DNA from: an uncultured Acidobacteriaceae bacterium
Lineage (GTDB): Bacteria > Acidobacteriota > Terriglobia > Terriglobales > Acidobacteriaceae
DNA: 64,000 nucleotides
Direction: 5' to 3'
NCBI GenBank assembly: GCA_963799175.1
Contig: CAWCWC010000004.1
Span: 192-64,191, forward strand
In this document: piece by piece, positions 1 to 64,000 of the stretch
Layout: each line of letters begins with the position of its first letter
Position numbering within the stretch: the stretch's first letter is position 1
The notes under the pieces: model-generated
Told to the model about the DNA's origin: nothing
The model's database searches: none
The model's input: the letters and a program-made list of their open reading frames with translations, nothing else
Made by a program: the position numbers and the translations under genes

Positions 1-944
1 TCGACTTGGGCCTTCTGTTTGTCCAACTTCAAACCTAGTTGCTTTTCCAGAGCACCCGGCAATGGAGGAAGACCGATCTCGTCCGATGTGTCCGGGTTCT
101 CTGAAAGCTCCCTTTCCGGTCCAAAGTCGAGTACCGCATCGTAGCGTCCTTCGACCCCGGTATGGTCAACTACAGTCAGCGGCATCATCAACGAATCCCC
201 GATCTGCTGCATGGTCACATCCAGCATCTCAAGGCGCCGCTCCCCGATATGGCTCAGTTCGCGATTGAAAACACCACAGCGCGGAGGAACCCCCTTGTAC
301 GGTGGGTATGCGTGTGGATACTTGTTCTCATCCATGAGCGTCGGTGAGAGCATGCACACTGCGCCTTCCGGGTGCGGCTTCAGGCCAAGGCCCGGCTTTA
401 CCAACTCAAGCGCGTACACCTCACCTTCGCGCTTTTCCAGATGCCCGGCGAACTGGAAGCGCTCTTCCAGCATCGAACGCACCATCTGGCGCACATCGGC
501 TCGGGTAGGGTTCCCTTCCGCGCGGGCTTCGACGGCGTAATACTCTTCCTGCGCCCATTTTGGCAGGGCCGATCCCACTTCACGCTTCAGCGGCAAAGCA
601 CGTAGATCGTATGCGAAATCGATCAGCCAGAGGACCGGCACGTTCCAGGAAAACAGGCCTCCCGGTGGCGGCGCCGCGTTACTCTCTGGGTCGAGAAAGT
701 CCGATCCCTTGATCATGAACTTCTGACCATGGCGGATTGAGGCCGCGTCAAATGTCAGCTTTCCTGCGCCGTCTGCCACTGGACTTGCAGGAGCAGATGC
801 CGCTGGTTGGCCACTGTTCCCACTGCCCTCTATTTGCGCACCTGCTGCAAGCGTAGATGCGCTCACGACAATCCACACGAGAGTTGCAGTTTCGAGGAGA
901 AATCCTTTGAATCTTGAATAAAAGATAACCCTCGATAAATTCAT
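1..944 (-). CDS. TIGR03435/DUF3738-family secreted protein, 3' end runs off the window
   Basis: Not in the ORF track because there is no stop in the window. Manual translation from ATG 944 gives a signal-like N-terminus, then KLTFDAASIR...WLIDFAYDL...LPKWAQEEYYAVEARA...QMVRSMLEERF...VYALELVKPG...VVDHTGVEGRYD...ALEKQLGLKL, the typical motif order of this Acidobacteria-expanded family. Confidence 0.85.
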   Translation of the reverse strand, partial: MNLSRVIFYSRFKGFLLETATLVWIVVSASTLAAGAQIEGSGNSGQPAASAPASPVADGAGKLTFDAASIRHGQKFMIKGSDFLDPESNAAPPPGGLFSWNVPVLWLIDFAYDLRALPLKREVGSALPKWAQEEYYAVEARAEGNPTRADVRQMVRSMLEERFQFAGHLEKREGEVYALELVKPGLGLKPHPEGAVCMLSPTLMDENKYPHAYPPYKGVPPRCGVFNRELSHIGERRLEMLDVTMQQIGDSLMMPLTVVDHTGVEGRYDAVLDFGPERELSENPDTSDEIGLPPLPGALEKQLGLKLDKQKAQV

Positions 945-1081
945 AGTGAGGAGTATACTCCGTCACTACCCAAACAGCCTGAAGTCCGCTCTCGCCAGCT
1001 TCAGTCATTCAACTCAAATCGACCCCCTCGGTAATTTCCCCCCGGTTGTCCCTCCGCCGCATTCCGACGACAATGGTCTGC

Positions 1082-2386
1082 ATGAACGTCAACTTCGCCG
1101 AGCGCGCCCACAACCACAACTGGAAGCTCGACCCCATCGTCCGCTCGCTGCTCGACACCGACTTCTACAAGCTCCTCATGCTCCAGTTCATCTGGAAGAA
1201 CTTCCCCGCCGTCCACGTCACCAGCGAGGTCGTCAACCGCACCGCGCGCGTGCGCCTCGCCGAAGAGGTCGACGCGCCCATGCTCATCGCGCAGATGGAC
1301 CACCTCCGCGGCCTGCGCTTCCGCAAGTCCGAGCTGATCTGGCTTGCCGGCAACACCTTCTACGGCACCCGCCACATCTTCGAGCCCGCCTTCCTCGCCT
1401 GGCTCGAGACCGACTTCCGCCTCTCCGACTACACCGTCGCCGAGCAGGACGGCCAGCTCATCCTCCGCTTCTCCGGCCTCTGGACCGAGGTCACCATGTG
1501 GGAGGTCTACGCCCTCGCCCTGGTCAGCGAGATGCGCACCCGCGCCGCACTCGCCCGCCTCAACGAGATGGAACTCGACGTCCTCTACGCCCGCGCCAAA
1601 ACCCGCCTCTGGGAAAAGATCGAGCGCCTCCGCGCCGTGCCCGAGGTCAGCATCTCCGAGTTCGGCACCCGCCGCCGCCACAGCTTCCTCTGGCAGGAGT
1701 ACGTCATCGAGTCCATGCGCGCCACCCTCGGCCCCAGCCTCGCCGGCTCCTCCAACACCTTCCTCGCCTACAAGCACGATCTCGAAGCCATGGGCACCAA
1801 CGCCCACGAGCTCCCCATGGCCATGGCCGCGCTCGCCAACGACGACGCCGCGCTCCACTCCGCGCAGTACCGCGTGCTGGAGCTATGGCAGCAGAGCTAT
1901 GGCGGCGAGCTGCTCATCCTTCTGCCCGACACCTTCGGCACCACCCAGTTCCTCGAAGGCGCGCCCGACTGGGTCGCCGACTGGACCGGCCAGCGCGTCG
2001 ACTCCAAGGACCCCTTCGTCGCCGGCGACGAGTACATCCGCTGGCTCCAGGCCCGTGGCCGCGACCCGCGCCGCAAACGCCTCATCGCCTCCGACGGCCT
2101 CGATGTGGAGGAGATTCTCAAGCTGCACAAGTACTTCCACGGCCGCATCCGCTTCTCCGCCGGATGGGGCACCCTGCTCACCAACGACTTCCGCGGCTGC
2201 CATCCGCGCGGCGAGCGCGACTTCGAACCCATCAGCCTCGTCTGCAAGCTCATGACCGTCGAAGGCCGCCCCGCCGTCAAGCTCAGCGACAACCCCCGCA
2301 AGTCCACTGGCCCCGACTCCGAGATCGCCCGCTACCGCCGCGTCTTCAACTCCCCCACTACTGACGAGATCGATGTACTCGTCTAG
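1082..2386 (+). CDS. pncB: nicotinate phosphoribosyltransferase
   Basis: SLLDTDFYKLLM, EFGTRRR, GTNAHE, LPDTFGT, RVDS, SDGLD and VKLSDNP motifs. Start set at ATG 1082 (the track ORF begins at 1046). Confidence 0.95.
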   Translation: MNVNFAERAHNHNWKLDPIVRSLLDTDFYKLLMLQFIWKNFPAVHVTSEVVNRTARVRLAEEVDAPMLIAQMDHLRGLRFRKSELIWLAGNTFYGTRHIFEPAFLAWLETDFRLSDYTVAEQDGQLILRFSGLWTEVTMWEVYALALVSEMRTRAALARLNEMELDVLYARAKTRLWEKIERLRAVPEVSISEFGTRRRHSFLWQEYVIESMRATLGPSLAGSSNTFLAYKHDLEAMGTNAHELPMAMAALANDDAALHSAQYRVLELWQQSYGGELLILLPDTFGTTQFLEGAPDWVADWTGQRVDSKDPFVAGDEYIRWLQARGRDPRRKRLIASDGLDVEEILKLHKYFHGRIRFSAGWGTLLTNDFRGCHPRGERDFEPISLVCKLMTVEGRPAVKLSDNPRKSTGPDSEIARYRRVFNSPTTDEIDVLV

Positions 2387-2549
2387 CTGATAGTTGTTAT
2401 AGCAATTGACTTTTTTATAGAGTCTCATTGGACACGCCTTCATTCTGGCGAAGCCAGAATCTCCGTCGTTGCTCTTCACCCTCGCATAACTCCTTTGGGG
2501 AACGGCTCTCATGTACTTCACTGTCACCGTCAATCGCTATACTTACCCT

Positions 2550-3485
2550 ATGTACTCCCTCACCCACGCCGCCCGCCTTGCAGCCGTTCTCCTTCTGCTT
2601 CCACTGCTCACCGTTCAGCCCGCATTCGGCTGGGGCAGCGATGGCCACATGCTCATCAACCGCCTCGCCGGAGCCGCTCTTCCCGCCGATGTTCCAGCCT
2701 TCCTTCGCACTCCCGCCGCCCTCGACGCGTTGGAGTACTACGGCCCCGAGCCGGACCGCTGGCGATCGCCCGCCGAGCCGGAACTGAACGCCGCGCAGGC
2801 GCCCGAGCACTTCATCGACCTCGAATACGCCGACCTAGTCGGCCCGCTGCCTCGCCGCCGCTACGACTTCGTCCGCGCCCTCGCTGCCGCGCAGCCCGCG
2901 CATCCCGACATCCAACTCACTCCGGAGAAAGTTGGCCTGCAACCCTACGTCACCTCCGAAGTCTACGAGCGTCTGCAGAGTGCCTTCCGCGACTATCGCG
3001 CCCTCGTCGCCGCCAAGCAGGACAGCAAGCCCTCCGAGGCGGAGATTATTTTCCTCGCTGGTTGGCTCGGCCACTACGTCGGCGACGGTTCGCAGCCGCT
3101 GCACACCACCATCCAGTACAACGGCTGGACCGGCCCCAACCCGCACGGCTACACCACCGAGCACCGCATCCATACCCAGTTCGAGACCACCTTCGTCCAC
3201 GCCAACGTGAAGTCCGCGGACGTAGCTCCGCTGGTCGCAGCTGCCAAGCCCGCCGTCCTCAAGGACGTCTTCGCCGACTATCTCGCCTATCTGCGTCACT
3301 CCAACACGCTGGTGGAGCAGACCTATCAACTGGAGAAGCAGGGCGCATTCGCCGGCACGGGAACTCCGCAGGGCAAGGCCTTCGTCGATCGGCAGCTCGC
3401 CGCCGGCGCCATCGAACTGCGCGACATGATCTACACCGCGTGGATCAAATCCGCCGATCCCGTCCCCGCCTATACGGGAAATTAA
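2550..3485 (+). CDS. S1/P1 nuclease family protein, secreted
   Basis: Signal peptide followed by WGSDGH, HFID, LGHYVGDGSQPLH and IHTQFE zinc-ligand motifs. Confidence 0.85.
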   Translation: MYSLTHAARLAAVLLLLPLLTVQPAFGWGSDGHMLINRLAGAALPADVPAFLRTPAALDALEYYGPEPDRWRSPAEPELNAAQAPEHFIDLEYADLVGPLPRRRYDFVRALAAAQPAHPDIQLTPEKVGLQPYVTSEVYERLQSAFRDYRALVAAKQDSKPSEAEIIFLAGWLGHYVGDGSQPLHTTIQYNGWTGPNPHGYTTEHRIHTQFETTFVHANVKSADVAPLVAAAKPAVLKDVFADYLAYLRHSNTLVEQTYQLEKQGAFAGTGTPQGKAFVDRQLAAGAIELRDMIYTAWIKSADPVPAYTGN

Positions 3486-3916
3486 CCATCGCGAAGGACC
3501 CGTTCGCGATACGCCTCCGGACCCTCAATCGCAAAGCGCGTCTTGCCCGCCAGCGCCAGCAGGTCGCGGCCCCCGCTGATCAACAGCTCGGCCTTGCCGC
3601 ACTGCGCTATATCGAGAAATGGCTGGTCCTTTGCATCCCGGCATACCACCGAGCAGCGTCGCGTCACTGCAACCACCTCGCAGTACGGCACAACATCAGC
3701 CAGCAACTCGTTCCTGTCCGCCGGCGAGAGTTGAAACTTTGTATACGCAAGCACGCGCATCAGTTCCGCGGCAGTCTCGCGAGACAGCAGAGGAACGCAG
3801 CCTCCTCTCCGCCAGTGCTCTCGCAGCCAACTCAGTCTTCCGTTGGCAAATAGCAGCGCCGAAAGCACCGTGTTCGTGTCAAAGACAACTCGCCGCTTCA
3901 TGGCCTTCAAACTCAT
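3482..3916 (-). CDS. PIN-domain putative toxin (TIGR00305-like)
   Basis: VVFDTNTVLSAL...CRDAKDQPFLDIA...LISGGRDLLAL. It overlaps the upstream antitoxin gene by 4 nt. Confidence 0.85.
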   Translation of the reverse strand: MSLKAMKRRVVFDTNTVLSALLFANGRLSWLREHWRRGGCVPLLSRETAAELMRVLAYTKFQLSPADRNELLADVVPYCEVVAVTRRCSVVCRDAKDQPFLDIAQCGKAELLISGGRDLLALAGKTRFAIEGPEAYRERVLRDG

Positions 3917-4137
3917 GCCTTGCGCCGTGCCCAGCAGACGGCAGCCCTGGCGTCTCCTTCGTCGATCCCAAGCTGGGCCAGCCGCGCGCGCACCTCATCG
4001 GCGCGGCTCTCCCGCAGCGGACGCAGAACGATGCACTCTTCGTCCGTCGTCACGTCGAAGTAGTCCACTCCGCTAAACCTCGCGACCACAGCCTTGGGAA
4101 GCGTGATCTGGTTCTTGATGGTCTTCTTTGCCAGCAC
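3913..4137 (-). CDS. AbrB/MazE/SpoVT-type antitoxin
   Basis: GTG start after a GAAGGAG RBS. LAKKTIKNQITLPK...YFDV...IVLRP is the swapped-hairpin pattern, and the gene lies directly upstream of the PIN gene. Confidence 0.8.
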   Translation of the reverse strand: MLAKKTIKNQITLPKAVVARFSGVDYFDVTTDEECIVLRPLRESRADEVRARLAQLGIDEGDARAAVCWARRKA

Positions 4138-4240
4138 GGCGCCCTCCTTCAAGTTGACAAGGAAACAAGCGAACAAGGAAATACTACATCATTCTTTTCT
4201 TGCTTAGCCAGTCCAGTTTTCCAATCGTGCCTATCGAAAC

Positions 4241-4786
4241 CTACACACGCGTGGGTACGATGGGGTACTGATGCCGCCTTATGCGCGCTTGTATCCGTTC
4301 CAGCAGCGCAGTCAGCGCCAGCGCCAGCAGCGGTGCGGCAACCGCCGCCAGGGCCCCCCACAGCACAAAGGCGTGCCACACCCACATCCAAAGGTTGTAG
4401 GTCAGCGCCAGCGGTGCGCTGCGTGCCTCCTGCACAAACAGTCGCGGAGCCAACGGCATTGCCGCCGTGTGAAAGACGCGCGAGCCGAGTCGGATGAACG
4501 GAACGATCAGCGCCAGTTCCAGCGGGAACATGGCGTGGTTCGCGATCTGCGTTGCCACCACATTCAGCCGAAAGCGAAACGTCACCGCCAGGCACAGCAG
4601 CGTCGTGCTGCCCACCACCGGGTTGATTCCGATCAGCATTCCCGCGGCAATGCTCCAGGCCAGGCTGCGCGGTGTCGCCCCCATGCGCAACAACGCCAGG
4701 ATTGGCAGTACGCCGTGGCGATAGAACCAGTTGTGATGCGCGGGTGCAACGGAGTGAGGCACACAGACAGGATAAACTGGTTCCAT
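4241..4786 (-). CDS. DUF2062-family membrane protein
   Basis: GATPRSLAWSIAAGMLIGINPVVG...RLNVVATQIAN with hydrophobic helices. Confidence 0.75.
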   Translation of the reverse strand: MEPVYPVCVPHSVAPAHHNWFYRHGVLPILALLRMGATPRSLAWSIAAGMLIGINPVVGSTTLLCLAVTFRFRLNVVATQIANHAMFPLELALIVPFIRLGSRVFHTAAMPLAPRLFVQEARSAPLALTYNLWMWVWHAFVLWGALAAVAAPLLALALTALLERIQARIRRHQYPIVPTRV

Positions 4787-4825
4787 GAACTTCGCGGGAT
4801 GGGCTGCTTCTGAAAGGCGGCCCCG

Positions 4826-5596
4826 GTGCATTTAGTACGCTCTGTGGGAAGAAGCCTGATGCTGGCCGCGGTCTTCGCCTACGCCACACTGCAACTGATC
4901 GTGAAGCGCCCGGCAACGCGCCAGCAGAAGGCCGAATGGTTGCACCAGTTCTGCCTGCGGGCCGTGCGCCGCATGGGCCTCGCCGTGCGACAGGTTGGGA
5001 CCTTCCCAGAGCGCGGCGTCGTCATCTCCAACCACCTCGGCTATCTCGACGTCGTCGCCTTCGCTGCATTGCATAAGTGCGCCTTCGTCGGCAAATCCGA
5101 GATCCGCAAATGGCCCTTTCTTGGCTGGATAACCGCCATGGGAGGCACCGTCTACGTGCAGCGCGGACGAGGCGGCTCTGCCGGACGAGCCAAGTCGGGA
5201 ATGCAGGAGGCCTCGGACGCAGGCATCCCCATGGTCTTCTTTCCCGAAGGTACCTGTAGTCTCGGAGGCACAGTCCTGCCCTTCCGCAGCGGTCTGCTGG
5301 GCGAGGCAATCGCGGCTGGGCAACCCATCACGGCCGCCTGCCTTCGCTATCGTCTCACCCAGGACAACGGCCCCAACCGGTCCCTGGCCGATGTATGCTT
5401 CTGGGACGACACACTGCTCGTCAAGCATATCTTCCGCATGCTCTCCATGCGCGGAATCGAAGTGGAGTTGCGCTTCGCCCAGTCCCCCATCGCGTTTTCT
5501 GTCGGTGCCGATCAACGTAAGCTGGCCGCGCAACAGGCCCACGCCGCAGTGATGGAACTTCGCGACGCCACCATGGCCGAGCCGGTCGCCCCTTAG
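4826..5596 (+). CDS. lysophospholipid (1-acyl-G3P-type) acyltransferase
   Basis: NHLGYLD (HX4D) and FFPEGT acyltransferase motifs. Confidence 0.9.
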   Translation: MHLVRSVGRSLMLAAVFAYATLQLIVKRPATRQQKAEWLHQFCLRAVRRMGLAVRQVGTFPERGVVISNHLGYLDVVAFAALHKCAFVGKSEIRKWPFLGWITAMGGTVYVQRGRGGSAGRAKSGMQEASDAGIPMVFFPEGTCSLGGTVLPFRSGLLGEAIAAGQPITAACLRYRLTQDNGPNRSLADVCFWDDTLLVKHIFRMLSMRGIEVELRFAQSPIAFSVGADQRKLAAQQAHAAVMELRDATMAEPVAP

Positions 5597-5617
5597 TGAA
5601 TCTAGGAATACATCACT

Positions 5618-5693
5618 GTTTTGAAAGAGCGGGACTTTAGTCCCGCTGTAGGGGGCCTGTTTCCAATGCGGCTTTAGCCGCCGAGGGAATCTC
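5618..5693 (+). repeat. REP-like double-hairpin element, family A
   Basis: GTTTTGAAAG-AGCGGGACTTTAGTCCCGCT ... GCGGCTTTAGCCGC-CGAGGGAATCTC. The same architecture recurs at about 11983, 30711, 30951, 34294, 41604, 45565 and 46776. Confidence 0.85.
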
Positions 5694-5738
5694 TAACACA
5701 TGCACGGACCTTATCTAATCGACTCGCTTGCATCGCTC

Positions 5739-6368
5739 TCAAACCCCAATCAGCCCATCCTGCTTCAGCCGCTTCAGTACCTGCTCCACCGACCAGTCCA
5801 GCGCATCCGTTCCCTCCACCGTGACCGACGCGCGCGCCGCCGACGGCACCACGTACAGCTCCGCCATGGGCCGCGCGGTCGCTGCAAACTGCGCGCGCAC
5901 CGACTCCTCCGTGCGTCCTCGCTCGCTCATGTCGCGATGAATGCGGCGCACCAGGCACACCTCGTGCGGCGCGTTTACATAGATGGAAAAGCCGTAGCAC
6001 GGCAGTAACTCCGCGTAGTGCAGCGCCAGAATCCCTTCCACAAGCACCACGCCCGTTGGCGTGATCGTCTCAAAAACGCCCGCAACCCGCGAGTGCGTCT
6101 TGAAGTCGTACACCGGCCGCTGGATCGCCTCGCCCCGCGCCAGCGCGCGCACATGCTCCACAATCAGTTCGCTCTCCAACGAGTCGGGATGGTCGAAGTT
6201 GAGCTTGCTCCGCGCGTCCAGCGGAAATTGCGACAGATCGCGATAGTACAGGTCCAGCGGAAACAGCGTCGCGTCCAACTGCGTCGCCAGTTCGCGCGCC
6301 AGCGTCGTCTTGCCCGAGCCGGAGCAGCCCGCAATCCCAATCACTAGAGGGCACGCGAGGGCAGTCAT
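5739..6368 (-). CDS. udk: uridine kinase
   Basis: GIAGCSGSGKTT, LDLYYRD, NFDHPDS, PVYDFKTHSR, VEGIL and RRIHRDMSERG. Confidence 0.93.
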   Translation of the reverse strand: MTALACPLVIGIAGCSGSGKTTLARELATQLDATLFPLDLYYRDLSQFPLDARSKLNFDHPDSLESELIVEHVRALARGEAIQRPVYDFKTHSRVAGVFETITPTGVVLVEGILALHYAELLPCYGFSIYVNAPHEVCLVRRIHRDMSERGRTEESVRAQFAATARPMAELYVVPSAARASVTVEGTDALDWSVEQVLKRLKQDGLIGV

Positions 6369-6370
6369 GG

Positions 6371-7223
6371 TTAACTCGCAGCCACCATCTGAGGCACCAG
6401 CGCCGTCAGCAACCCCGTAAACTGCCGTTCCACGCGCCGTCCAATCTCCATCACCTCTGCGTGGTGGATCGGCTCATCCAGCACTCCCGCCGCTGCGTTC
6501 GTCACCAGCGAGATCCCCAGCACCTCGATCCCCATGTGCCGCGCCACGATCACCTCATGCACCGTGGACATCCCCACCAGTGTCCGCGCCCAGCGTGCGG
6601 AACGCGCGAATCTCCGCCGGCGTCTCGTAGCTCGGCCCCAGCACGGCGATGTACACGCCCTCGCTCAGCGCAATTCCCTGCCGTTCCGCCTCGGCATGCG
6701 CCATCTTGCGCAGCCTGGGCGAGTAGGCCGCCGTCATGTCGAAGAACCGCTCTCCCGCGCCCGGTACGCATGCAAATCTCGGCTCGTTCGGCCCCAACGC
6801 AGCGTTCCTCCCCGTCAGGTTGATGTGGTCGCTGATCGCCACCAGCGATCCCTGCGCAATGTCTGCGCGAATCCCTCCCGCCGCATTGGTGACAATCAGC
6901 GCGCGCACCCCCAGCAGCCCCAGCACGCGCATGGGAAACGTCACCTGCTCCATCGCGTAGCCTTCGTAGGCATGCACGCGACCCTGCATCACAGCCACCG
7001 GAACTCCGCCAATCGTCCCCAGCACCAGCTTGCCACTGTGCCCCGCCACGGTGGACTGCGGGAAGTGCGGAATCTCCGCGTACGCAATCGCGACCGCGCC
7101 CTCCACCTGCGATGCAAACCCGCCCAACCCCGAGCCGAGAATGATCCCCACTCGCGGCGCAATCTGCGTTCGCTCGTGAATCGCCCCCACGCCCGCCTGC
7201 GCCTTGCTGAAGAGATCGGTCAT
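6371..7223 (-). CDS. punA: purine-nucleoside phosphorylase (one frameshift near 6578)
   Basis: IILGSGLG, GRVHAYEG, VTNAAGG and GPSYETPAEI in ORF 6555..7223. The protein continues as VGMSTVHE...SLVTNAAAG in ORF 6371..6577. Confidence 0.9.
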
Positions 7224-7235
7224 CGTACCCGAATG

Positions 7236-9395
7236 TTACTCCTCCTCCTCATCCTGCACCGGCTGCTTGGCTGCGGCCAGTATCTTCTCCGCGATCGCCT
7301 GCGGCACCAGGTCGTAGTGGTCCATCTCGATGCGGAAGCTGCCCCGTCCCTGTGTGATCGCAGTCAGTGTCGTGCCGTAGGTCAGGATCTCCGACATCGG
7401 GACCTCGGCGCGAATAATTGTCCCCGCGCCTCCGCTTTCCATCCCCTGCACCCGTCCTCGCCGGCTGGTCAGGTCGCCCATCAGCGCTCCGGCAAAGTCG
7501 TCCGGCGCCTCGATCTCGATCTTCATGATCGGTTCCAGTAGCGACGGCTTGGCCAGCTCCATGCACTTGCGGAAGCCGGTGCGCGCGGCGATCTTGAACG
7601 CCATCTCGCTCGAATCCACATCGTGGTAGCTGCCGTCGAACACCGTCACCTTGATGTCCACCACCGGGTAGCCCGCAAGGTACCCGCGCGCCGCCGACTC
7701 GCGCACGCCCTTCTCCACCGCAGGAACGTACTGCCGAGGAATCGATCCACCGAAAATCTCGTTGCCAAAAACCACGCCCGTGCCGCGCGGTTGCGGCTCG
7801 ATCCGCAGCTTGCAGTCGCCAAACTGCCCGTGGCCTCCGGACTGCTTCTTATGTCGCCCCTGCGCCTCGGCCTTGGCGCGCACCGTCTCGCGGTAGGGCA
7901 CCTTCGGCTCGTGCAATATCACGTTGGTGTGGTAGCGCCGCTTCAGCTTGGAAACCAGCGTCTCGATGTGGGGCTGTCCCGCCCCCGCTACCAGGAACTC
8001 GTTGGTCTGTAGATCGCGGTAGAACCGCAGCATCGGGTCTTCTTCCATCAGCTTGTGCAGCGCCGGTGCCAGCTTGTCTTCGTCGGCGCGCGTCTTCGGC
8101 TCGATGGCATACGTCATTGCTGGCTCCGGCATCGACACCGGCTCGATAAACATCTCATGCGCCTTGTCGCCCAGCGTGTCTCCGGTCAGCGTCACGCGCA
8201 GCTTCACCGCCGCGCCCAGATCGCCCGCGTGCAACTCCTGCACCTCTACCGGCTTTCTCCCCTGCATGATGTACAGATGGGTCAGGCTCTCCGTCTCCTG
8301 CCGCGTGTAATTCATCACCGTGGTGTCGGTCTTCATCTTGCCGCTGATCACCTTGAAGAAGTTGACCCTCCCGGTGAACGGGTCGGTCATCGTCTTGTAA
8401 ACGTAGATGGCAAGCGGCTCTTTATCGTCCACCGCGCGCATCACAATCTCGTCCTGTCCCTCCGCGGCAACGCCGCTTACGCCGCTTCCATTGCCCGCCG
8501 TCACCTGGATCTTGCCTCTGGCCGCCACCGGCTCGCGCTCGGTCGAGGCCGGCGCATACGCCTTCAAGAACTCCAGCAGATGATCGGTGCCCACGTTCCG
8601 CAGCCCGCTGACGTACAGCACCGGGAACAGATTGTCCTCCCGGATCGCCTCATGCAGCGCGGCGATCAGGTGGTCCTCCTGTAACGATCCCGTGTTGAAG
8701 AACTCCTCCATCAGCTCGTCCTTGCCCTCGGCCACCAGCTCCACCAACGCCTCGTGAGCAGTCTTCGCGTCGGCCTGCGCCGCCTCCGGAATCTTGACCT
8801 CTTCCCCGCGCCCGTTGCCGTCCTGCTCATACACAAACGCCTTCATCGTCACCAGGTCCACTACCCCGTGAAATCCCTGCTCATCCACAATCGGCAACTG
8901 CACCGGGACCACCTGGCGTCCCCACCGCTCCCGCATCTGCTCGATCATGTGTTGCCGTCCCAGCCGGCTGTCCGCCTTGGGATGGTCCAACTGGTTCACC
9001 ACCAGCACCCGCGGAAGGTTCACCTCGGTGGCAAACTTCCATACCCGGTCGGTCACCGCCTCGGCGCCCATCTGCGCATTCACCACCACCAGCGCCGCTT
9101 CCACCGGCAGCATCGCGGCCCGCGTCTCGTGCAGAAACATGTGAAAGCCCGGAGTGTCCAGCAGGTTGATCTTCACCCCGCTCCACTCCACGTAAGCGGC
9201 CGCATTGGCCATCGTCGTTCGCCGCGACACCTCTTCCTCGTCGTACGCCGTCACCGCCGTACCGTCTTCCACTTGTCCCTGCGTGGTGGTCATCTTCGCC
9301 GCTTGCAGCAGGGCCGCAATCAAGGTTGTCTTGCCGCTGTGCGCATGACCAACCACCGCAACGTTCCGGACGTCCCGCCCGAGATAGTTCTTCAT
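7236..9395 (-). CDS. elongation factor G paralog (EF-G2-like)
   Basis: Full EF-G domain order with HKKQSGGHGQFG and GSYHDVDSSEMAF. The G motifs are divergent (GHAHSGKTT, RRTTM in place of RGITI, NQLD), and the gene is not in an rpsL/rpsG/tuf context. Confidence 0.9.
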   Translation of the reverse strand: MKNYLGRDVRNVAVVGHAHSGKTTLIAALLQAAKMTTTQGQVEDGTAVTAYDEEEVSRRTTMANAAAYVEWSGVKINLLDTPGFHMFLHETRAAMLPVEAALVVVNAQMGAEAVTDRVWKFATEVNLPRVLVVNQLDHPKADSRLGRQHMIEQMRERWGRQVVPVQLPIVDEQGFHGVVDLVTMKAFVYEQDGNGRGEEVKIPEAAQADAKTAHEALVELVAEGKDELMEEFFNTGSLQEDHLIAALHEAIREDNLFPVLYVSGLRNVGTDHLLEFLKAYAPASTEREPVAARGKIQVTAGNGSGVSGVAAEGQDEIVMRAVDDKEPLAIYVYKTMTDPFTGRVNFFKVISGKMKTDTTVMNYTRQETESLTHLYIMQGRKPVEVQELHAGDLGAAVKLRVTLTGDTLGDKAHEMFIEPVSMPEPAMTYAIEPKTRADEDKLAPALHKLMEEDPMLRFYRDLQTNEFLVAGAGQPHIETLVSKLKRRYHTNVILHEPKVPYRETVRAKAEAQGRHKKQSGGHGQFGDCKLRIEPQPRGTGVVFGNEIFGGSIPRQYVPAVEKGVRESAARGYLAGYPVVDIKVTVFDGSYHDVDSSEMAFKIAARTGFRKCMELAKPSLLEPIMKIEIEAPDDFAGALMGDLTSRRGRVQGMESGGAGTIIRAEVPMSEILTYGTTLTAITQGRGSFRIEMDHYDLVPQAIAEKILAAAKQPVQDEEEE

Positions 9396-9647
9396 TCCCT
9401 GCCCTCTTTCCTATCTGACCTGGATTCATTCTTGCGTGTTGCTAAAACTGTCCTGCGAGTTCGCAACGCGCAACCACCCACACGCTGCGGAAGGGGCATC
9501 CTATCACAAATACATCAGGCCTTTCCCCGTGCCCGCCCCAACGCAATCAAGCCGCCCCCAAAGGGACGGCTTGTCTGTATTGTTGCCTATAGTGTCGGAT
9601 ACCTGATTCCGGCCCGCTTGTACTTCTTCCGAAGAGATTGCCGGAGG

Positions 9648-11672
9648 TTACTCGCCTTCGCGTTCCGAGCGCTTCCAGTTGATCAGGTCTCCCAGCGTGG
9701 TGCTGCTGCTTGAGGAAGAAGAACTCTTGTGGTCCTTTTGGTCTTTGTGGTCCTTTTGGTCCTTGTGGCTCTTCTCGCCGCCACGCTCCTTGTAGAGTTC
9801 TACCTCGGCCCGGCTTGCCTCTTCGCCAACCGCGCGAATGCTCAGCCCGACCTTCTTCTCTTCCTGGTTCATCTTTACGATCTTGAACTCGTGCTCGGTG
9901 TCCACATCCAGCTTCACCGCCACATTGTTCTGGTCCACTGCCTCGGATACGTGGCACAGTCCCTCCACGCCCTCGGCAATCTCCACAAACGCGCCGAACT
10001 GCGCCGTGCGCAGGACCTTGCCCTTGATCACATCGCCAATGCGGTGCTGTGCGAAGAACGTCTCCCACACATCCGGCTGCAACTGCTTCACGCCCAGCGA
10101 CAGACGCCGGTTCTCCGGCTCCACGCCCAGCACGATCGCCCGTACCTTCTCGCCCTTCTTCAATACCTCCGACGGGTGCTTGATGCGCTTGGTCCAGCTC
10201 AAATTCGACACATGCACCAGCCCGTCGATGCCGTCCTCAATCTCGATGAACGCCCCGAAGTCCGTCAGGTTGCGCACTCGCCCCTCAATGATCGCCCCGA
10301 TCGGGTACTTGTCCTCCAACTGCTCCCACGGGTTCTCCTGAAGCTGCTTCATGCCCAGCGAGATGCGCCGGTCGTTGGGGTTCACGCTCAGGATGATCGT
10401 GTCCACCTCGTCCCCCGGCTTCACCATCTTCGACGGATGCTTCATCCGCTTCGACCAGGTCATCTCCGAGACATGCACCAGCCCTTCGATCCCCTGCTCC
10501 AGTTCCACAAACGCGCCGTAGTCCGTCACCGAAAGTACACGTCCGCGCACCTGCGCCCCAATCGGGTAACGCTCCGTCGCATCCAGCCACGGGTCGGGCG
10601 TCAACTGCTTGAAGCCCAGCGATACGCGTTGCTTCTCCTTGTCGAACTTCAGTACCTTCACCTGGATCTCGTCGCCCACATTCACCAGGTCGCGGGGATG
10701 GGTCAGACGTCCCCAGCTCATATCCGTGATGTGCAGCAGCCCGTCCAGCCCGCCCAGGTCCACGAACGCGCCATAGTCGGTCAGGTTCTTCACCGTCCCG
10801 GTCAGTACGCTTCCCTCTTCCAACTGGGCCAGCGTCACTGCCTTCTTCGCGTTCTGCTCCTCTTCCAGAATCTCCTTGCGGCTGATCACCACGTTGCCGC
10901 GCTTCTTGTTCAGCTTGATCACGCGGACTTCGATCTCGCTGCCGATGTACCCGTCCAGGTTGCGCACCGGGCGCACCTCGATCTGCGATCCCGGCAGAAA
11001 CGCCTTGATCCCGATGTCCACGGTCAGACCGCCCTTGACCCGGCTCACCACCATGCCCTTCACCGGCGTCTTGTCGTTCGCGGCCTTCTCCAGCTTGTCC
11101 CATATTTTGTGCCGCAAGGCCTTCTCGTAGCTCACCAGGTAGCCGCCTTCCGGCTCCTCGCGCTCCACTACAACATCCACCGCATCGCCCGCGGCGAACT
11201 TTGGCTTTCCCTCGTGGTCCAGCACCTGTTCTAGCGGGATCAGTCCCTCGGACTTCAGTCCGATGTCGATCACCGCATGTTTGTCGGTGATCTTTACTAC
11301 CGTCCCCGTGACCACAACCTCTTCGGCGGTCAGGTTCTGCGCGGCTGCCGTCTCCGCCGCCTGTTCGCGGTCGAAGTTGGCCAGCGCAGCGGCAAAGTCA
11401 GCCGCATCGTAGTCCGGTTCGCCGGATGAGGCAGAATCGTCAGGGCTTGCATCCGGCGGGGTCTCTAATCTGCTGGACGCAGTCCCTTCTCCACTGGACG
11501 CAGCAATGCTTGCCAGCTCGGATGAAACCTCTGCGACAGGCTCCGCTGGGATTAGGGTGAGTTCAGATGACAGCTCGGCTTGCTCTGCTGTCGCTTCGGG
11601 CGCTAGGGTTTCCAGTTCAGTAGTCAGGGGATTACTCTCGGTTTGGTCGGGATTGTGGACGTCTACGGTCAT
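9648..11672 (-). CDS. rpsA: 30S ribosomal protein S1
   Basis: Six S1 repeats (e.g. YGAFVDLGGLDGLLHITDMSW) and an acidic N-terminal extension. Start is ATG 11672 or 11702. Confidence 0.97.
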   Translation of the reverse strand: MTVDVHNPDQTESNPLTTELETLAPEATAEQAELSSELTLIPAEPVAEVSSELASIAASSGEGTASSRLETPPDASPDDSASSGEPDYDAADFAAALANFDREQAAETAAAQNLTAEEVVVTGTVVKITDKHAVIDIGLKSEGLIPLEQVLDHEGKPKFAAGDAVDVVVEREEPEGGYLVSYEKALRHKIWDKLEKAANDKTPVKGMVVSRVKGGLTVDIGIKAFLPGSQIEVRPVRNLDGYIGSEIEVRVIKLNKKRGNVVISRKEILEEEQNAKKAVTLAQLEEGSVLTGTVKNLTDYGAFVDLGGLDGLLHITDMSWGRLTHPRDLVNVGDEIQVKVLKFDKEKQRVSLGFKQLTPDPWLDATERYPIGAQVRGRVLSVTDYGAFVELEQGIEGLVHVSEMTWSKRMKHPSKMVKPGDEVDTIILSVNPNDRRISLGMKQLQENPWEQLEDKYPIGAIIEGRVRNLTDFGAFIEIEDGIDGLVHVSNLSWTKRIKHPSEVLKKGEKVRAIVLGVEPENRRLSLGVKQLQPDVWETFFAQHRIGDVIKGKVLRTAQFGAFVEIAEGVEGLCHVSEAVDQNNVAVKLDVDTEHEFKIVKMNQEEKKVGLSIRAVGEEASRAEVELYKERGGEKSHKDQKDHKDQKDHKSSSSSSSSTTLGDLINWKRSEREGE

Positions 11673-11950
11673 TGAGGCGTTGCTCCGGGATCCATTCTTC
11701 ATACTGCAAATTCCATTCGCGCGGATAAGTCGGCAGTTCAGGCAACGGTCCTCGGAAAGACGCGCTGCTCGCTATCCCGATGCAGATTCGGCAGGGAGGA
11801 ATTGAAACATCTTGCAGAGGAGCTGCTGCACTGGATCCCACACACAGCGGCTCATATAAAGAATATAGGTTTGTGCAGCGCAGAGTCAATCCATTTACGC
11901 TCGCGCCGGTGGTGCAATTTCGACCGCCTTAAATGGGAACGTAAACTTTA

Positions 11951-12090
11951 GAGTAGGTTGAAAAAATCCCACATTTGCTTTTCGGAGGGAGAGCGGACTT
12001 CAGCCTCCTGAATACGTCCAATGAATCCCAATGGCTTTAGCCACGGGCCCTCTGCCGGAAATGGCAATCGAGCCCTTTCGGCAACCTCTT
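11951..12090 (+). repeat. REP-like family A element with degenerate flanking inverted repeats
   Basis: CGGAGGGAGAGCGGACTTCAGCCTCCTGAAT...TGGCTTTAGCCA, flanked by AGGTTGAAAAA and TTTCGGCAACCT. Confidence 0.7.
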
Positions 12091-12158
12091 TAGTCCCCGA
12101 GTGAAAGCTCGCCGCGCAAGCACCCGTTAAGGCCCGGCTCCCATCCCACCGACCGCAA

Positions 12159-12191
12159 CCTGTATACTTCGCCCCCCCTGTATACTTCGCC
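12159..12191 (+). promoter_or_regulatory. tandemly duplicated -10 box (CCTGTATACTTCGCC x2) ahead of an apparently leaderless HIT gene
   Basis: Direct repeat at 12159-12173 and 12177-12191. The second TATACT ends 6 nt before ATG 12193. Confidence 0.6.
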
Positions 12192-12192
12192 T

Positions 12193-12786
12193 ATGGATCG
12201 TCTCTGGACCCCGTGGCGCTACGACTACGTCACCCGTGCGCAACACTCCTCCCGCCCCGGCGTTCCCCCTGCGCTAGACGCCTGGCCTGGCTTCCCAGCC
12301 AACGACGAATCCAGCCGCCATAATTGCGACTGCGTCTTCTGCAACCTGATCGCATCCGTCGACTACGCCATCGCCCACGCCATGCCCGTCGAGCATGCGG
12401 AGAAGGCCGCACACATCCTCGCCCGACAACCCTCCTGCTTCCTCTGTCTCAACGCCTTCCCATACACTACCGGCCACATCCTCATCGTCCCCTACCGTCA
12501 TATCGATTCGCTCGCCGCTCTCACGCCCGGCGAGGCGCAGGAAATCATCGACCTCGCCCAGCGAGTCGAGCGCGTCCTGAGCCAGGTCTACAATCCCTCT
12601 GGATTCAACTTCGGCATCAACCTCGGCGAGGCTGGAGGCGCAGGCATCGCCGCGCACATCCACATGCACGCCCTGCCCCGCTGGGTCGGCGACACCAACT
12701 TCATGACCGTCACCGGCGACACCCGCGTCCTGCCCGAAACCCTCGACACCACCTGGGAACGCATCCGCCAGGCATGGCAGCCCTGA
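12193..12786 (+). CDS. HIT-family hydrolase (Ap4A hydrolase/phosphorylase-like)
   Basis: LWTPWR, CVFC, LNAFPYTTGH, NLGEAGGAGIAAHIHMH and PRWVGDTNFM. Confidence 0.92.
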   Translation: MDRLWTPWRYDYVTRAQHSSRPGVPPALDAWPGFPANDESSRHNCDCVFCNLIASVDYAIAHAMPVEHAEKAAHILARQPSCFLCLNAFPYTTGHILIVPYRHIDSLAALTPGEAQEIIDLAQRVERVLSQVYNPSGFNFGINLGEAGGAGIAAHIHMHALPRWVGDTNFMTVTGDTRVLPETLDTTWERIRQAWQP

Positions 12787-13037
12787 GCTTCTCCCACCCG
12801 TCATTCCAGCGCGGCAGTCCTGCCCCGTCATCCCCCCTGTGCGCAGTCGGCCCGGCTTTCGTGCAATACCTGGGGTGCCATCGCCTTAACCGATAGCTTG
12901 ACGGCTGATGGCTTACGGCTCAGGAATCTTGCCTTTTGTTTTTGTCTTGCCGTCGGCCTGCCGTGTGCAAAGCGCCGCACCAACATTGCTTTTGCCCTGG
13001 TTGAGGTCGTGGTTTGGGCTTGTTCAGCCCCGCTGCC

Positions 13038-13607
13038 TCACTCCGGATTCGCAGGCGGAGCAGCCGGAGCAGCCGTGCCGGGACTCGTCCCCGGCGGCGT
13101 CGCAGGCAGTCCCACCCTTGTCGCCTCGAAGTTCGTGATCTGCCACGTCCCCGAGGGCTGCCGAGAGTACACCCTGGTGTAGCGGAAGGTCCCATGCATC
13201 GGCACCCCCTCATTGATGCCCTCCACCTCGGCCAGAGATGTGACGATCGCTGTCATCCCAATCAACTTCACATGCACGTCTTTCAGGTCGAGCTTGCTCA
13301 GTACCGTGGTTCGCCTGCGCAGCCGCTCCAACTGCTGCATCTTGGTCACCACCTGGCCGGTCATGGTAATGCCCACGAAGTCGTCCGACAGCAGCTTATT
13401 CATAGCTGCCACATCCGCATTCATCTCCGCGGTGCGCCACACCTGTTCCAACTGCTCTACCTGGTGCTTGAACTGATCGTTCCGCCGTGGATGCACCCCC
13501 TGGGCCGGCGCGGGTAGCGTAAACAACATCGCCGCCAGCACCGCCAGAACTGCGCCGGGCCGAGCCATGCGATGCTGTGAGGGTTGTTGCAACATAGGGC
13601 AAACCAA
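13038..13607 (-). CDS. NTF2-like (DUF4440) secreted protein
   Basis: Signal peptide, then LEQVWRTAEMNADVAAMNKLLSDDFV...FRYTRVY...WQI. Start uncertain. Confidence 0.75.
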   Translation of the reverse strand: MVCPMLQQPSQHRMARPGAVLAVLAAMLFTLPAPAQGVHPRRNDQFKHQVEQLEQVWRTAEMNADVAAMNKLLSDDFVGITMTGQVVTKMQQLERLRRRTTVLSKLDLKDVHVKLIGMTAIVTSLAEVEGINEGVPMHGTFRYTRVYSRQPSGTWQITNFEATRVGLPATPPGTSPGTAAPAAPPANPE

Positions 13608-13702
13608 ACCAGTATCCGTCGTGACGGATACTAGTCCGCTTTAACCCTTGCAGTCAAAAGAAAGTCGCGTAAATGCGCTTTTCCCCGTACCCGCCGTAGT
13701 CC

Positions 13703-13990
13703 CTACACAATGGCGTCCAGATACTTGATCTGCTGCGCACGCATCAGCCGGTAGAACCCCTCCGCCCCGTATTCACGGAAGTGGGGCGAATTCTGGTGCG
13801 CTTCCAGGGCCGCCTCGTCCACATACTGCTCGTAGATAAACACCACCCCTGGGTCGCCCGCGGCAAAGTGGGCAACGTATGTCACGCATCCAGGCTCCTG
13901 CCGTGACGCCAGCGTCAGCTTGTGCAGCAACTCCGCCACCGCATCATGGTCCGTCTCTGCAAACTTCATCCGTACCGTAAAACTAATCAT
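13703..13990 (-). CDS. antibiotic biosynthesis monooxygenase (ABM) family protein
   Basis: SRQEPGCVTY...YEQYVDEAALEAHQNSPHF. Confidence 0.88.
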   Translation of the reverse strand: MISFTVRMKFAETDHDAVAELLHKLTLASRQEPGCVTYVAHFAAGDPGVVFIYEQYVDEAALEAHQNSPHFREYGAEGFYRLMRAQQIKYLDAIV

Positions 13991-14057
13991 CTGTGCCTTT
14001 CCATCCGCGGTGCTTGGTCAACCGGCGCGCCCACCGCTCGGACGCGACGCCGTCATT

Positions 14058-15368
14058 TTACGCTCTCAACTCTTCTTCAAACGCCGTAAGCGTGATCGTC
14101 TGGTCGCGCTCCGGCCCGGTCGAAATCATCCCGATCCGCGCCCCTGACTCACTCTCGATAAACTCAAGATACTCCTGGGCCGGCTTGGGCAGCCTGTCAA
14201 ACTCCGTAATGCCCTCCGTCGAGCAGCTCCAACCCTTCATCTTCGTATACACCGGCTGGATCGACTCAAACCCACGCATGTCCGCCGGAATCGTGTCCGT
14301 CGCCTTGCCATCGATCTTGTATCCCGTGCATACCGGAATCTCCGCGCACTCGTCCATCACGTCCATCTTGGTCACCACCAGCCACTGCGTCCCATTGATC
14401 ATGTTGGAGTAGCGCAGCAGCGGCAGGTCCAGCCATCCACACCGCCTTGGTCGTCCTGTTACCGCGCCGTACTCCTGCCCGCGCGCACGCAGCAGTGTGG
14501 CTGAGTCGCCCTCGATTTCGGTCGGAAACGGTCCCTCACCCACCCGTGTCACATACGCCTTGGTCACACCAATCACCGTGCCGATCGAGGTCGGCCCCAC
14601 CCCCGTCCCGGTCACCGCTCCGCCCGCCGTCGAGCTCGAACTGGTCACAAACGGGTACGTCCCGTGGTCAATGTCCAGCAGAGCGCCCTGCGCCCCCTCG
14701 AACATCACCTTTTCGCCATTCCGGATCGCCTCATTCAGCAGCACCGCCGTATCGGTCACATACGGGGCAATCTGTTCCGCCGCCCGCGCATACTCCTCAT
14801 ACATCGTCTTGGGGTCCAGCGGGGCCGTCCCAAACAGCGCCGCCGCAATCGTGTTCTTCTCGTCGCACGCGTTCTTGATATGCGTCCGCAGCAGCGCCTG
14901 GTTCATCAGGTCCACCACCCGCAGCCCATTGCGATGGATCTTGTCCTCATACGCCGGCCCAATCCCCCGCCGCGTCGTCCCGATCTTGGTCCGCCCCGGA
15001 GCCGTCTCCGCCGCCAGCTCGATCATCCGGTGGTACGGCAGGATCACCTGCGCCCGGTTCGACACAAACAGTTGCCCATCGATCTTCAATCCTGTGTCTT
15101 TGAGCCGCTTCACCTCGCTCAGGAACGCCATCGGGTCCAGCACCACCCCGTTGCCGATCACCCCCCGGCACTCCGGCCGCAACACGCCGCACGGAATCAG
15201 TTGCAGCACAAACTTCTTCCCCGCAATGATCACGGTATGCCCCGCGTTGTGCCCGCCCGCGTAGCGGGCCACAACCGAGAACCGCTCGCTCAGCACATCC
15301 ACGATCTTGCCCTTGCCCTCATCGCCCCACTGCGCCCCGAGGACCACTGCCGATTTGCGCTGACTCAC
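14058..15368 (-). CDS. purA: adenylosuccinate synthetase
   Basis: GAQWGDEGKGK, GGHNAGHT, IGTTRRGIGPAY, EGAQG and EYGAVTGRPRRCGW. GTG 15368 is the probable start. Confidence 0.97.
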   Translation of the reverse strand: MSQRKSAVVLGAQWGDEGKGKIVDVLSERFSVVARYAGGHNAGHTVIIAGKKFVLQLIPCGVLRPECRGVIGNGVVLDPMAFLSEVKRLKDTGLKIDGQLFVSNRAQVILPYHRMIELAAETAPGRTKIGTTRRGIGPAYEDKIHRNGLRVVDLMNQALLRTHIKNACDEKNTIAAALFGTAPLDPKTMYEEYARAAEQIAPYVTDTAVLLNEAIRNGEKVMFEGAQGALLDIDHGTYPFVTSSSSTAGGAVTGTGVGPTSIGTVIGVTKAYVTRVGEGPFPTEIEGDSATLLRARGQEYGAVTGRPRRCGWLDLPLLRYSNMINGTQWLVVTKMDVMDECAEIPVCTGYKIDGKATDTIPADMRGFESIQPVYTKMKGWSCSTEGITEFDRLPKPAQEYLEFIESESGARIGMISTGPERDQTITLTAFEEELRA

Positions 15369-15454
15369 GAAAGATTTGCTCCGGAAGGATGGGTCCGCGA
15401 AGAACACTCCGCGCCCATAATTCATCTTATACTGGATAGAAGAATCGCCGATAC

Positions 15455-15730
15455 GTGGAGGGCGCCGTGGTTCAAGTCCGAGAAGCAGTTAAGAAAGCGC
15501 AACGCTATCTTCCCGATGTCTTTCCAACGGCAGAGGGAAAGGAAATGCGACTCGAAGGCGTCGAACTGAGCGACGACGCAAAGTTCTGGATCGTCACGTT
15601 TTCGTACGACCCTAGCCGAGAAGGGCATCTTGTTCGTTCGCTACGCGAGTACAAGACCGTGAAGCTGCGCGCAATGGACGGCAAGTTCTATGGAGCGCGC
15701 AATGGACTGTCCGAGTCAGGTCTGATGTGA
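15455..15730 (+). CDS. small hypothetical protein, partner of the downstream PIN gene
   Basis: 91-aa ORF (VREAVKKA...RLEGVELSDDAKFWIVTFSY...REYKTVKL) overlapping the PIN gene by 4 nt. Confidence 0.7.
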   Translation: MEGAVVQVREAVKKAQRYLPDVFPTAEGKEMRLEGVELSDDAKFWIVTFSYDPSREGHLVRSLREYKTVKLRAMDGKFYGARNGLSESGLM

Positions 15731-16203
15731 AACAACATCGCAGAAAGGTCGTCCTCGACACCAATCTCCTTCTGCTCTGGCTCGTCGCGCGAACAGATGC
15801 AAATCTCTTAAAGCGATTCAAACGGGTTCAACAGTTCACCTATCAGGATTTTGAGCGGCTTCAGGAACTTCTCCAGCCCTTCCGGAAGTTTGTGACCACG
15901 CCACATATCCTCTCTGAAACCAGTAACTTCCTCGATCAAGCCCCATCCTGGCAACGAACTGCCCTGATCGACGCACTGAAAGACTTCATCCGCAGCGGAG
16001 TCGAGGTCTACCACCCCGCAGGTGAACTCATCGACCGAGACGAGTTCAACGCTCTCGGCCTCACCGATACCGCCATCGCGCAACTGAGCACCGAAACCGT
16101 CATCCTCACGGTCGACTTCCGTCTCGCCGGAAAGATCGAATCAATGGGCGGAAACGCCCTGAACTTCAACCACTACCGAACCGGACTCACGATACCACAT
16201 TGA
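15727..16203 (+). CDS. PIN-domain protein
   Basis: VVLDTNLLLL, TTPHILSETSN, LGLTDTAI and ILTVDFRL, the acidic PIN tetrad pattern. Confidence 0.85.
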   Translation: MKQHRRKVVLDTNLLLLWLVARTDANLLKRFKRVQQFTYQDFERLQELLQPFRKFVTTPHILSETSNFLDQAPSWQRTALIDALKDFIRSGVEVYHPAGELIDRDEFNALGLTDTAIAQLSTETVILTVDFRLAGKIESMGGNALNFNHYRTGLTIPH

Positions 16204-16204
16204 T

Positions 16205-17149
16205 ATGCCCGAGCTTCCCGAGGTCGAAACCATCGCCGCAGGCGTTCACGCCCGAGTCCAGGGCCGGCGCATCGTCCGTGTCTGGACCAGCGGAAAGCCA
16301 CAGACCTTCAAGTCGCCGGAGTCCGAGATCGCCGCCGCCCTCACCGGCGCACGCATCCAATCCGTCCGCCGCGTCGGCAAGACCATCGTCATGACCGTTG
16401 ACCGACGAGAAAGTTTGGGTGCCCCATCCGTTGCAGTCTCATCGCAAAGGATGGGTTCAGATAAAACCTCCACCGAACTCCTCATCCACCTCGGCATGAC
16501 CGGACGCCTGCTCGTCTCCGCGCGAGAAGTTCCCCTAGCGCCCCACACCCACGCCGTCCTCACCCTTAGCGGTGCGCCAGGGGAAACAGCCACCCGCGAG
16601 GTCCGCTTCGTCGATCCACGCCGCTTCGGCCGCATCTCTCTTCACCAACCCGAATCTGGGTGCCCCATTCATGCGGCTTCATCGCATGAGTGGGATGTGA
16701 CCTCCGCAAAGTCAACAACTTACTCCGGCCCCGGCCGCGAGCCCCTCACCATCTCGCTCGACGACTTCATCGCCCTCTTCCACCCTCGCCGCACCCCCAT
16801 CAAGGCCGCTCTGCTCAATCAATCCCTCCTCCACGGCATCGGCAACATCTACGCCGACGAGTCGCTCTTCCGCGCCTCCATCCGTCCCACCCGCCAAGCC
16901 GCCCGCCTCACCCACGCCGAGCTCGCTCTTCTGCGCACATCCATAACCAAAGTCCTTCGCCACGCCATCCGCCTCGGTGGCTCGTCCGTCTCCGACTACG
17001 TCGACGCCGACGGCGCGCGCGGCTTCTTCCAGCTTCGCCACTGCGTCTACCGGCGCACTGGCTTGCCCTGCACCGTCTGCGCGACACCCATCCGCCGCAT
17101 CACCCTCGCCAGCCGCAGCACCCACTTCTGCCCCCGTTGTCAGAGGTGA
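16205..17149 (+). CDS. mutM: formamidopyrimidine-DNA glycosylase carrying two in-frame palindromic insertions
   Basis: N-terminal PELPEVE, HLGMTG, DPRRFG, GIGNIYADE and a C4 zinc finger (CTVC...CPRCQ). Confidence 0.95.
   Translation: MPELPEVETIAAGVHARVQGRRIVRVWTSGKPQTFKSPESEIAAALTGARIQSVRRVGKTIVMTVDRRESLGAPSVAVSSQRMGSDKTSTELLIHLGMTGRLLVSAREVPLAPHTHAVLTLSGAPGETATREVRFVDPRRFGRISLHQPESGCPIHAASSHEWDVTSAKSTTYSGPGREPLTISLDDFIALFHPRRTPIKAALLNQSLLHGIGNIYADESLFRASIRPTRQAARLTHAELALLRTSITKVLRHAIRLGGSSVSDYVDADGARGFFQLRHCVYRRTGLPCTVCATPIRRITLASRSTHFCPRCQR
16417..16455 (+). repeat. REP-like family B palindrome inside mutM
   Basis: GGGTGC-CCCATCCGTTGC-AGTCTCATC-GCAAAGGATGGG hairpin, read as GAPSVAVSSQRMG. 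Confidence 0.75.
16658..16694 (+). repeat. REP-like family B palindrome inside mutM
   Basis: GGGTGC-CCCATTCATGCG-GCTTCAT-CGCATGAGTGGG hairpin, read as GCPIHAASSHEW. Confidence 0.8.
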
Positions 17150-17178
17150 GAAGTCAGCCCATGCCTACACTAGAACCC

Positions 17179-17868
17179 ATGCTTCGTTACGCCATCACCG
17201 ACCGCGCCCGTTTCAAGGGAGACGAACCCGCCCGCCAAGCCGCGCTCCTCGTCCAAGCCGAGCGCCTCGCCGCTGCCGGCATCGACTTCCTCCAACTCCG
17301 AGAAAACGATCTCCCCGTCGGCACCCTCGCCTCGCTCGCCCGCCGCCTCCTCGCAACCCTCCGCACCAACCCCGCTCACCCAGCGCCCAAACTCATCATC
17401 AACTCCCGCGCCGACGTCGCCCTCGCCACCCGCGCCGACGGAGTCCATCTCACCTCCGCCCCCGGCCAACTCACACCCGCGCAGATTCGCACCCTCTACG
17501 CCGCCGCCAGCCTGCCCGAACCCGTCATCAGCCTCTCCTGCCACACCCTCGACGAGGTTGTCCGCGCTGCGTCCTCAGCCACAACCGACCGCCCCACTTT
17601 CATTCTCTTCGGCCCAGTCTTCGAAAAAGTCGTCGCCGAATCTCGTTCCAATCAGAAATCCATCGCCAATAAAAAAATCGCCGCCGGCACCGGCCTTGAT
17701 CTACTCCGCGCCGCCTGCCTCGCCGCCGCGCCCATCCCCGTCCTTGCCCTCGGAGGCATCACCCGCGCCAACGCCGCCGCCACCCTCGCCGCCGGAGCAG
17801 CAGGCATCGCCGCCATCCGCCTCTTCTTATCGGAATCCTCCCGGATACCTCCTCAATCCTCCCATTGA
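17179..17868 (+). CDS. thiamine-phosphate synthase (ThiE/TenI) family protein
   Basis: YAITDR, FLQLRE, IINSRADVA, DGVHL, SLSCH, FGPVF and LALGGI. Confidence 0.85.
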   Translation: MLRYAITDRARFKGDEPARQAALLVQAERLAAAGIDFLQLRENDLPVGTLASLARRLLATLRTNPAHPAPKLIINSRADVALATRADGVHLTSAPGQLTPAQIRTLYAAASLPEPVISLSCHTLDEVVRAASSATTDRPTFILFGPVFEKVVAESRSNQKSIANKKIAAGTGLDLLRAACLAAAPIPVLALGGITRANAAATLAAGAAGIAAIRLFLSESSRIPPQSSH

Positions 17869-17900
17869 CCTCAACCCCGCATCGCCCTACCCTTAACCTC

Positions 17901-18467
17901 GTGCTCATCACTCCCCTTCAACTCGAAATCGAGCCTCTCCTCTTCGACGAATCCATCCCCGTGGGCGCGCTGGACTACGCTCCCGACGTCACTCAGACCG
18001 GCCCGCTTCCCGTCACTGGCCGCGCCGACCTCATCGTCGAGAACCGCGGCCACCGCGAGCAGGTCGCGGACATCCGCCTGCGCGCCGCCTACCATGGCGA
18101 CTTCGAACTCCTCTGCGCGCGCTGTGTCGAGCCCGTCCCCACTCCGCTCGCCGGCGAGTTCGACCTCATCTTCCGCCCACAGGCCGCCGACGCCAACCCC
18201 GGTGAACGCTCCATCACACCCGACGAGACCGAAATCGGTTACTATGAGGAGAGCGGTCTCTCGCTTGAAGATGTCGTGCGCGAACAGGTGCTTCTCTCCC
18301 TGCCCTCCCGCACGCTCTGCAAAGAAGACTGCAAGGGACTTTGTCCGCGCTGTGGCCAGAACCTGAACCTCGCACCCTGCTCCTGCAACACCTCCTCCGA
18401 ATCGCTTCAGAAACCTACGGGGTGGAATGCGCTTGCGGGACTGGCCGGCACGATCAAACCCGGTTAG
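17901..18467 (+). CDS. yceD: YceD/DUF177 family protein
   Basis: CARC and LCKEDCKGLCPRCGQNLN motifs, directly upstream of rpmF (conserved synteny). Confidence 0.9.
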   Translation: MLITPLQLEIEPLLFDESIPVGALDYAPDVTQTGPLPVTGRADLIVENRGHREQVADIRLRAAYHGDFELLCARCVEPVPTPLAGEFDLIFRPQAADANPGERSITPDETEIGYYEESGLSLEDVVREQVLLSLPSRTLCKEDCKGLCPRCGQNLNLAPCSCNTSSESLQKPTGWNALAGLAGTIKPG

Positions 18468-18552
18468 CACAGATTTTTCAGCCTCACCGGGCCTCCAATC
18501 GCCGCCGCAAGTCATACCGTAGCGGGCACAGGCCAATAGAAAGGGAATTGCA

Positions 18553-18738
18553 ATGCCGAATCCGAAACGCCGCCACTCCAAGCAACGCACCTCCAAACGC
18601 CGCAGCCACGACTTCCTCACTCCGGTCAGCACCTCCGAGTGTCCCAACTGCCACGAGCGCAAGCTGCCCCACCGCATCTGCCAGAAATGTGGACAATATA
18701 AGGGCCGCGAGGTCCTCGCCGTGAAGGAAGCCAGCTAA
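18553..18738 (+). CDS. rpmF: 50S ribosomal protein L32
   Basis: [12 protein letters not shown]...CPNC...[13 protein letters not shown]. Confidence 0.97.
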
Positions 18739-18765
18739 CCCCGCTCCCAGCACCCTCCCCTCCAC

Positions 18766-19795
18766 ATGCCGATCAACATCGTTGTCGATGCAATGGGTTC
18801 CGACAAAGCCCCCGAATCTGAGATTCGCGGGGCCATCCTCGCGTCTCGCCATCTGGATGTGCGCGTCCATCTGGTCGGCCCCCAAGAGGTCCTCCGCCCA
18901 GCGCTCGATCACGCCCTGCGCAGCCGCTTCCCCGTGCATTATGGACGTAAGCGCCCGCAGATCGAGATCGTCCACTCCTCCGAGTGGATCAGCATGGACG
19001 ACAAAGCTGCTCAATCCGTACGTGCCAAGCGAGACTCCTCCATGCGCGTCGGCCTGCGCATGGTCCGCGAGAGGCACAGCCGCCGGATTCTTCACCGCAG
19101 GCAACACCGGCGCTGCCATGGCCACCGCCAAGATGGTCCTGGGAATGTTGGCTGGCGTCCATCGCCCCGGCCTCTCCACCATCCTGCCCACGGCGCTGGG
19201 CATTCCCTCCATTCTGCTCGATGTCGGCGCCAACGTCGATTGCGACCCCGACAACCTGGTTCAGTTCGCCGTCATGGGCCACATGTATGCCCGCAACGTC
19301 CTGCACATCGCCCATCCCCGCGTCGGCCTGCTCTCCATCGGCGAGGAGGACAGCAAGGGTAATTCCCTCACCCACGACACCTTCCCTCTGCTCCAGGCCC
19401 GCCCTGGCCTGAACTTTATCGGCAACGTCGAGGGCCGCGACCTCTTCGATGGCCGAGCCGACGTCATCGTCTGCGACGGATTTGTCGGCAACGTCGCCAT
19501 CAAGACCTGCGAGGGCACAGCCCGCCTGGTCAGCGTCCTGCTGCGCGAGTCGCTCAAGTCCACCGTCACCTCCCAGGTCGGTGCCTTGCTCTCCCGCCGC
19601 GCCTTCCACGACTTCAAGAAGCGCATCGATTACTCCGAGTTCGGCGGCGCTCCCCTGCTCGGCGTCCGCGGTGTCTGCATCATCGGTCACGGGGCCTCCA
19701 ACGAGCGCGCCGTCATGAACGGCATCCGCGTCGCCGCGGAGTTCGCCCAGGCAGAGGTCAACTCCGGCATCGAAGCTACCCTCCGCTCCGCCTGA
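18766..19795 (+). CDS. plsX: phosphate acyltransferase PlsX (one frameshift near 19075)
   Basis: [12 protein letters not shown]...DSSMRVG in one frame, then TAGNTGA...LDVGAN...FIGNVEG...CDGFVGN...GGAPLLG in the next. Follows rpmF. Confidence 0.93.
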
Positions 19796-19890
19796 ATCCG
19801 CCAGATGCTCTACACTGCGTCTAGGCGACTGCCATCGTGGCGGCTCGCATCCAACGGATCATCGCTTTGCCAGCTCCAGGAGACAGTCCC

Positions 19891-20265
19891 ATGCTGACCC
19901 CACGGAACCTTACCCTCAACCTCCCTGCCCTTGCTCCTCTCCCTTGCCCAGCCTCTGAGGAAGGACCCAGCCTCTTTCCGCCGCTCGCCTGCGAGCACAG
20001 CCTCGCCTCCCCCATCGAAGATGAGGAAGAGGACGAAGACGAACTTGAGGAAGACGAAGACCATCTCGACGACGAAGAGGAAGACGAAGAGGAAGACGAC
20101 TTCGACGACGAAGAGGACGGCGAAGATGAAAAAATCATCGACGAGAGCGACGAGGACGAAGAGGAGGAGGACGACGAGGAGGATGAAGACGAGGACGACC
20201 CAGACTCCGCGACTTTCTTCCTGCAACCCTCCCATTCCATCCCCAGCAACCGATACTTCCAGTAA
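19891..20265 (+). CDS. hypothetical protein with a long Asp/Glu tract
   Basis: Open frame with a near-continuous D/E run (about 20017-20200) encoded by mixed GAA/GAG/GAC/GAT codons. Start uncertain (19837 or 19891). Confidence 0.55.
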   Translation: MLTPRNLTLNLPALAPLPCPASEEGPSLFPPLACEHSLASPIEDEEEDEDELEEDEDHLDDEEEDEEEDDFDDEEDGEDEKIIDESDEDEEEEDDEEDEDEDDPDSATFFLQPSHSIPSNRYFQ

Positions 20266-20399
20266 CGCTCCCCGCGCTCCATCGCACACGTCCGGGCCAA
20301 CCCTTCAGTCATGTCTTGCATAAGCCGCCGCCAGGAGGCACTATGGTGCGTGCCTGTTGTGCCCCCGACAGCTTCGTACTCCCCGAAACGAGGTCTCCC

Positions 20400-20951
20400 A
20401 TGAAGCGCAGGATACTGCTTGTAGACGACGAAGTGGCCGTACTGCTCACCCTCAAGGCGGTGCTCGAAATCAGCGGATACGAGGTGGATACCGCCGCCTC
20501 GGGCCGCGAGGGCCGTAGCAAGCTGCGTTCCCATCAGTACCACATGGTCATCACCGACATGCGCATGGAGAGCGATGCCGCGGGCGCCGAGGTCATCGCC
20601 GCGGCCCGTTCGGCCCGCTATCACCCGGCCATCGCCCTGCTCACAGCTTTTCCCATCGCGGACGAAGACTGGCAGGCCCTCGGTGCCGGCAAGATGTTGG
20701 TCAAACCCATGCACACGCAGGTCCTTCTACAGCAGATAGAGAAGCTGTTGGCCTCCCATCAGGCATCCCTGAGCATCCGCAGTGTCCCGCCGCCCAAGGC
20801 GGCACAGGCTAACAAAGCCGCTAAGCCAGCCGTAATCAGGCCAGCCGGCAAACTTGGTGCAAGCAAGCCGGTTGCTAGGAAATCCCGCGCGAAGAAGGTT
20901 GCGGCAAGGAAACCCACGGCCGGGCCGGCTGTCAAAGCCGCGATGCCGTAG
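20400..20951 (+). CDS. receiver-domain response regulator with a Lys/Ala-rich tail
   Basis: ILLVDDE, VITDMRM, LLTAF and LVKP, followed by a basic low-complexity C-terminus. Confidence 0.88.
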   Translation: MKRRILLVDDEVAVLLTLKAVLEISGYEVDTAASGREGRSKLRSHQYHMVITDMRMESDAAGAEVIAAARSARYHPAIALLTAFPIADEDWQALGAGKMLVKPMHTQVLLQQIEKLLASHQASLSIRSVPPPKAAQANKAAKPAVIRPAGKLGASKPVARKSRAKKVAARKPTAGPAVKAAMP

Positions 20952-20963
20952 GCAGGTGTGTCT

Positions 20964-21221
20964 TTAGCGCGGCGAGTGGGCCTTGATGTACGTGCGCAGC
21001 GCAAGATTGAGCTCCAGTGCCCTGCGCACCCCGTTTTCCATCATCTGCAGCCATTCGCTCCCCGGCTCCTTCAGATCGACCGTACCCAACAGGTAGTTGG
21101 TCTGTACCACGATCTCCAGAGCATTGGACATATCGTGGGAGAGTTTGCGTATCTCCAGAGCAATTTCTTCGGGGATCTCGCAAGGTCCAGGCTGCGGCGC
21201 AGGCTGCATATTTTCGTTCAT
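20964..21221 (-). CDS. small stand-alone HisKA-like protein
   Basis: 85 aa with IRKLSHDMSNALEIV, resembling an H-box helix. No ATPase domain. Confidence 0.6.
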   Translation of the reverse strand: MNENMQPAPQPGPCEIPEEIALEIRKLSHDMSNALEIVVQTNYLLGTVDLKEPGSEWLQMMENGVRRALELNLALRTYIKAHSPR

Positions 21222-21375
21222 AATCGGGCGAAGATGCCTCCCGGCAGATGAGTTTGTCTGAAGCCGTTCCAGTGTATGCGAACTGCCGCGCAATTGACAG
21301 CAGACCCCGCGTTTGAAAGACTGAACTCTCACGACTGCCGTGTCCGGCCGCAGGGTTCGCGACATGTACGACCGT

Positions 21376-21462
21376 GCCGAAGTGGCGGAATTGGCAGACG
21401 CGCATGGTTCAGGTCCATGTACTCGCAAGGGTGTGGGGGTTCGAGTCCCCCCTTCGGCACCA
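21376..21462 (+). tRNA. tRNA-Leu(CAG)
   Basis: GCCGAAG acceptor stem with CTTCGGC-ACCA end, anticodon arm CATGG-TTCAGGT-CCATG, long variable arm and GGTTCGAGTCC T-arm. Confidence 0.97.
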
Positions 21463-21480
21463 ATTTTCTCAACATAACGT

Positions 21481-23001
21481 ATGTCTACACAGCTTGAGCA
21501 AATCCTCGCGCATACGCTGCACGATCTCACGACTCGCCGCGCCGCAGTCGATACCGCGCTTCTACACCGCAACGCCGCCGTCCACACTCCACGCGGCTTC
21601 GAAACTTGCCTGCGCAAGGCCGCCGAATCCGGACCAGCCATCATCGCCGAGCTGAAAAAGGCTTCGCCCTCGCGTGGCCTCATTCGCCCGAACTTTGACC
21701 CCGCGGCTTTGGCCTGTTCGCTCCAGGCAGCAGGAGCTGCCGCGCTCTCTGTACTCACCGACGAAAGATTCTTTCAGGGCTCGCTCGCCAATCTCACCCT
21801 GGCTTCGCAAGCTGTCTCCATTCCATGCTTGCGCAAGGACTTCATCCTCGATTCCTTCCAGATTCTCGAAGCGCGCGCAGCCGGCGCCGACGCCATTCTG
21901 CTTATCGTCGCTGCACTCACCGACGACAGCCTGAGGCTCCTGTACGACGAGGCCCGCCGCATGGATCTCGACGTCCTCTGCGAGGTACACGACCGCGCCG
22001 AGCTGGCCCGCGCCGCCGCCCTCGGCTTCACCCTCATCGGCGTCAACAGCCGCAACCTGCATACCATGCAGGTAGAGCCGCAGACCCAGTTCGATCTCGC
22101 CCCATGGCTTCCACACAACGCCGTTCATGTCGCCGAAAGCGGAATCCATAACCCCGAGGACATCGCTCAGTTGCGCAGCGTGGGATACCACGCCTTCCTG
22201 GTCGGCGAGTCGCTGATGCGCCAGACCGACCCTGCCGCCGCGCTCGCCGCCTTGCTCGGGCGAGTCACCGTTTCCGACGATGAGGCAAATGCCATGTGGG
22301 TGAAGATCTGCGGCAACACAAACCTCGAAGACGCACAACTCGCCGCCCGGCTTGGCGCGGATGCCGTCGGCTTCGTATTTGCTCCTAGCCCGCGTCAGGT
22401 CACGGCCTCGCAGGTCGCCGCAATCACCCACCATCTTCCGCCTCACGTCGAGCGCATCGGCGTCTTCCACTCGCACGACGCAGCGCAGATTGAATCTATC
22501 GCACGCACGGCTGGCCTCACGGCAGTTCAACTTCACGGAGGACTCGATGAGTCGTCACCCCGGCAGCTCGCGGAACGGTTCGCCGGCAGCGTACAAATCA
22601 TCCAGACCCTGAACTGGACAGTCGGCGCGCCGCCGCCCCACGCGCCAGCCAGCCCCGCAACAGATTCGCCTGCCGCTCTGCTAGCAACTCAGATCGCGCG
22701 CATAGCCAGTCTGGGACTGACCGACCGCATCCTGATCGACTCCAAGGTAGGCGCGGCCACGGGAGGAACGGGAGTGGCCTTCGACTGGGATGCTGCGAGG
22801 TCACTCTTCGCCTCTGCGCCCAGCGGCGTGCATCTGATAGTCGCCGGAGGCCTCAATCCGCGGAATGTAGCCCATGCTATCGCACAGCTCAGACCATGGG
22901 GTGTTGATGTTTCCAGTGGGGTTGAAGCCTCGCCTGGCCGCAAAGACCCCGAACTTCTGGCACGCTTCATCGAAAACGCGCGCTCTGCCGCTTCCCCTTG
23001 A
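21481..23001 (+). CDS. trpCF: indole-3-glycerol phosphate synthase (TrpC) in one ORF with phosphoribosylanthranilate isomerase (TrpF; internal ATG 22294)
   Basis: IAELKKASPSRG, SVLTD, LRKDFI, GVNSRNL, AESGI and LVGESLM, then MWVKICG, VQLHG, VAGGL and GVDVSSGVE. Confidence 0.85.
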   Translation: MSTQLEQILAHTLHDLTTRRAAVDTALLHRNAAVHTPRGFETCLRKAAESGPAIIAELKKASPSRGLIRPNFDPAALACSLQAAGAAALSVLTDERFFQGSLANLTLASQAVSIPCLRKDFILDSFQILEARAAGADAILLIVAALTDDSLRLLYDEARRMDLDVLCEVHDRAELARAAALGFTLIGVNSRNLHTMQVEPQTQFDLAPWLPHNAVHVAESGIHNPEDIAQLRSVGYHAFLVGESLMRQTDPAAALAALLGRVTVSDDEANAMWVKICGNTNLEDAQLAARLGADAVGFVFAPSPRQVTASQVAAITHHLPPHVERIGVFHSHDAAQIESIARTAGLTAVQLHGGLDESSPRQLAERFAGSVQIIQTLNWTVGAPPPHAPASPATDSPAALLATQIARIASLGLTDRILIDSKVGAATGGTGVAFDWDAARSLFASAPSGVHLIVAGGLNPRNVAHAIAQLRPWGVDVSSGVEASPGRKDPELLARFIENARSAASP

Positions 23002-23201
23002 TTCGTGCTTTGGCTCTCCCCGGAAACCTCTTCTCTCCGGCGGGACTCTAGCAACGATTTTTCATTTGCTGCGTCTAACGCAGTAACGGCAACCGCGTGC
23101 CACCGCGGCTGGTTAGGGACGGGTATACTCGAATCCGACAGCTCCGCCGCGTAGCCAACGCAATCGGGCAACGCCCAAAACTCATGAGGACCGACCAGAC
23201 A

Positions 23202-24866
23202 ATGGACACTCAGAAGCAACCTGAAAACAATCTTTTTGCACGTATCCGCAACCACCGCCTCAGCGCCACCTTCGCGCTGCTGGGGGTGCTTTCGGCCGGA
23301 ATCCTCGCCGGCTCCGTGTTGACCCGCTCGGTCAGCGCCAAGGATCAGGCCATCGATTCCTCCGACGCACGCCCGCTGGTCATTCCCAGTCCGGTGGAAC
23401 TCTCCAACGCATTCTCCAAAATCGCCAAACAGGTCGGTCCAGCGGTGGTCAACATCAACACCGAGTCCATTCCCAAGCAGTCCACCAACCGCCGCCCCGG
23501 CCGTCGCGGCCAGGTCATTCCTTTCGGCGGCAATCAGGGCGACCAGGGAGATCAGGGCGACCAAGGCGATATGCAGGACTTTTTCAACCGCTTCTTCGGC
23601 GGCCAGGGTGGTGATGACGGCTCCAACAACTTCGGCGGCGGCAAGCGCGAGGCGCTCGGCACAGGCTTCATCGTCGATTCGCGCGGTTACATTATCACCA
23701 ACAACCACGTCGTCGATAAGGCCGACAAAATCTACGTCAAGCTCTCCACCGACCCGGAAAACTCCACCGACAAGGGACGTCTCGCCCGCGTCGTCGGCGT
23801 AGATCCTGCGACCGATATAGCTGTGATCAAGATCGATGCGCCAAGCCCGCTGCCCACCGTCAAGCTGGGCAACTCTGACGGAGCGCAGGTAGGCGACTGG
23901 GTGCTGGCCATTGGCGAACCCTTCGGACTCTCTCAGACCGTCTCCGCCGGCATCGTCTCCGCCAAGGACCGTGCCATCGACGACAATCCCGATAAGCCCA
24001 ACCAGTTCCAGAGGTTCATCCAGACCGACGCCGCCATCAATCCCGGCAACTCCGGTGGCCCGCTGGTGGATATGGCGGGTGAGGTCATCGGCATGAACAC
24101 CGCCATCTACACCCAGTCTTCCGGCTCCGAGGGCGTTGGCTTCGCCATGCCCGCTAACACCATCATTAGCGTCTACAACATGCTCATCAGCCCCGACCAT
24201 AAAGTCACGCGCGGCTCCATCGGCATCCAGTTCCAGAGCAACCTTCCCTCTGCGGTCAGCCGGGAGTACGGCGCCGCCAACGGGGGAGTCCTGGTCGGCG
24301 ATGTAACTCCCGGAAAGGGTGCAGCCAAGGCCGGAATTCAGCCCGACGATGTGATCGTCTCCATCGACGGCAAGCCTATCAAGGATGGAGACCAACTGGT
24401 TGCCGACATCTCCTCGCGCAAGGTGGGGTCCACCGTCCAGCTAGGTTATCTGCGCGACGGCAAACAGCACACCGCCACCGTCAGTATTGGCGATCGTAAC
24501 GAGCTCGAATCCGACATCAGCGGCCCAGGCAGCCAGAACGCCTCGCCGTCCAGCTCCGATGCAAGCGAGAGCAAGCTCGGCATCTCGATCGACACTGTCC
24601 CCGCTCAGTTATCCAGCAAGCTCGGTATCCACGGCGGAGTCATCGTCACAAGCGTCCACCCTGGCTCCTTCGCAGACGATATCAATATCACCCCAGGAAC
24701 CGTCATCCTTGAAATCAACAGGAAGCCGATCTCCGACAAGGCCGATTTCAATTCCATCGTCAACGGACTCAAGTCCGGCCAGGACGTGGCCTTAAAGGTG
24801 CGCTTTTCCGACGGAGCGAATACCGCCGCTGCTGGAGATTCGCTCGTCGGAGGGACGCTTCCCTAA
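23202..24866 (+). CDS. degP: DegP/HtrA serine protease with two PDZ domains
   Basis: ITNNHVV, TDIAVIK and QTDAAINPGNSGGPL. Start is between 23184 and 23202. Confidence 0.92.
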   Translation: MDTQKQPENNLFARIRNHRLSATFALLGVLSAGILAGSVLTRSVSAKDQAIDSSDARPLVIPSPVELSNAFSKIAKQVGPAVVNINTESIPKQSTNRRPGRRGQVIPFGGNQGDQGDQGDQGDMQDFFNRFFGGQGGDDGSNNFGGGKREALGTGFIVDSRGYIITNNHVVDKADKIYVKLSTDPENSTDKGRLARVVGVDPATDIAVIKIDAPSPLPTVKLGNSDGAQVGDWVLAIGEPFGLSQTVSAGIVSAKDRAIDDNPDKPNQFQRFIQTDAAINPGNSGGPLVDMAGEVIGMNTAIYTQSSGSEGVGFAMPANTIISVYNMLISPDHKVTRGSIGIQFQSNLPSAVSREYGAANGGVLVGDVTPGKGAAKAGIQPDDVIVSIDGKPIKDGDQLVADISSRKVGSTVQLGYLRDGKQHTATVSIGDRNELESDISGPGSQNASPSSSDASESKLGISIDTVPAQLSSKLGIHGGVIVTSVHPGSFADDINITPGTVILEINRKPISDKADFNSIVNGLKSGQDVALKVRFSDGANTAAAGDSLVGGTLP

Positions 24867-24877
24867 CCCATCAGCCA

Positions 24878-24912
24878 GGCAGAAGCGCGGTTCACCCAAC
24901 CACGCTTCTGCC
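24878..24912 (+). terminator. stem-loop after degP, probable terminator
   Basis: GGCAGAAGCG-CGGTT-CACCC-AACC-ACGCTTCTGCC. There is no clear U-tract. Confidence 0.55.
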
Positions 24913-25054
24913 CCGTATCAATCTGGAAACCCCCGCTTAGATGCTGAAGCCTCCATTCGTGTTGCCAAACCATGTTCTCTACGTATACTCTTGCTTTGGT
25001 AACTAGAGTTCTGCATGGTTTCATGAGTCATATTGCTTGAGGTCATTCTGTATC

Positions 25055-25465
25055 ATGCGTTTGGGTCACTTGCTTCTGTTGTCGTCACTCCTGATAGGTT
25101 CCACAGTGCCCGCTGTCGCTCTGACCCGAGCGCACCGCGGACCCACATCACCCAGAATAGGCAAACGCTCCAAGTCCCGGCTACAGAGTCAAAAAACCAT
25201 CGACGATGAGCGCGCCACCCAGATCCAGAGCGCCCTTATCCGCGCAGGCTATCTCACCGGCGAACCCAGCGGCCACTGGGACGCCCAGACCCAGGCCGCG
25301 ATGGAGAAGCTCCAGGCCGCCAACGGCTGGCAAACCAAGCTCGTGCCGGATTCCCGCGCGCTTATCAAGTTAGGCCTGGGACCCAGCACAGCCCCGGTCA
25401 ACTCGATTGCCAATCAATCACCACCCCTCGCCTCAAATCAGTCCAGCCCACTGCCTCGGCAATAG
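25055..25465 (+). CDS. secreted peptidoglycan-binding-domain protein
   Basis: Signal peptide, then QIQSALIRAGYLTGEPSGHWDAQTQAAMEKLQAANG (PG_binding_1-like). Confidence 0.75.
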   Translation: MRLGHLLLLSSLLIGSTVPAVALTRAHRGPTSPRIGKRSKSRLQSQKTIDDERATQIQSALIRAGYLTGEPSGHWDAQTQAAMEKLQAANGWQTKLVPDSRALIKLGLGPSTAPVNSIANQSPPLASNQSSPLPRQ

Positions 25466-25470
25466 ATGTT

Positions 25471-26379
25471 CTAGGCCACCATCCGCCCTTCAACCTGTTT
25501 CGTCTTTGCCGTCGCGCCCTTCGCTCTCGTCGTGTAGTCCGTGCATAGCCCAGCCAGCGCAGCTCGCAGCCGCAATACCGCCGAAGAGTGTATCTGCGAG
25601 ACGCGCGACTCCACCACTCCCAGCGTCAACCCAATCTCCTTCATGGTCAGCTCTTCGTAGTAGTAGAGAGTCAGCACCATTCGCTCCTTTTCTGGCAATC
25701 CTTCGATGGCGTCCGTCAGCAGTTGTTTCATCTCGCCTTGCAGACAGCGAAACAGAGGGCCTTCGTCCGGCGACCCAGAAATATATGTGAGCTCCTCGTC
25801 GCCCGAGTCCTCGGTCCGTTCCATGTGCAGGCTACCGATCTCCAGGCCCTTCAACTCACCCAGCAACTGCTGGTACTCGCTCAGGCCCATATCCATCTCG
25901 AGCGCAATCTCCGGCTCCGTCGGCACGCGTCCCATCTTGTGGGTCACCGAGCGGATTGCCTCTTCCACCGCTCTGCCCTTGCGCCGCAGCTCCCGTGGAC
26001 TCCAGTCCAGAGTGCGTAGCGAGTCCAGTATGGCGCCGCGGATGCGGAACTGAGCATAGCTCTTGAACTGCACATGCTTGCTATGGTCGAACTTGGAATA
26101 CGCATCGATCAGTCCCACCATGCCTGCCGATATCAGATCGTCCAGTTCCACATGCTGGGGAAGCCGTTCGTGGATGCGTCGCGCCAGATAGCGCACCGTG
26201 GGCAGCTGTTCCAGCAGAATCCGGTCGCGCTCCGGCACACTCTCGCTCTCCAGCCCGCTTGCCGGCTTCGCTCCCGCCACCGGGAGAAATGACCCATGGC
26301 CCAGATTACGCGGATCGCCGTATCCGGGGCTTATGCCGCTCCCTTTATCCTGCTGCATCATGAATGTGTGGTTTCCCAT
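25471..26379 (-). CDS. fliA: FliA/WhiG-family sigma-28 factor
   Basis: RLPQHVELDDLISAG, YAQFRIRGAILDSLR, DWSPRELR and LYYYEELTMKEIGLTLGVVESRVSQIH. Confidence 0.93.
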   Translation of the reverse strand: MGNHTFMMQQDKGSGISPGYGDPRNLGHGSFLPVAGAKPASGLESESVPERDRILLEQLPTVRYLARRIHERLPQHVELDDLISAGMVGLIDAYSKFDHSKHVQFKSYAQFRIRGAILDSLRTLDWSPRELRRKGRAVEEAIRSVTHKMGRVPTEPEIALEMDMGLSEYQQLLGELKGLEIGSLHMERTEDSGDEELTYISGSPDEGPLFRCLQGEMKQLLTDAIEGLPEKERMVLTLYYYEELTMKEIGLTLGVVESRVSQIHSSAVLRLRAALAGLCTDYTTRAKGATAKTKQVEGRMVA

Positions 26380-26464
26380 GCTCGTCTCGTCTCCAATGCA
26401 GCTCACTCAATCTTCGCGGTCTGGTTTCGCCCGCAATAGATACTGTTACTTTTGATTGGTTAGT

Positions 26465-26480
26465 AGCACGGCTATGGCCA
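26465..26480 (-). promoter_or_regulatory. putative sigma-54 (-24/-12) promoter of fliA
   Basis: Minus strand reads TGGCCATAGCCGTGCT (GG-N10-GC), about 85 nt upstream of the fliA start. Confidence 0.55.
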
Positions 26481-26751
26481 CTGACTGGCCACTTTGGTTA
26501 GCCTTCTCTCAGGCATTCCCATAGTGGGTCGCATCTGCGTGCCACAGACTTCCAGCACGACGCAACAGTCTGCGCATGAGTCACTTATTCGCGCGCAAAT
26601 CCCTCGCGTTGCTCACACCTGGTCGATATAGGCATCGCACGTGTGATGCAGGACACACCTCTTCAACGCAAGAGGTCTCTTGCGCCATCTGTATTCGCCT
26701 GATTTCTTTGAAGCCTCTAATGATCGCGTCGCCTCCGCATCAGAATTTTCT

Positions 26752-27021
26752 TCAACCCCGCGTGACCCGCCGGGTGCGGATCTCCGCCCTCTCCTGCAGA
26801 ATCGCGCGCATCGATTCCACCAACTGCACAATCCGCCTGCACTCGCGCATCCCTGTCTCTGCGGCCTCGCGATAGCCCTCCACGGAATCGTCCAGAATTG
26901 CCATCTCCAGGCGGCACTGCAAGGTCGTCAACGGCTGGCACAGGTCATGCAGTGCGCCGTTCAGTTGTTTCCTCTGTTCTGCGCGAAAGCCCCGCTCTGC
27001 CAGGTTTTCCGGCTCAGACAT
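26752..27021 (-). CDS. small stand-alone HisKA-like protein
   Basis: 89 aa with ALHDLCQPLTTL, an H-box-like motif. Overlaps the end of the upstream response regulator. Confidence 0.7.
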   Translation of the reverse strand: MSEPENLAERGFRAEQRKQLNGALHDLCQPLTTLQCRLEMAILDDSVEGYREAAETGMRECRRIVQLVESMRAILQERAEIRTRRVTRG

Positions 27022-27838
27022 CGGTCATGCACCCCCCCATCGCAATGATCGCCGTCAGCTCCGGCGGCGATGTACCCGCGCCAACCTTGGAGTCGCCATC
27101 GCTATCGTCCGGCGAGTCCAGCAGGTAGCCCTCGCCGCGCACCGTGCGGATCACCGATGGATGACTGCAGCAAGGTCCCTGCGACGCGCCTTGATATCGG
27201 TCCAGCTTCTTGCGTAAATAATTGATGTAAACCTCCACGATGTTGCTGTCTGTCCGTCTCGTTTCGACGGTGGCCGTTCCTCCAGCCAGCGGCATCCTCC
27301 ACACCTCCCGCAGAAGCTCCCCGCGGCTGCACACCCGCTCGCCGCGCCGCCGCATCAGAGATTCCAGCAGGCAGAACTCGGTCGCCGTCAGCTCCACTTC
27401 GCGCCCCGCCTGGGTCACTCTCCGCTGGGCCCGGTCCATCTCCAGATCGCCAAAGTGCAACACCGGGTCCTCGAACTGGCTGCGCCTCCGGCAGAGTGCC
27501 TGCAAGCGCGCGCGCAGTTCGTGAAACGAAAACGGTTTCAGCACAACGTCGTCGGCCCCCAGTTCCAGGCACTTCACCCGCTCTTCCGTCTCAGCCCGTC
27601 CTGTCAACACCAGCACCGAGGTGGAGATAAACTGCTGCTGCATCGCAGCCAGAACTTCCATGCCGTCCATCTGCGGCAGGCCCAAGTCCAGAATCATCAG
27701 CTCCGGATGCACCTTGGCCGCACACGCAAGCGCCGACTCGCCATCCCCCGCCACCGTTACTTCGTGGCCGTCGAGCTTCAACCCTTGTTCCAGAAAATGT
27801 CGCAGCGCAGAATCGTCCTCCACAATCAACACATGCAC
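27014..27838 (-). CDS. OmpR/PhoB-family response regulator
   Basis: VLIVEDD, ILDLGLPQMDG, KPFSFHEL, LTATEF, VEVYINYLRKKL and IRTVRGEGY. Confidence 0.92.
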   Translation of the reverse strand: MHVLIVEDDSALRHFLEQGLKLDGHEVTVAGDGESALACAAKVHPELMILDLGLPQMDGMEVLAAMQQQFISTSVLVLTGRAETEERVKCLELGADDVVLKPFSFHELRARLQALCRRRSQFEDPVLHFGDLEMDRAQRRVTQAGREVELTATEFCLLESLMRRRGERVCSRGELLREVWRMPLAGGTATVETRRTDSNIVEVYINYLRKKLDRYQGASQGPCCSHPSVIRTVRGEGYLLDSPDDSDGDSKVGAGTSPPELTAIIAMGGCMTDV

Positions 27839-28149
27839 AATCAACCGTCCTTCAGGTAAACCCCGCCAGGGACTTTGCAACCCCTTTGAACTCCCTTATC
27901 GGCATCGATCGTCCCTTCCATCTCTCGTTCATGATCCTCCCCCGCCCGCTTCCGCCCTCCTCCACCAGGCGGCATTGTCATACTGCCCGAGGACGAATAT
28001 TATGGCTGTGCTGTTCCTAGCCGGTTCCCCTGCGCGTTGCAGCCTCTCCCATCGACTGCTCGCAAGCTGGCAATACTCGCTTCATCAATCTTTCCTGTAC
28101 AGGCGGTCTACGCGTTGACTTCACGAACGGCTGCCGGAGCCAATACCCG

Positions 28150-29520
28150 ATGTCATCCAATTCCGCCAGCGTAGCCGAGGGCAGCATCACCGCCTCCGCC
28201 CCGCAGAGCACCAACATCCGTTGGTTTGTCTGCGCCCTGCTCTTCGCCGCAACCACCATCAACTACATGGACCGCTCGGTCTTCTCCTTCATCGAGCCCC
28301 TCCTCCATGGCGCGTCGTTTATGGGCTGGAACTTCCATGCCGACCAGTTCCATCAGTCGGTCTTCGACAACAACTACGGAAACGTCATCATCTGGTTCCA
28401 GATCGCGTACGGCGTCGCCTTCCTCCTCGCCGGCCGCATCATCGACAAGCTGGGCACCAAGGTCGGTTATGCATGCGCCATTGGGATCTGGGCGCTTTCC
28501 TCGATGAGTCACTCGCTGGTCGCATCGGTCGCCGGCTTCTGCATCGCCCGCGTATTCCTCGGGATCGGCGAGTCGGGCAACTTCCCTGCCGCCATCAAGG
28601 CCACCACGGAGTGGTTCCCCGTCAAAGAGCGCGGCAAAGCCGTTGGTATCTTCAACTCCGGCACCTGTGCATCCTTCTTCCTGGCACCCAAACTCATCGG
28701 ATTCGCAACCGGCCATTACGGATGGCGCGCCGCCTTCATTGCCACCGGCTCCCTCGGCATGATCTGGCTGATCGTCTGGCTCTGCTTTCCCTACAATCGC
28801 CTTCTCCGCGGCTCGACACAGACCCAGATCAATATCGATGCCGACTTAGCATCACAGACAGCCTACGGCGGCAATATTCCCCTCTCGGTCCTGCTAAAGC
28901 GGCCGGGTACCTACGCCTTTGCCATCGGTAAGGGACTAACCGACGGTGTTTGGTGGTTTTACCTCTTCTATCTGCCGCAAATCCTCAACCGCAATTATGG
29001 TTTAGACCTCAAGCACGCCTACTGGTTCATCGTCACCGTCTATGTTGTGTCCACAGTCGGCTCCATCTTTGGCGGATCGCTCTCCGGATGGCTCATGGGA
29101 CATGGCTACTCGGTCAATAACGGACGCAAGTTCGCCATGCTGTTCATGGCCGTCCTGGTCCTTCCGCTCATGCTTGTCCCGCACATGGGAGCGATCTTTC
29201 CTGCCAACCCATGGCCCGCCACTTTGATCATTGCTCTCGCCGCCGCGGCCCATCAGGGTTGGTCTGCCAACCTCTTCTCTACCCCCGGCGATATGTTTCC
29301 CTCCACAGCCGTCTCCACCATCGTCGGCATCGGCGGCGCTTTCGGCGCGGTTGGCGGAGCTTGCTTTACCTGGATCGTCAAACGCAACCTGTCGCTGCAC
29401 CCGTTGCTTGTATTCTCCGTCGCTGCGTTGGCCTATGTCCTCGCCCTCGCCATCTTCCAGCTCCTGGTGCCCCGTCTCGGTGCCAAGACGCATACCTCCG
29501 GCGAACCCCAGACAGCCTGA
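28150..29520 (+). CDS. MFS transporter, ExuT/hexuronate (ACS) type
   Basis: RWFVCALLFAATTINYMDRS, GIGESGNFPAAIK, EWFPVKERG, WWFYLFYLP and AAHQGWSAN. Confidence 0.88.
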   Translation: MSSNSASVAEGSITASAPQSTNIRWFVCALLFAATTINYMDRSVFSFIEPLLHGASFMGWNFHADQFHQSVFDNNYGNVIIWFQIAYGVAFLLAGRIIDKLGTKVGYACAIGIWALSSMSHSLVASVAGFCIARVFLGIGESGNFPAAIKATTEWFPVKERGKAVGIFNSGTCASFFLAPKLIGFATGHYGWRAAFIATGSLGMIWLIVWLCFPYNRLLRGSTQTQINIDADLASQTAYGGNIPLSVLLKRPGTYAFAIGKGLTDGVWWFYLFYLPQILNRNYGLDLKHAYWFIVTVYVVSTVGSIFGGSLSGWLMGHGYSVNNGRKFAMLFMAVLVLPLMLVPHMGAIFPANPWPATLIIALAAAAHQGWSANLFSTPGDMFPSTAVSTIVGIGGAFGAVGGACFTWIVKRNLSLHPLLVFSVAALAYVLALAIFQLLVPRLGAKTHTSGEPQTA

Positions 29521-29623
29521 GGCTGTACTTGCTTGTTACCGCATCTCCTTTGAGATGTGGGTTCCCCCTGCGCCCGCATGACCCGTCCTGTCTCGCCACC
29601 TGCTAAACTGGCCTATCAAGCCG

Positions 29624-32319
29624 ATGTCAGAAACCACTAAAAAGTTCTACCTCACCACGCCGATCTACTACGTCAACGCCCGCCCGCACATCGGCCACGC
29701 CTACACCACCATCGCCGCCGATGTCATCGCGCGACGCCACCGCCTGCTCGGCGACGACACCTTCTTTCTCACCGGCACCGACGAGCACGGACAGAAGGTG
29801 CAGCGGTCGGCAGCCGCAGCCGGTATTCCGCCGCAACAGTTTACCGACGAAGTCTCCGCCAGCTTCCGCAACCTATGGAAGCGCATGGGCCTCACCAACG
29901 ACGATTACATTCGCACCACCGAAGCCCGTCACCACTGCGGCGTCCAGCACCTCTGGCGCGAACTCGAAGCCCGAGGCGCCATCTATCTCAGCTCCTACAC
30001 CGGCCAGTACTGTGTCTCCGACGAGGCCTTCGCCGATGTTCCCGTCGGCGCGCCCTGTCCCATCTGCGGCCGCCCCACCGAGACCATCACCGAGGAGAAC
30101 TACTTCTTCCGCCTCTCCGACTACCAGCTCCCCCTCATCGACCTCATCGAATCCGGCGCCCTCCACATCCAGCCCGATACCGCCCGCAACGAAGTCCTCA
30201 GCTTCCTTCGCGGCGGATTGAAAGACCTCTCCATCTCCCGCACCACATTCGACTGGGGCATCCCCGTTCCCGGCAATCCCAAGCACGTCGTTTACGTCTG
30301 GCTGGATGCGCTCGCCAACTACATCACTGCCATCGGTTACGGCTCCGACGACCCCATAGAGCAGGCTAAGTTCGCACGCTACTGGCCCGCCGACCTCCAC
30401 CTCGTCGGCAAGGAGATCACCCGCTTCCACTGCGTCTACTGGCCTGCGATCCTGCTCGCCGCCGGACTGCCACTGCCCAAATCCATCGTCGCCAACGGCT
30501 GGCTGCTCTTTGAAGAGTCCAAGATGTCCAAGTCACGCGGCAACGTCGTCCGCACCGAGACCATCCTCGACGCCTTCGGCCCCCTCTGCCCACCAACAAA
30601 TAGCTCGGGTGCCCCATCCATGACGGGGTCTCATCCCGGCATGGGTGGGAACGTAATCCCTTCCCCTGCCGAGTCTCCAAACCTTACCCCTCCCGGTCTT
30701 TCCGGAGATAGCACCGGGCTTCAGCCCGGTGAATCAGGGGCCAATAACGATGGGGCTTTAGCCCCCGGGACAACATCTGCCGCGCCCGGTCTTTCCGGAG
30801 GGAGCAGGCTTCAGCCCCCTGAATCGACGCCCCATGTAGAAAGCTCGGGTGCCCCATCCATGACGGGGTCTCATCCCGGCATGGGTGGGAATGTAATCCC
30901 TTCCCCTGCCGAGTCTCCAAACCTTACCCCTCCCGGTCTTTCCGGAGATAGCACCGGGCTTCAGCCCGGTGAATCAGGGGCCAATAACAATGGGGCTTTA
31001 GCCCCCGGGACAACATCTGCCGCGCCCGGTCTTTCCGGAGGGAGCAGGCTTCAGCCCCCTGAATCGACGCCCCATGTAGAAAGCTCGGGTGCCCCATCCA
31101 TGACGGAGTCTCATCCCGGCATGGGTGGGAATGTAATCCCTTCCCCTGCCGAGTCTCCCATCCTTACCCCGCCCACCAAAGCCCAGCAAGACCTCTTCGC
31201 CGCCGACGTGCTCCGCTACTTCCTGCTGCGCGAGATTCCCTTCGGCCAGGACGGCACCTTCTCCTTCGACGCCCTCATCACCCGCTACAACGCCGACCTC
31301 GCCAACGGCTACGGCAACCTCGTCAGCCGCACGCTGAAATGATTCAGCAAGTATTTCGACGGAGTCAGGTATCCAGATGCCTCCAAATCTGCGGAACTCG
31401 ACCTGATGACAGCCGCAGCCTTTCGATCCGCGCTTGAACATACCGATTCGCTAGATCTCATGAACGCATTTAAATGACTGCCGAACTTCAATGCAGCTTC
31501 TTGAGGAGATATCTTCCTACATCAGCGGCACAGACAAGAACGATTTCTGACCGTGCGCCTTGGAGGCTCGTCGCAGCCGGCGAGATGACAGCTGATCGTC
31601 GGCACACCCTTTATTCAGCCGCCGAATCGATCCGCATCATCACTGCCCTGCTCTACCCCATCCTCCCCTACGCCACCGCCTCCGTCTGGCAACAGCTTGG
31701 CCTGGGAAGCATCGAACAAGCAGCACGTGACGGCAAACTAAAAGACCTGAAGTGGGGCGGCCTCAAGCCCGGCACAAAACTCGGCCCCCTCGCCCCTATA
31801 TTTCCCCGAGCAGACAAAGGACTCGCCCAAATTATGACCGATATGGAAAATCCCACCCCCACACCCGATCCCGCCGCAGCATCCTCCATCCCATCCCCCG
31901 AGGCCCTGAACGCTGTGCATCCACGTGTCCCCAGCGCCCCACCGCCCCAACTGACAACCTGCAACCTGCAACTGGCACCTCGCCCCTGATCTCCATCGAC
32001 GACTTCGCCAAGGTCGATCTCCGCGTCGCGCAGATCGTCGTCGCCGAGCGCATCCCAAAAGCCGACAAACTCCTCCGCCTCGAAGTCGATCTCGGCCCCA
32101 ACTTCCCTCGCCGCCAGATCCTCGCCGGCATCGCCGAGTACTACACCCCCGAATCCCTCATCGGCCGCAAGGTAGTCATCGTAGCCAATCTCGCCCCACG
32201 CAAGATGCGCGGCCTGGAGTCGCAGGGGATGGTCGTCGCCGCCTCGGTCGGCCCTGCCGGCGCACCTGTCCTCACCGGTTTCTTGGAGAACGTCGAACTC
32301 GGGTGCTCGCCTGAAGTAG
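29624..32319 (+). CDS. metG: methionine--tRNA ligase with a ~207-aa in-frame repeat insertion and several apparent frameshifts in the 3' half
   Basis: [29 protein letters not shown] and KMSKS. Fragments at 31474..31989 ([12 protein letters not shown]) and ~31985..32319 ([13 protein letters not shown]...ILAGIA...[15 protein letters not shown]) complete the anticodon and tRNA-binding domains. Confidence 0.93.
30602..31170 (+). repeat. 240-bp tandem repeat (about 2.4 copies) built from REP-like palindromes, in frame in metG
   Basis: Units start at 30602, 30842 and 31082 (AGCTCGGGTGCCCCATCC...). Each full unit holds one family B hairpin and three family A hairpins. Copies differ by single substitutions. 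Confidence 0.95.
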
Positions 32320-32420
32320 CCATCGGCGCACCTTAAATAGCCGTTCATCGCACCACTCTGGCCCACTAAAGTTTCGCTTTCGTTCTAACCACTTCGCGTC
32401 ACGAGGAGTCTTACAGATAT

Positions 32421-34058
32421 ATGGCTACTCCGGTTGCAGTTCCGCTGAGCGTAAGCGAGATGTCCATGACCGAGGTGGAGCGCGCTCAGGCCCTGGCCAT
32501 GCGCTACCACGCCGAGTTCGTCGACCTGAAGAACTTCAAAATCTCGCATGAGCTCTTCAAGAGCGTTCCCGTCGACATGATGTTCCGCTACAACTTCGTC
32601 CCCCTGGAGCAGCTCGAGGGCCGTCTCGCCATCGCCGTCAGCGATCCCTCCAAGCTGATGATGCTCGACGAGATCTCCGGCCTCCTCGGCCAGCGCCTGG
32701 TAACCCGCGTCGCCACCATGTCGCAGATCACCGACCTGCTCAAGAAGACCGAGCAGTCGCAGCGCGTCCTCGACGAAGCCAGCGAGGGCCTCGCCTTCGA
32801 TGTCCTCTCCGACGAGGACAATCCCGACGAGAACATCTCCATCGAGCGGCTCACCGGCGAGGACGACATCTCGCCCATCATCCGCCTGGTCGATACCACC
32901 ATCTTCACCGCGCTGGAGCGCCGCGCCTCCGACATCCACCTCGAGACCTGCGACGACTGCCTGATGGTGAAGTACCGCATCGACGGCGTGCTGCAGCAGG
33001 CCATGGCGCCCATCGCGCGCGAGCATCATCAGACCATCCTCTCCCGCATCAAGGTCATGTCCGAGCTGGACATCGCCGAGCGCCGCGTTCCCCAGGATGG
33101 CCGCTTCCGCGTGCGCTACAAGGGCCGCCTCATCGACTTTCGCGTCTCCATCATGCCCACCGTGCATGGCGAGAACGCCGTCCTCCGCGTGCTCGACAAG
33201 GAGTCCATGTCGGAGAAGTTCAAGAAGCTCTCCCTCGACGTGGTCGGTTTCGCTGCCGACGATCTGGAGCGCTTCCGCCGCTACATCAAGGAACCCTACG
33301 GCATGGTGCTGGTCACCGGCCCCACCGGCTCCGGCAAAACCACCACCCTCTACGCCGCGCTCAACGAGATCAAGTCCGAAGAAGACAAGATCATCACCAT
33401 CGAGGACCCGGTCGAGTACCAGATTCGCGGCATCACCCAGATTCCCGTCAACGAGAAAAAAGGCCTCACCTTCGCCCGCGGCCTGCGCTCCATCCTGCGC
33501 CACGACCCCGACAAGATTCTGGTCGGCGAAATCCGCGACGCCGAAACCGCGCAGATCGCCATCAACTCCGCGCTCACCGGCCACCTCGTCTTCACCACTG
33601 TCCACGCCAACAACGTCGTCGACGTCCTCGGCCGCTTCCTCAACATGGGCGTCGAGCCATACAACTTCGTCTCCGCGCTTAACTGCATCCTCGCCCAGCG
33701 CCTGGTCCGCACGGTCTGCGAGTTCTGCGTGCGCGACGTGCACTACTCCGACGCCGAGCTGCTGGCCAGCGGCCTGGAGCCGGACGAGTGGCGCGGCTTC
33801 AACTTCCGCGAAGGCCCCGGCTGCATGGAGTGCGCGGGCACCGGCTTCCGCGGCCGCTCCGCCATCCACGAACTGCTCGAGCTGGACGACGAGATCCGCG
33901 AGATGCTCCTCGCCAAGCGGCCCGGCAGCGAGATTCGCAAGAAGGCGCGCGACAAGGGCATGAACTTCCTGCGCGACTCCGCCATCCAGCGCGTCCGCCT
34001 CGGCATCACCACACTCAAAGAGATCAATAAAGTCACCTTCATCGAGGCAAATAGGTAA
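32421..34058 (+). CDS. pilB: type IV pilus / T2SS assembly ATPase (PilB/GspE)
   Basis: ASDIHLE, LDIAERRVPQDG, GPTGSGKTTT, TIEDPVE, LRHDPD, GEIRD, TGHLV and a tetracysteine motif. Confidence 0.92.
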   Translation: MATPVAVPLSVSEMSMTEVERAQALAMRYHAEFVDLKNFKISHELFKSVPVDMMFRYNFVPLEQLEGRLAIAVSDPSKLMMLDEISGLLGQRLVTRVATMSQITDLLKKTEQSQRVLDEASEGLAFDVLSDEDNPDENISIERLTGEDDISPIIRLVDTTIFTALERRASDIHLETCDDCLMVKYRIDGVLQQAMAPIAREHHQTILSRIKVMSELDIAERRVPQDGRFRVRYKGRLIDFRVSIMPTVHGENAVLRVLDKESMSEKFKKLSLDVVGFAADDLERFRRYIKEPYGMVLVTGPTGSGKTTTLYAALNEIKSEEDKIITIEDPVEYQIRGITQIPVNEKKGLTFARGLRSILRHDPDKILVGEIRDAETAQIAINSALTGHLVFTTVHANNVVDVLGRFLNMGVEPYNFVSALNCILAQRLVRTVCEFCVRDVHYSDAELLASGLEPDEWRGFNFREGPGCMECAGTGFRGRSAIHELLELDDEIREMLLAKRPGSEIRKKARDKGMNFLRDSAIQRVRLGITTLKEINKVTFIEANR

Positions 34059-34061
34059 GAA

Positions 34062-34101
34062 CAGTTGCAGGTTGTTAGTTGTTGGTTGTTGGTACTTAGT
34101 T
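34062..34101. repeat. degenerate heptamer tandem repeat
   Basis: CAGTTGC AGGTTGT TAGTTGT TGGTTGT TGGTACT TAGTT. Its reverse complement shares CAACCTGCAACTG with a similar array at 31948-31978 inside metG. Confidence 0.6.
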
Positions 34102-34155
34102 AAACGAGCTTTCGTAAATCGATTAAGACAGCCAGGTTTTGGAATCATGTTAGCC

Positions 34156-34372
34156 AGGTTTTGAAAGGGCGGAAATTTAGCCCGGCAGCTAGGTTTTGAA
34201 GGGGAAGACTACAGTCCCGCACCCAGGTTTTGATAGGGCGGAAATTTAGCCCGGCAGCTAGGTTTTAAAGGGGAAGACTACAGTCCCGCACCCAGGTTTT
34301 GATAGGGCGGGACTTTAGTCCCGCCGAAAGCCCAGCATCCATCACGGGGCTTTAGCCCCTGAGGGAATGTCG
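34156..34372 (+). repeat. tandem array of family A half-elements (69-bp period) ending in a complete element
   Basis: AGGTTTT-starting units at 34156, 34191, 34225, 34260 and 34294 alternate 35/34 bp. The last unit has GGCGGGACTTTAGTCCCGCC...GGGGCTTTAGCCCC-TGAGGGAATGTC. Confidence 0.9.
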
Positions 34373-34426
34373 AACACATTCTCGATCACTCTTGTATTCA
34401 CGAAAGAACGATTAGTCTAGAACAGC

Positions 34427-35581
34427 ATGGATTTTTTACCGAGATCGTTGGGAACGCGGCCGCGTCTGGCCTGCGAGGTGCGTGCCGAGGGCGTGGTTGC
34501 CGCACGCGCCGAAGACGCATTGGCCGTGCTATCCGCGGTCGCGCGTGTCCCCTTGGCCGACCAGATTGTACTTCCCCGCCCGCAAGGCGACGACGACTCT
34601 ACATCCCCCGGCGTGGGTGGTAACGCATCAGGCCGCGCTGCCATCGTCGCCGCACTGCGCAAGGCGCTCGAGGCGGTCTCTCTCCGCTCGCGCGAAGTCA
34701 CCTTGATCGTTCCTGACGCCGCTGTCCGCGTCCTTCTGCTGGACTTCGACGAGCTTCCCGCCAAGCCCGTCGAGGCGCTACCCGTCGTCCGCTTCCGCCT
34801 CAAGAAGCTTCTCCCCTTCGATGCCGACGACGCCGCCATAAGCTATCAGGTCATGGCCACCGCGAAGGGCTCTTTGCAGGTCCTCGCCGTCGCCATGCCT
34901 CGTCAGTTGCTGGCAGATTACGAGTCCGTCGTCCGCGAGGCTGGCTTCGAGCCGGGAGCTGTACTGCCCAGCACCCTCGCTGCCCTGGCCGGTCTGCCCG
35001 AGCAGGATGCGCCCGTGCTTGTGGTCAACGCCGGGCGCGACGGTGTGACTACCGCAATCGTGAAGGCCGGAGTCCTGCTGCTGCACCGCACCGTCGATCT
35101 GGGAGCGGACCTGCGCGCCGATACCGCAGCCGCACAACTTGCAGCCATCGCTCTTCAAGCTCCTCCGTCCGGACCCGAGCAGTGGCCGCGCCAGGAGCCC
35201 ATCGGCTTCACCGGCCGGAACGACGCCGCTGCCGCCATCGAGGCGTCATCTCTCGCCCACGAGATTGAACAGGAGGTCGCCCACGAGGTCGCCCACCAGT
35301 GGAGCCTCACGGAGACAGCCGGAGAGGTCGCCCAAGCGGTCAGTGTCGCCGCAGCCTACTTCGAGGACACGCTGCAAACACCCCCTGCGGCAGTCCATGC
35401 AACCGGCACGCTGGGTGCTACAACGCTGGCCGCGCTGCTGGGCGATGCGCATGTCGGCCCACTCGCCGTGCAGGAGATGCTGCACTCCCAGATGCTCGGA
35501 GCCGGAGCAACCTCGGCCGGCTCACCCGGCGGGGTTCCCTTGGGCTGGCTTGCTGGAGTTCGGGGGGCGCTGGCCAACTGA
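34427..35581 (+). CDS. PilM-like type IV pilus alignment protein
   Basis: Actin-like fold pattern (VTLIVPDAAVRV...RFRLKKLLPFD...LAVAMP...GFEPGAV) and position between pilB and pilN. Confidence 0.7.
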   Translation: MDFLPRSLGTRPRLACEVRAEGVVAARAEDALAVLSAVARVPLADQIVLPRPQGDDDSTSPGVGGNASGRAAIVAALRKALEAVSLRSREVTLIVPDAAVRVLLLDFDELPAKPVEALPVVRFRLKKLLPFDADDAAISYQVMATAKGSLQVLAVAMPRQLLADYESVVREAGFEPGAVLPSTLAALAGLPEQDAPVLVVNAGRDGVTTAIVKAGVLLLHRTVDLGADLRADTAAAQLAAIALQAPPSGPEQWPRQEPIGFTGRNDAAAAIEASSLAHEIEQEVAHEVAHQWSLTETAGEVAQAVSVAAAYFEDTLQTPPAAVHATGTLGATTLAALLGDAHVGPLAVQEMLHSQMLGAGATSAGSPGGVPLGWLAGVRGALAN

Positions 35582-36426
35582 TGCGCATTGCAATCAATCT
35601 CGCCACCCGCCCCTTCGTCGAGCTGCGGCCCCTCTTTGCCCGGCTTCGGCTCACCATGGCCGCTCTTGCGCTCACCGCCATCGTGCTCGGCATTGGCCTG
35701 CATATGCTCAACGCACGTGCGCGCGAAGCCCAGGCGCAGATGGACGATCTCAAGAAGCAGACTCTCGCCATACAGCTCGAGCGGCAGACCAACGAAGCCC
35801 GCATGAGGCAGCCGCAGAACCGCGCTGTCCTCGAACGCTCCACCTTCCTCAACGATCTCTTCGCCCGCAAGAGCTTCAGTTGGACAGCGGTGATGATGGA
35901 CCTGGAACGAGTGCTTCCGGCGGGCGTCCAGGTCACCAGCATCGAACCCGCGATCTCCGCGGAGGGCAACGTCAACATCCGCCTGCACGTCAGCGGGCAG
36001 CGCGATCTCGCCGTCGATCTGGTGCGCAATCTGGAACAAAGCCAGCGATTCCTCACTCCGCGGCTGGCCAATGAGACGGCGCAGTCGCAGGAGCGCGGCC
36101 TTCAGCCTGTCGCCGACACAGGTGCTCCCGGAGGCGTCGAGTTCGATATTTTAAGCGGCTACAATCCTTTGCCCCCCTCGGCCAAGGACCGCGAGCAGGA
36201 ACAAAACGATAAGGGCGCAGAGCAAAAAAACACGGTGGGCCGGAAAAAACCGGCCATCGCGTCAGGGCCTAAAGCCATCGCGAATTCAAAACCCGCCTCA
36301 GACCATCGGCTCGCCGCCAATCCAAAGCCCGCCGCCGGCCCTAAGCATGCGGCCTCGCCGCATCCTAAGACTGCGGCCGTATCCTCTCCGGCCAAGAAAC
36401 AGCCAGCCAAAGGGGGTGCCCAGTGA
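35581..36426 (+). CDS. PilN-domain protein
   Basis: MRIAINLATRP N-terminus, one TM helix, coiled coil and SWTAVMMDLERVLPAGVQVTSI. Confidence 0.8.
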   Translation: MRIAINLATRPFVELRPLFARLRLTMAALALTAIVLGIGLHMLNARAREAQAQMDDLKKQTLAIQLERQTNEARMRQPQNRAVLERSTFLNDLFARKSFSWTAVMMDLERVLPAGVQVTSIEPAISAEGNVNIRLHVSGQRDLAVDLVRNLEQSQRFLTPRLANETAQSQERGLQPVADTGAPGGVEFDILSGYNPLPPSAKDREQEQNDKGAEQKNTVGRKKPAIASGPKAIANSKPASDHRLAANPKPAAGPKHAASPHPKTAAVSSPAKKQPAKGGAQ

Positions 36427-37091
36427 ACGCGCTCACTGCAATCAAGCCCAGGCTTTCACCCGGCAATGCGTTGCGCCAGACACGGACCCTGCTCAGCCCG
36501 CTCAACCTGCACTGGGCGGGGGTAGGGCTGCTGGCTGTGGTGAATCTCTATCTTCTGGCCCAGATGGGATTCCTCTGGCAGACGTCGAGTCGCTACAACG
36601 CCGACGCAATCGCCCAACAGCGCATCGCTCTCAAGACCGCCGGAATCGCCGCGCAGCCCCTGCGCGGACTCGATGCCAAGCTGGCGCGTGCCACGCAGGA
36701 GGCGGACCGCTTCACCCGCCAGCGCCTACCCGCATCGGACTCCGAGGTGGCTGCCGAGCTTGGCGCGCTCACCAAGAAGCAGGCTGTGCGCCTGACCCGA
36801 GCGCAGTATACGCATACTCCGGTGCTTGTCGGCTCGGCCAACCAGATGACCGAAGTGCGCATCGACGCCACCCTCAGCGGCGACTACCGCCCGCTCGTCC
36901 AGTTCATCAACTCCATCGAGCGCGACAAGCTCTTCTTCGTCATCGACACACAGACGCTCACCGGCCAGCAGAGCGGCACCGTCAACCTCAGGGTGGGCAT
37001 GAAGACGTATGAGCAGGGAGTCGTGGCGCAGGATCGGCCTTCTGCTGCGGGCGCAACTGCGGACAGCGCGGATGGAGGGCCTGGACGATGA
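36423..37091 (+). CDS. PilO/GspM-like protein
   Basis: TM helix, coiled coil and LSGDYRPLVQFINSIER. Position in the operon. Confidence 0.65.
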   Translation: MNALTAIKPRLSPGNALRQTRTLLSPLNLHWAGVGLLAVVNLYLLAQMGFLWQTSSRYNADAIAQQRIALKTAGIAAQPLRGLDAKLARATQEADRFTRQRLPASDSEVAAELGALTKKQAVRLTRAQYTHTPVLVGSANQMTEVRIDATLSGDYRPLVQFINSIERDKLFFVIDTQTLTGQQSGTVNLRVGMKTYEQGVVAQDRPSAAGATADSADGGPGR

Positions 37092-37720
37092 GGATTCCCA
37101 GCAACAGAGGCTCCGAGGACCGCATGAAGATCGTCGCGGTGGCTGTCTTTGTCCTTATCCTCACTGCGCTCATTTACTTTGAGTACTTTTACACCGGCGC
37201 GCCCGCAACGCCAGCTCCCGCCGCTTCGGAGAACAACGCGGCCCCGGCAGCCAATCCGGCCTCGGGAGCCGCCGCCAGGACCGTGGGCACAACCTCGTCC
37301 GCGCTCGACCCAACCCTGCACATGGAAGCCATGCTGGTCACTGAGTCGCTGCAGTACTCCGGAAGCGGTCGCAATATTTTTTCCGCAAACTCTGCGCCGG
37401 TTGTGACAATTCCTAACCCCGTTACCGCGGCAAGGCCGAATGCGCAGCAAGCGGCTGTCGTTGTACCCTGTCCGCCGAACTGCCCCCCGCCACCACCGCC
37501 GCCTCCACCGCCGCCCATCGACCTGAAGTTCTTCGGCACGGAGAACCCTCCCAACGGGGCGCGGCAGGCCTTTCTGCTGCATGACGACAGCGTCTTCCTG
37601 GCCTCCGCCGGCGATGTCGTGCTGCGCCGCTACCGCGTTGTCTCGATTGAGGAGAAGTCCATCCGCGTAGAAGATTTGCAATTCCAGAACACGCAAACTC
37701 TTCCCTTGCTGGCAAACTAA
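37088..37720 (+). CDS. PilP/GspC-like membrane-anchored protein
   Basis: TM helix, GRNIF, a poly-Pro linker and LKFFG...AFL...GDVVLRRYRVVSI. Position in the operon. Confidence 0.55.
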   Translation: MRIPSNRGSEDRMKIVAVAVFVLILTALIYFEYFYTGAPATPAPAASENNAAPAANPASGAAARTVGTTSSALDPTLHMEAMLVTESLQYSGSGRNIFSANSAPVVTIPNPVTAARPNAQQAAVVVPCPPNCPPPPPPPPPPPIDLKFFGTENPPNGARQAFLLHDDSVFLASAGDVVLRRYRVVSIEEKSIRVEDLQFQNTQTLPLLAN

Positions 37721-38748
37721 TGGTCATCGACAAAGTACAAGGTGCAAGCCGCGAAGAAGGGCCGCAGCCGGCTGGCGAGCAGGGTTTTATGCTGCTGGGC
37801 CTCATCGTGGTCATCGCCATCATTCTGATTGCGCTCAGCGTGGCCGCGTCTAAAGAGGCCTTCGCCCTGCGCCGCGAGCGTGAAGCGGAGTCGGCGCGCC
37901 GGGCCAACCAGTACGTGCGCGCCATCCAGTTGTACTATAGGACGTTCCAGCGCTACCCTGCCTCCATCGAGCAGTTGGAGAAGAGCAACAACGTTCGCTA
38001 TCTCCGTAAGCGCTACGTCGACCCGCTCACCGGCAAGGCCGACTATCGCCTGATCGCGGTGGGACAGAACCAGACTACCGTCAAGGGCTTCTTCGGAGAA
38101 CCGCTCTCCGCCATCGGAGGCCCAGGCTTGGGAGCGCTGGCGGGAATGCAGTCCAGCGGCATGGGCGGAGCAGGGGGTGCGAACGGCTCGGCCGGAGTGA
38201 ATGGTGCCGCAGGCACAAATGGGGCCGCAGGCACAAATGGGGCCACCGGTGGGAACGGCGCCGTTGGGACAGCGGGAGCGAACAGCTCAATGTTCGCAAG
38301 CGGTCAGTCAGGATTCGCTGGCCAAACAGGATTCGGTGGTCAGTCAGGCTTTGGGGCACAGTCGAGTCTGGGAACCGCTGCTGGTATAGGAGGCCAGTCG
38401 GCTACAGGATTTGGCGGCTCGGTAGGGGGGCCGTTCATGGGGGTCGGCAGTAGCGCATCCGGTAACTCTATCCTTACGCCAAATGAGCAGACCTCCTACC
38501 AGACCTGGGAGTTTCTCTACGATCCGCGTCTCGAACTATTGAAGCTGGCAGCCACCCTGAACGGAAACTCCGGCATGGGCGGGGGCGCGATCGGCCAGTC
38601 GCCGGGTAGCATCGGCCAGCCTCCGAGCGGATTTGGACCGCAGTCGAATGGCCCTGGCCAGACGCCGGGCGGCTTTGGACAGTCGCCGGGTAACGGCGGG
38701 CAGTCGCCCTCAACTCCCAATGGCACCAACCAGCCGACCTCGCCATAG
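37720..38748 (+). CDS. prepilin-type pseudopilin / T2SS protein with a Gly-rich region
   Basis: QG|FMLLGLIVVIAIILIAL type III signal, RYLRKRYVDPLTG and Gly/Ser/Gln repeats. Confidence 0.75.
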   Translation: MVIDKVQGASREEGPQPAGEQGFMLLGLIVVIAIILIALSVAASKEAFALRREREAESARRANQYVRAIQLYYRTFQRYPASIEQLEKSNNVRYLRKRYVDPLTGKADYRLIAVGQNQTTVKGFFGEPLSAIGGPGLGALAGMQSSGMGGAGGANGSAGVNGAAGTNGAAGTNGATGGNGAVGTAGANSSMFASGQSGFAGQTGFGGQSGFGAQSSLGTAAGIGGQSATGFGGSVGGPFMGVGSSASGNSILTPNEQTSYQTWEFLYDPRLELLKLAATLNGNSGMGGGAIGQSPGSIGQPPSGFGPQSNGPGQTPGGFGQSPGNGGQSPSTPNGTNQPTSP

Positions 38749-38771
38749 CCTCGTAGACCCGCGCCAATCCA

Positions 38772-40397
38772 TCAATCGCCGGTCAACTCCACTGCCCCTG
38801 TCAAGCCATACTCCTTCAGCTTGCGATAGAGCGTTGTCTTGCCGATGCCCAGCAGCTTGGCCGCCATCAGCTTGTCTCCGTTCAACTGGCGGATGGTGCC
38901 CAGGATCGCCTGCTTCTCCATGTCTGCGATCGATACAACCGCATCGCTCTCGCCTGCGTTCCCACCCACCCGTCCATCGCCTGCAACGCCTGCCGGCGCG
39001 TTCGCCCCCAGGCGTTGCATCTGGAACTCCTGCAGTTGCGTGGGCAGGTCGACCCTGTGCAGCACAGGCCCCGATGACAGCGAGCAGGCCCGCTCGATCG
39101 CATTCTCCAACTCGCGCACATTGCCCGGCCAGTCGTACTCGGTCAGCAGCCGCATCGCTTCCTCGCTGAAGACATGCGACGGGCCCGTCTCGCGCTGGAT
39201 TCCTTCCAGGAAGTGTTCCGCCAGCACCGCAATGTCCTCCCGGCGCTCGCGCAGCGGAGGCAGCTTCAGGTTCACCACGCTCAGGCGGAAGTACAGGTCC
39301 TTGCGGAAGAGTCCCTGCGCCACCATGGCGTTCAGGTCGCGGTTGGTCGCGGCCAGCACCCGCGCTGTGATGGGCACCGCGTGGGTGGCGCCCACCGGGC
39401 GCACCTCCTTCTCCTGCAAGGCGCGCAGCAGCTTGGCCTGCAGGTCCAGGGGCAGTTCTCCGATCTCGTCCAGAAAGACGGTCCCGCCGTCGGCTGCGGA
39501 GAGCAGCCCCCCCTTCGAGCGGTTGGCGCCGGTAAATGCGCCTTTCACATGGCCGAAGAGTTCGCTCTCGATCAGGGTCGGCACCAGCGACCCACAGTCC
39601 ACCGCGATGAATGGCTTGGCCGCATTCGGCCCGTTGTCGTGGATCGCCCGCGCCACCATCTCCTTGCCCGTACCGCTCTCCCCCAGAATCAGCACCGGAT
39701 GGGTCGAGTGCGCCACCTTGGAGAGGATGCGGTATACCTTCTCCATCTCCGGCGAGACGCCAATCAGGCCTCCCAGTCCGGTCTGCGTGCGCAGACGTTC
39801 GCGCAGCCGCCGGCTCTCCAGGTCGAAGTTCAGCCGCCGGCTCGACCGGCCCAGCACGCCGGTCAGATCCTCCAGAGCGAACGGCTTGGTCAGGTAATCG
39901 ACGGCCCCGATCCTCATCGCCTCCACCGCGGAGGCAACTGTGGCAAACGCCGTCATCACCACCACCCCTGTCCGCGGATACAGCGTCTTGACCTCGCCAA
40001 GCAACTTCAGCCCGCCCCCGCCGGGCAGCTTCAGGTCCAGCAGAAGCATTTCAGCAGGCTGCCGCAGCAGCAATGCCAGTGCCTCCTGCACGCTGCCCGC
40101 CGCCAGCGCCACAAATCCCATTCCGCTGGCAATCTCGCAGCACGCCTTGCGCAGCGAAGCATCGTCGTCTACCACCAGAATGCGAAACGCAGGCGCCCCC
40201 TCCGGCAAATGTTCCATACGGCGCGCTGCCGCCAGGGCCGTGGTTCCGGCCAGCAAACCCGGCGTCGGCACCGCAGTGACTTCGCCCAGAGCAGGCGGGC
40301 GCTCCCATACGCCCGGGACCGCCGCCCCGCCCCTCGTTCCCACGCACTCCGGCTTGTTCGATGGCGCCGTCACAGATCGCGATTCCGGTGTCAGCAT
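38772..40397 (-). CDS. sigma-54-dependent response regulator (NtrC family)
   Basis: Receiver domain, GESGTGKE, ESELFGHVKGAFTGA, FLDEIGE, WPGNVREL and a Fis-type HTH (LGIGKTTLYRKL). Confidence 0.95.
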   Translation of the reverse strand: MLTPESRSVTAPSNKPECVGTRGGAAVPGVWERPPALGEVTAVPTPGLLAGTTALAAARRMEHLPEGAPAFRILVVDDDASLRKACCEIASGMGFVALAAGSVQEALALLLRQPAEMLLLDLKLPGGGGLKLLGEVKTLYPRTGVVVMTAFATVASAVEAMRIGAVDYLTKPFALEDLTGVLGRSSRRLNFDLESRRLRERLRTQTGLGGLIGVSPEMEKVYRILSKVAHSTHPVLILGESGTGKEMVARAIHDNGPNAAKPFIAVDCGSLVPTLIESELFGHVKGAFTGANRSKGGLLSAADGGTVFLDEIGELPLDLQAKLLRALQEKEVRPVGATHAVPITARVLAATNRDLNAMVAQGLFRKDLYFRLSVVNLKLPPLRERREDIAVLAEHFLEGIQRETGPSHVFSEEAMRLLTEYDWPGNVRELENAIERACSLSSGPVLHRVDLPTQLQEFQMQRLGANAPAGVAGDGRVGGNAGESDAVVSIADMEKQAILGTIRQLNGDKLMAAKLLGIGKTTLYRKLKEYGLTGAVELTGD

Positions 40398-40479
40398 ATC
40401 GTTCCTCTCCCGTCGCCTCTCACACAATCTCCCTCAGTTCGGAGGCCCGTGCCCACACCCGCCTCACACAGACCCTCGG

Positions 40480-41538
40480 TCATGTGCGCTCCTCGCCGCT
40501 CACCGATCCCGGCAATCCGCAAGTTGCGCCCAACTGGCTTGAAGCCGTTGCCCTGCGCAACGCACAGTTCGTGCCTGCTGCCTTCTTCTGTGCCCTTGCG
40601 GTCACTGGCCATTCGATCTGTACTCGCGTACCGATTCCCGGCGAACTCATCACTCGCAAGTCTCCGCCCGATTCGGCAACCAGCTCGCGCACAACCCGGA
40701 AACCGATCCCATGCCTGCCCCGCGAAGGAGCCCTGGTTACGCTCAGAATCCGCTCCAGCTCTTCCGCAGTCATTCCACACCCCGAATCCTCTACCGTCAA
40801 CCTCACCCGCCGCAGAGGCCACGGCCTGGGGTCTTGCACACGGTTGATCATTGCTCCCACCTCAATCCGGATCGACCCAGAATCCTCGTCCGCGGTCCTG
40901 TCCTCCCTCTTCTGCAGGACCGTGCCCTGCGCAGCTCCGCCCTTCCTGTCTCCGCCCCGCCCGCCCGGCCCGCGCATCGCTGCCGCCGAGTTGCTCACCA
41001 GGTTCACCAGAATCCGTTCCACCGTCTCTTCCGAGACCGTCACCGGCACCGAGGCCGCATCCCCGTAGCTCACCTCGATCGCCCTGCCATCCGCCACCCG
41101 GATCAACAGGCCCAAACAGCGCTCCAGGATCGAGCGCAGGCCCACCGAACCGGGTAGGCTACCGGTACTCTCAACCGGCCCGCCCCCAGCCGCCCTCACT
41201 TTGGCCAGGGCCAGCGAGCAGGCTACCCCAGCCTCCCAGGCCGCGCCTGCGCCAGCACCCTCCAGGGTCCCCTTGCGCGCAAACGAGGAGGGCATGCGTT
41301 GCTCCATTAGATGTTGGATCAGCGCCCCGCTGCGCGCTCCCAGAAGGCGCAACTCCTCCGCGTAGAGGTGGTGCTCAGCCTGCAGCACTCCCGGCATCGA
41401 CAGCAGGTCGCAATAGAGTCCGATGGCGCCCATCAGGTTGCGCGCATCGTGCAGCAGCCCTTCCTGATGCTCCATCTCCACGCCAGTACGTGAACGGCGA
41501 TCGGTCTCTGAGGCGGTGGTACTCGGCTTAGCCCGCAT
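40480..41538 (-). CDS. cytoplasmic histidine kinase-like protein with no sensor domain
   Basis: LLHDARNLMG H-box, ILVNLVSNS N-box, VEDSGCGM G1 and HGIGF G2. Upstream of the NtrC-family gene. Confidence 0.78.
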   Translation of the reverse strand: MRAKPSTTASETDRRSRTGVEMEHQEGLLHDARNLMGAIGLYCDLLSMPGVLQAEHHLYAEELRLLGARSGALIQHLMEQRMPSSFARKGTLEGAGAGAAWEAGVACSLALAKVRAAGGGPVESTGSLPGSVGLRSILERCLGLLIRVADGRAIEVSYGDAASVPVTVSEETVERILVNLVSNSAAAMRGPGGRGGDRKGGAAQGTVLQKREDRTADEDSGSIRIEVGAMINRVQDPRPWPLRRVRLTVEDSGCGMTAEELERILSVTRAPSRGRHGIGFRVVRELVAESGGDLRVMSSPGIGTRVQIEWPVTARAQKKAAGTNCALRRATASSQLGATCGLPGSVSGEERT

Positions 41539-41578
41539 GGTATTACTCCAATTTTGCCCTGTACGCAGGGTCAGGGTT

Positions 41579-41696
41579 AGGAAGTCTCTGCACAAGCCCT
41601 CGCTTTGAAAGGGACGGGCTTCAGCCCGTCCGTAGGCCGCAAATCAATGCGGCTTTAGCCGCCGAGGGAATCTCGAACACTTGTGCAGACCTTCCT
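41579..41696 (+). mobile_element. family A element enclosed by ~18-bp inverted repeats (REPIN/MITE-like)
   Basis: AGGAAGTCTCTGCACAAG ... CTTGTGCAGACCTTCCT surround GGACGGGCTTCAGCCCGTCC and GCGGCTTTAGCCGC. Confidence 0.75.
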
Positions 41697-41817
41697 TGGC
41701 CTGTTTCGCTCTTGCTGTCACTCTCCAGCCACCTGCTCTAGTATCAGGTGGAGTGCCAAACTGAAACTAATGCGGCAAGTCGCTGAGAATAAATCCACAC
41801 AGAACAAGGACACTCGG

Positions 41818-41938
41818 GTTCCGTTATGAGACGCAATTCCCAATGTGGAACACCAATCCACGCTCCTAGTCTGTAGCTCTTACAAAACAATCAAACCCGC
41901 GTGATTCCCGGATTGGGACATAATTCCCACTTTGGAAA
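41818..41938. promoter_or_regulatory. two pairs of imperfect 15-bp palindromes, candidate enhancer sites
   Basis: GTTCCGTTATGAGAC (41818), TTCCCAATGTGGAAC (41837), TTCCCGGATTGGGAC (41905) and TTCCCACTTTGGAAA (41924). Spacing within each pair is 19 bp. Confidence 0.5.
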
Positions 41939-41972
41939 CACCTCAGCCGCAACGCACCTCTATAATCGCGCC

Positions 41973-42758
41973 ATGGCCTCCATCGCATCTGTACAGCATC
42001 CTGCCGCGTCTTCGCCTCCCGCATCCAGCCAGCTCTTCCGCCCCGACGGCCGCGCCGCCGATGCTCTTCGTCCCGTGCGATTCACCACCGGCTTCGTCGC
42101 CACCGCCGAAGGTTCCGTGCTCATCGAGACCGGCAACACCCGGGTCCTCTGCAACGCTACCGTGGAGACCGGAGTTCCCGGCTGGATGCGCAACTCCGGA
42201 CGCGGTTGGGTCACGGCCGAGTACGGTATGCTTCCCCGCGCCACCCTCACCCGCACTCCGCGCGAATCCGAACGCGGCAAGGTCGGCGGTCGCACCCACG
42301 AGATTCAGCGTCTCATCGGGCGCAGCCTGCGCGCCGTTGTCGACATGAAGGCCCTGGGCGAGCGCACCATCATCCTCGACTGCGATGTCCTGCAGGCCGA
42401 CGGAGGCACCCGCACCGCAGCCATCACCGGGGCCTCGGTCGCCCTCGCCCTGGCACTCGGCAAGCTGGTCGCCGCCGGGGCCCTCAAGACATCGCCCCTG
42501 CGTCAGATGCTCGCCGCCACCTCGGTCGGCATCGTCGACGGCAATATCCTGCTCGACCTCGCCTACGAAGAGGACTCGCGCGCCGATGTGGACATGAACG
42601 TCGTGATGCTGGCCGATGGCGGCCTGGTCGAGACGCAGGCCACCGCCGAGCGCGTCTCCTACACGCGCGCCCAACTCACCGCCATGCTCGACCTTGCCGA
42701 ACATGGTATTCGCCAACTCCTCGCCGCCCAGCAAATCGCGCTGGCAGGTGCGAGTTAG
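41973..42758 (+). CDS. rph: ribonuclease PH
   Basis: [45 protein letters not shown] and [17 protein letters not shown]. Confidence 0.97.
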
Positions 42759-42776
42759 ATCAGATACTATACAAGC

Positions 42777-43882
42777 GTGATACGTCGACTCTACGTTGAC
42801 AATTATCGCTGTCTGGAAAACTTCGACCTGCCGATCTCGGGCAGATCGTCAACCTTGTTGATGGGCAAGAACGGCGCAGGCAAGACAACGGTATCTCATG
42901 CTCTCGAAGTTCTACAGAAGATCGCACGAGGAACGAATCAAGTAGCTGACCTTGTAAAACCGAAGGACTTTACTCGTGGACGACACGAGGTGCCGATGCG
43001 GTTTGAGATCGAGGTCGAATTGCAGGGCACTATATACGGTTATGAGTTAGCCTTTGAATTTCCAAAAGGATTCAAAGAGCTACGCGTCTACGAAGAAAAG
43101 CTTTCTGTTGGTGGAAAAGCCGTTTATACAAGAGAATCTGATCGAGTCCATCTTGCGCGAACAGGGAAGGAGAAAGAGGCTAATTTCTTCATAAACTGGC
43201 ATATGGTGGCTCTACCCATTATTCAGGAGTCAAAAGAAGATTCTTTGTCAGTCTTCAAGCAGTGGCTCGCCAGAGCGCTCATTCTCAGTCCGGTGCCTTC
43301 GTTGATTGGCGGGGAGTCGCAGGAGGAGACATTGAAGCCGGATCGCGAAGTGACCATGTTGGCGTCTTGGTTCTCCGGCATATTGGCTCGATTCTCCGTC
43401 GGCCTATACAACCATCGACCGATATCTTAAGCCACTAATGGGTGACTTGAAGGACATCAAGAATCCTTTGATTGGCACGGAGTCGAGGAGTCTTGTCGTT
43501 CAATTCGCCGACGGCGAACGAAGCCTCAGTCTGCCGTTTAATGAATTGTCAGACGGCGAGAAGTGCTTCATGATATGTGCTCTGGTTCTTGCTGCGAACG
43601 AATCATACGGCCCACTGCTTTGCTTCTGGGATGAACCAGATACTCATTTGGCTCTGTCTGAGGTTGGCCACTTTATGATGTCGTTACGCAGTGCATTTAA
43701 GAGTAGGGCAATTTATCATGACTTCGCACAATCCAGAAGCCATTCGGAGTTTCACAGATGAGACCACACTTGTTCTGCTTCGGAAAAGCCATTTGGAACC
43801 TACAACTGTACGGCCACTCAGTGAACTCCAGATTACTGGTGATTTGATAACCGCTCTCTTGAGCGGTGGTCTGGATGCCTGA
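42777..43882 (+). CDS. ABC-type (AAA_15/AAA_21-like) ATPase with two apparent frameshifts (about 43390 and 43705)
   Basis: LYVDNYRCL, Walker A GKNGAGKT, signature LSDGEK, Walker B CFWDEPD and H-loop MTSHNPE, spread over three consecutive ORFs. Confidence 0.8.
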
Positions 43883-44358
43883 TGGCAAACAAGTATCTTC
43901 CCCACATTCATGTGATTCCAGAGGATGATGCCAATCGTCAAATAGCGCTTTCTCTATTGCTGGAATTGAGATTGGATTCTAACCGGTATCAGGTGCTTCC
44001 TCCTGCGCGAGGTTGGAGCCATGTTATTGAATCTTTCGAACTGGATCACGTCGCAAACATGGGGCGATTCTCGAAGCGATTTATCATACTCCTGATCGAC
44101 TTCGACAAAGACGCTAGCAGGCTCAAATACGCAAAATCCAGAATTCCACCAAACCTAGCTGATCGTGTCTTCATCTTGGGTACCTGGAGCCAACCAGAAG
44201 ACCTGAAACAGCAATTCGGTAACTTCGATGATATTGGTGCGACTCTCGCCCAAGATTGCCAGAAGCAGACTTCGGCTATCTGGAGCCACCCCCTCCTGCA
44301 AATCAATGCGACAGAACTAGATCGTATTCAAACCATTGTTTGCCCCCTGATCATGTAA
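43882..44358 (+). CDS. hypothetical protein with TOPRIM-like acidic motifs, coupled to the ATPase
   Basis: HVIPEDDAN (beta strand then E) and ILLIDFD (DxD). TGA/ATG overlap with the ATPase gene. Confidence 0.65.
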   Translation: MANKYLPHIHVIPEDDANRQIALSLLLELRLDSNRYQVLPPARGWSHVIESFELDHVANMGRFSKRFIILLIDFDKDASRLKYAKSRIPPNLADRVFILGTWSQPEDLKQQFGNFDDIGATLAQDCQKQTSAIWSHPLLQINATELDRIQTIVCPLIM

Positions 44359-44378
44359 ATTGCTGGATACCTACTCTC

Positions 44379-45536
44379 TTATTGGGTCGAGGTCGGCGGT
44401 GGAGCGGCGGGCTTTTCGTCCGGCACTGGCAGCAGCACCCGCCTCTGGCTTCCCGGAGCGGCCTCGCCCGGCTTCAGTATCGTCGGTGGCTTGGCGCTGC
44501 CATCCTCGCCATTGCCTGGTTTTTGGTCGCCCATGGCGATCTCGTGGGTGTCCTCCGGGTCCAGGTAACCGCGCATCTCGTTCTCGCTGTGAATCACAAT
44601 AGGTTTGCCCAGCGCGGCGATGCGCAGTTGGCTCACGCGATCGCCCTCGAAGCGCACAAAGCGCACCGTCTGCGGCGGCTGTCCGTAGATCCACTCCTCG
44701 TAGCGCCGCGTCGTCGATCCGGGGACCAATTCGCGCACCTTCGACAGCGGCTGCCCCATGGCCGCCAGCACCATCTTGCGGTCCATCCCCACCAGAACAT
44801 CGTGCTGCTCGATGGCGGACTTCAGGAACAACGGAAGGCTGTCCGCGTAGGCTTCGGCCGAGGTCTTCACGCCGAAGTCGACGATCGGGTCCAGCAGCGC
44901 CTTCACCTCCGGCGCGCTCACCTCGGGCAGGCCGCCTTCGAATAGCAACGTCACCCGGCAGCCGGTCACCTGCGCGCCGTCCTGGGGAACAATAGGAACG
45001 CCGTTCAGGTCGATGTGGCGCAGAAATCGGTGGTTCAGGTACGGCCCGCCATTCAGGTCGAAGACGATGCGGTCGTCCTTCACCGTCACCGCCGTCAGCA
45101 CCACGCGGTCGCCCGGCGCGGCCGATTGGCCCTTCTTGTACAGCATCTCCTTGTAGGCATCGCCGGTGGGGGTGAGGTTGCCGTTGGCGATCAGGATCAG
45201 GTCCTCGCCCAGCGGCAGCGCACGGTGCGCAAAGCCCTGCTCTTCCTCCAGATTGCGCACCAACTCGCGCTTTCCCCGCTCCGTGATGCGGGCCGAGGGC
45301 AGTTCGATCCGTGTGGGGTGAAACTCCGTGGAGACGCCCGCCATGGCGCTCTTCTCGCCCACCACAAAGACCTGCGCGCGCGCCGCAACGGGCAACGCGC
45401 TTGCCAGCGTTCCGGCCAGAACGCAGGCCGGAATGGAGCGCGACGTGCAGTCTCCATCGATGGGCGCGATAGTCCATCGCAGAGCACCTCGTAGTGAAGA
45501 AATCTTGCGCTTTTCCTCGCCTTTTTTCAAGCACAC
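44379..45536 (-). CDS. hypothetical exported protein
   Basis: Signal-like segment ending ARA-Q and a VLVGMDRKMVLAAMGQP...EEWIYG SmpA/BamE-like stretch. The 5' end is uncertain. Confidence 0.6.
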   Translation of the reverse strand: MCLKKGEEKRKISSLRGALRWTIAPIDGDCTSRSIPACVLAGTLASALPVAARAQVFVVGEKSAMAGVSTEFHPTRIELPSARITERGKRELVRNLEEEQGFAHRALPLGEDLILIANGNLTPTGDAYKEMLYKKGQSAAPGDRVVLTAVTVKDDRIVFDLNGGPYLNHRFLRHIDLNGVPIVPQDGAQVTGCRVTLLFEGGLPEVSAPEVKALLDPIVDFGVKTSAEAYADSLPLFLKSAIEQHDVLVGMDRKMVLAAMGQPLSKVRELVPGSTTRRYEEWIYGQPPQTVRFVRFEGDRVSQLRIAALGKPIVIHSENEMRGYLDPEDTHEIAMGDQKPGNGEDGSAKPPTILKPGEAAPGSQRRVLLPVPDEKPAAPPPTSTQ

Positions 45537-45562
45537 TTTAGAGGCGGTGCGCTCAGTTTGAA

Positions 45563-45632
45563 TTGTTTTGAAAGGGTGCGGCTTCAGCCGCGCCGGTAAA
45601 GCATATTGATGATGGTGACTTTAGTCCCCGCG
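45563..45632 (+). repeat. REP-like family A element
   Basis: TTGTTTTGAAAGGGTGCGGCTTCAGCCGCGCC...GTGACTTTAGTCCC. Confidence 0.8.
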
Positions 45633-45684
45633 GAAAACCTTTTGTAACTGGCCCGGAACGTCGTTGCACGCAATCGGCTCGCTT

Positions 45685-46761
45685 CTATTCGGATGCATCC
45701 TCGTCTGAAGGACGTTGCTCCGCAGCGGTTTGTATCTGGACCAGCGTTGCAGGACTGACCGGCGTAGCAGCCTGCTCCATCGCAACGTGCGCGGCCGGCG
45801 GGGCTATCGTTACGTCGTAGCCGCCGGGAATCAGCGGCGGATGGGTATATTTCCAAGCGTAGTCGCCGGTGGCGCGAACCAGTACCGGGATTGCACCCAG
45901 GAAAAAGACGATCGTGAACAGGGCCGCCGCGGGGCCGTACTCACCGCCGGTAAGCCATGCAGGCCCGATGGCGCGCGTATCGACAATCGATCCATAGCCG
46001 ATCTCGCCATTCAGCGGCAGCCCGAACAGCACGGCGGTCGACGCGGCCCACGCGAAGCTCAATCCCCAAACTAGCCATAGTCCGCGACTGCGCAGCCAGC
46101 ACAGCGCCAGCAGCAGTGCCATCAGCAGGGCAACCAGCATGCGAGTTCCGTCGGGCGTGCCGTAGGGGGTCGCGATGTACGCCGCATGGACCGCTGTCAG
46201 CACAACCACAATCAACGTGGCGCGCACCGGGCCGCTCGCATCGATCAGGCGTTGAAATCCGTAACCATAGATTGCCAGCGTGTGGGCCAGCGTTGTCATC
46301 GCCAGTGTCAGCAAGCCAAAGCCCAGCAGTTGAAAGGCGCGCGGGGCCATCCACAGTTGCGTGTTCAACGTGCGCGCCACAGCCATGGGAAGCACAGCGG
46401 CGACGCCCAGTCCCCATCCGATGGCGGCTCCGGTGGCCCACTCCGCGCGTGATGTGCTTCGTCGCGGAAGTCCGAGTGTGATACGCAACGGCGCAAGCCG
46501 GTGTTCAATCCTGCGCAGCAATGCAAGGCCGCACACCAGCAGGAACAGCAGCAGCGCGGCTTCCAGCAGAGGGAGCCAGTCACCCAGGTCAAAACTCTTT
46601 CCCAGAGCGCTGGCGGCGCTGGCGCTGAGCGCTTGCGCGCATAGATACCACAGGTTTGAAGCAACAAAAAGCGCGAAGTCCAGGCTGCGCGGGCGCGACA
46701 GTCGGCCGGCCACGCTGTTCGCTGGCGGTGGAACGATAGGTGTTTCGGATGCTTGCAACAT
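45685..46761 (-). CDS. CPBP/Abi-family intramembrane protein with degenerate catalytic motifs
   Basis: Multi-TM protein with YGYGFQRL, RSRGLWLVWGL, LFGLPLNG and GPAWLTGGEYGP. The EE motif is absent. Confidence 0.65.
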   Translation of the reverse strand: MLQASETPIVPPPANSVAGRLSRPRSLDFALFVASNLWYLCAQALSASAASALGKSFDLGDWLPLLEAALLLFLLVCGLALLRRIEHRLAPLRITLGLPRRSTSRAEWATGAAIGWGLGVAAVLPMAVARTLNTQLWMAPRAFQLLGFGLLTLAMTTLAHTLAIYGYGFQRLIDASGPVRATLIVVVLTAVHAAYIATPYGTPDGTRMLVALLMALLLALCWLRSRGLWLVWGLSFAWAASTAVLFGLPLNGEIGYGSIVDTRAIGPAWLTGGEYGPAAALFTIVFFLGAIPVLVRATGDYAWKYTHPPLIPGGYDVTIAPPAAHVAMEQAATPVSPATLVQIQTAAEQRPSDEDASE

Positions 46762-46775
46762 GGACTGCCTTGCTT

Positions 46776-46837
46776 AAGGGAACGGCTTCAGCCGTGCCGT
46801 ATAAATTTCCTACGAAATGGGGCTTTAGCCCCTGAGG
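46776..46837 (+). repeat. REP-like family A element
   Basis: AAGGGAACGGCTTCAGCCGTGCC...GGGGCTTTAGCCCCTGAGG. Confidence 0.85.
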
Positions 46838-46857
46838 TGCTTGCTTCCTCCCCGCTC

Positions 46858-47703
46858 TCACTCGGCGGTGGTATAGAACTGCGCAATGTTGCGGAACTTC
46901 CGATATCGCTCTTCCAGCATCTGCTCCAGAGGTTTGGCGTCCAGTTCAGCCAGGTGAAAGCGCAGCCGCTCGTCCACCAGCGCCATGGCCAACGCGGGAT
47001 CGTTGTGCGTGCCGCCCTCCGGTTCGCTTAGCACATCGTCGACGCATCCCAGCGACTTCACATTGTGCGCGGTATACTTCAGCGCGTCGGCAGCCTGCTG
47101 CTTCTTGCTCGAGTCCTTCCACATGATCGACGCGCATCCCTCGGGCGAGATCACCGAGTAGATGGAGTTCTCCAGCATCAGCACGCGGTCCGCCACAGCC
47201 AGCGCCAGCGCGCCTCCCGAACCGCCTTCACCGGTAATCGTTGCAATGGTGGGCACCCGCAGTCGAGACATCTCCAGCAGGTTCCTCGCAATGGCCTCGC
47301 CCTGCCCACGCTCTTCCGCGCCGATGCCGGGGTTGGCGCCCGCCACATCCAGGAAGCTGAACACCGGGTGGCCGAACTTCTCCGCAATCCTCATCGCGCG
47401 TAGCGCCTTGCGATAACCCTCCGGGTCGGGCGAGCCGAACTTGCGCTCCACCCGCTCTTTGATCGAGCGGCCCTTCAGGTTCGCCACCACCATCACCGGC
47501 CTCCCGTGGAAGCGCGCCATGCCGCACGCCATCGCCGCATCGTCGCCGTACGCGCGGTCGCCGTGGATCTCGCTGAAATCGGTGAAGAGTGCTGCGATAA
47601 AGTCCATCGGATAGGGGCGCTGCGGGTGCCGCGCCAACTCCGTCCTGCGCCATGCTTCCGGCGTCTGCAACTGCGCGAGCTCGCCTGGTTCCTGTTCTGC
47701 CAT
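46858..47703 (-). CDS. accA: acetyl-CoA carboxylase carboxyltransferase alpha subunit
   Basis: ARHPQRP, EIHGDR, PEGYRKALR, GIGAEERGQGEAIA, GEGGSGGALA and YSVISPEGCASI. Confidence 0.96.
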   Translation of the reverse strand: MAEQEPGELAQLQTPEAWRRTELARHPQRPYPMDFIAALFTDFSEIHGDRAYGDDAAMACGMARFHGRPVMVVANLKGRSIKERVERKFGSPDPEGYRKALRAMRIAEKFGHPVFSFLDVAGANPGIGAEERGQGEAIARNLLEMSRLRVPTIATITGEGGSGGALALAVADRVLMLENSIYSVISPEGCASIMWKDSSKKQQAADALKYTAHNVKSLGCVDDVLSEPEGGTHNDPALAMALVDERLRFHLAELDAKPLEQMLEERYRKFRNIAQFYTTAE

Positions 47704-47820
47704 CCAAACCATTGTAGCGGAGTGCTCTTGCCAGTTGCAGATCGATCTGAACGGGGCACAGAAGAGCAGGGGGACGGGCTAGAAAACGGCGTTCGGAAAG
47801 TTAGGTTCCGTGAAAGCACC

Positions 47821-48795
47821 CTACTCCAAATTCTGCACCTGCTCGCGCGCGTGTTCGATCTCGGACTTCATCTCCAACCCTAGAGTAGTCAAGCGCAGGC
47901 CAATCCCCGGATCGCCTCCCGTGGTCTTGGACAGCATCGTATTGGCCTCGCGGTTCAATTCCTGCAGCAGGAAGTCCAGCCGCTTGCCCAGCTCGCCGCC
48001 GGCGTCCAGCATCTCCACAAAGCTTTCGATGTGCGCGCGCAGCCGCACCAGCTCTTCCTCGATGTCGGAGCGCTCGACCAGCAGCGCGGCCTCGGCCAGC
48101 AGCCGCGAGTCTGAAACCTGAACAGCAGTCGCCTCGCCGCCGCCCGCATCCGACTTCAGCAGCTCACCGATGCGGGTGCGCAGCCGCTCGTAGTGTGCCT
48201 CGCGCGCGCCAGCGCGCAGCTCCGCGGCCTCTTCGGCCAGCACCCGCAGCCGCATCATCTCCGCGCGAAGCTCCGCCGTAAGCGTCGCGCCCTCCGACGC
48301 GCGCACCTGGTTCAACTGCTCCAGTAGCGCCGGCGCGAGGGCCATCACCGCAGCCTCCAGCGCTGCCGCGCGCGTCCCATCCGGTGCCGCAGCCTCCGAC
48401 GACAGCACACCCGGCATGCGCAGCATCTCGTTCAGGTTCGGCTCCACATTGAAGTGGTGCAGCTTGGCCGCCTCGTGAAAGACCTGCATGTGCGCCGCCA
48501 GCAGCTCCCGATTCAGCTGCACCGACTGTTCCGCCTCGCACGCGCGCCGCTCCAGACGCAGCGTCACATCCACATGCCCGCGCCTGACACGCTCCTTGAT
48601 CAGCCGTCGCAGCGCAACTTCCAGCGCGTCGCAGTCGCCGGGCAGGCGCGGACTGAGGTCGAGAAAGCGATGGTTGACGCTCTTCAGCGTCAGGGTAAAT
48701 GCCAGTCCGTCCTCGGTGGCCGACTGCGCACTCGCGAATCCGGTCATGGAATATATGGGGAGTATCTGCTTCGCTGTCTCTTGCTGTTTGTTCAC
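47821..48795 (-). CDS. yicC: YicC/YloC endoribonuclease
   Basis: SMTGFA, LKSVNHRFLD, DIEEELVRL, GKRLDFLLQELNREANT and REQVQNLE. Confidence 0.93.
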   Translation of the reverse strand: MNKQQETAKQILPIYSMTGFASAQSATEDGLAFTLTLKSVNHRFLDLSPRLPGDCDALEVALRRLIKERVRRGHVDVTLRLERRACEAEQSVQLNRELLAAHMQVFHEAAKLHHFNVEPNLNEMLRMPGVLSSEAAAPDGTRAAALEAAVMALAPALLEQLNQVRASEGATLTAELRAEMMRLRVLAEEAAELRAGAREAHYERLRTRIGELLKSDAGGGEATAVQVSDSRLLAEAALLVERSDIEEELVRLRAHIESFVEMLDAGGELGKRLDFLLQELNREANTMLSKTTGGDPGIGLRLTTLGLEMKSEIEHAREQVQNLE

Positions 48796-48803
48796 GGTAT
48801 TCC

Positions 48804-50668
48804 TTACAAAGCCTCTGATTCTTCAAACTCGATCTCACTTGCCGTGTGCTGTTCCGATGCGTCGAACTGAAGATCGTAGAGCCGCCGGTAGGTCCCCAAC
48901 TGCCGCATCAACTCCTCGTGCGTGCCGAACTCGGTGATGCGTCCGTCTTCAATGACTATGATGCGCGTGGCCCGGCGCACGGTCGACATGCGATGGGCAA
49001 TCACGAACACCGTGCGGCCCTGCATCAGGTTGGCCAGCGCGGCCTGCACAAACGCTTCGCTCTCGGTGTCCAGCGCCGAGGTTGCCTCATCCAGAATCAG
49101 GATCGGCGCATTCTTCAGAATGGCGCGCGCAACCGCTAGCCGCTGCCGCTCTCCGCCGGAGAGACGCACTCCCTTCTCTCCGATCATGGTGTCGTAGCCA
49201 TCCGGCATGCGCAGGATAAAATCGTGTGCCAGCGCCATGCGCGCCGCCTCCACAACACGGCCCATCGGCACGTCGGGCTGACCGTAGGCGATGTTGTTGC
49301 GCACCGTATCGTTGAACAGGATCGTCTCCTGGGTCACTTTGCCGATCAGCCTGCGCAGGCTGGCAATGGTCACGTCGCGCACGTCGTGGCCATCGATCGC
49401 AATTCGTCCGCCGGTCACATCGAAGAAGCGCGGAATCAGGTTCACCAGAGACGATTTCCCTGCCCCGCTTGGCCCCACAATCGCAATCACCTCGCCGCGC
49501 TTCACATCCAGGTCGATCCCGTGCAGCACCTCGGTCGTCTCGCCGCCGCTCGCCATACGCAAAGTCCACACGCTCGAAGCGTATCGAGTCCTTGAAGCCC
49601 CTGAGCACGAATGCGTGCTTCTTCTCGACCACATCGTCCTCGGCATCCATAAAGCGGAAGATCTCGACGCTTGCCCCCATCGCCTGCTGAAAGCTGTTGT
49701 AATAGAGCGCAAACTTGCGCACAGGATCGTACAGGCTGAAGACGGCGAAGATGAAAACGATGAAGTCGCCCAGCGTCATCGTCCCATGCATGATCTTGTT
49801 CCGTCCCAGCAGCAGCAGCAGCGCGATGCCCACCGCGCCCAACGCATCCATCAGCGGCGAGCTGATCGCCTGCACGCTCACCGACCTGAGGTTCGCGCGG
49901 TATAGCCTCCGTGCCGCGTGGCGGAATCGGTTCATCTCCCATAGCTCCATCCCGAATGCCTTCACAATGCCGTTGCCGGTGATCGTCTCGTGCAGGATGT
50001 TCTGGATCTCGGCCAGCTTGTCCTGCCCGGTGCGCGTCGTGGTCCTCACGCTGCGCCCGATGCGGCGGGCCGACGAGATCACCACCGGCACGAAAAGCAG
50101 CAGCACCCACGATAGTTTTCCGCCAAAGCTGACCGCCACACAGGTCATGGCAAGCAGGGTAAAGAACTGCTGGAGAAAATCGGCCATGATGGTCGACATG
50201 GCATACTGTACCCGCTCAATATCGTTGATGATCGTGGACAACAACATGCCGGTCGAGTGCTTCTGGAAGAAGGAGACCGACCTGCGCAGCACCGCGTCGT
50301 ACAAATCGTTGCGCATGTCGGTAATCATGCCGAAGCCCGCGTAGTTCACCAGGTACGTCCCGCTGTAATCGCAGACGGACTTCACCAGCGCCGAGGCAAT
50401 CAGCGCGTACGCCACCACCGCCCACGCGTTGTGAAAGTGGCTGGGCACCAAAAAGTGCAGGTCTACCATGCGGTTGACCACGGGAACGCGGAAAAGCAGA
50501 AAGTCGGGACTCTGGTCCTCCGGGCGAAGCACCTTGTCGAAGATGGGCTTGATCAGATAGAGGCGCAGCCCGGCCATCGCGCCCACCACCGCCATCAGCA
50601 CAACCGACGCCAGCGGAATAAAGCGCGTACGGCCGCACATAGTGCAGCAGCCGCCAGAGGCGCCTCAT
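48804..50668 (-). CDS. MsbA-like ABC exporter (frameshifts near 50620 and 49555)
   Basis: ABC membrane domain in ORF 49087..50640, and GPSGAGKS, LSGGERQR, LILDEATSALD and IAHR in ORF 48804..49712. Confidence 0.88.
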
Positions 50669-50761
50669 GCGGCCAATCCCCGGTTGTTATTGCCCTTCAC
50701 TCGCATCCTGCCATTCTATTGTTTTTCAAGGAAGATGGAGCGGCTCGGATGAAGCCATCTC

Positions 50762-51676
50762 TCAGCGCGGCATATCGCGGTGCGCCGTCTTCACGCGGAA
50801 GCCCGCGGCCTCCAGCCGCTTCTTCATCTCTTCGGCGATGAACACCGACCGGTGCTGTCCGCCGGTGCATCCGAAGGCCACCGTCAGGTAGCTCTTCCCC
50901 TCCTCGATGTAGTGCGGCAGCAGAAACTTCAGCATCTCCGTCGCCTTGTCCAGAAACTCCAGCGTCTGGGGGAACTGCCGGATGTACTTCGCCACTTTGG
51001 CATGACGCCCGGTCAGCTTGCGGTACTCCGGCACAAAGTGCGGATTGGGCAGAAAGCGCACGTCGAAGACCAGGTCGGCCTCGCCGGGCACGCCGTTCTT
51101 GAAGCCGAAGCTGGACAATGAGATCGTCATACCGCGCTCGCCCACTCCGCGCTCAAACTGCGCATTGATGTGTTCGCGCAGCTCATGCACGTTGAACTTG
51201 GTGGTGTCCAGAACGATGTCGGCGACATTGCGAATGGGGTCCAGCCGCTTGCGTTCCGCGCGAATGCCATGCACCACCGTCTCGGTGCGGCCCATTGGGT
51301 GCGGCCGCCGCGTCTCGGAGAACCGCCGCACCAGAGCGTCTTCGCTTGCCTCCAGAAAGACCACGCGCGTCGGCAGCGCCTTACGCACCTGCTTCAGGAT
51401 CGCCGGAAAGCGTTCCAGCCGCATCCCCTCGCGCACATCCACCACCAGCGCCGCGCGCTCGATCTCCGCCGACTGGCTCACCAGATCGGCGAAGCGTGGC
51501 ACCAGCTCCAGCGGCAGGTTGTCCACCGAGTAGTAGCCGAGGTCCTCGAACGCCTTCAGCGCAGATTCCTTGCCCGAGCCCGACATGCCGGTCAGGATCA
51601 CCAGCTCGCCCGCCTCGGTGTGGCCGGCCTGCTCGCGAGCAGGTTTCCCCATCTTCGCAACGCGTTTCGCGGTCAT
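50762..51676 (-). CDS. rapZ: RNase adapter RapZ / P-loop NTPase
   Basis: TGMSGSGK, FEDLGYYSVDNLP, RFSETRRPHP, SFGFKNG, FDVRFLPNP and GCTGGQHRS. Confidence 0.95.
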   Translation of the reverse strand: MTAKRVAKMGKPAREQAGHTEAGELVILTGMSGSGKESALKAFEDLGYYSVDNLPLELVPRFADLVSQSAEIERAALVVDVREGMRLERFPAILKQVRKALPTRVVFLEASEDALVRRFSETRRPHPMGRTETVVHGIRAERKRLDPIRNVADIVLDTTKFNVHELREHINAQFERGVGERGMTISLSSFGFKNGVPGEADLVFDVRFLPNPHFVPEYRKLTGRHAKVAKYIRQFPQTLEFLDKATEMLKFLLPHYIEEGKSYLTVAFGCTGGQHRSVFIAEEMKKRLEAAGFRVKTAHRDMPR

Positions 51677-51723
51677 GCTGAAATCCTAGCACCCCGTCGA
51701 GTTAAATAGCGCTCAAGGTTGAC

Positions 51724-53112
51724 TCAGACTACGTCGGACAGAGACCTCTTGGTGGATGAGATGGTCGCCAGCGGCGTTGCGGGCGCCTCCGCCGCGAAGA
51801 ATTCGTGGCGTGCCCTGCCCATGCCCTTGGCACGGTACATGGCGGCATCTGCATCCCGCAGAATGTCTTCGATGTGACCGTATGCCGTTGAGCCAAGCAC
51901 AATGCCCATGCTGGCCGAGACGCAGACCTCACCACCGCCAATGTCCACCGGCCGCTGCAACTCGTTCTGGATGCGTCGCGTAAGGGAATCGATGTCTTCG
52001 ATGCGTCCGGCCTCGTCGAGCACAAGCGCAAATTCGTCCCCGCCGAAGCGCGCTACCGTGTCTTGCGGCCGCAAACAGGAGCGCAGCCGCGCGGCTACCG
52101 TGAGCAACAGCCTGTCCCCCGCCGCATGGCCCCAGGCGTCGTTGATCTGCTTGAAGCGGTCGAGATCGACGAATACGACGGCGAAGTTTCGGTCTGGCCT
52201 GCGCCGCAGCCGCGCCATGGTCTGGGTCAGCCGATCCAGAAAGAGCACCCGGTTGGCGAGCCCCGTCAAGGGATCGTGCAACGCTGTATGTTGCAGCTTG
52301 GCTTGCACCCGCTTTTCATGGCGAATATCGCGATAGGTTGCCATGTGGCCGCTTCTACCGGCGCCAAGACGCACACGCGTGAAAGTCAGGGAAACATCCA
52401 GTCTCTCGCCCGTACTGGTATGCCGTACTGTCTCCATCGACGCACGGCCCTCCGCCTCAACCGTGTGCATCAACATCTCGATCTCATGCATCCGGCCGTC
52501 GGGAACAATCAGGTCCATCAGCGGTCTTCCTAGGCAGGCCTCGATAGGGTACGCAAAGATGCGAATAAACTCACGATTGGCGCGCAGGATGCGGCCCTCC
52601 TGGAGAATCACCATGGCCTCGGACGCGGTGTCGAAGATCTCCTGTAAAAATGTGCATCTTTGCTCGATGCAGTCCCCCGCAACCCTCTCCGCAGCGTCTT
52701 CCAGGGGTTCCATCAGCAACACCAGGCGGACACCGTCGCCGGCGGTCTCATAATCCTGGACCACACCCGAAACCATCTTGGCGATGCCTGCTTGGGGAGA
52801 GAACAGACAGTCGAAGCGCTGGCGGCGCGCACCGTTGGCCAACGGATAGGCGCCAAGCAATACCTCGTCCGTTTTCGTGCGCTCGCGGCTGCCGATTGCC
52901 CGCCGCGCCAGATCGTTGGCCGCCACAATCTCTGCTCCATGCTCGAGGAAGGCCATCAAGGGCAGAGCTTCCAACCACGGATGCATGCTGTCCCTCGATC
53001 CGGATTGATCGGAACAAGTCGCGGGCAAACTCTCAGACGCGGAACACGGCAGACGCGAGCAAGCCACGCGCACGGTCTCAACGGACCCATTCAACTCGCC
53101 GGCGGCACTCAT
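51724..53112 (-). CDS. PAS-GGDEF diguanylate cyclase
   Basis: HDPLTGLANR, DLDRFKQINDAWGHAAGD, RPQD I-site and ARFGGDEF, with upstream PAS domains. Confidence 0.92.
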   Translation of the reverse strand: MSAAGELNGSVETVRVACSRLPCSASESLPATCSDQSGSRDSMHPWLEALPLMAFLEHGAEIVAANDLARRAIGSRERTKTDEVLLGAYPLANGARRQRFDCLFSPQAGIAKMVSGVVQDYETAGDGVRLVLLMEPLEDAAERVAGDCIEQRCTFLQEIFDTASEAMVILQEGRILRANREFIRIFAYPIEACLGRPLMDLIVPDGRMHEIEMLMHTVEAEGRASMETVRHTSTGERLDVSLTFTRVRLGAGRSGHMATYRDIRHEKRVQAKLQHTALHDPLTGLANRVLFLDRLTQTMARLRRRPDRNFAVVFVDLDRFKQINDAWGHAAGDRLLLTVAARLRSCLRPQDTVARFGGDEFALVLDEAGRIEDIDSLTRRIQNELQRPVDIGGGEVCVSASMGIVLGSTAYGHIEDILRDADAAMYRAKGMGRARHEFFAAEAPATPLATISSTKRSLSDVV

Positions 53113-53131
53113 GCTCGGTCTCCTGTATGCC

Positions 53132-53158
53132 CTATCGGCAACACAGCAGAACCGTTTA
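53132..53158 (-). promoter_or_regulatory. sigma-28 promoter of the diguanylate cyclase
   Basis: Minus strand reads TAAA-CGGTTCTGCTGTGTT (15 nt)-GCCGATAG, followed by an AGGAG RBS and ATG 53112. Confidence 0.75.
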
Positions 53159-53278
53159 GATAGGCTGGGGAAAACCCTGGACTTTCTCTCTTCGCCGGCA
53201 GAGTAAGGCCTCCGCCTCGTCCATAAGGAGGCAGCTTCCGAGGAATTTATCCACGGGCCTTCTGTTTGTCGCGGTCAA

Positions 53279-53641
53279 TCAGCCTTCTTCTGCTGTCGCA
53301 ACCACCCCCCGGACCTCGCCGTCTGCCCCACTCTCGCCGGTTCGAGGATGTCGCTTGATTGTGGATATTCTTTGCTTTTGCCGGATGGCCATTTGCTCCA
53401 GCTTGGCCAGCGCATCGTGCAACGCTATCGTCATCTCCGCCGACTCGCAGTTGGCGACCATGCTCTGACTGCCTACGCTCACTGTGACATCGGCAATCTT
53501 GCGGTGCTTATCGATGGTGAGGATGACCTTGGCGCTGGCACCCTCTCCAACAATCTTCTTGACTCGTTTCAACCCTGCTTCGGCCAGGTCCTTGTACTTT
53601 TGCGTAACCACCATCTGTCTTCCCGTATACTCGATCACCAT
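53279..53641 (-). CDS. hpf: ribosome hibernation promoting factor / RaiA
   Basis: IEYTGRQMVVT...ALHDALAKLEQMA. Lies between rpoN and rapZ (conserved cluster). Confidence 0.85.
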   Translation of the reverse strand: MVIEYTGRQMVVTQKYKDLAEAGLKRVKKIVGEGASAKVILTIDKHRKIADVTVSVGSQSMVANCESAEMTIALHDALAKLEQMAIRQKQRISTIKRHPRTGESGADGEVRGVVATAEEG

Positions 53642-53781
53642 CCGCTCACCTCGTCCGAGTTCCGATCATCATGGTTGGATGCCTCTCACGCCACACTGGT
53701 CTCGCTGTATATTACGCTGCGTCCGGCTCCGCTGCAACCGTCTCGCCTCCTTTCGCGTGGCCGGATGGTACTCCCTCCTGT

Positions 53782-55625
53782 TCAGCGTACACGCCTCTGG
53801 TGGGTGCTGGGAATCTGCATGTCTTCGCGGTATTTGGCCACCGTCCTGCGGGTCACCCGGATGCCCTGGCGCTGCAACTCCGCCGCGAGCTGGTCGTCGG
53901 TCAGCGGCTTTCGCGGGTCTTCGTCTTCAATCAGCTTCTTCACCCTGCGCTTCAGCAGCACCAGCGGCAGGTCGCCGCCCTCCGGCCCATTGACTCCTTC
54001 GGTGAAGAAGTAGCGCAGCTCATAGACTCCCTGCGACGGTATGCACATACTTGTTGGCCACGGCGCTGCTCACGGTGGAGGGATGGACGCCGATCTCCTC
54101 GGCGACCTCCTTGATCATCATCGGCTTCAGGCCCTGCTCGCCGCGTTCCAGAAACTCCCCCTGCCGGCGCACGATCACCTCGCAGGTGCGCAGGATCGTG
54201 TTCTTGCTCTGCTCGATGTTGCGCAGCAACTGAATGGCAGACCGATAACGCTCCTTGACGTACTCGCGTACATCTTTCTCGGTCGTCTTCTCGCGCAGCA
54301 TCCTGCGGTATGCGCGGCTCAGGCGGAGCGTCGGCATGTCCTCCTCGTTCATCACCACCACATACTCGCCGTCGCGCTTGACAAAGGCAACATCCGGCTC
54401 GATCAGCCGGTCTCGCTCAGGTTGTAGCGCTGGCCGGGGCGGGGATCGAGGGTACGGATAAAATCGACCGCCGCCTGCACCTCCTCCACGCCCTTGCCGC
54501 AACTGCGCGTCAACTCGCGCATGTCCTTCTTCTGCAGCAGCGCCAGGTGATGTGCAACAATGTGCTCCGCAATCTCGAAGACATCGCCTCCACTTTCGCT
54601 GCGCGGCAGCCCTCCGTTTCAGTTCCTTGCGCTGCGAGTCACTCGCGCGCCTGCTCCTTGCGTGAGGCCGCGCCATTCAGCACATCCAGCCCATGAGGAT
54701 GCGAGGCCTGTGCTGTCTCCCTTCCGCCCTTCTCCGTCTCAGCCTCATCCTGCGCAGATTGGTGCGGCAGGCCGTCGCGCTCTGCCGTTGCCGCGTGAGC
54801 GCGCCCCATCACCATCTCCGCCTCGTGACGTTGCGCGGCAATCTGGATCAGCAGGCACTCGCGCAGATCGCGCGCGCCCACCCCCAGCGGGTCGAGATGA
54901 TTGACAATCTCGCGCGCCTCCAAAACCGTCGCCAGCGCCGCCTCGCGCCAGGCGTCCCGTACCGTTCCGGCTCGGCCCCGGACCGGAAGCTGCGGCGTCT
55001 AACTCCGTATTCATCGCCGAGTGGTGTGCCTCCCATGCGGGCCGTGCTTTTCACGCCGCGCTCAAATGGGATCGGCTCGACGCGCGCGGGCACGCGCGCC
55101 TGCATCAGTGCCTCGCGCCAGTTCCTCGTCGCTCGCCGTCAGGTATCCATCCTCATTCAGATTGCCCACTACCAGGTCCGCGGCCAGTCGCACCCCTTCG
55201 GACAGATTCATCGAGCCCAACTGCCATTCCAGATGGTCGGTCAAGGTACTGGGCTGCGAGAGAAAATTCTCGAACGAGGGCAGGTCGTACTCCTCAAAGC
55301 TGGAAGCAGTGCGGAATCCAGGGTCGAGATAATCCTGAAAGTAGCTGCCAAAGTCGATCTCGTCGAACGGGTCCTTCTCGACCCGCTCGTGCTCGCTCGC
55401 GATCTCCTCGGCGGAACGCTCTCGTTCGGCCTCGCGTCCCGCCATCTCCTCGATCGTGGCCGCGGACTCCTCGACCTCCTCCAGCACCGGGTTCTCCACC
55501 ATCTCGGTGTTGATCATCTCCTTCAGCTCAAGCTTGTTCAGCGCCAGCACGCTGACCATCTGCACCAGTCCAGGCGTCAGCACCTGGCGCTGCGAGACTC
55601 GGAGATTTAGCTTCGGCTGCAGCAA
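53782..55625 (-). CDS. rpoN: RNA polymerase sigma-54 factor (multiple apparent frameshifts)
   Basis: LRVSQRQVLTPGLVQ...ENPVLEE, GNLNEDGYL, DPLGVGARDLRECL, IEPDV, IGVHPSTVS and the RpoN box TRRTVAKYRE, across several ORF fragments. Confidence 0.92.
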
Positions 55626-55919
55626 TCCTTCGACCTCATCGTGCTTCTCTGCTCCGCGCCCTTGGCGCGAAGAGTCATCGGTCGGCGTAGACCTTGCCGA
55701 CTTTCGCCTGCCGGGTGAACTTGGCCACAGTCTACACGCCGCGCAAGATTCGTGCAGCATGTAGAATCCACGCGCGGCAAAAACGCGCATGCTCCGTTTA
55801 TCGCGCGCAGATTGCAATAACACCTTTGTGCCGATCAGCGACGGCTGCGGCACATACCAACCTACCGCATGCACATCGGCCTGGTTGCATGCGCTCGCAT
55901 CCCTTGCACCAAGCCGCAT

Positions 55920-56650
55920 CTAATCCATGGAGAACTTCTCGCCCAGGTAGATGCGCCGTACCTCCGGGTCGCGGCCCAGCTCGCCCGGCGTTCCCGGACG
56001 AAAGATCTTCCCCTCGTTGATGATGTACGCGCGGTCGGTCACCGACAGCGTCTCCCGCACATTGTGGTCCGTAATCAGCACCCCGATGCCGTTCTTCTTC
56101 AGCGTCGAAGATGATCTCCTGCAGCTCCAGCACCGCGATCGGATCGATGCCGGAGAACGGCTCGTCGAGCAGGATGAACGCCGGCTCGATCGCCAGGCAG
56201 CGCGCAATCTCCACCCTCCGCCGCTCGCCCCCGCTCAGCGCATAGCCCATGGTCTTGCGCACATGGCCCAGGTTCAACTGCTCGATCAGCTTCTCCGTCC
56301 GCGTGCGCCGCTTCTCCCGGCTCAACTGCTGCGCCTCCAGCACCGCCAGGATGTTCTCCTCCACCGTGAGCTTGCGAAAGATCGAAGGCTCCTGCGGCAG
56401 ATAGCTGATGCCATACTCCCGCGCCCGCAGGTACATCGGCAGCCGCGTGATGTCGTCGCCATCCAGCCACGATGCGGCCCGCGTCCGGCCGCACCAGCCC
56501 CACGATGATGTAGAAGCAGGTCGTCTTGCCCGCGCCGTTCGGCCCCAGCAGCCCCACCACTTCGCCCTGTCCGATCTGCATGTTCACGCCGCGCACCACC
56601 TGCCGTCCCGCGTAAGCCTTGCCAATCTCTTCCGTCTCAAGCGTCCGCAT
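55920..56650 (-). CDS. lptB: LPS export ATP-binding protein (two frameshifts)
   Basis: [52 protein letters not shown] and [10 protein letters not shown]. Upstream of rpoN. Confidence 0.93.
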
Positions 56651-56658
56651 CGTGCTCC

Positions 56659-59291
56659 CTACTTCCCCTTCCCCATCGTCGCATCTTTGCCTGTGCGTGT
56701 CTCCGTCCGCACCTGGCGGCCTTGCGCCGCGGAGGTCGCTCCCGGCTCCGTATTGGAGATCGCGACGCTATCGTCCCCTGGGTGAAACAGGATCGCAGCG
56801 CCAGTAATTGTCCCGTGCGCCGCATCCACCATCTTCGGCGGCACTCTGTCGTCTCCGGTCAACATAAATAGCTGATCGTTGGCCGTGTACTGCAAACGCT
56901 GACCCGTTGCGCGGCGTCCCGGCTGCTCGATCTCGATCTGACCGGTCGCCACCATGCGCTCCACGCTCCCCGCAATCGAGGGGACCTCTTCGACCGCGGA
57001 CGAGGGCCCCTGCCCAGCGCCCTGCTGCAAATAGACCGTAGCCTCGTCGGCGCGGACCGACCCGTCGACCGTCACAGCCCTCACGCTCTCGCTAAACTCA
57101 GCCTGGCGCAGGTCCCCTGAGTAGACTAGCTCGCCGCTGGCAATGCGCATCGCCTTTGGCATCTGCGACTCCGCTCCTGCCTTGCCTGCTCCTGTCCTCA
57201 ACGCGTTCGGATTTAGCCGCTGCGGAATTCGCCGCGCCAGGCAGATCGCTCCTCGGACTCAGAATCGTATGCACCTGTGCCGTCTGCCCGGGCTGCCGGC
57301 TGCTCCCGCCGAAGCCTCGCCCCGTGCAATCAGCCGCTTCTTCGCACGATCCAGCTCGATCACCGGCGCCTGCACCTGGTCGGCCCCCTGCCACAACCGA
57401 CCGGCTTCCCATGAAATGTCGCGATCTTCGCCGCATGCTCCAACTCCGCCCGCTCTGCCAGGATGTGCGTCGGCTCAGCCGTGCGCTCCGGCGCGGCCTC
57501 CCCGCCTGCGCCGAACTGTCCTGCACGTAATCCACCTTCACCGCACCAGTTGCCACTGAGTCTCCTGTCAATCCGGTCCAGCGCCACCTGGTTGGCCCAC
57601 ATCACGCTGCCCGCATCCACATCTGCACGCCGCCGGTCAGACGTCAGGCGGTCCAGATCGCCGTCGTAGGCCACCCGTTGCGCCACTCGCGCGCTCCACA
57701 TCCTCCTGCACAGTTCCTGAATTTGCACCGGCCTTGGCCCCAACTTTCGCTGGAGTGCGCCGGCACCATCGTAACATGTCCCTGCTGCACCGCGCTCACA
57801 GCAAGTCGCAGCCCGCTGGTTCACCGCGGGGCCAGCCTGGCTCACATGGCGGACACTGCGCCACGACTGCCGGCCACTGCGGGCAGCGTCCGTGCGCCAC
57901 TGCCCGAGGCTGGGGCGGAACTTCGCGTCCAGCGTGTCGCCCGTACTGGTCTGCTCCAGGCCCTCTGGCGACACCTGATGCAGCACCGTATGGCCGCGGC
58001 CCGCAAGCGTATCCAGTTGCGGCGGCTGCTTCCGTCGCCTGCGGCATACATATGCGCCTTCAGGATCATCGGCTGTAATCTCCGTCGTGCCCTGCCGCTG
58101 TTGAACTCGCCAGGGTGCCGTTGTTCACATCGTCAGCGCGGGTTCCCCGTCGCCCCGCGTCCCTCAACTGCGACTGGCCGGGCCTGCCGGCAGCCAGCGC
58201 AGCCTCCACCTTCGCCGCGGTCAGATCGCGCGAACTCCACGGCTCCCGCGCCGCCTCCGTCGCCCGCGTCCGCTCGCCATGTGGACTACCGCCCGTAAAC
58301 ACCGCCTGCTTCGGCTGCGGTTCGCCTGCAGCGTCGAAGGCAATCGGTCGCCTCCTCTGCCTGTCCCTTCGCCGGTGCAACGGCGCGTCTGCCGAGTACT
58401 GCACGCCTCCTGTCAGCACAGCCGATTGCGGCTGGCTCTCTGCATTCAGCACCACGTCCGCACGCTGCGAGACCAACGTCGCGCCCATTCGCCTGCATGG
58501 CGTTACATTTCCTTGGGCCTCCACCCGCGCCAGCGTCCCATCGGGCCGCGTATGCAGCGTGGCCGCTGCCGCCTCGGCCGTCTGTCCCAGCGAGACGTAC
58601 TGCGCACCCGTCAAGAAACATCTCCTGATTTCGGTTGTCGACCTCTGCCGTCGCCGCCGTCACCTGCACCGGACGCTTGCCCGCCACTCCGCTCATGCTC
58701 ACCGCCGAGTGCATCGTCAGCACGCCCGTGTCGCTGTTGTAGTCGGCGCCAGTTGCGTGCCCCGTCATCGCCCCCGACTGAAAATCGATGTACTCGTTGG
58801 TCGCCGCCACGCCCAGTTTATTCAGATACACCAAGTTGCTGGTGGTCACATGCAACACCTTCGCACCAGCAGCGTCAGCCGCGGCCTTCCCGGCATTCTC
58901 CTGCGCCGCCTGCAGGTCGAGGTGCACCAGGCCAATGGCGCGCACCACTCCCGCCTTCTTGTCGTATTCAAACTCGTCGCCCTAGATGCGGTCGTTGCGG
59001 TCGCCGTTCTTCCCAGTACATATCTATCCACACATTGTGCAGAGCAATTTTATTGTCGGTGTGTTCCAACTCCCTGGCCGCGTGAATGCAGTAGACCGTC
59101 CTCGGCCCCACCGTGTCGCACCACGTGACCCCGGTTGAGTCGATCTTGACGTCCGCCCCCAGCCTGGCCGGAATCTTCACATGCAGGTGCGACAGATGGC
59201 GGGCATAGCCGAGAAATGCAGCGATCACCAGCATTAGGAAGCACGCGCTCCCCAGCAACCAAATCCTCAATCTATCGACACGATTGCGCAT
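56659..59291 (-). CDS. long LptC/LptA(OstA)-like beta-jellyroll protein, heavily frameshifted
   Basis: An N-terminal TM anchor (RLRIWLLGSACFLMLVIAAFLGY) and fragments such as TTSNLVYLNKLGVAAT, GADYNSDTG and VERMVATGQIEIEQPGRRATGQRLQY. Directly upstream of lptB. Confidence 0.7.
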
Positions 59292-59402
59292 CGTCCACCA
59301 CATCCATCTTCTCATCCATACCGCTCTGCCCGCATATAAATCCGCATGTGCAAGTCTCTTTCAAGGAATATGTCCGTGAAAAATGCTCTAGAATGATCCT
59401 CC

Positions 59403-60179
59403 ATGGCCGACCGCCTCTACCTCAGCCTCTGGTATCCCAACTTCCGCCTCGAAGCCCTTCCGGATGCATTGCTCGGCGTCATGCGCCAGTTCGCCCAGGT
59501 AGGTGCTAAACGTGTCTCCGCCGCCTCGGCGTATCCCATCAACTTCACGGAATCGCCCACCTACCAGCGCATCTACGTTCTGGACGACCGGGCCTCCCAG
59601 ATCGACCCGTTTGCACCCATCGATCCCACAGCCGAGTCCTCCGACTTACTGCTGGAAGCGGCTGTCGCCGAAGCCACGGAGCAACTGCACGACGACATGG
59701 CCTACGAGTTCGAGATGCGCTGGCAGCTGTGGACCCCGGAGGGCCAACAGCCCGCCTGCGGCCGTCTCGCCGTCGCCTCCGGCCGTGACGTTGACGAGGA
59801 CGACACAGACTCCTACGCTTCCTCCCTCGACCTCTCCGATTCATCCTGGCGGATGCGCTCCCATACCGTCCGCATCCTCGGCTTCGGTCCCAGCTTCGAC
59901 GTCGCTGGATATGAGCAGAATGGCCAACTCCTGGTCGACTTCGGCATCGACACCCCCTGGGTTCCGGACCATCCGTTGTCCAGCGACTCGCCGCAAAGCC
60001 CCGAAGAGGAGGCGCTCGACGAGACCGCGCAGATCCACATCCAGCAGAACGTGGAAAAGCTCCTTGCCTTTACTCTCCTGGTGGAGAAAAACTGCGGCAT
60101 CAGCAGCCGCCTCCTATGGACTGAATCCGGCAAACCTCTCGCCGAAAAACTCATCGCGCGCCTACAGCGCGTCCACTGA
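59403..60179 (+). CDS. hypothetical protein
   Basis: 258-aa ORF with typical GC3-rich codon use. No family recognised. Confidence 0.7.
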   Translation: MADRLYLSLWYPNFRLEALPDALLGVMRQFAQVGAKRVSAASAYPINFTESPTYQRIYVLDDRASQIDPFAPIDPTAESSDLLLEAAVAEATEQLHDDMAYEFEMRWQLWTPEGQQPACGRLAVASGRDVDEDDTDSYASSLDLSDSSWRMRSHTVRILGFGPSFDVAGYEQNGQLLVDFGIDTPWVPDHPLSSDSPQSPEEEALDETAQIHIQQNVEKLLAFTLLVEKNCGISSRLLWTESGKPLAEKLIARLQRVH

Positions 60180-60222
60180 TATTTTCACGGTTTGCCGCTG
60201 CTGTCGTGCTAACGTACGACCT

Positions 60223-60627
60223 ATGACAGATGGCTATCTCCGCCTCTATTCCGCCATTTTGCGATACGGGTCCTATTTCGCAGCCGCCTGGGGGGCCCTC
60301 TTTATCCGCAGATGGATCAAGCGCCACCGCGAACGCGTCGCACAAAGTTGGCCTATCGCCGAAGGCGTCATCCTGGGCGGTAGCGTATCGCGCATACGCA
60401 GGACATCGCACTTCCACGCCACCCTGAATTACACCTACTTCGTGCAGGAGTACCGCACCGGCAAGTATGTCCAGGAATTCTCCATGGAAGCCAATGCCGA
60501 CGAATTCGTCCGCCTGATGAAAGACAAGCGAGTCCGAATCCACTACAAGCAGTCCAACCCCGGCAAATCGCTCTTGGAGCAGAGCGTCGTCGAACAGATA
60601 CTTCTGCTCGCTCCACGCATCGGATGA
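60223..60627 (+). CDS. DUF3592-like membrane-anchored protein
   Basis: TM helix, then AQSWPIAEGVI...LNYTYFV...VRIHYKQSNPGKS. Confidence 0.6.
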   Translation: MTDGYLRLYSAILRYGSYFAAAWGALFIRRWIKRHRERVAQSWPIAEGVILGGSVSRIRRTSHFHATLNYTYFVQEYRTGKYVQEFSMEANADEFVRLMKDKRVRIHYKQSNPGKSLLEQSVVEQILLLAPRIG

Positions 60628-60675
60628 ACCGCCTTCGGCAGCGGCCTGCGGCCAAGGCAAGATACGATAGGAGGT

Positions 60676-62238
60676 ATGAATACAAAGCTGATCTTTGCGG
60701 ATGCGAACGGGTTTCAGACGCCCATGCTTGCGGTTTTTGCGGTGGACGTTGCGACAGGAAAGAATGTGGAACCCCGTCCCCTGCTGCTGACATCATCCAT
60801 CGATCTGGCCGATGCGGCAGCGCGCGCGCTGGGGCCGGGTGAGTTCAAGGCTGGGTTGGGTGAGACGGCGCTTATCTATGTGACCGATGGCTTGCACTCA
60901 GCCGGATTGCAAGCGGAACGGCTGCTGATCGTCGGGCTGGGTAAAGCGAAGGAATTCTCGCTCGACAAGCTGCGCAAAGGCGCTGGAACGGCGGTGCGTG
61001 CGGCCAAGTCGCGCTCAGTGCGCGAACTGGCAGTTGCTTTTCCTGAGTTAAATACTCAGGCGGACGGGCCGTTGCAGCAGCTTTCCGTCAAGCTTACGGC
61101 TCGTGCAATGGTGGAGGGTGCGGAGCTGGCCGAGTTGGAGTGGGATACCTATCGGAGTGACCGCAAAGACAATAATGTAAACAATTTACATCTAGTTACC
61201 ACAGTAAAAGATGCAGCTTTTGAACAGGAGGTGCGGGCAGGCTTCGCCGAGGGCCAGATTATTGCCGCCGCGCAGAACTTTACCCGGTCGCTGGTCAATG
61301 AGCCGGGCAACGTCCTCACCCCCACCGAGCTTGCTGCACGCGCACAGGCCATGTGCCGGGAGGCCGGCCTCGCCTGCGAGGTTTACTCTTCTCAGAAGAT
61401 TCAAGAATTGAAGATGGAGGCGTTCTGGGCGGTGGCTAAGGGGTCGGAGCAGCCACCAGCGCTGATCGTGATGACCTACCAGCCGTCGGGAGGCGTGACC
61501 GAGGGCGCGCCGGTGCTTGGTCTGGTCGGCAAGGGCATCACCTTCGACACCGGAGGAATCTCCATCAAGCCGGCCGACGGGATGGAGAAGATGAAGTACG
61601 ACATGGCGGGAGCGGCGGCCATGATCGGAGCCATGCATGCCATCGCGCGCCTCAAGCCCACGGTCAAGGTGGTCGCGGTGGTCTGCTCTGCCGAGAACAT
61701 GCCGGACGGGAGGGCCATGAAACCGGGCGATGTGGTGACGGCGATGTCTGGCACCACCATCGAGATTGTCAATACGGACGCGGAGGGCAGGCTGGTGCTT
61801 GCCGATGGGCTGCACTATGCCAAGACCCTGGGCTGCACCCACATGATCGACGCGGCCACGCTGACCGGCGCGTGCGTGGTGGCGCTGGGCGTGCTGAATG
61901 CCGGACTCTTCTCCAACGACGAGGAGAGCTGCGCGAGGTTCGAACAGGGCCTGGCGATCTCCGGCGAGGGCTTCTGGCGCCTTCCCTGCACCGACGACTA
62001 TCGCGAGCGCATCGCCAGCGAGATTGCCGACATCATGAACACAGGCAAGAATCGCTGGGGCGGAGCAATCTCAGCTGCCATGTTCCTAAAGGAGTTCGCC
62101 GGCGATACGCCCTGGGTTCATCTGGACATTGCGGGATGCGCGTGGAACGAGGAGAAGAAGCCCTGGATCGCGTATGGACCGTCAGGCATCTCCGTGCGCT
62201 CCATTGTGGAGTGGGTCAGAAGTTATTCCGCGCAATAA
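60676..62238 (+). CDS. pepA: leucyl aminopeptidase (M17)
   Basis: VGKGITFDTGG, MKYDMAGAA, NTDAEGRLVLAD, ATLTGA and WVHLDIAG. Confidence 0.96.
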   Translation: MNTKLIFADANGFQTPMLAVFAVDVATGKNVEPRPLLLTSSIDLADAAARALGPGEFKAGLGETALIYVTDGLHSAGLQAERLLIVGLGKAKEFSLDKLRKGAGTAVRAAKSRSVRELAVAFPELNTQADGPLQQLSVKLTARAMVEGAELAELEWDTYRSDRKDNNVNNLHLVTTVKDAAFEQEVRAGFAEGQIIAAAQNFTRSLVNEPGNVLTPTELAARAQAMCREAGLACEVYSSQKIQELKMEAFWAVAKGSEQPPALIVMTYQPSGGVTEGAPVLGLVGKGITFDTGGISIKPADGMEKMKYDMAGAAAMIGAMHAIARLKPTVKVVAVVCSAENMPDGRAMKPGDVVTAMSGTTIEIVNTDAEGRLVLADGLHYAKTLGCTHMIDAATLTGACVVALGVLNAGLFSNDEESCARFEQGLAISGEGFWRLPCTDDYRERIASEIADIMNTGKNRWGGAISAAMFLKEFAGDTPWVHLDIAGCAWNEEKKPWIAYGPSGISVRSIVEWVRSYSAQ

Positions 62239-62319
62239 CGGAATCTCCGCGCATATTTGTTCTAAAATATGTTACCGATAAGTGCCGGATCAACTTACCC
62301 ATAGAGGTTAAGAGGCGGC

Positions 62320-63834
62320 ATGACTATGATTTTACTGCTGGGATTATTTCAGGTCTTCGGCTATTCAAGTGGGACGGCATTGCTCAGGCTGCACCTCGCC
62401 TCGCAGTCGCTGATCGCGCTGGTCTTCATAACCATATCTATTGTGCTGCTGCGGATTGTGCGCTTGCGCCCGGGCTTTCGTTTCAATGGCATCCTCTTCT
62501 TCCTTGCCGCATCCATGATGGCCTGTGGGCTGACCTATGGCATGGAGCTGGTGGCCCATTGGCATCCGGCGCTCTGGGTAAGCGTCGCAATCGAAGCTGC
62601 CGCGGCGGCGGCCCTGGTTGCCGTCCTGGTGGTGCTGTTGCGCCTCGCACCGAACATTCTGGTGCTTCCCAACAAACTTGCCGACAGCCGCTTCCGCGAG
62701 TTGATCGAGGAGGCGCCTGACGCCATCCTGCAGGTGGATGAACGGGGGACCATCGTCATCGCAAACCGCACCGCCGAGCGCATGTTTGGATATACCCGAG
62801 AGGAATTGCTGGGCAGCAATGTCGACCGGCTTGTCCCCCATGTCAACCGGGCCGTGCATGCCGAACAGCGGGCGCGTTTTCTGAGCCATGGAGTCCCCCT
62901 TGCCATGGAAAAACGCGTGGGAGACCTTCATGCTCTACGCAAGGACGGCACTGAGTTCCCGGCCGAGATTGGCCTGAGCCCGGTGAAGACCGAAGCCGGC
63001 ATGTTTGTCACTGCGGTAGTCCGGGACGTCACGGACCGCAAGCGGTTGGAGCGCGAGTTGGAGCAGGAACGAGACCTGCGCGGGCAGCGCGTCGAGGTGC
63101 TGGCCCGCCTAGCCGCCGATCTGGCCCACGAAATCAAGAACCCACTGGCGATCGTTCACGCGCGCGCCAGCGACCTCTCCGAGCTGGCGGCCCACGCAGA
63201 GACGCTCCCTGCCCAGGTTGTAGCGCAGTCCTGCGACAGCATTGTCCGCACCACCGAGCGGGCCATCCGAGTGATTCGCGGCGTGCAGGCGCTGGCCCAC
63301 GAGGGCCACCACGATCCCATGCAGCGGGCCGACGTGCGCGGGCTGATCGATCAGGCGGTGGAGTTGCTGCGGTCGCGCTATGCCACGCATGGAATCGCGC
63401 TGGAAACAGTGGTTCCGGACGGACTCCCGATGGTGGAGTGCCGTGAGGTGCAGATCGAACAGGTCTTGGTCAATCTGCTGAACAATGCTTTCGACGCCAT
63501 CGACGGCGATCCGCGGAGCCAACCCTGGGTGCAGGTGCGCGTCTCCATGCAGCCGCCCTCGGAGCAGAACGGCAGTGTCCAGGCCGTACGCATCGATGTA
63601 CTCGATGGAGGCCCAGGCGTATCGCCGGAGAACCGCGCGCGCCTGATGGAGACCTTCTTCACCACCAAGCCCAGGGGCGCGGGAATTGGCATCGGCTTAA
63701 GCGTCTCGCGAACCATCACGGAAGACCACGGAGGCAGTTTGGAGCTGCTGGATTCAGACGGCCCAACCTGCTTCCGGCTAACCCTGCCTGTGCTGGCTGC
63801 TGGTCCAGCAGAAGGAGCGCCAGTTGAGGATTGA
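62320..63834 (+). CDS. membrane PAS sensor histidine kinase
   Basis: N-terminal TM helices, a PAS domain, LAHEIKNPL, QVLVNLLNNA, DGGPG, FFTTKP and GIGLS. Confidence 0.92.
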   Translation: MTMILLLGLFQVFGYSSGTALLRLHLASQSLIALVFITISIVLLRIVRLRPGFRFNGILFFLAASMMACGLTYGMELVAHWHPALWVSVAIEAAAAAALVAVLVVLLRLAPNILVLPNKLADSRFRELIEEAPDAILQVDERGTIVIANRTAERMFGYTREELLGSNVDRLVPHVNRAVHAEQRARFLSHGVPLAMEKRVGDLHALRKDGTEFPAEIGLSPVKTEAGMFVTAVVRDVTDRKRLERELEQERDLRGQRVEVLARLAADLAHEIKNPLAIVHARASDLSELAAHAETLPAQVVAQSCDSIVRTTERAIRVIRGVQALAHEGHHDPMQRADVRGLIDQAVELLRSRYATHGIALETVVPDGLPMVECREVQIEQVLVNLLNNAFDAIDGDPRSQPWVQVRVSMQPPSEQNGSVQAVRIDVLDGGPGVSPENRARLMETFFTTKPRGAGIGIGLSVSRTITEDHGGSLELLDSDGPTCFRLTLPVLAAGPAEGAPVED

Positions 63835-64000
63835 AGACGCCAGCATTCTCATTGTGGACGATGAGTTGGATTTGATCGAGATCTTCGCAGCCTGGCTGGC
63901 ACCGCCTCTGGATGCCGCGTCTTCACTGCCCCCAATGGAGCGGTGGCCTTGAAGGTGCTTCAGGCGCAGAAGGTGGACCTGCTGCTCTCCGACATTCACA
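63824..64000 (+). CDS. response regulator receiver domain, partial (apparent frameshift near 63900)
   Basis: TTG after GAAGGAG gives RIEDASILIVDDE..., then TAPNGAVALKVLQAQKVDLLLSDI in the shifted frame. Runs off the window. Confidence 0.75.

Follow-up and report, generated by a model that had tools for sequence, protein, structure and literature searches.

The methionyl-tRNA synthetase (MetRS) gene of an uncultured soil Acidobacteriaceae bacterium carries an in-frame insert of 203 residues, ~1/4 of the protein, most of which is a tandemly repeated block of short palindromes. The gene, metG, lies in the window, i.e., the 64,000 nt stretch that we analyzed (assembly GCA_963799175.1, contig CAWCWC010000004.1, positions 192–64,191 of the forward strand), and is the sole MetRS gene detected in a genome with a completeness of 85%. 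We consider it probable that this is a single functional metG, in which a landing site for REP elements was filled, a block of elements was duplicated, and the resulting disordered loop evolves in a roughly neutral fashion, with assembly errors accounting for the disruptions downstream.

An in-frame tandem array in MetRS

The readable part of metG extends from 29624 to 31339 on the forward strand (frame 1, 572 codons; defined by the open reading frame list, its translation, and PF09334) and encodes the catalytic domain, the insert, and the first helices of the anticodon-binding domain. Residues 1–320 are 82% identical to those of the closest relative. The HIGH-type motif reads PHIGHAY (residues 21–27), and the KMSKS motif, residues 300–304, is encoded at 30521–30535 (forward strand). 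Together with PF09334 and a C-terminal domain (PF01588 in enzymes of this type) that is 83–88% identical to that of relatives, albeit in frame 2, these motifs identify a bacterial-type MetRS with a C-terminal tRNA-binding domain, the reading frame of which is interrupted in the assembled gene. There is no Rfam match within 29500–32500.

In the wide sense, the insert comprises residues 320–523 (30581–31192, forward strand), with its junction 16 residues after KMSKS. It has no counterpart in solved MetRS: in a phmmer search of the PDB, chains 4dlp and 4qrd align to residues 1–319 and restart at 523/524, and the alignment of Brucella MetRS (4dlp) jumps straight from residues 1–319 to 524–571. In an alignment of 113 MetRS, mostly diverse sequences, the site holds one residue in 101. 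The preliminary description of this DNA was right that G and AD of this motif are adjacent in typical MetRS, and that 621 nt (30581–31201) are free of stops. The MetRS frame has none there, whereas the other forward frames contain 10 and 9, and the reverse-strand frames 4, 7, and 3.

Most of the insert is a tandem array at 30602–31174 (forward strand), in which a 240 nt unit occurs 2.4 times (30602–30841, 30842–31081, and 31082–31174), as first described. Tandem Repeats Finder reports a period of 240, 2.4 copies, 98% matches, 0% indels, and a score of 1104; differences between the copies and public Logan contigs also bear on the array (see below). Because the period is a multiple of three, the frame is preserved. 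The copies differ by single substitutions: copies 1 and 2 at two positions (30652 and 30749), and the partial third copy at 30627 and close to its end. The insert had been described as made of REP-like palindromes. This is correct for the array, but ~25 residues at the insert ends (the PLCPP... side and the opposite side) are a linker common to relatives. A 9 nt direct repeat, GCCCACCAA, is present at 30588 and 31171; we ruled it out as a target-site duplication because the distance between the two copies, 583 nt, is not divisible by three, they are in different codon phases, and they merely encode PPT, which is present in relatives too.

Composition of the repeat unit

Each 240 nt unit is a mosaic of one family B REP and two GGGCTTYAGCCC-type (family A) hairpin elements, with both families found at the positions originally given for them. 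Folding of the whole unit is unremarkable (z = −1.83) and is clear only for single hairpins.

The first family B hairpin, identified from its genome copies and by folding, is at 30607–30651 (forward strand), with further copies at 30847–30891 and 31087–31131. It has a fold energy of −27.2 kcal/mol and is read in frame as a 15-residue peptide. Family B copies start with GGGTGCCCCATCC and finish with GGGTGGGA; the GTAG or CGTC tag of the superfamilies of Di Nocera et al. is absent from the 73 listed copies. The head motif has 73 exact and 166–168 looser copies in the genome, and is found in 22 of 24 genus relatives versus 1 of 16 sister-family genomes, with a reversed control giving ~0. Many copies are intragenic: 48 of 168 are inside long open frames, and the host genes identified with Pfam include those for IleRS-type, ValRS, LeuC-type, DnaX, RecG, UvrD-like, and FtsK proteins. 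There are nine Y1_Tnp genes in the genome, four of which (C2:16260, C10:366, C7:126105, and C8:329705) are flanked by inverted family B copies. These distributions fit the initial suggestion that the palindromes are mobile.

Family B is followed by a unique spacer, x, at 30652–30706 (forward strand), repeated at 30892–30946 and, in the last copy, at 31132–31174. When the genome was searched for the unit with blastn, x (unit positions 51–103) had no other match; in the relatives P0002, P0003, and P0005, x also directly follows B. The next element, A1, at 30707–30771 (forward strand; second copy at 30947–31011), is a two-hairpin composite with the order GATAG-CACCGGGCTTCAGCCCGGTG-spacer-GGGGCTTTAGCCCC and perfect 9-bp arms. 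Its hairpins are CACCGGGCT/AGCCCGGTG (30712–30731 and 30952–30971) and GGGGCTTTAGCCCC (30752–30765 and 30992–31005), and its architecture is that of intergenic copies such as G000:C2:141654 and C1:100137. Element A2, at 30795–30825 (forward strand; second copy at 31035–31065), is a hairpin of the GGAGGGAGCAGGGGGCTTCAGCCCCC type that lacks GGG from its 5′ arm and has intact counterparts at G000:C7:458583 and C7:440345. A2 folds with −3.9 kcal/mol here versus −17.5 kcal/mol in P0002 and P0003. The GGG deletion is present in an exact short-read contig and is common to both A2 copies, meaning that it preceded the duplication. As noted previously, family A also occurs between genes in the window, with the GGGCTTYAGCCC core at 34347, 41616, and 46820; elsewhere in the genome, elements of this type are mostly intergenic. 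We found no mobilizing enzyme linked to A elements in the genome.

The insertion site in related bacteria

An insert of variable length and content is present at this site in all genus relatives, whereas the sister family and the solved structures have none. MetRS of the sister family are 642–682 aa long, with G and AD adjacent, versus 769–948 aa in genus relatives. Among 110 close homologues from Acidobacteriaceae, the insert at the site is 16–111 aa long, versus 203 aa here. On this comparison of sequences, the site is a lineage-specific hot spot for inserts, consistent with the permissive loop proposed at the outset.

The relatives differ in how many elements they carry. Short forms free of REPs are found in G017, P0020, and P0022; the latter two, with cores 90–92% identical, have the 16-aa form. 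P0002 has A2-B-x, P0005 carries B-x together with half of A1, and P0003 has the block A1-A2-y-B-x once. The single block of P0003 supports the order suggested in the preliminary description, i.e., insertion first and block duplication after. The insert thus has the features of an in-frame intragenic palindrome: it belongs to a dispersed family, keeps the frame without a stop, has conserved flanks, and is missing from empty-site orthologues.

Selection and predicted structure

With dN/dS values of 0.11–0.17, the MetRS core evolves under purifying selection, and the insert, with a value of 0.87, is nearly neutral. Structure modeling places the insert outside the fold. An initial AF2 model, built from 50 close homologues, had a mean pLDDT of 52.9 and was discarded as too poor; it was replaced by a usable model built from a diverse alignment. 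In this second model (mean pLDDT 77; core 93–99; residues 334–492 below 50), no secondary structure is predicted from 325 to 515, and the insert is a low-confidence coil (pLDDT 28–44) between two confident helices, 311–321 and 519–537. The modeled core superimposes on solved MetRS at 1.6–2.5 Å. The prediction is therefore of a surface loop on an intact fold and, with Pro+Gly+Ser making up 49% of the insert, it agrees with the earlier view of the sequence as Pro/Gly/Ser-rich and probably disordered.

A different reading of the same data is that the insert has been co-opted and is kept by selection, e.g., as a spacer or interaction segment, and is thus no neutral passenger. The B-x module is retained in four diverged alleles and has a synonymous divergence of 0.22, below that of the core (0.41), although a recent insertion explains this low value equally well. 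The B hairpin remains strong (−27 kcal/mol), and apart from metG its subfamily is found in this genome solely in frame, in dnaX. By contrast, hairpins decay, as shown by the deletion in A2 of this genome and by altered stems in P0005; P0020 and P0022 have no REP at the site, and other relatives have unrelated elements there. Given also the dN/dS of the insert, we regard co-option as very unlikely, and a nearly neutral passenger as the better description.

Integrity of the gene downstream of the insert

Frame 1 stays open through the insert, but the preliminary description overlooked an in-frame TGA at 31340 and frame changes further downstream, at least three in number, such that the assembled gene does not encode a full-length protein. 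All four lesion sites are at short runs of A, T, C, or G. The first (31337–31344, forward strand) consists of an AAA run, the TGA at 31340–31342, and TT; it gives the reading K*FSKYFDG where relatives have KM(I/L)SKYF, and one more A and one less T would restore the relatives’ reading. At the second (31472–31477, forward strand), an AAA run is followed by a TGA (31475), and the homologous reading shifts from frame 1 to frame 3. It continues in that frame at 31474–31940 (forward strand), which encodes the end of the anticodon-binding domain and a linker (60–72% identity by tblastn; dN/dS 0.18–0.29). The third lesion (31937–31948, forward strand) has two CCCC runs and shifts the reading from frame 3 to frame 2, in which linker and the C-terminal tRNA-binding domain are encoded at 31941–32300 (forward strand; 83–88% identity by tblastn; dN/dS 0.07). 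The fourth (32301–32319, forward strand) is a GGG run; one G less would give the end ...ELGARLK-TAG (32317–32319), and relatives finish in GARLK.

These disruptions could mean that metG is a decaying pseudogene in which REPs have built up under relaxed selection, with a working MetRS encoded in the 15% that the assembly lacks. The two TGA codons and the frame changes, all ahead of the natural stop, are what such a gene would show, and the genome is just 85% complete. However, dN/dS is low in all core and 3′ segments, including the shifted ones (0.07–0.29), and each lesion is a one-base change at a short homopolymer. In the same genome, four frame changes interrupt LeuRS and two interrupt ValRS, and a cell could not lose all three enzymes. 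Relatives whose MetRS is full-length and intact also carry these elements at this site. A second metG or other MetRS-like gene, which the earlier account had named as a finding that would count against it, was not found in this 85%-complete genome. We therefore judge a pseudogene to be highly improbable. Since all the lesions are at homopolymer runs and LeuRS and ValRS are likewise broken, assembly errors are the most likely source of the stops and frame changes in metG.

Two further observations concern this region. There are five lesions in ~1 kb, a higher density than across the first 1.7 kb of metG, which counts against assembly errors. Runs of ≥5 identical bases are ~26% rarer than in the relatives’ loci, a weak hint.

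Copy number of the array

Public sequence data bear on the joints of the array. Two studies provided three runs with exact Logan contigs, covering 30653–30866, 30707–30866, and 30712–30866, which extend across the joints x-to-A1 and y-to-B. No public contig spans the whole array, so the choice of 2.4 rather than 1.4 copies comes solely from the assembly. This raises the prospect that the insert is real and its copy number an assembly artefact, the true allele having 1.4 copies or some other number. Contigs end within the repeated B head, and two of three DNA runs have no depth at 30916–31009. Strains with other alleles also co-occur: a contig from run X1 links the left flank straight to A1. 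Against an artefact, the substitutions at 30652 and 30749 are those expected of separate copies, and the homopolymer errors suggest long reads, which easily cover 573 nt. The exact contigs with x then A1, and y then B, in any case require at least 1.4 copies. We think a wrong copy number very unlikely and retain the assembled 2.4.

Downstream of the array, an X1 contig over 31499–31758 lacks 4 nt relative to the window sequence. The metatranscriptome run X18 touches only conserved parts of metG, with mismatches, and speaks neither for expression nor against it. Neither the x-to-A1 joint nor B-x was found in exact-pattern scans of metagenome contigs, and the protein collection searched has no intact MetRS from the same species.

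A possible origin of the insert

We propose that the surface junction past KMSKS, between helices 311–321 and 519–537, became a landing place for selfish palindromes in this genus. The loop would have gained a family B REP, probably mobilized by the Y1/RAYT-type transposases of the genome, as well as two GGGCTTYAGCCC-type hairpin elements, and only insertions that kept the frame and were free of stops would have survived. The block A1-A2-y-B-x would then have been multiplied in head-to-tail orientation, with replication slippage or unequal recombination as the probable mechanism, giving B-x followed by two full blocks; with this leading partial copy, no unique order of events can be reconstructed. 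Once translated, the insert would be a Pro/Gly/Ser-rich disordered loop of ~200 residues, tolerated by the enzyme and evolving almost neutrally.

A more elaborate scenario, which we consider improbable, is that existing hairpins attract more REPs, strains swap modules, and slippage amplifies them, with the disordered segment then being put to use. It might serve as a MetRS tether, or MetRS, IleRS, ValRS, and DnaX might have in common a REP-encoded peptide (GAPSM...GMGG) through which they take part in one interaction.

Relationship to known palindromic elements

Events like the one that produced the MetRS insert are already known, and this insert is a large example. The preliminary description called it a little-described Acidobacterial route to new coding sequence; this is accurate as regards Acidobacteria only, since events of this kind are in print (PMC3733652, PMC10969869). 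One close likeness is to Rickettsia palindromic elements (Ogata et al. 2000, summarized in PMC10969869 and PMC3733652), single elements of ~150 bp with 44 insertions in R. conorii genes. In both systems, dispersed palindromes have entered numerous unrelated genes that are functional, in frame, and add a surface peptide, and their numbers are comparable (the 44 insertions of R. conorii versus the 48 family B copies that lie within long open frames in this genome). The present case is from another phylum; here, a single loop holds three nested families of short hairpins, and tandem amplification has extended the block to ~200 residues. The likeness to RPE-1 to RPE-10 is one of behavior, i.e., the insert works like these elements, and not of membership in their sequence families.

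Intragenic REPs have been described by Di Nocera, De Gregorio, and Rocco (2013) as single, paired, or grouped hairpins that encode 20–30 residues, often in replication/repair genes, some of them tied to Y1 (RAYT) transposases, with a distinct Acidobacterial group of tyrosine transposases (PMC3733652). As here, short REP hairpins lie within known genes and some are associated with Y1 transposases. Unlike those elements, family B lacks the GTAG/CGTC tag, and the MetRS insert is ~ten times longer and tandem; MetRS and Acidobacterial intragenic REPs do not feature in the sections of the paper examined (PMC3733652). The REPIN/RAYT systems of Pseudomonas and enterobacteria likewise combine high-copy imperfect palindromes with Y1 genes that have inverted palindrome flanks, but have one Y1 gene per family, versus nine Y1 genes here, where a large share of the copies is also intragenic (PMC3116915, PMC3337134).

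Implications

REP-derived peptides, like homopolymer errors in long-read MAGs, distort gene calls: metG is split into pieces here and risks being misread as a pseudogene. The relatives provide a natural series at one site, from 16 residues through partial blocks and one block to 2.4 blocks, which allows a stepwise comparison of how a noncoding repeat becomes protein sequence. The site also offers a ready system for testing how well disordered inserts are tolerated close to the KMSKS loop. More broadly, an essential enzyme appears to be stretchable by selfish DNA, with three repeat families in one loop and a tandem duplication yielding ~200 new residues on a core that is still under strong purifying selection.

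An in-frame repeat array following the KMSKS motif of MetRS

The window covers 192–64191 of contig C4 in a genome (3.8 Mb in 25 contigs, 61% G+C, estimated completeness 85%) that the database names of its near relatives assign to the Acidobacteriaceae. The genome encodes methionyl-tRNA synthetase (MetRS) in a forward-strand ORF, metG, that starts at 29624 and whose translation includes PHIGHAY and KMSKS (30521–30535). Shortly after KMSKS, a 240-nt unit is repeated 2.4 times (30602–31174; Tandem Repeats Finder, 98% matches, no indels), with 2 base differences between the two full copies. Across 30581–31201, only the MetRS frame is open; each of the other five frames has 3–10 stops. MetRS residues 1–319 align with solved MetRS chains, and the alignment restarts at 523/524, leaving the insert without a counterpart. 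Exactly one residue lies between the positions equivalent to G319 and D528 in 101 of 113 aligned MetRS, most of which represent clusters at 50% identity. The repeat, the open frame, and the absence of the insert from solved chains and from these 101 proteins mean that the preliminary description was correct in its observation: a stop-free array of ~2.4 units, with copies differing by substitutions, splits a G and an AD that are adjacent in typical MetRS.

The preliminary description also proposed that the insert is Pro/Gly/Ser-rich and probably disordered. Pro, Gly, and Ser make up 17%, 16%, and 16%, respectively, of the translation of 30581–31201, and aromatic residues are nearly absent. AlphaFold2, run on a diverse alignment, gives a model (mean pLDDT 77) in which the core scores 93–99 and superposes with solved MetRS at 1.6–2.5 Å, residues 334–492 score <50, and residues 325–515 lack secondary structure. 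The insert lies between helices 311–321 and 519–537, and the prediction is consistent with a permissive helix–helix junction that carries a disordered loop. The MetRS N-terminal core has dN/dS of 0.11–0.17 against three relatives; when one of the insert blocks is compared with the only block in P0003, a relative's MetRS, dN/dS is 0.87 (dS 0.22).

Composition of the repeat unit

Each 240-nt unit is a mosaic that combines three repeat elements with two short stretches, spacer x after family B and piece y before it, neither of which has a further copy anywhere in the genome. Family B (unit positions 6–50) forms a hairpin of 45 nt (−27 kcal/mol) whose outer stem has 10 bp and whose inner stem has 6 bp. 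The genome contains 166 copies of its head motif, GGGTGCCCCATYC, more than any other of the 41 genomes compared (one row is the unpublished G009, on which no claim rests); 22 of the 24 genus relatives have the motif, it turns up once among the 16 sister-family genomes, and a reversed control gives approximately zero. Inverted B copies flank four of the genome's nine Y1 transposase (PF01797; IS200/RAYT-type) genes (C2:16260–16544, C10:366–695, C7:126105–126281, and C8:329705–329935), the classical layout of REP–RAYT systems. Element A1 (106–170) is composed of two hairpins, arranged as they are in many intergenic copies. Element A2 (194–224) matches a third type, GGAGGGAGCAGGGGGCTTCAGCCCCC; the metG version lacks GGG from its 5′ arm, a loss that leaves a weaker fold (−3.9 kcal/mol, compared with −17.5 kcal/mol). 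As had been claimed, family A hairpins recur between genes in the window, with the GGGCTTYAGCCC core at 34347, 41616, and 46820.

In-frame insertion of family B is a genome-wide behavior: of 168 copies, 48 have an open frame extending 100 codons or more in both directions, compared with 52% of random positions, and the reading is mostly GAPSM or GAPF. Pfam-confirmed hosts include an IleRS-type protein (C11:67799–70045), ValRS (C8:235144–236673), a LeuC-type aconitase-family protein (C15:161087–162715), RecG (C24:56364–58772), a UvrD-like helicase (C15:390897–394898), and FtsK (C2:109711–112380). Two tandem in-frame copies in Pfam-confirmed dnaX (C6:183193–185232) belong to the rare subfamily that is also present in metG (inner stem GGGGTCTCATCCC) and nowhere else in the genome. 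In the window, two family B heads at 16418 and 16659 share one open frame but are read in different frames.

Composite REP blocks are also tandemly amplified between genes. At 34154–34324, after an ORF ending at 34058, a 69-nt family A-related composite of hairpins is repeated 2.4 times (95%), an intergenic counterpart of the metG array. On C15, at ~267.6–268.0 kb, an 82-nt unit consisting of a B hairpin and a GTCATTCCG...-type element is repeated five times head to tail.

Variation at the same site in relatives

MetRS is 642–682 aa long in the sister family, where G and AD are adjacent, and 769–948 aa in the genus, every member of which carries something at the insert site. The site is variable among Acidobacteriaceae: over half of 111 close homologues have recognizable REP-type translations there. 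Insert length is 203 residues in the genome under study and 16–111 in the other 110, in line with the proposal of a permissive loop. In the closest genome (82% identity), the site is occupied by a REP-free linker of 22 residues, and P0020 and P0022 (core identity 90–92%) have a 16-residue form. P0005 carries half of A1 and then B-x; P0002, another element followed by A2 and B-x; P0003, just one A1-A2-y-B-x block. The metG studied here has B-x followed by two such blocks. The relatives' alleles are full-length, intact ORFs from independent short-read and long-read assemblies, so a complete gene can carry in-frame REP modules at this loop. Relatives' metG loci (L033–L042) reveal at least four more variable insert sites, among them positions following NEVLSFLRG and YWPAFLLA, the anticodon domain, and the linker that leads into the C-terminal tRNA-binding domain; G023 has B-type peptides (GAPSMAQSHRDMGGN) at two of these.

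Contigs in three public runs, which come from two studies (soil and bioreactor metagenomes), match 30653–30866, 30707–30866, and 30712–30866 with zero differences; the source sample may itself be among these runs. They span the x-to-A1 and y-to-B joints, so at least 1.4 copies are needed, and contain the A2 deletion; the full 2.4 copies rest on the assembly. In a further soil-metagenome contig (run X1), the left flank (30594) is joined directly to A1 (30707) via a 37-nt piece, resembling the P0003 and P0006 alleles. Strains with different alleles of the loop thus co-occur.

Integrity of metG

The preliminary description overlooked a TGA at 31340–31342 that ends frame 1. Beyond it, the homologous reading stays in frame 1 until another TGA at 31475, then runs in frame 3 over 31474–31940 and in frame 2 over 31941–32300, with the final codons before TAG (32317–32319) in yet another frame. 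Taken at face value, these stops and frame changes would make metG a true pseudogene, but we consider this very improbable. All lesions fall at short homopolymers (AAA + TT, 31337–31344; AAA, 31472–31474; CCCC, 31937–31948; GGG, 32301–32303), a one-base change at each would restore the relatives' reading, and the shifted segments still appear to be under selection (dN/dS 0.18–0.29 and 0.07). Moreover, compared with intact orthologues, LeuRS (C20:166244–168795) has four frame changes and ValRS (C8:234077–237034) two, and this 85%-complete genome yielded no second metG. Since no cell can lose three essential synthetases, the metG lesions read as probable homopolymer errors of long-read assembly. 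Other genes are broken as well, in an assembly with many single-base indel errors, which probably explain the estimated completeness.

Possible origin and significance

REP-type elements, for which we infer mobilizing enzymes, would have entered the MetRS loop repeatedly, with only in-frame, stop-free insertions surviving in a tolerant place and hairpins decaying afterward. A head-to-tail duplication of the composite block would have followed, with slippage or unequal exchange between the repeats as the probable mechanism; because the 240-nt period is divisible by three, the frame is preserved. The proposed order, insertion before duplication, agrees with the single block of P0003 and with the in-frame A2 deletion, which must predate duplication because both copies share it.

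The array had been called a little-described Acidobacterial route to coding novelty. A literature search of incomplete coverage found no paper on Acidobacterial MetRS and none in which a block of this kind is amplified in tandem within a gene; that part of the claim stands. The broader phenomenon of in-frame palindromic repeats in genes is already known: two papers describe 44 insertions of Rickettsia palindromic elements in R. conorii genes (PMC10969869) and GTAG/CGTC REPs inside genes of several phyla (PMC3733652). What sets the metG case apart is its size, its three nested families, and its tandem amplification.
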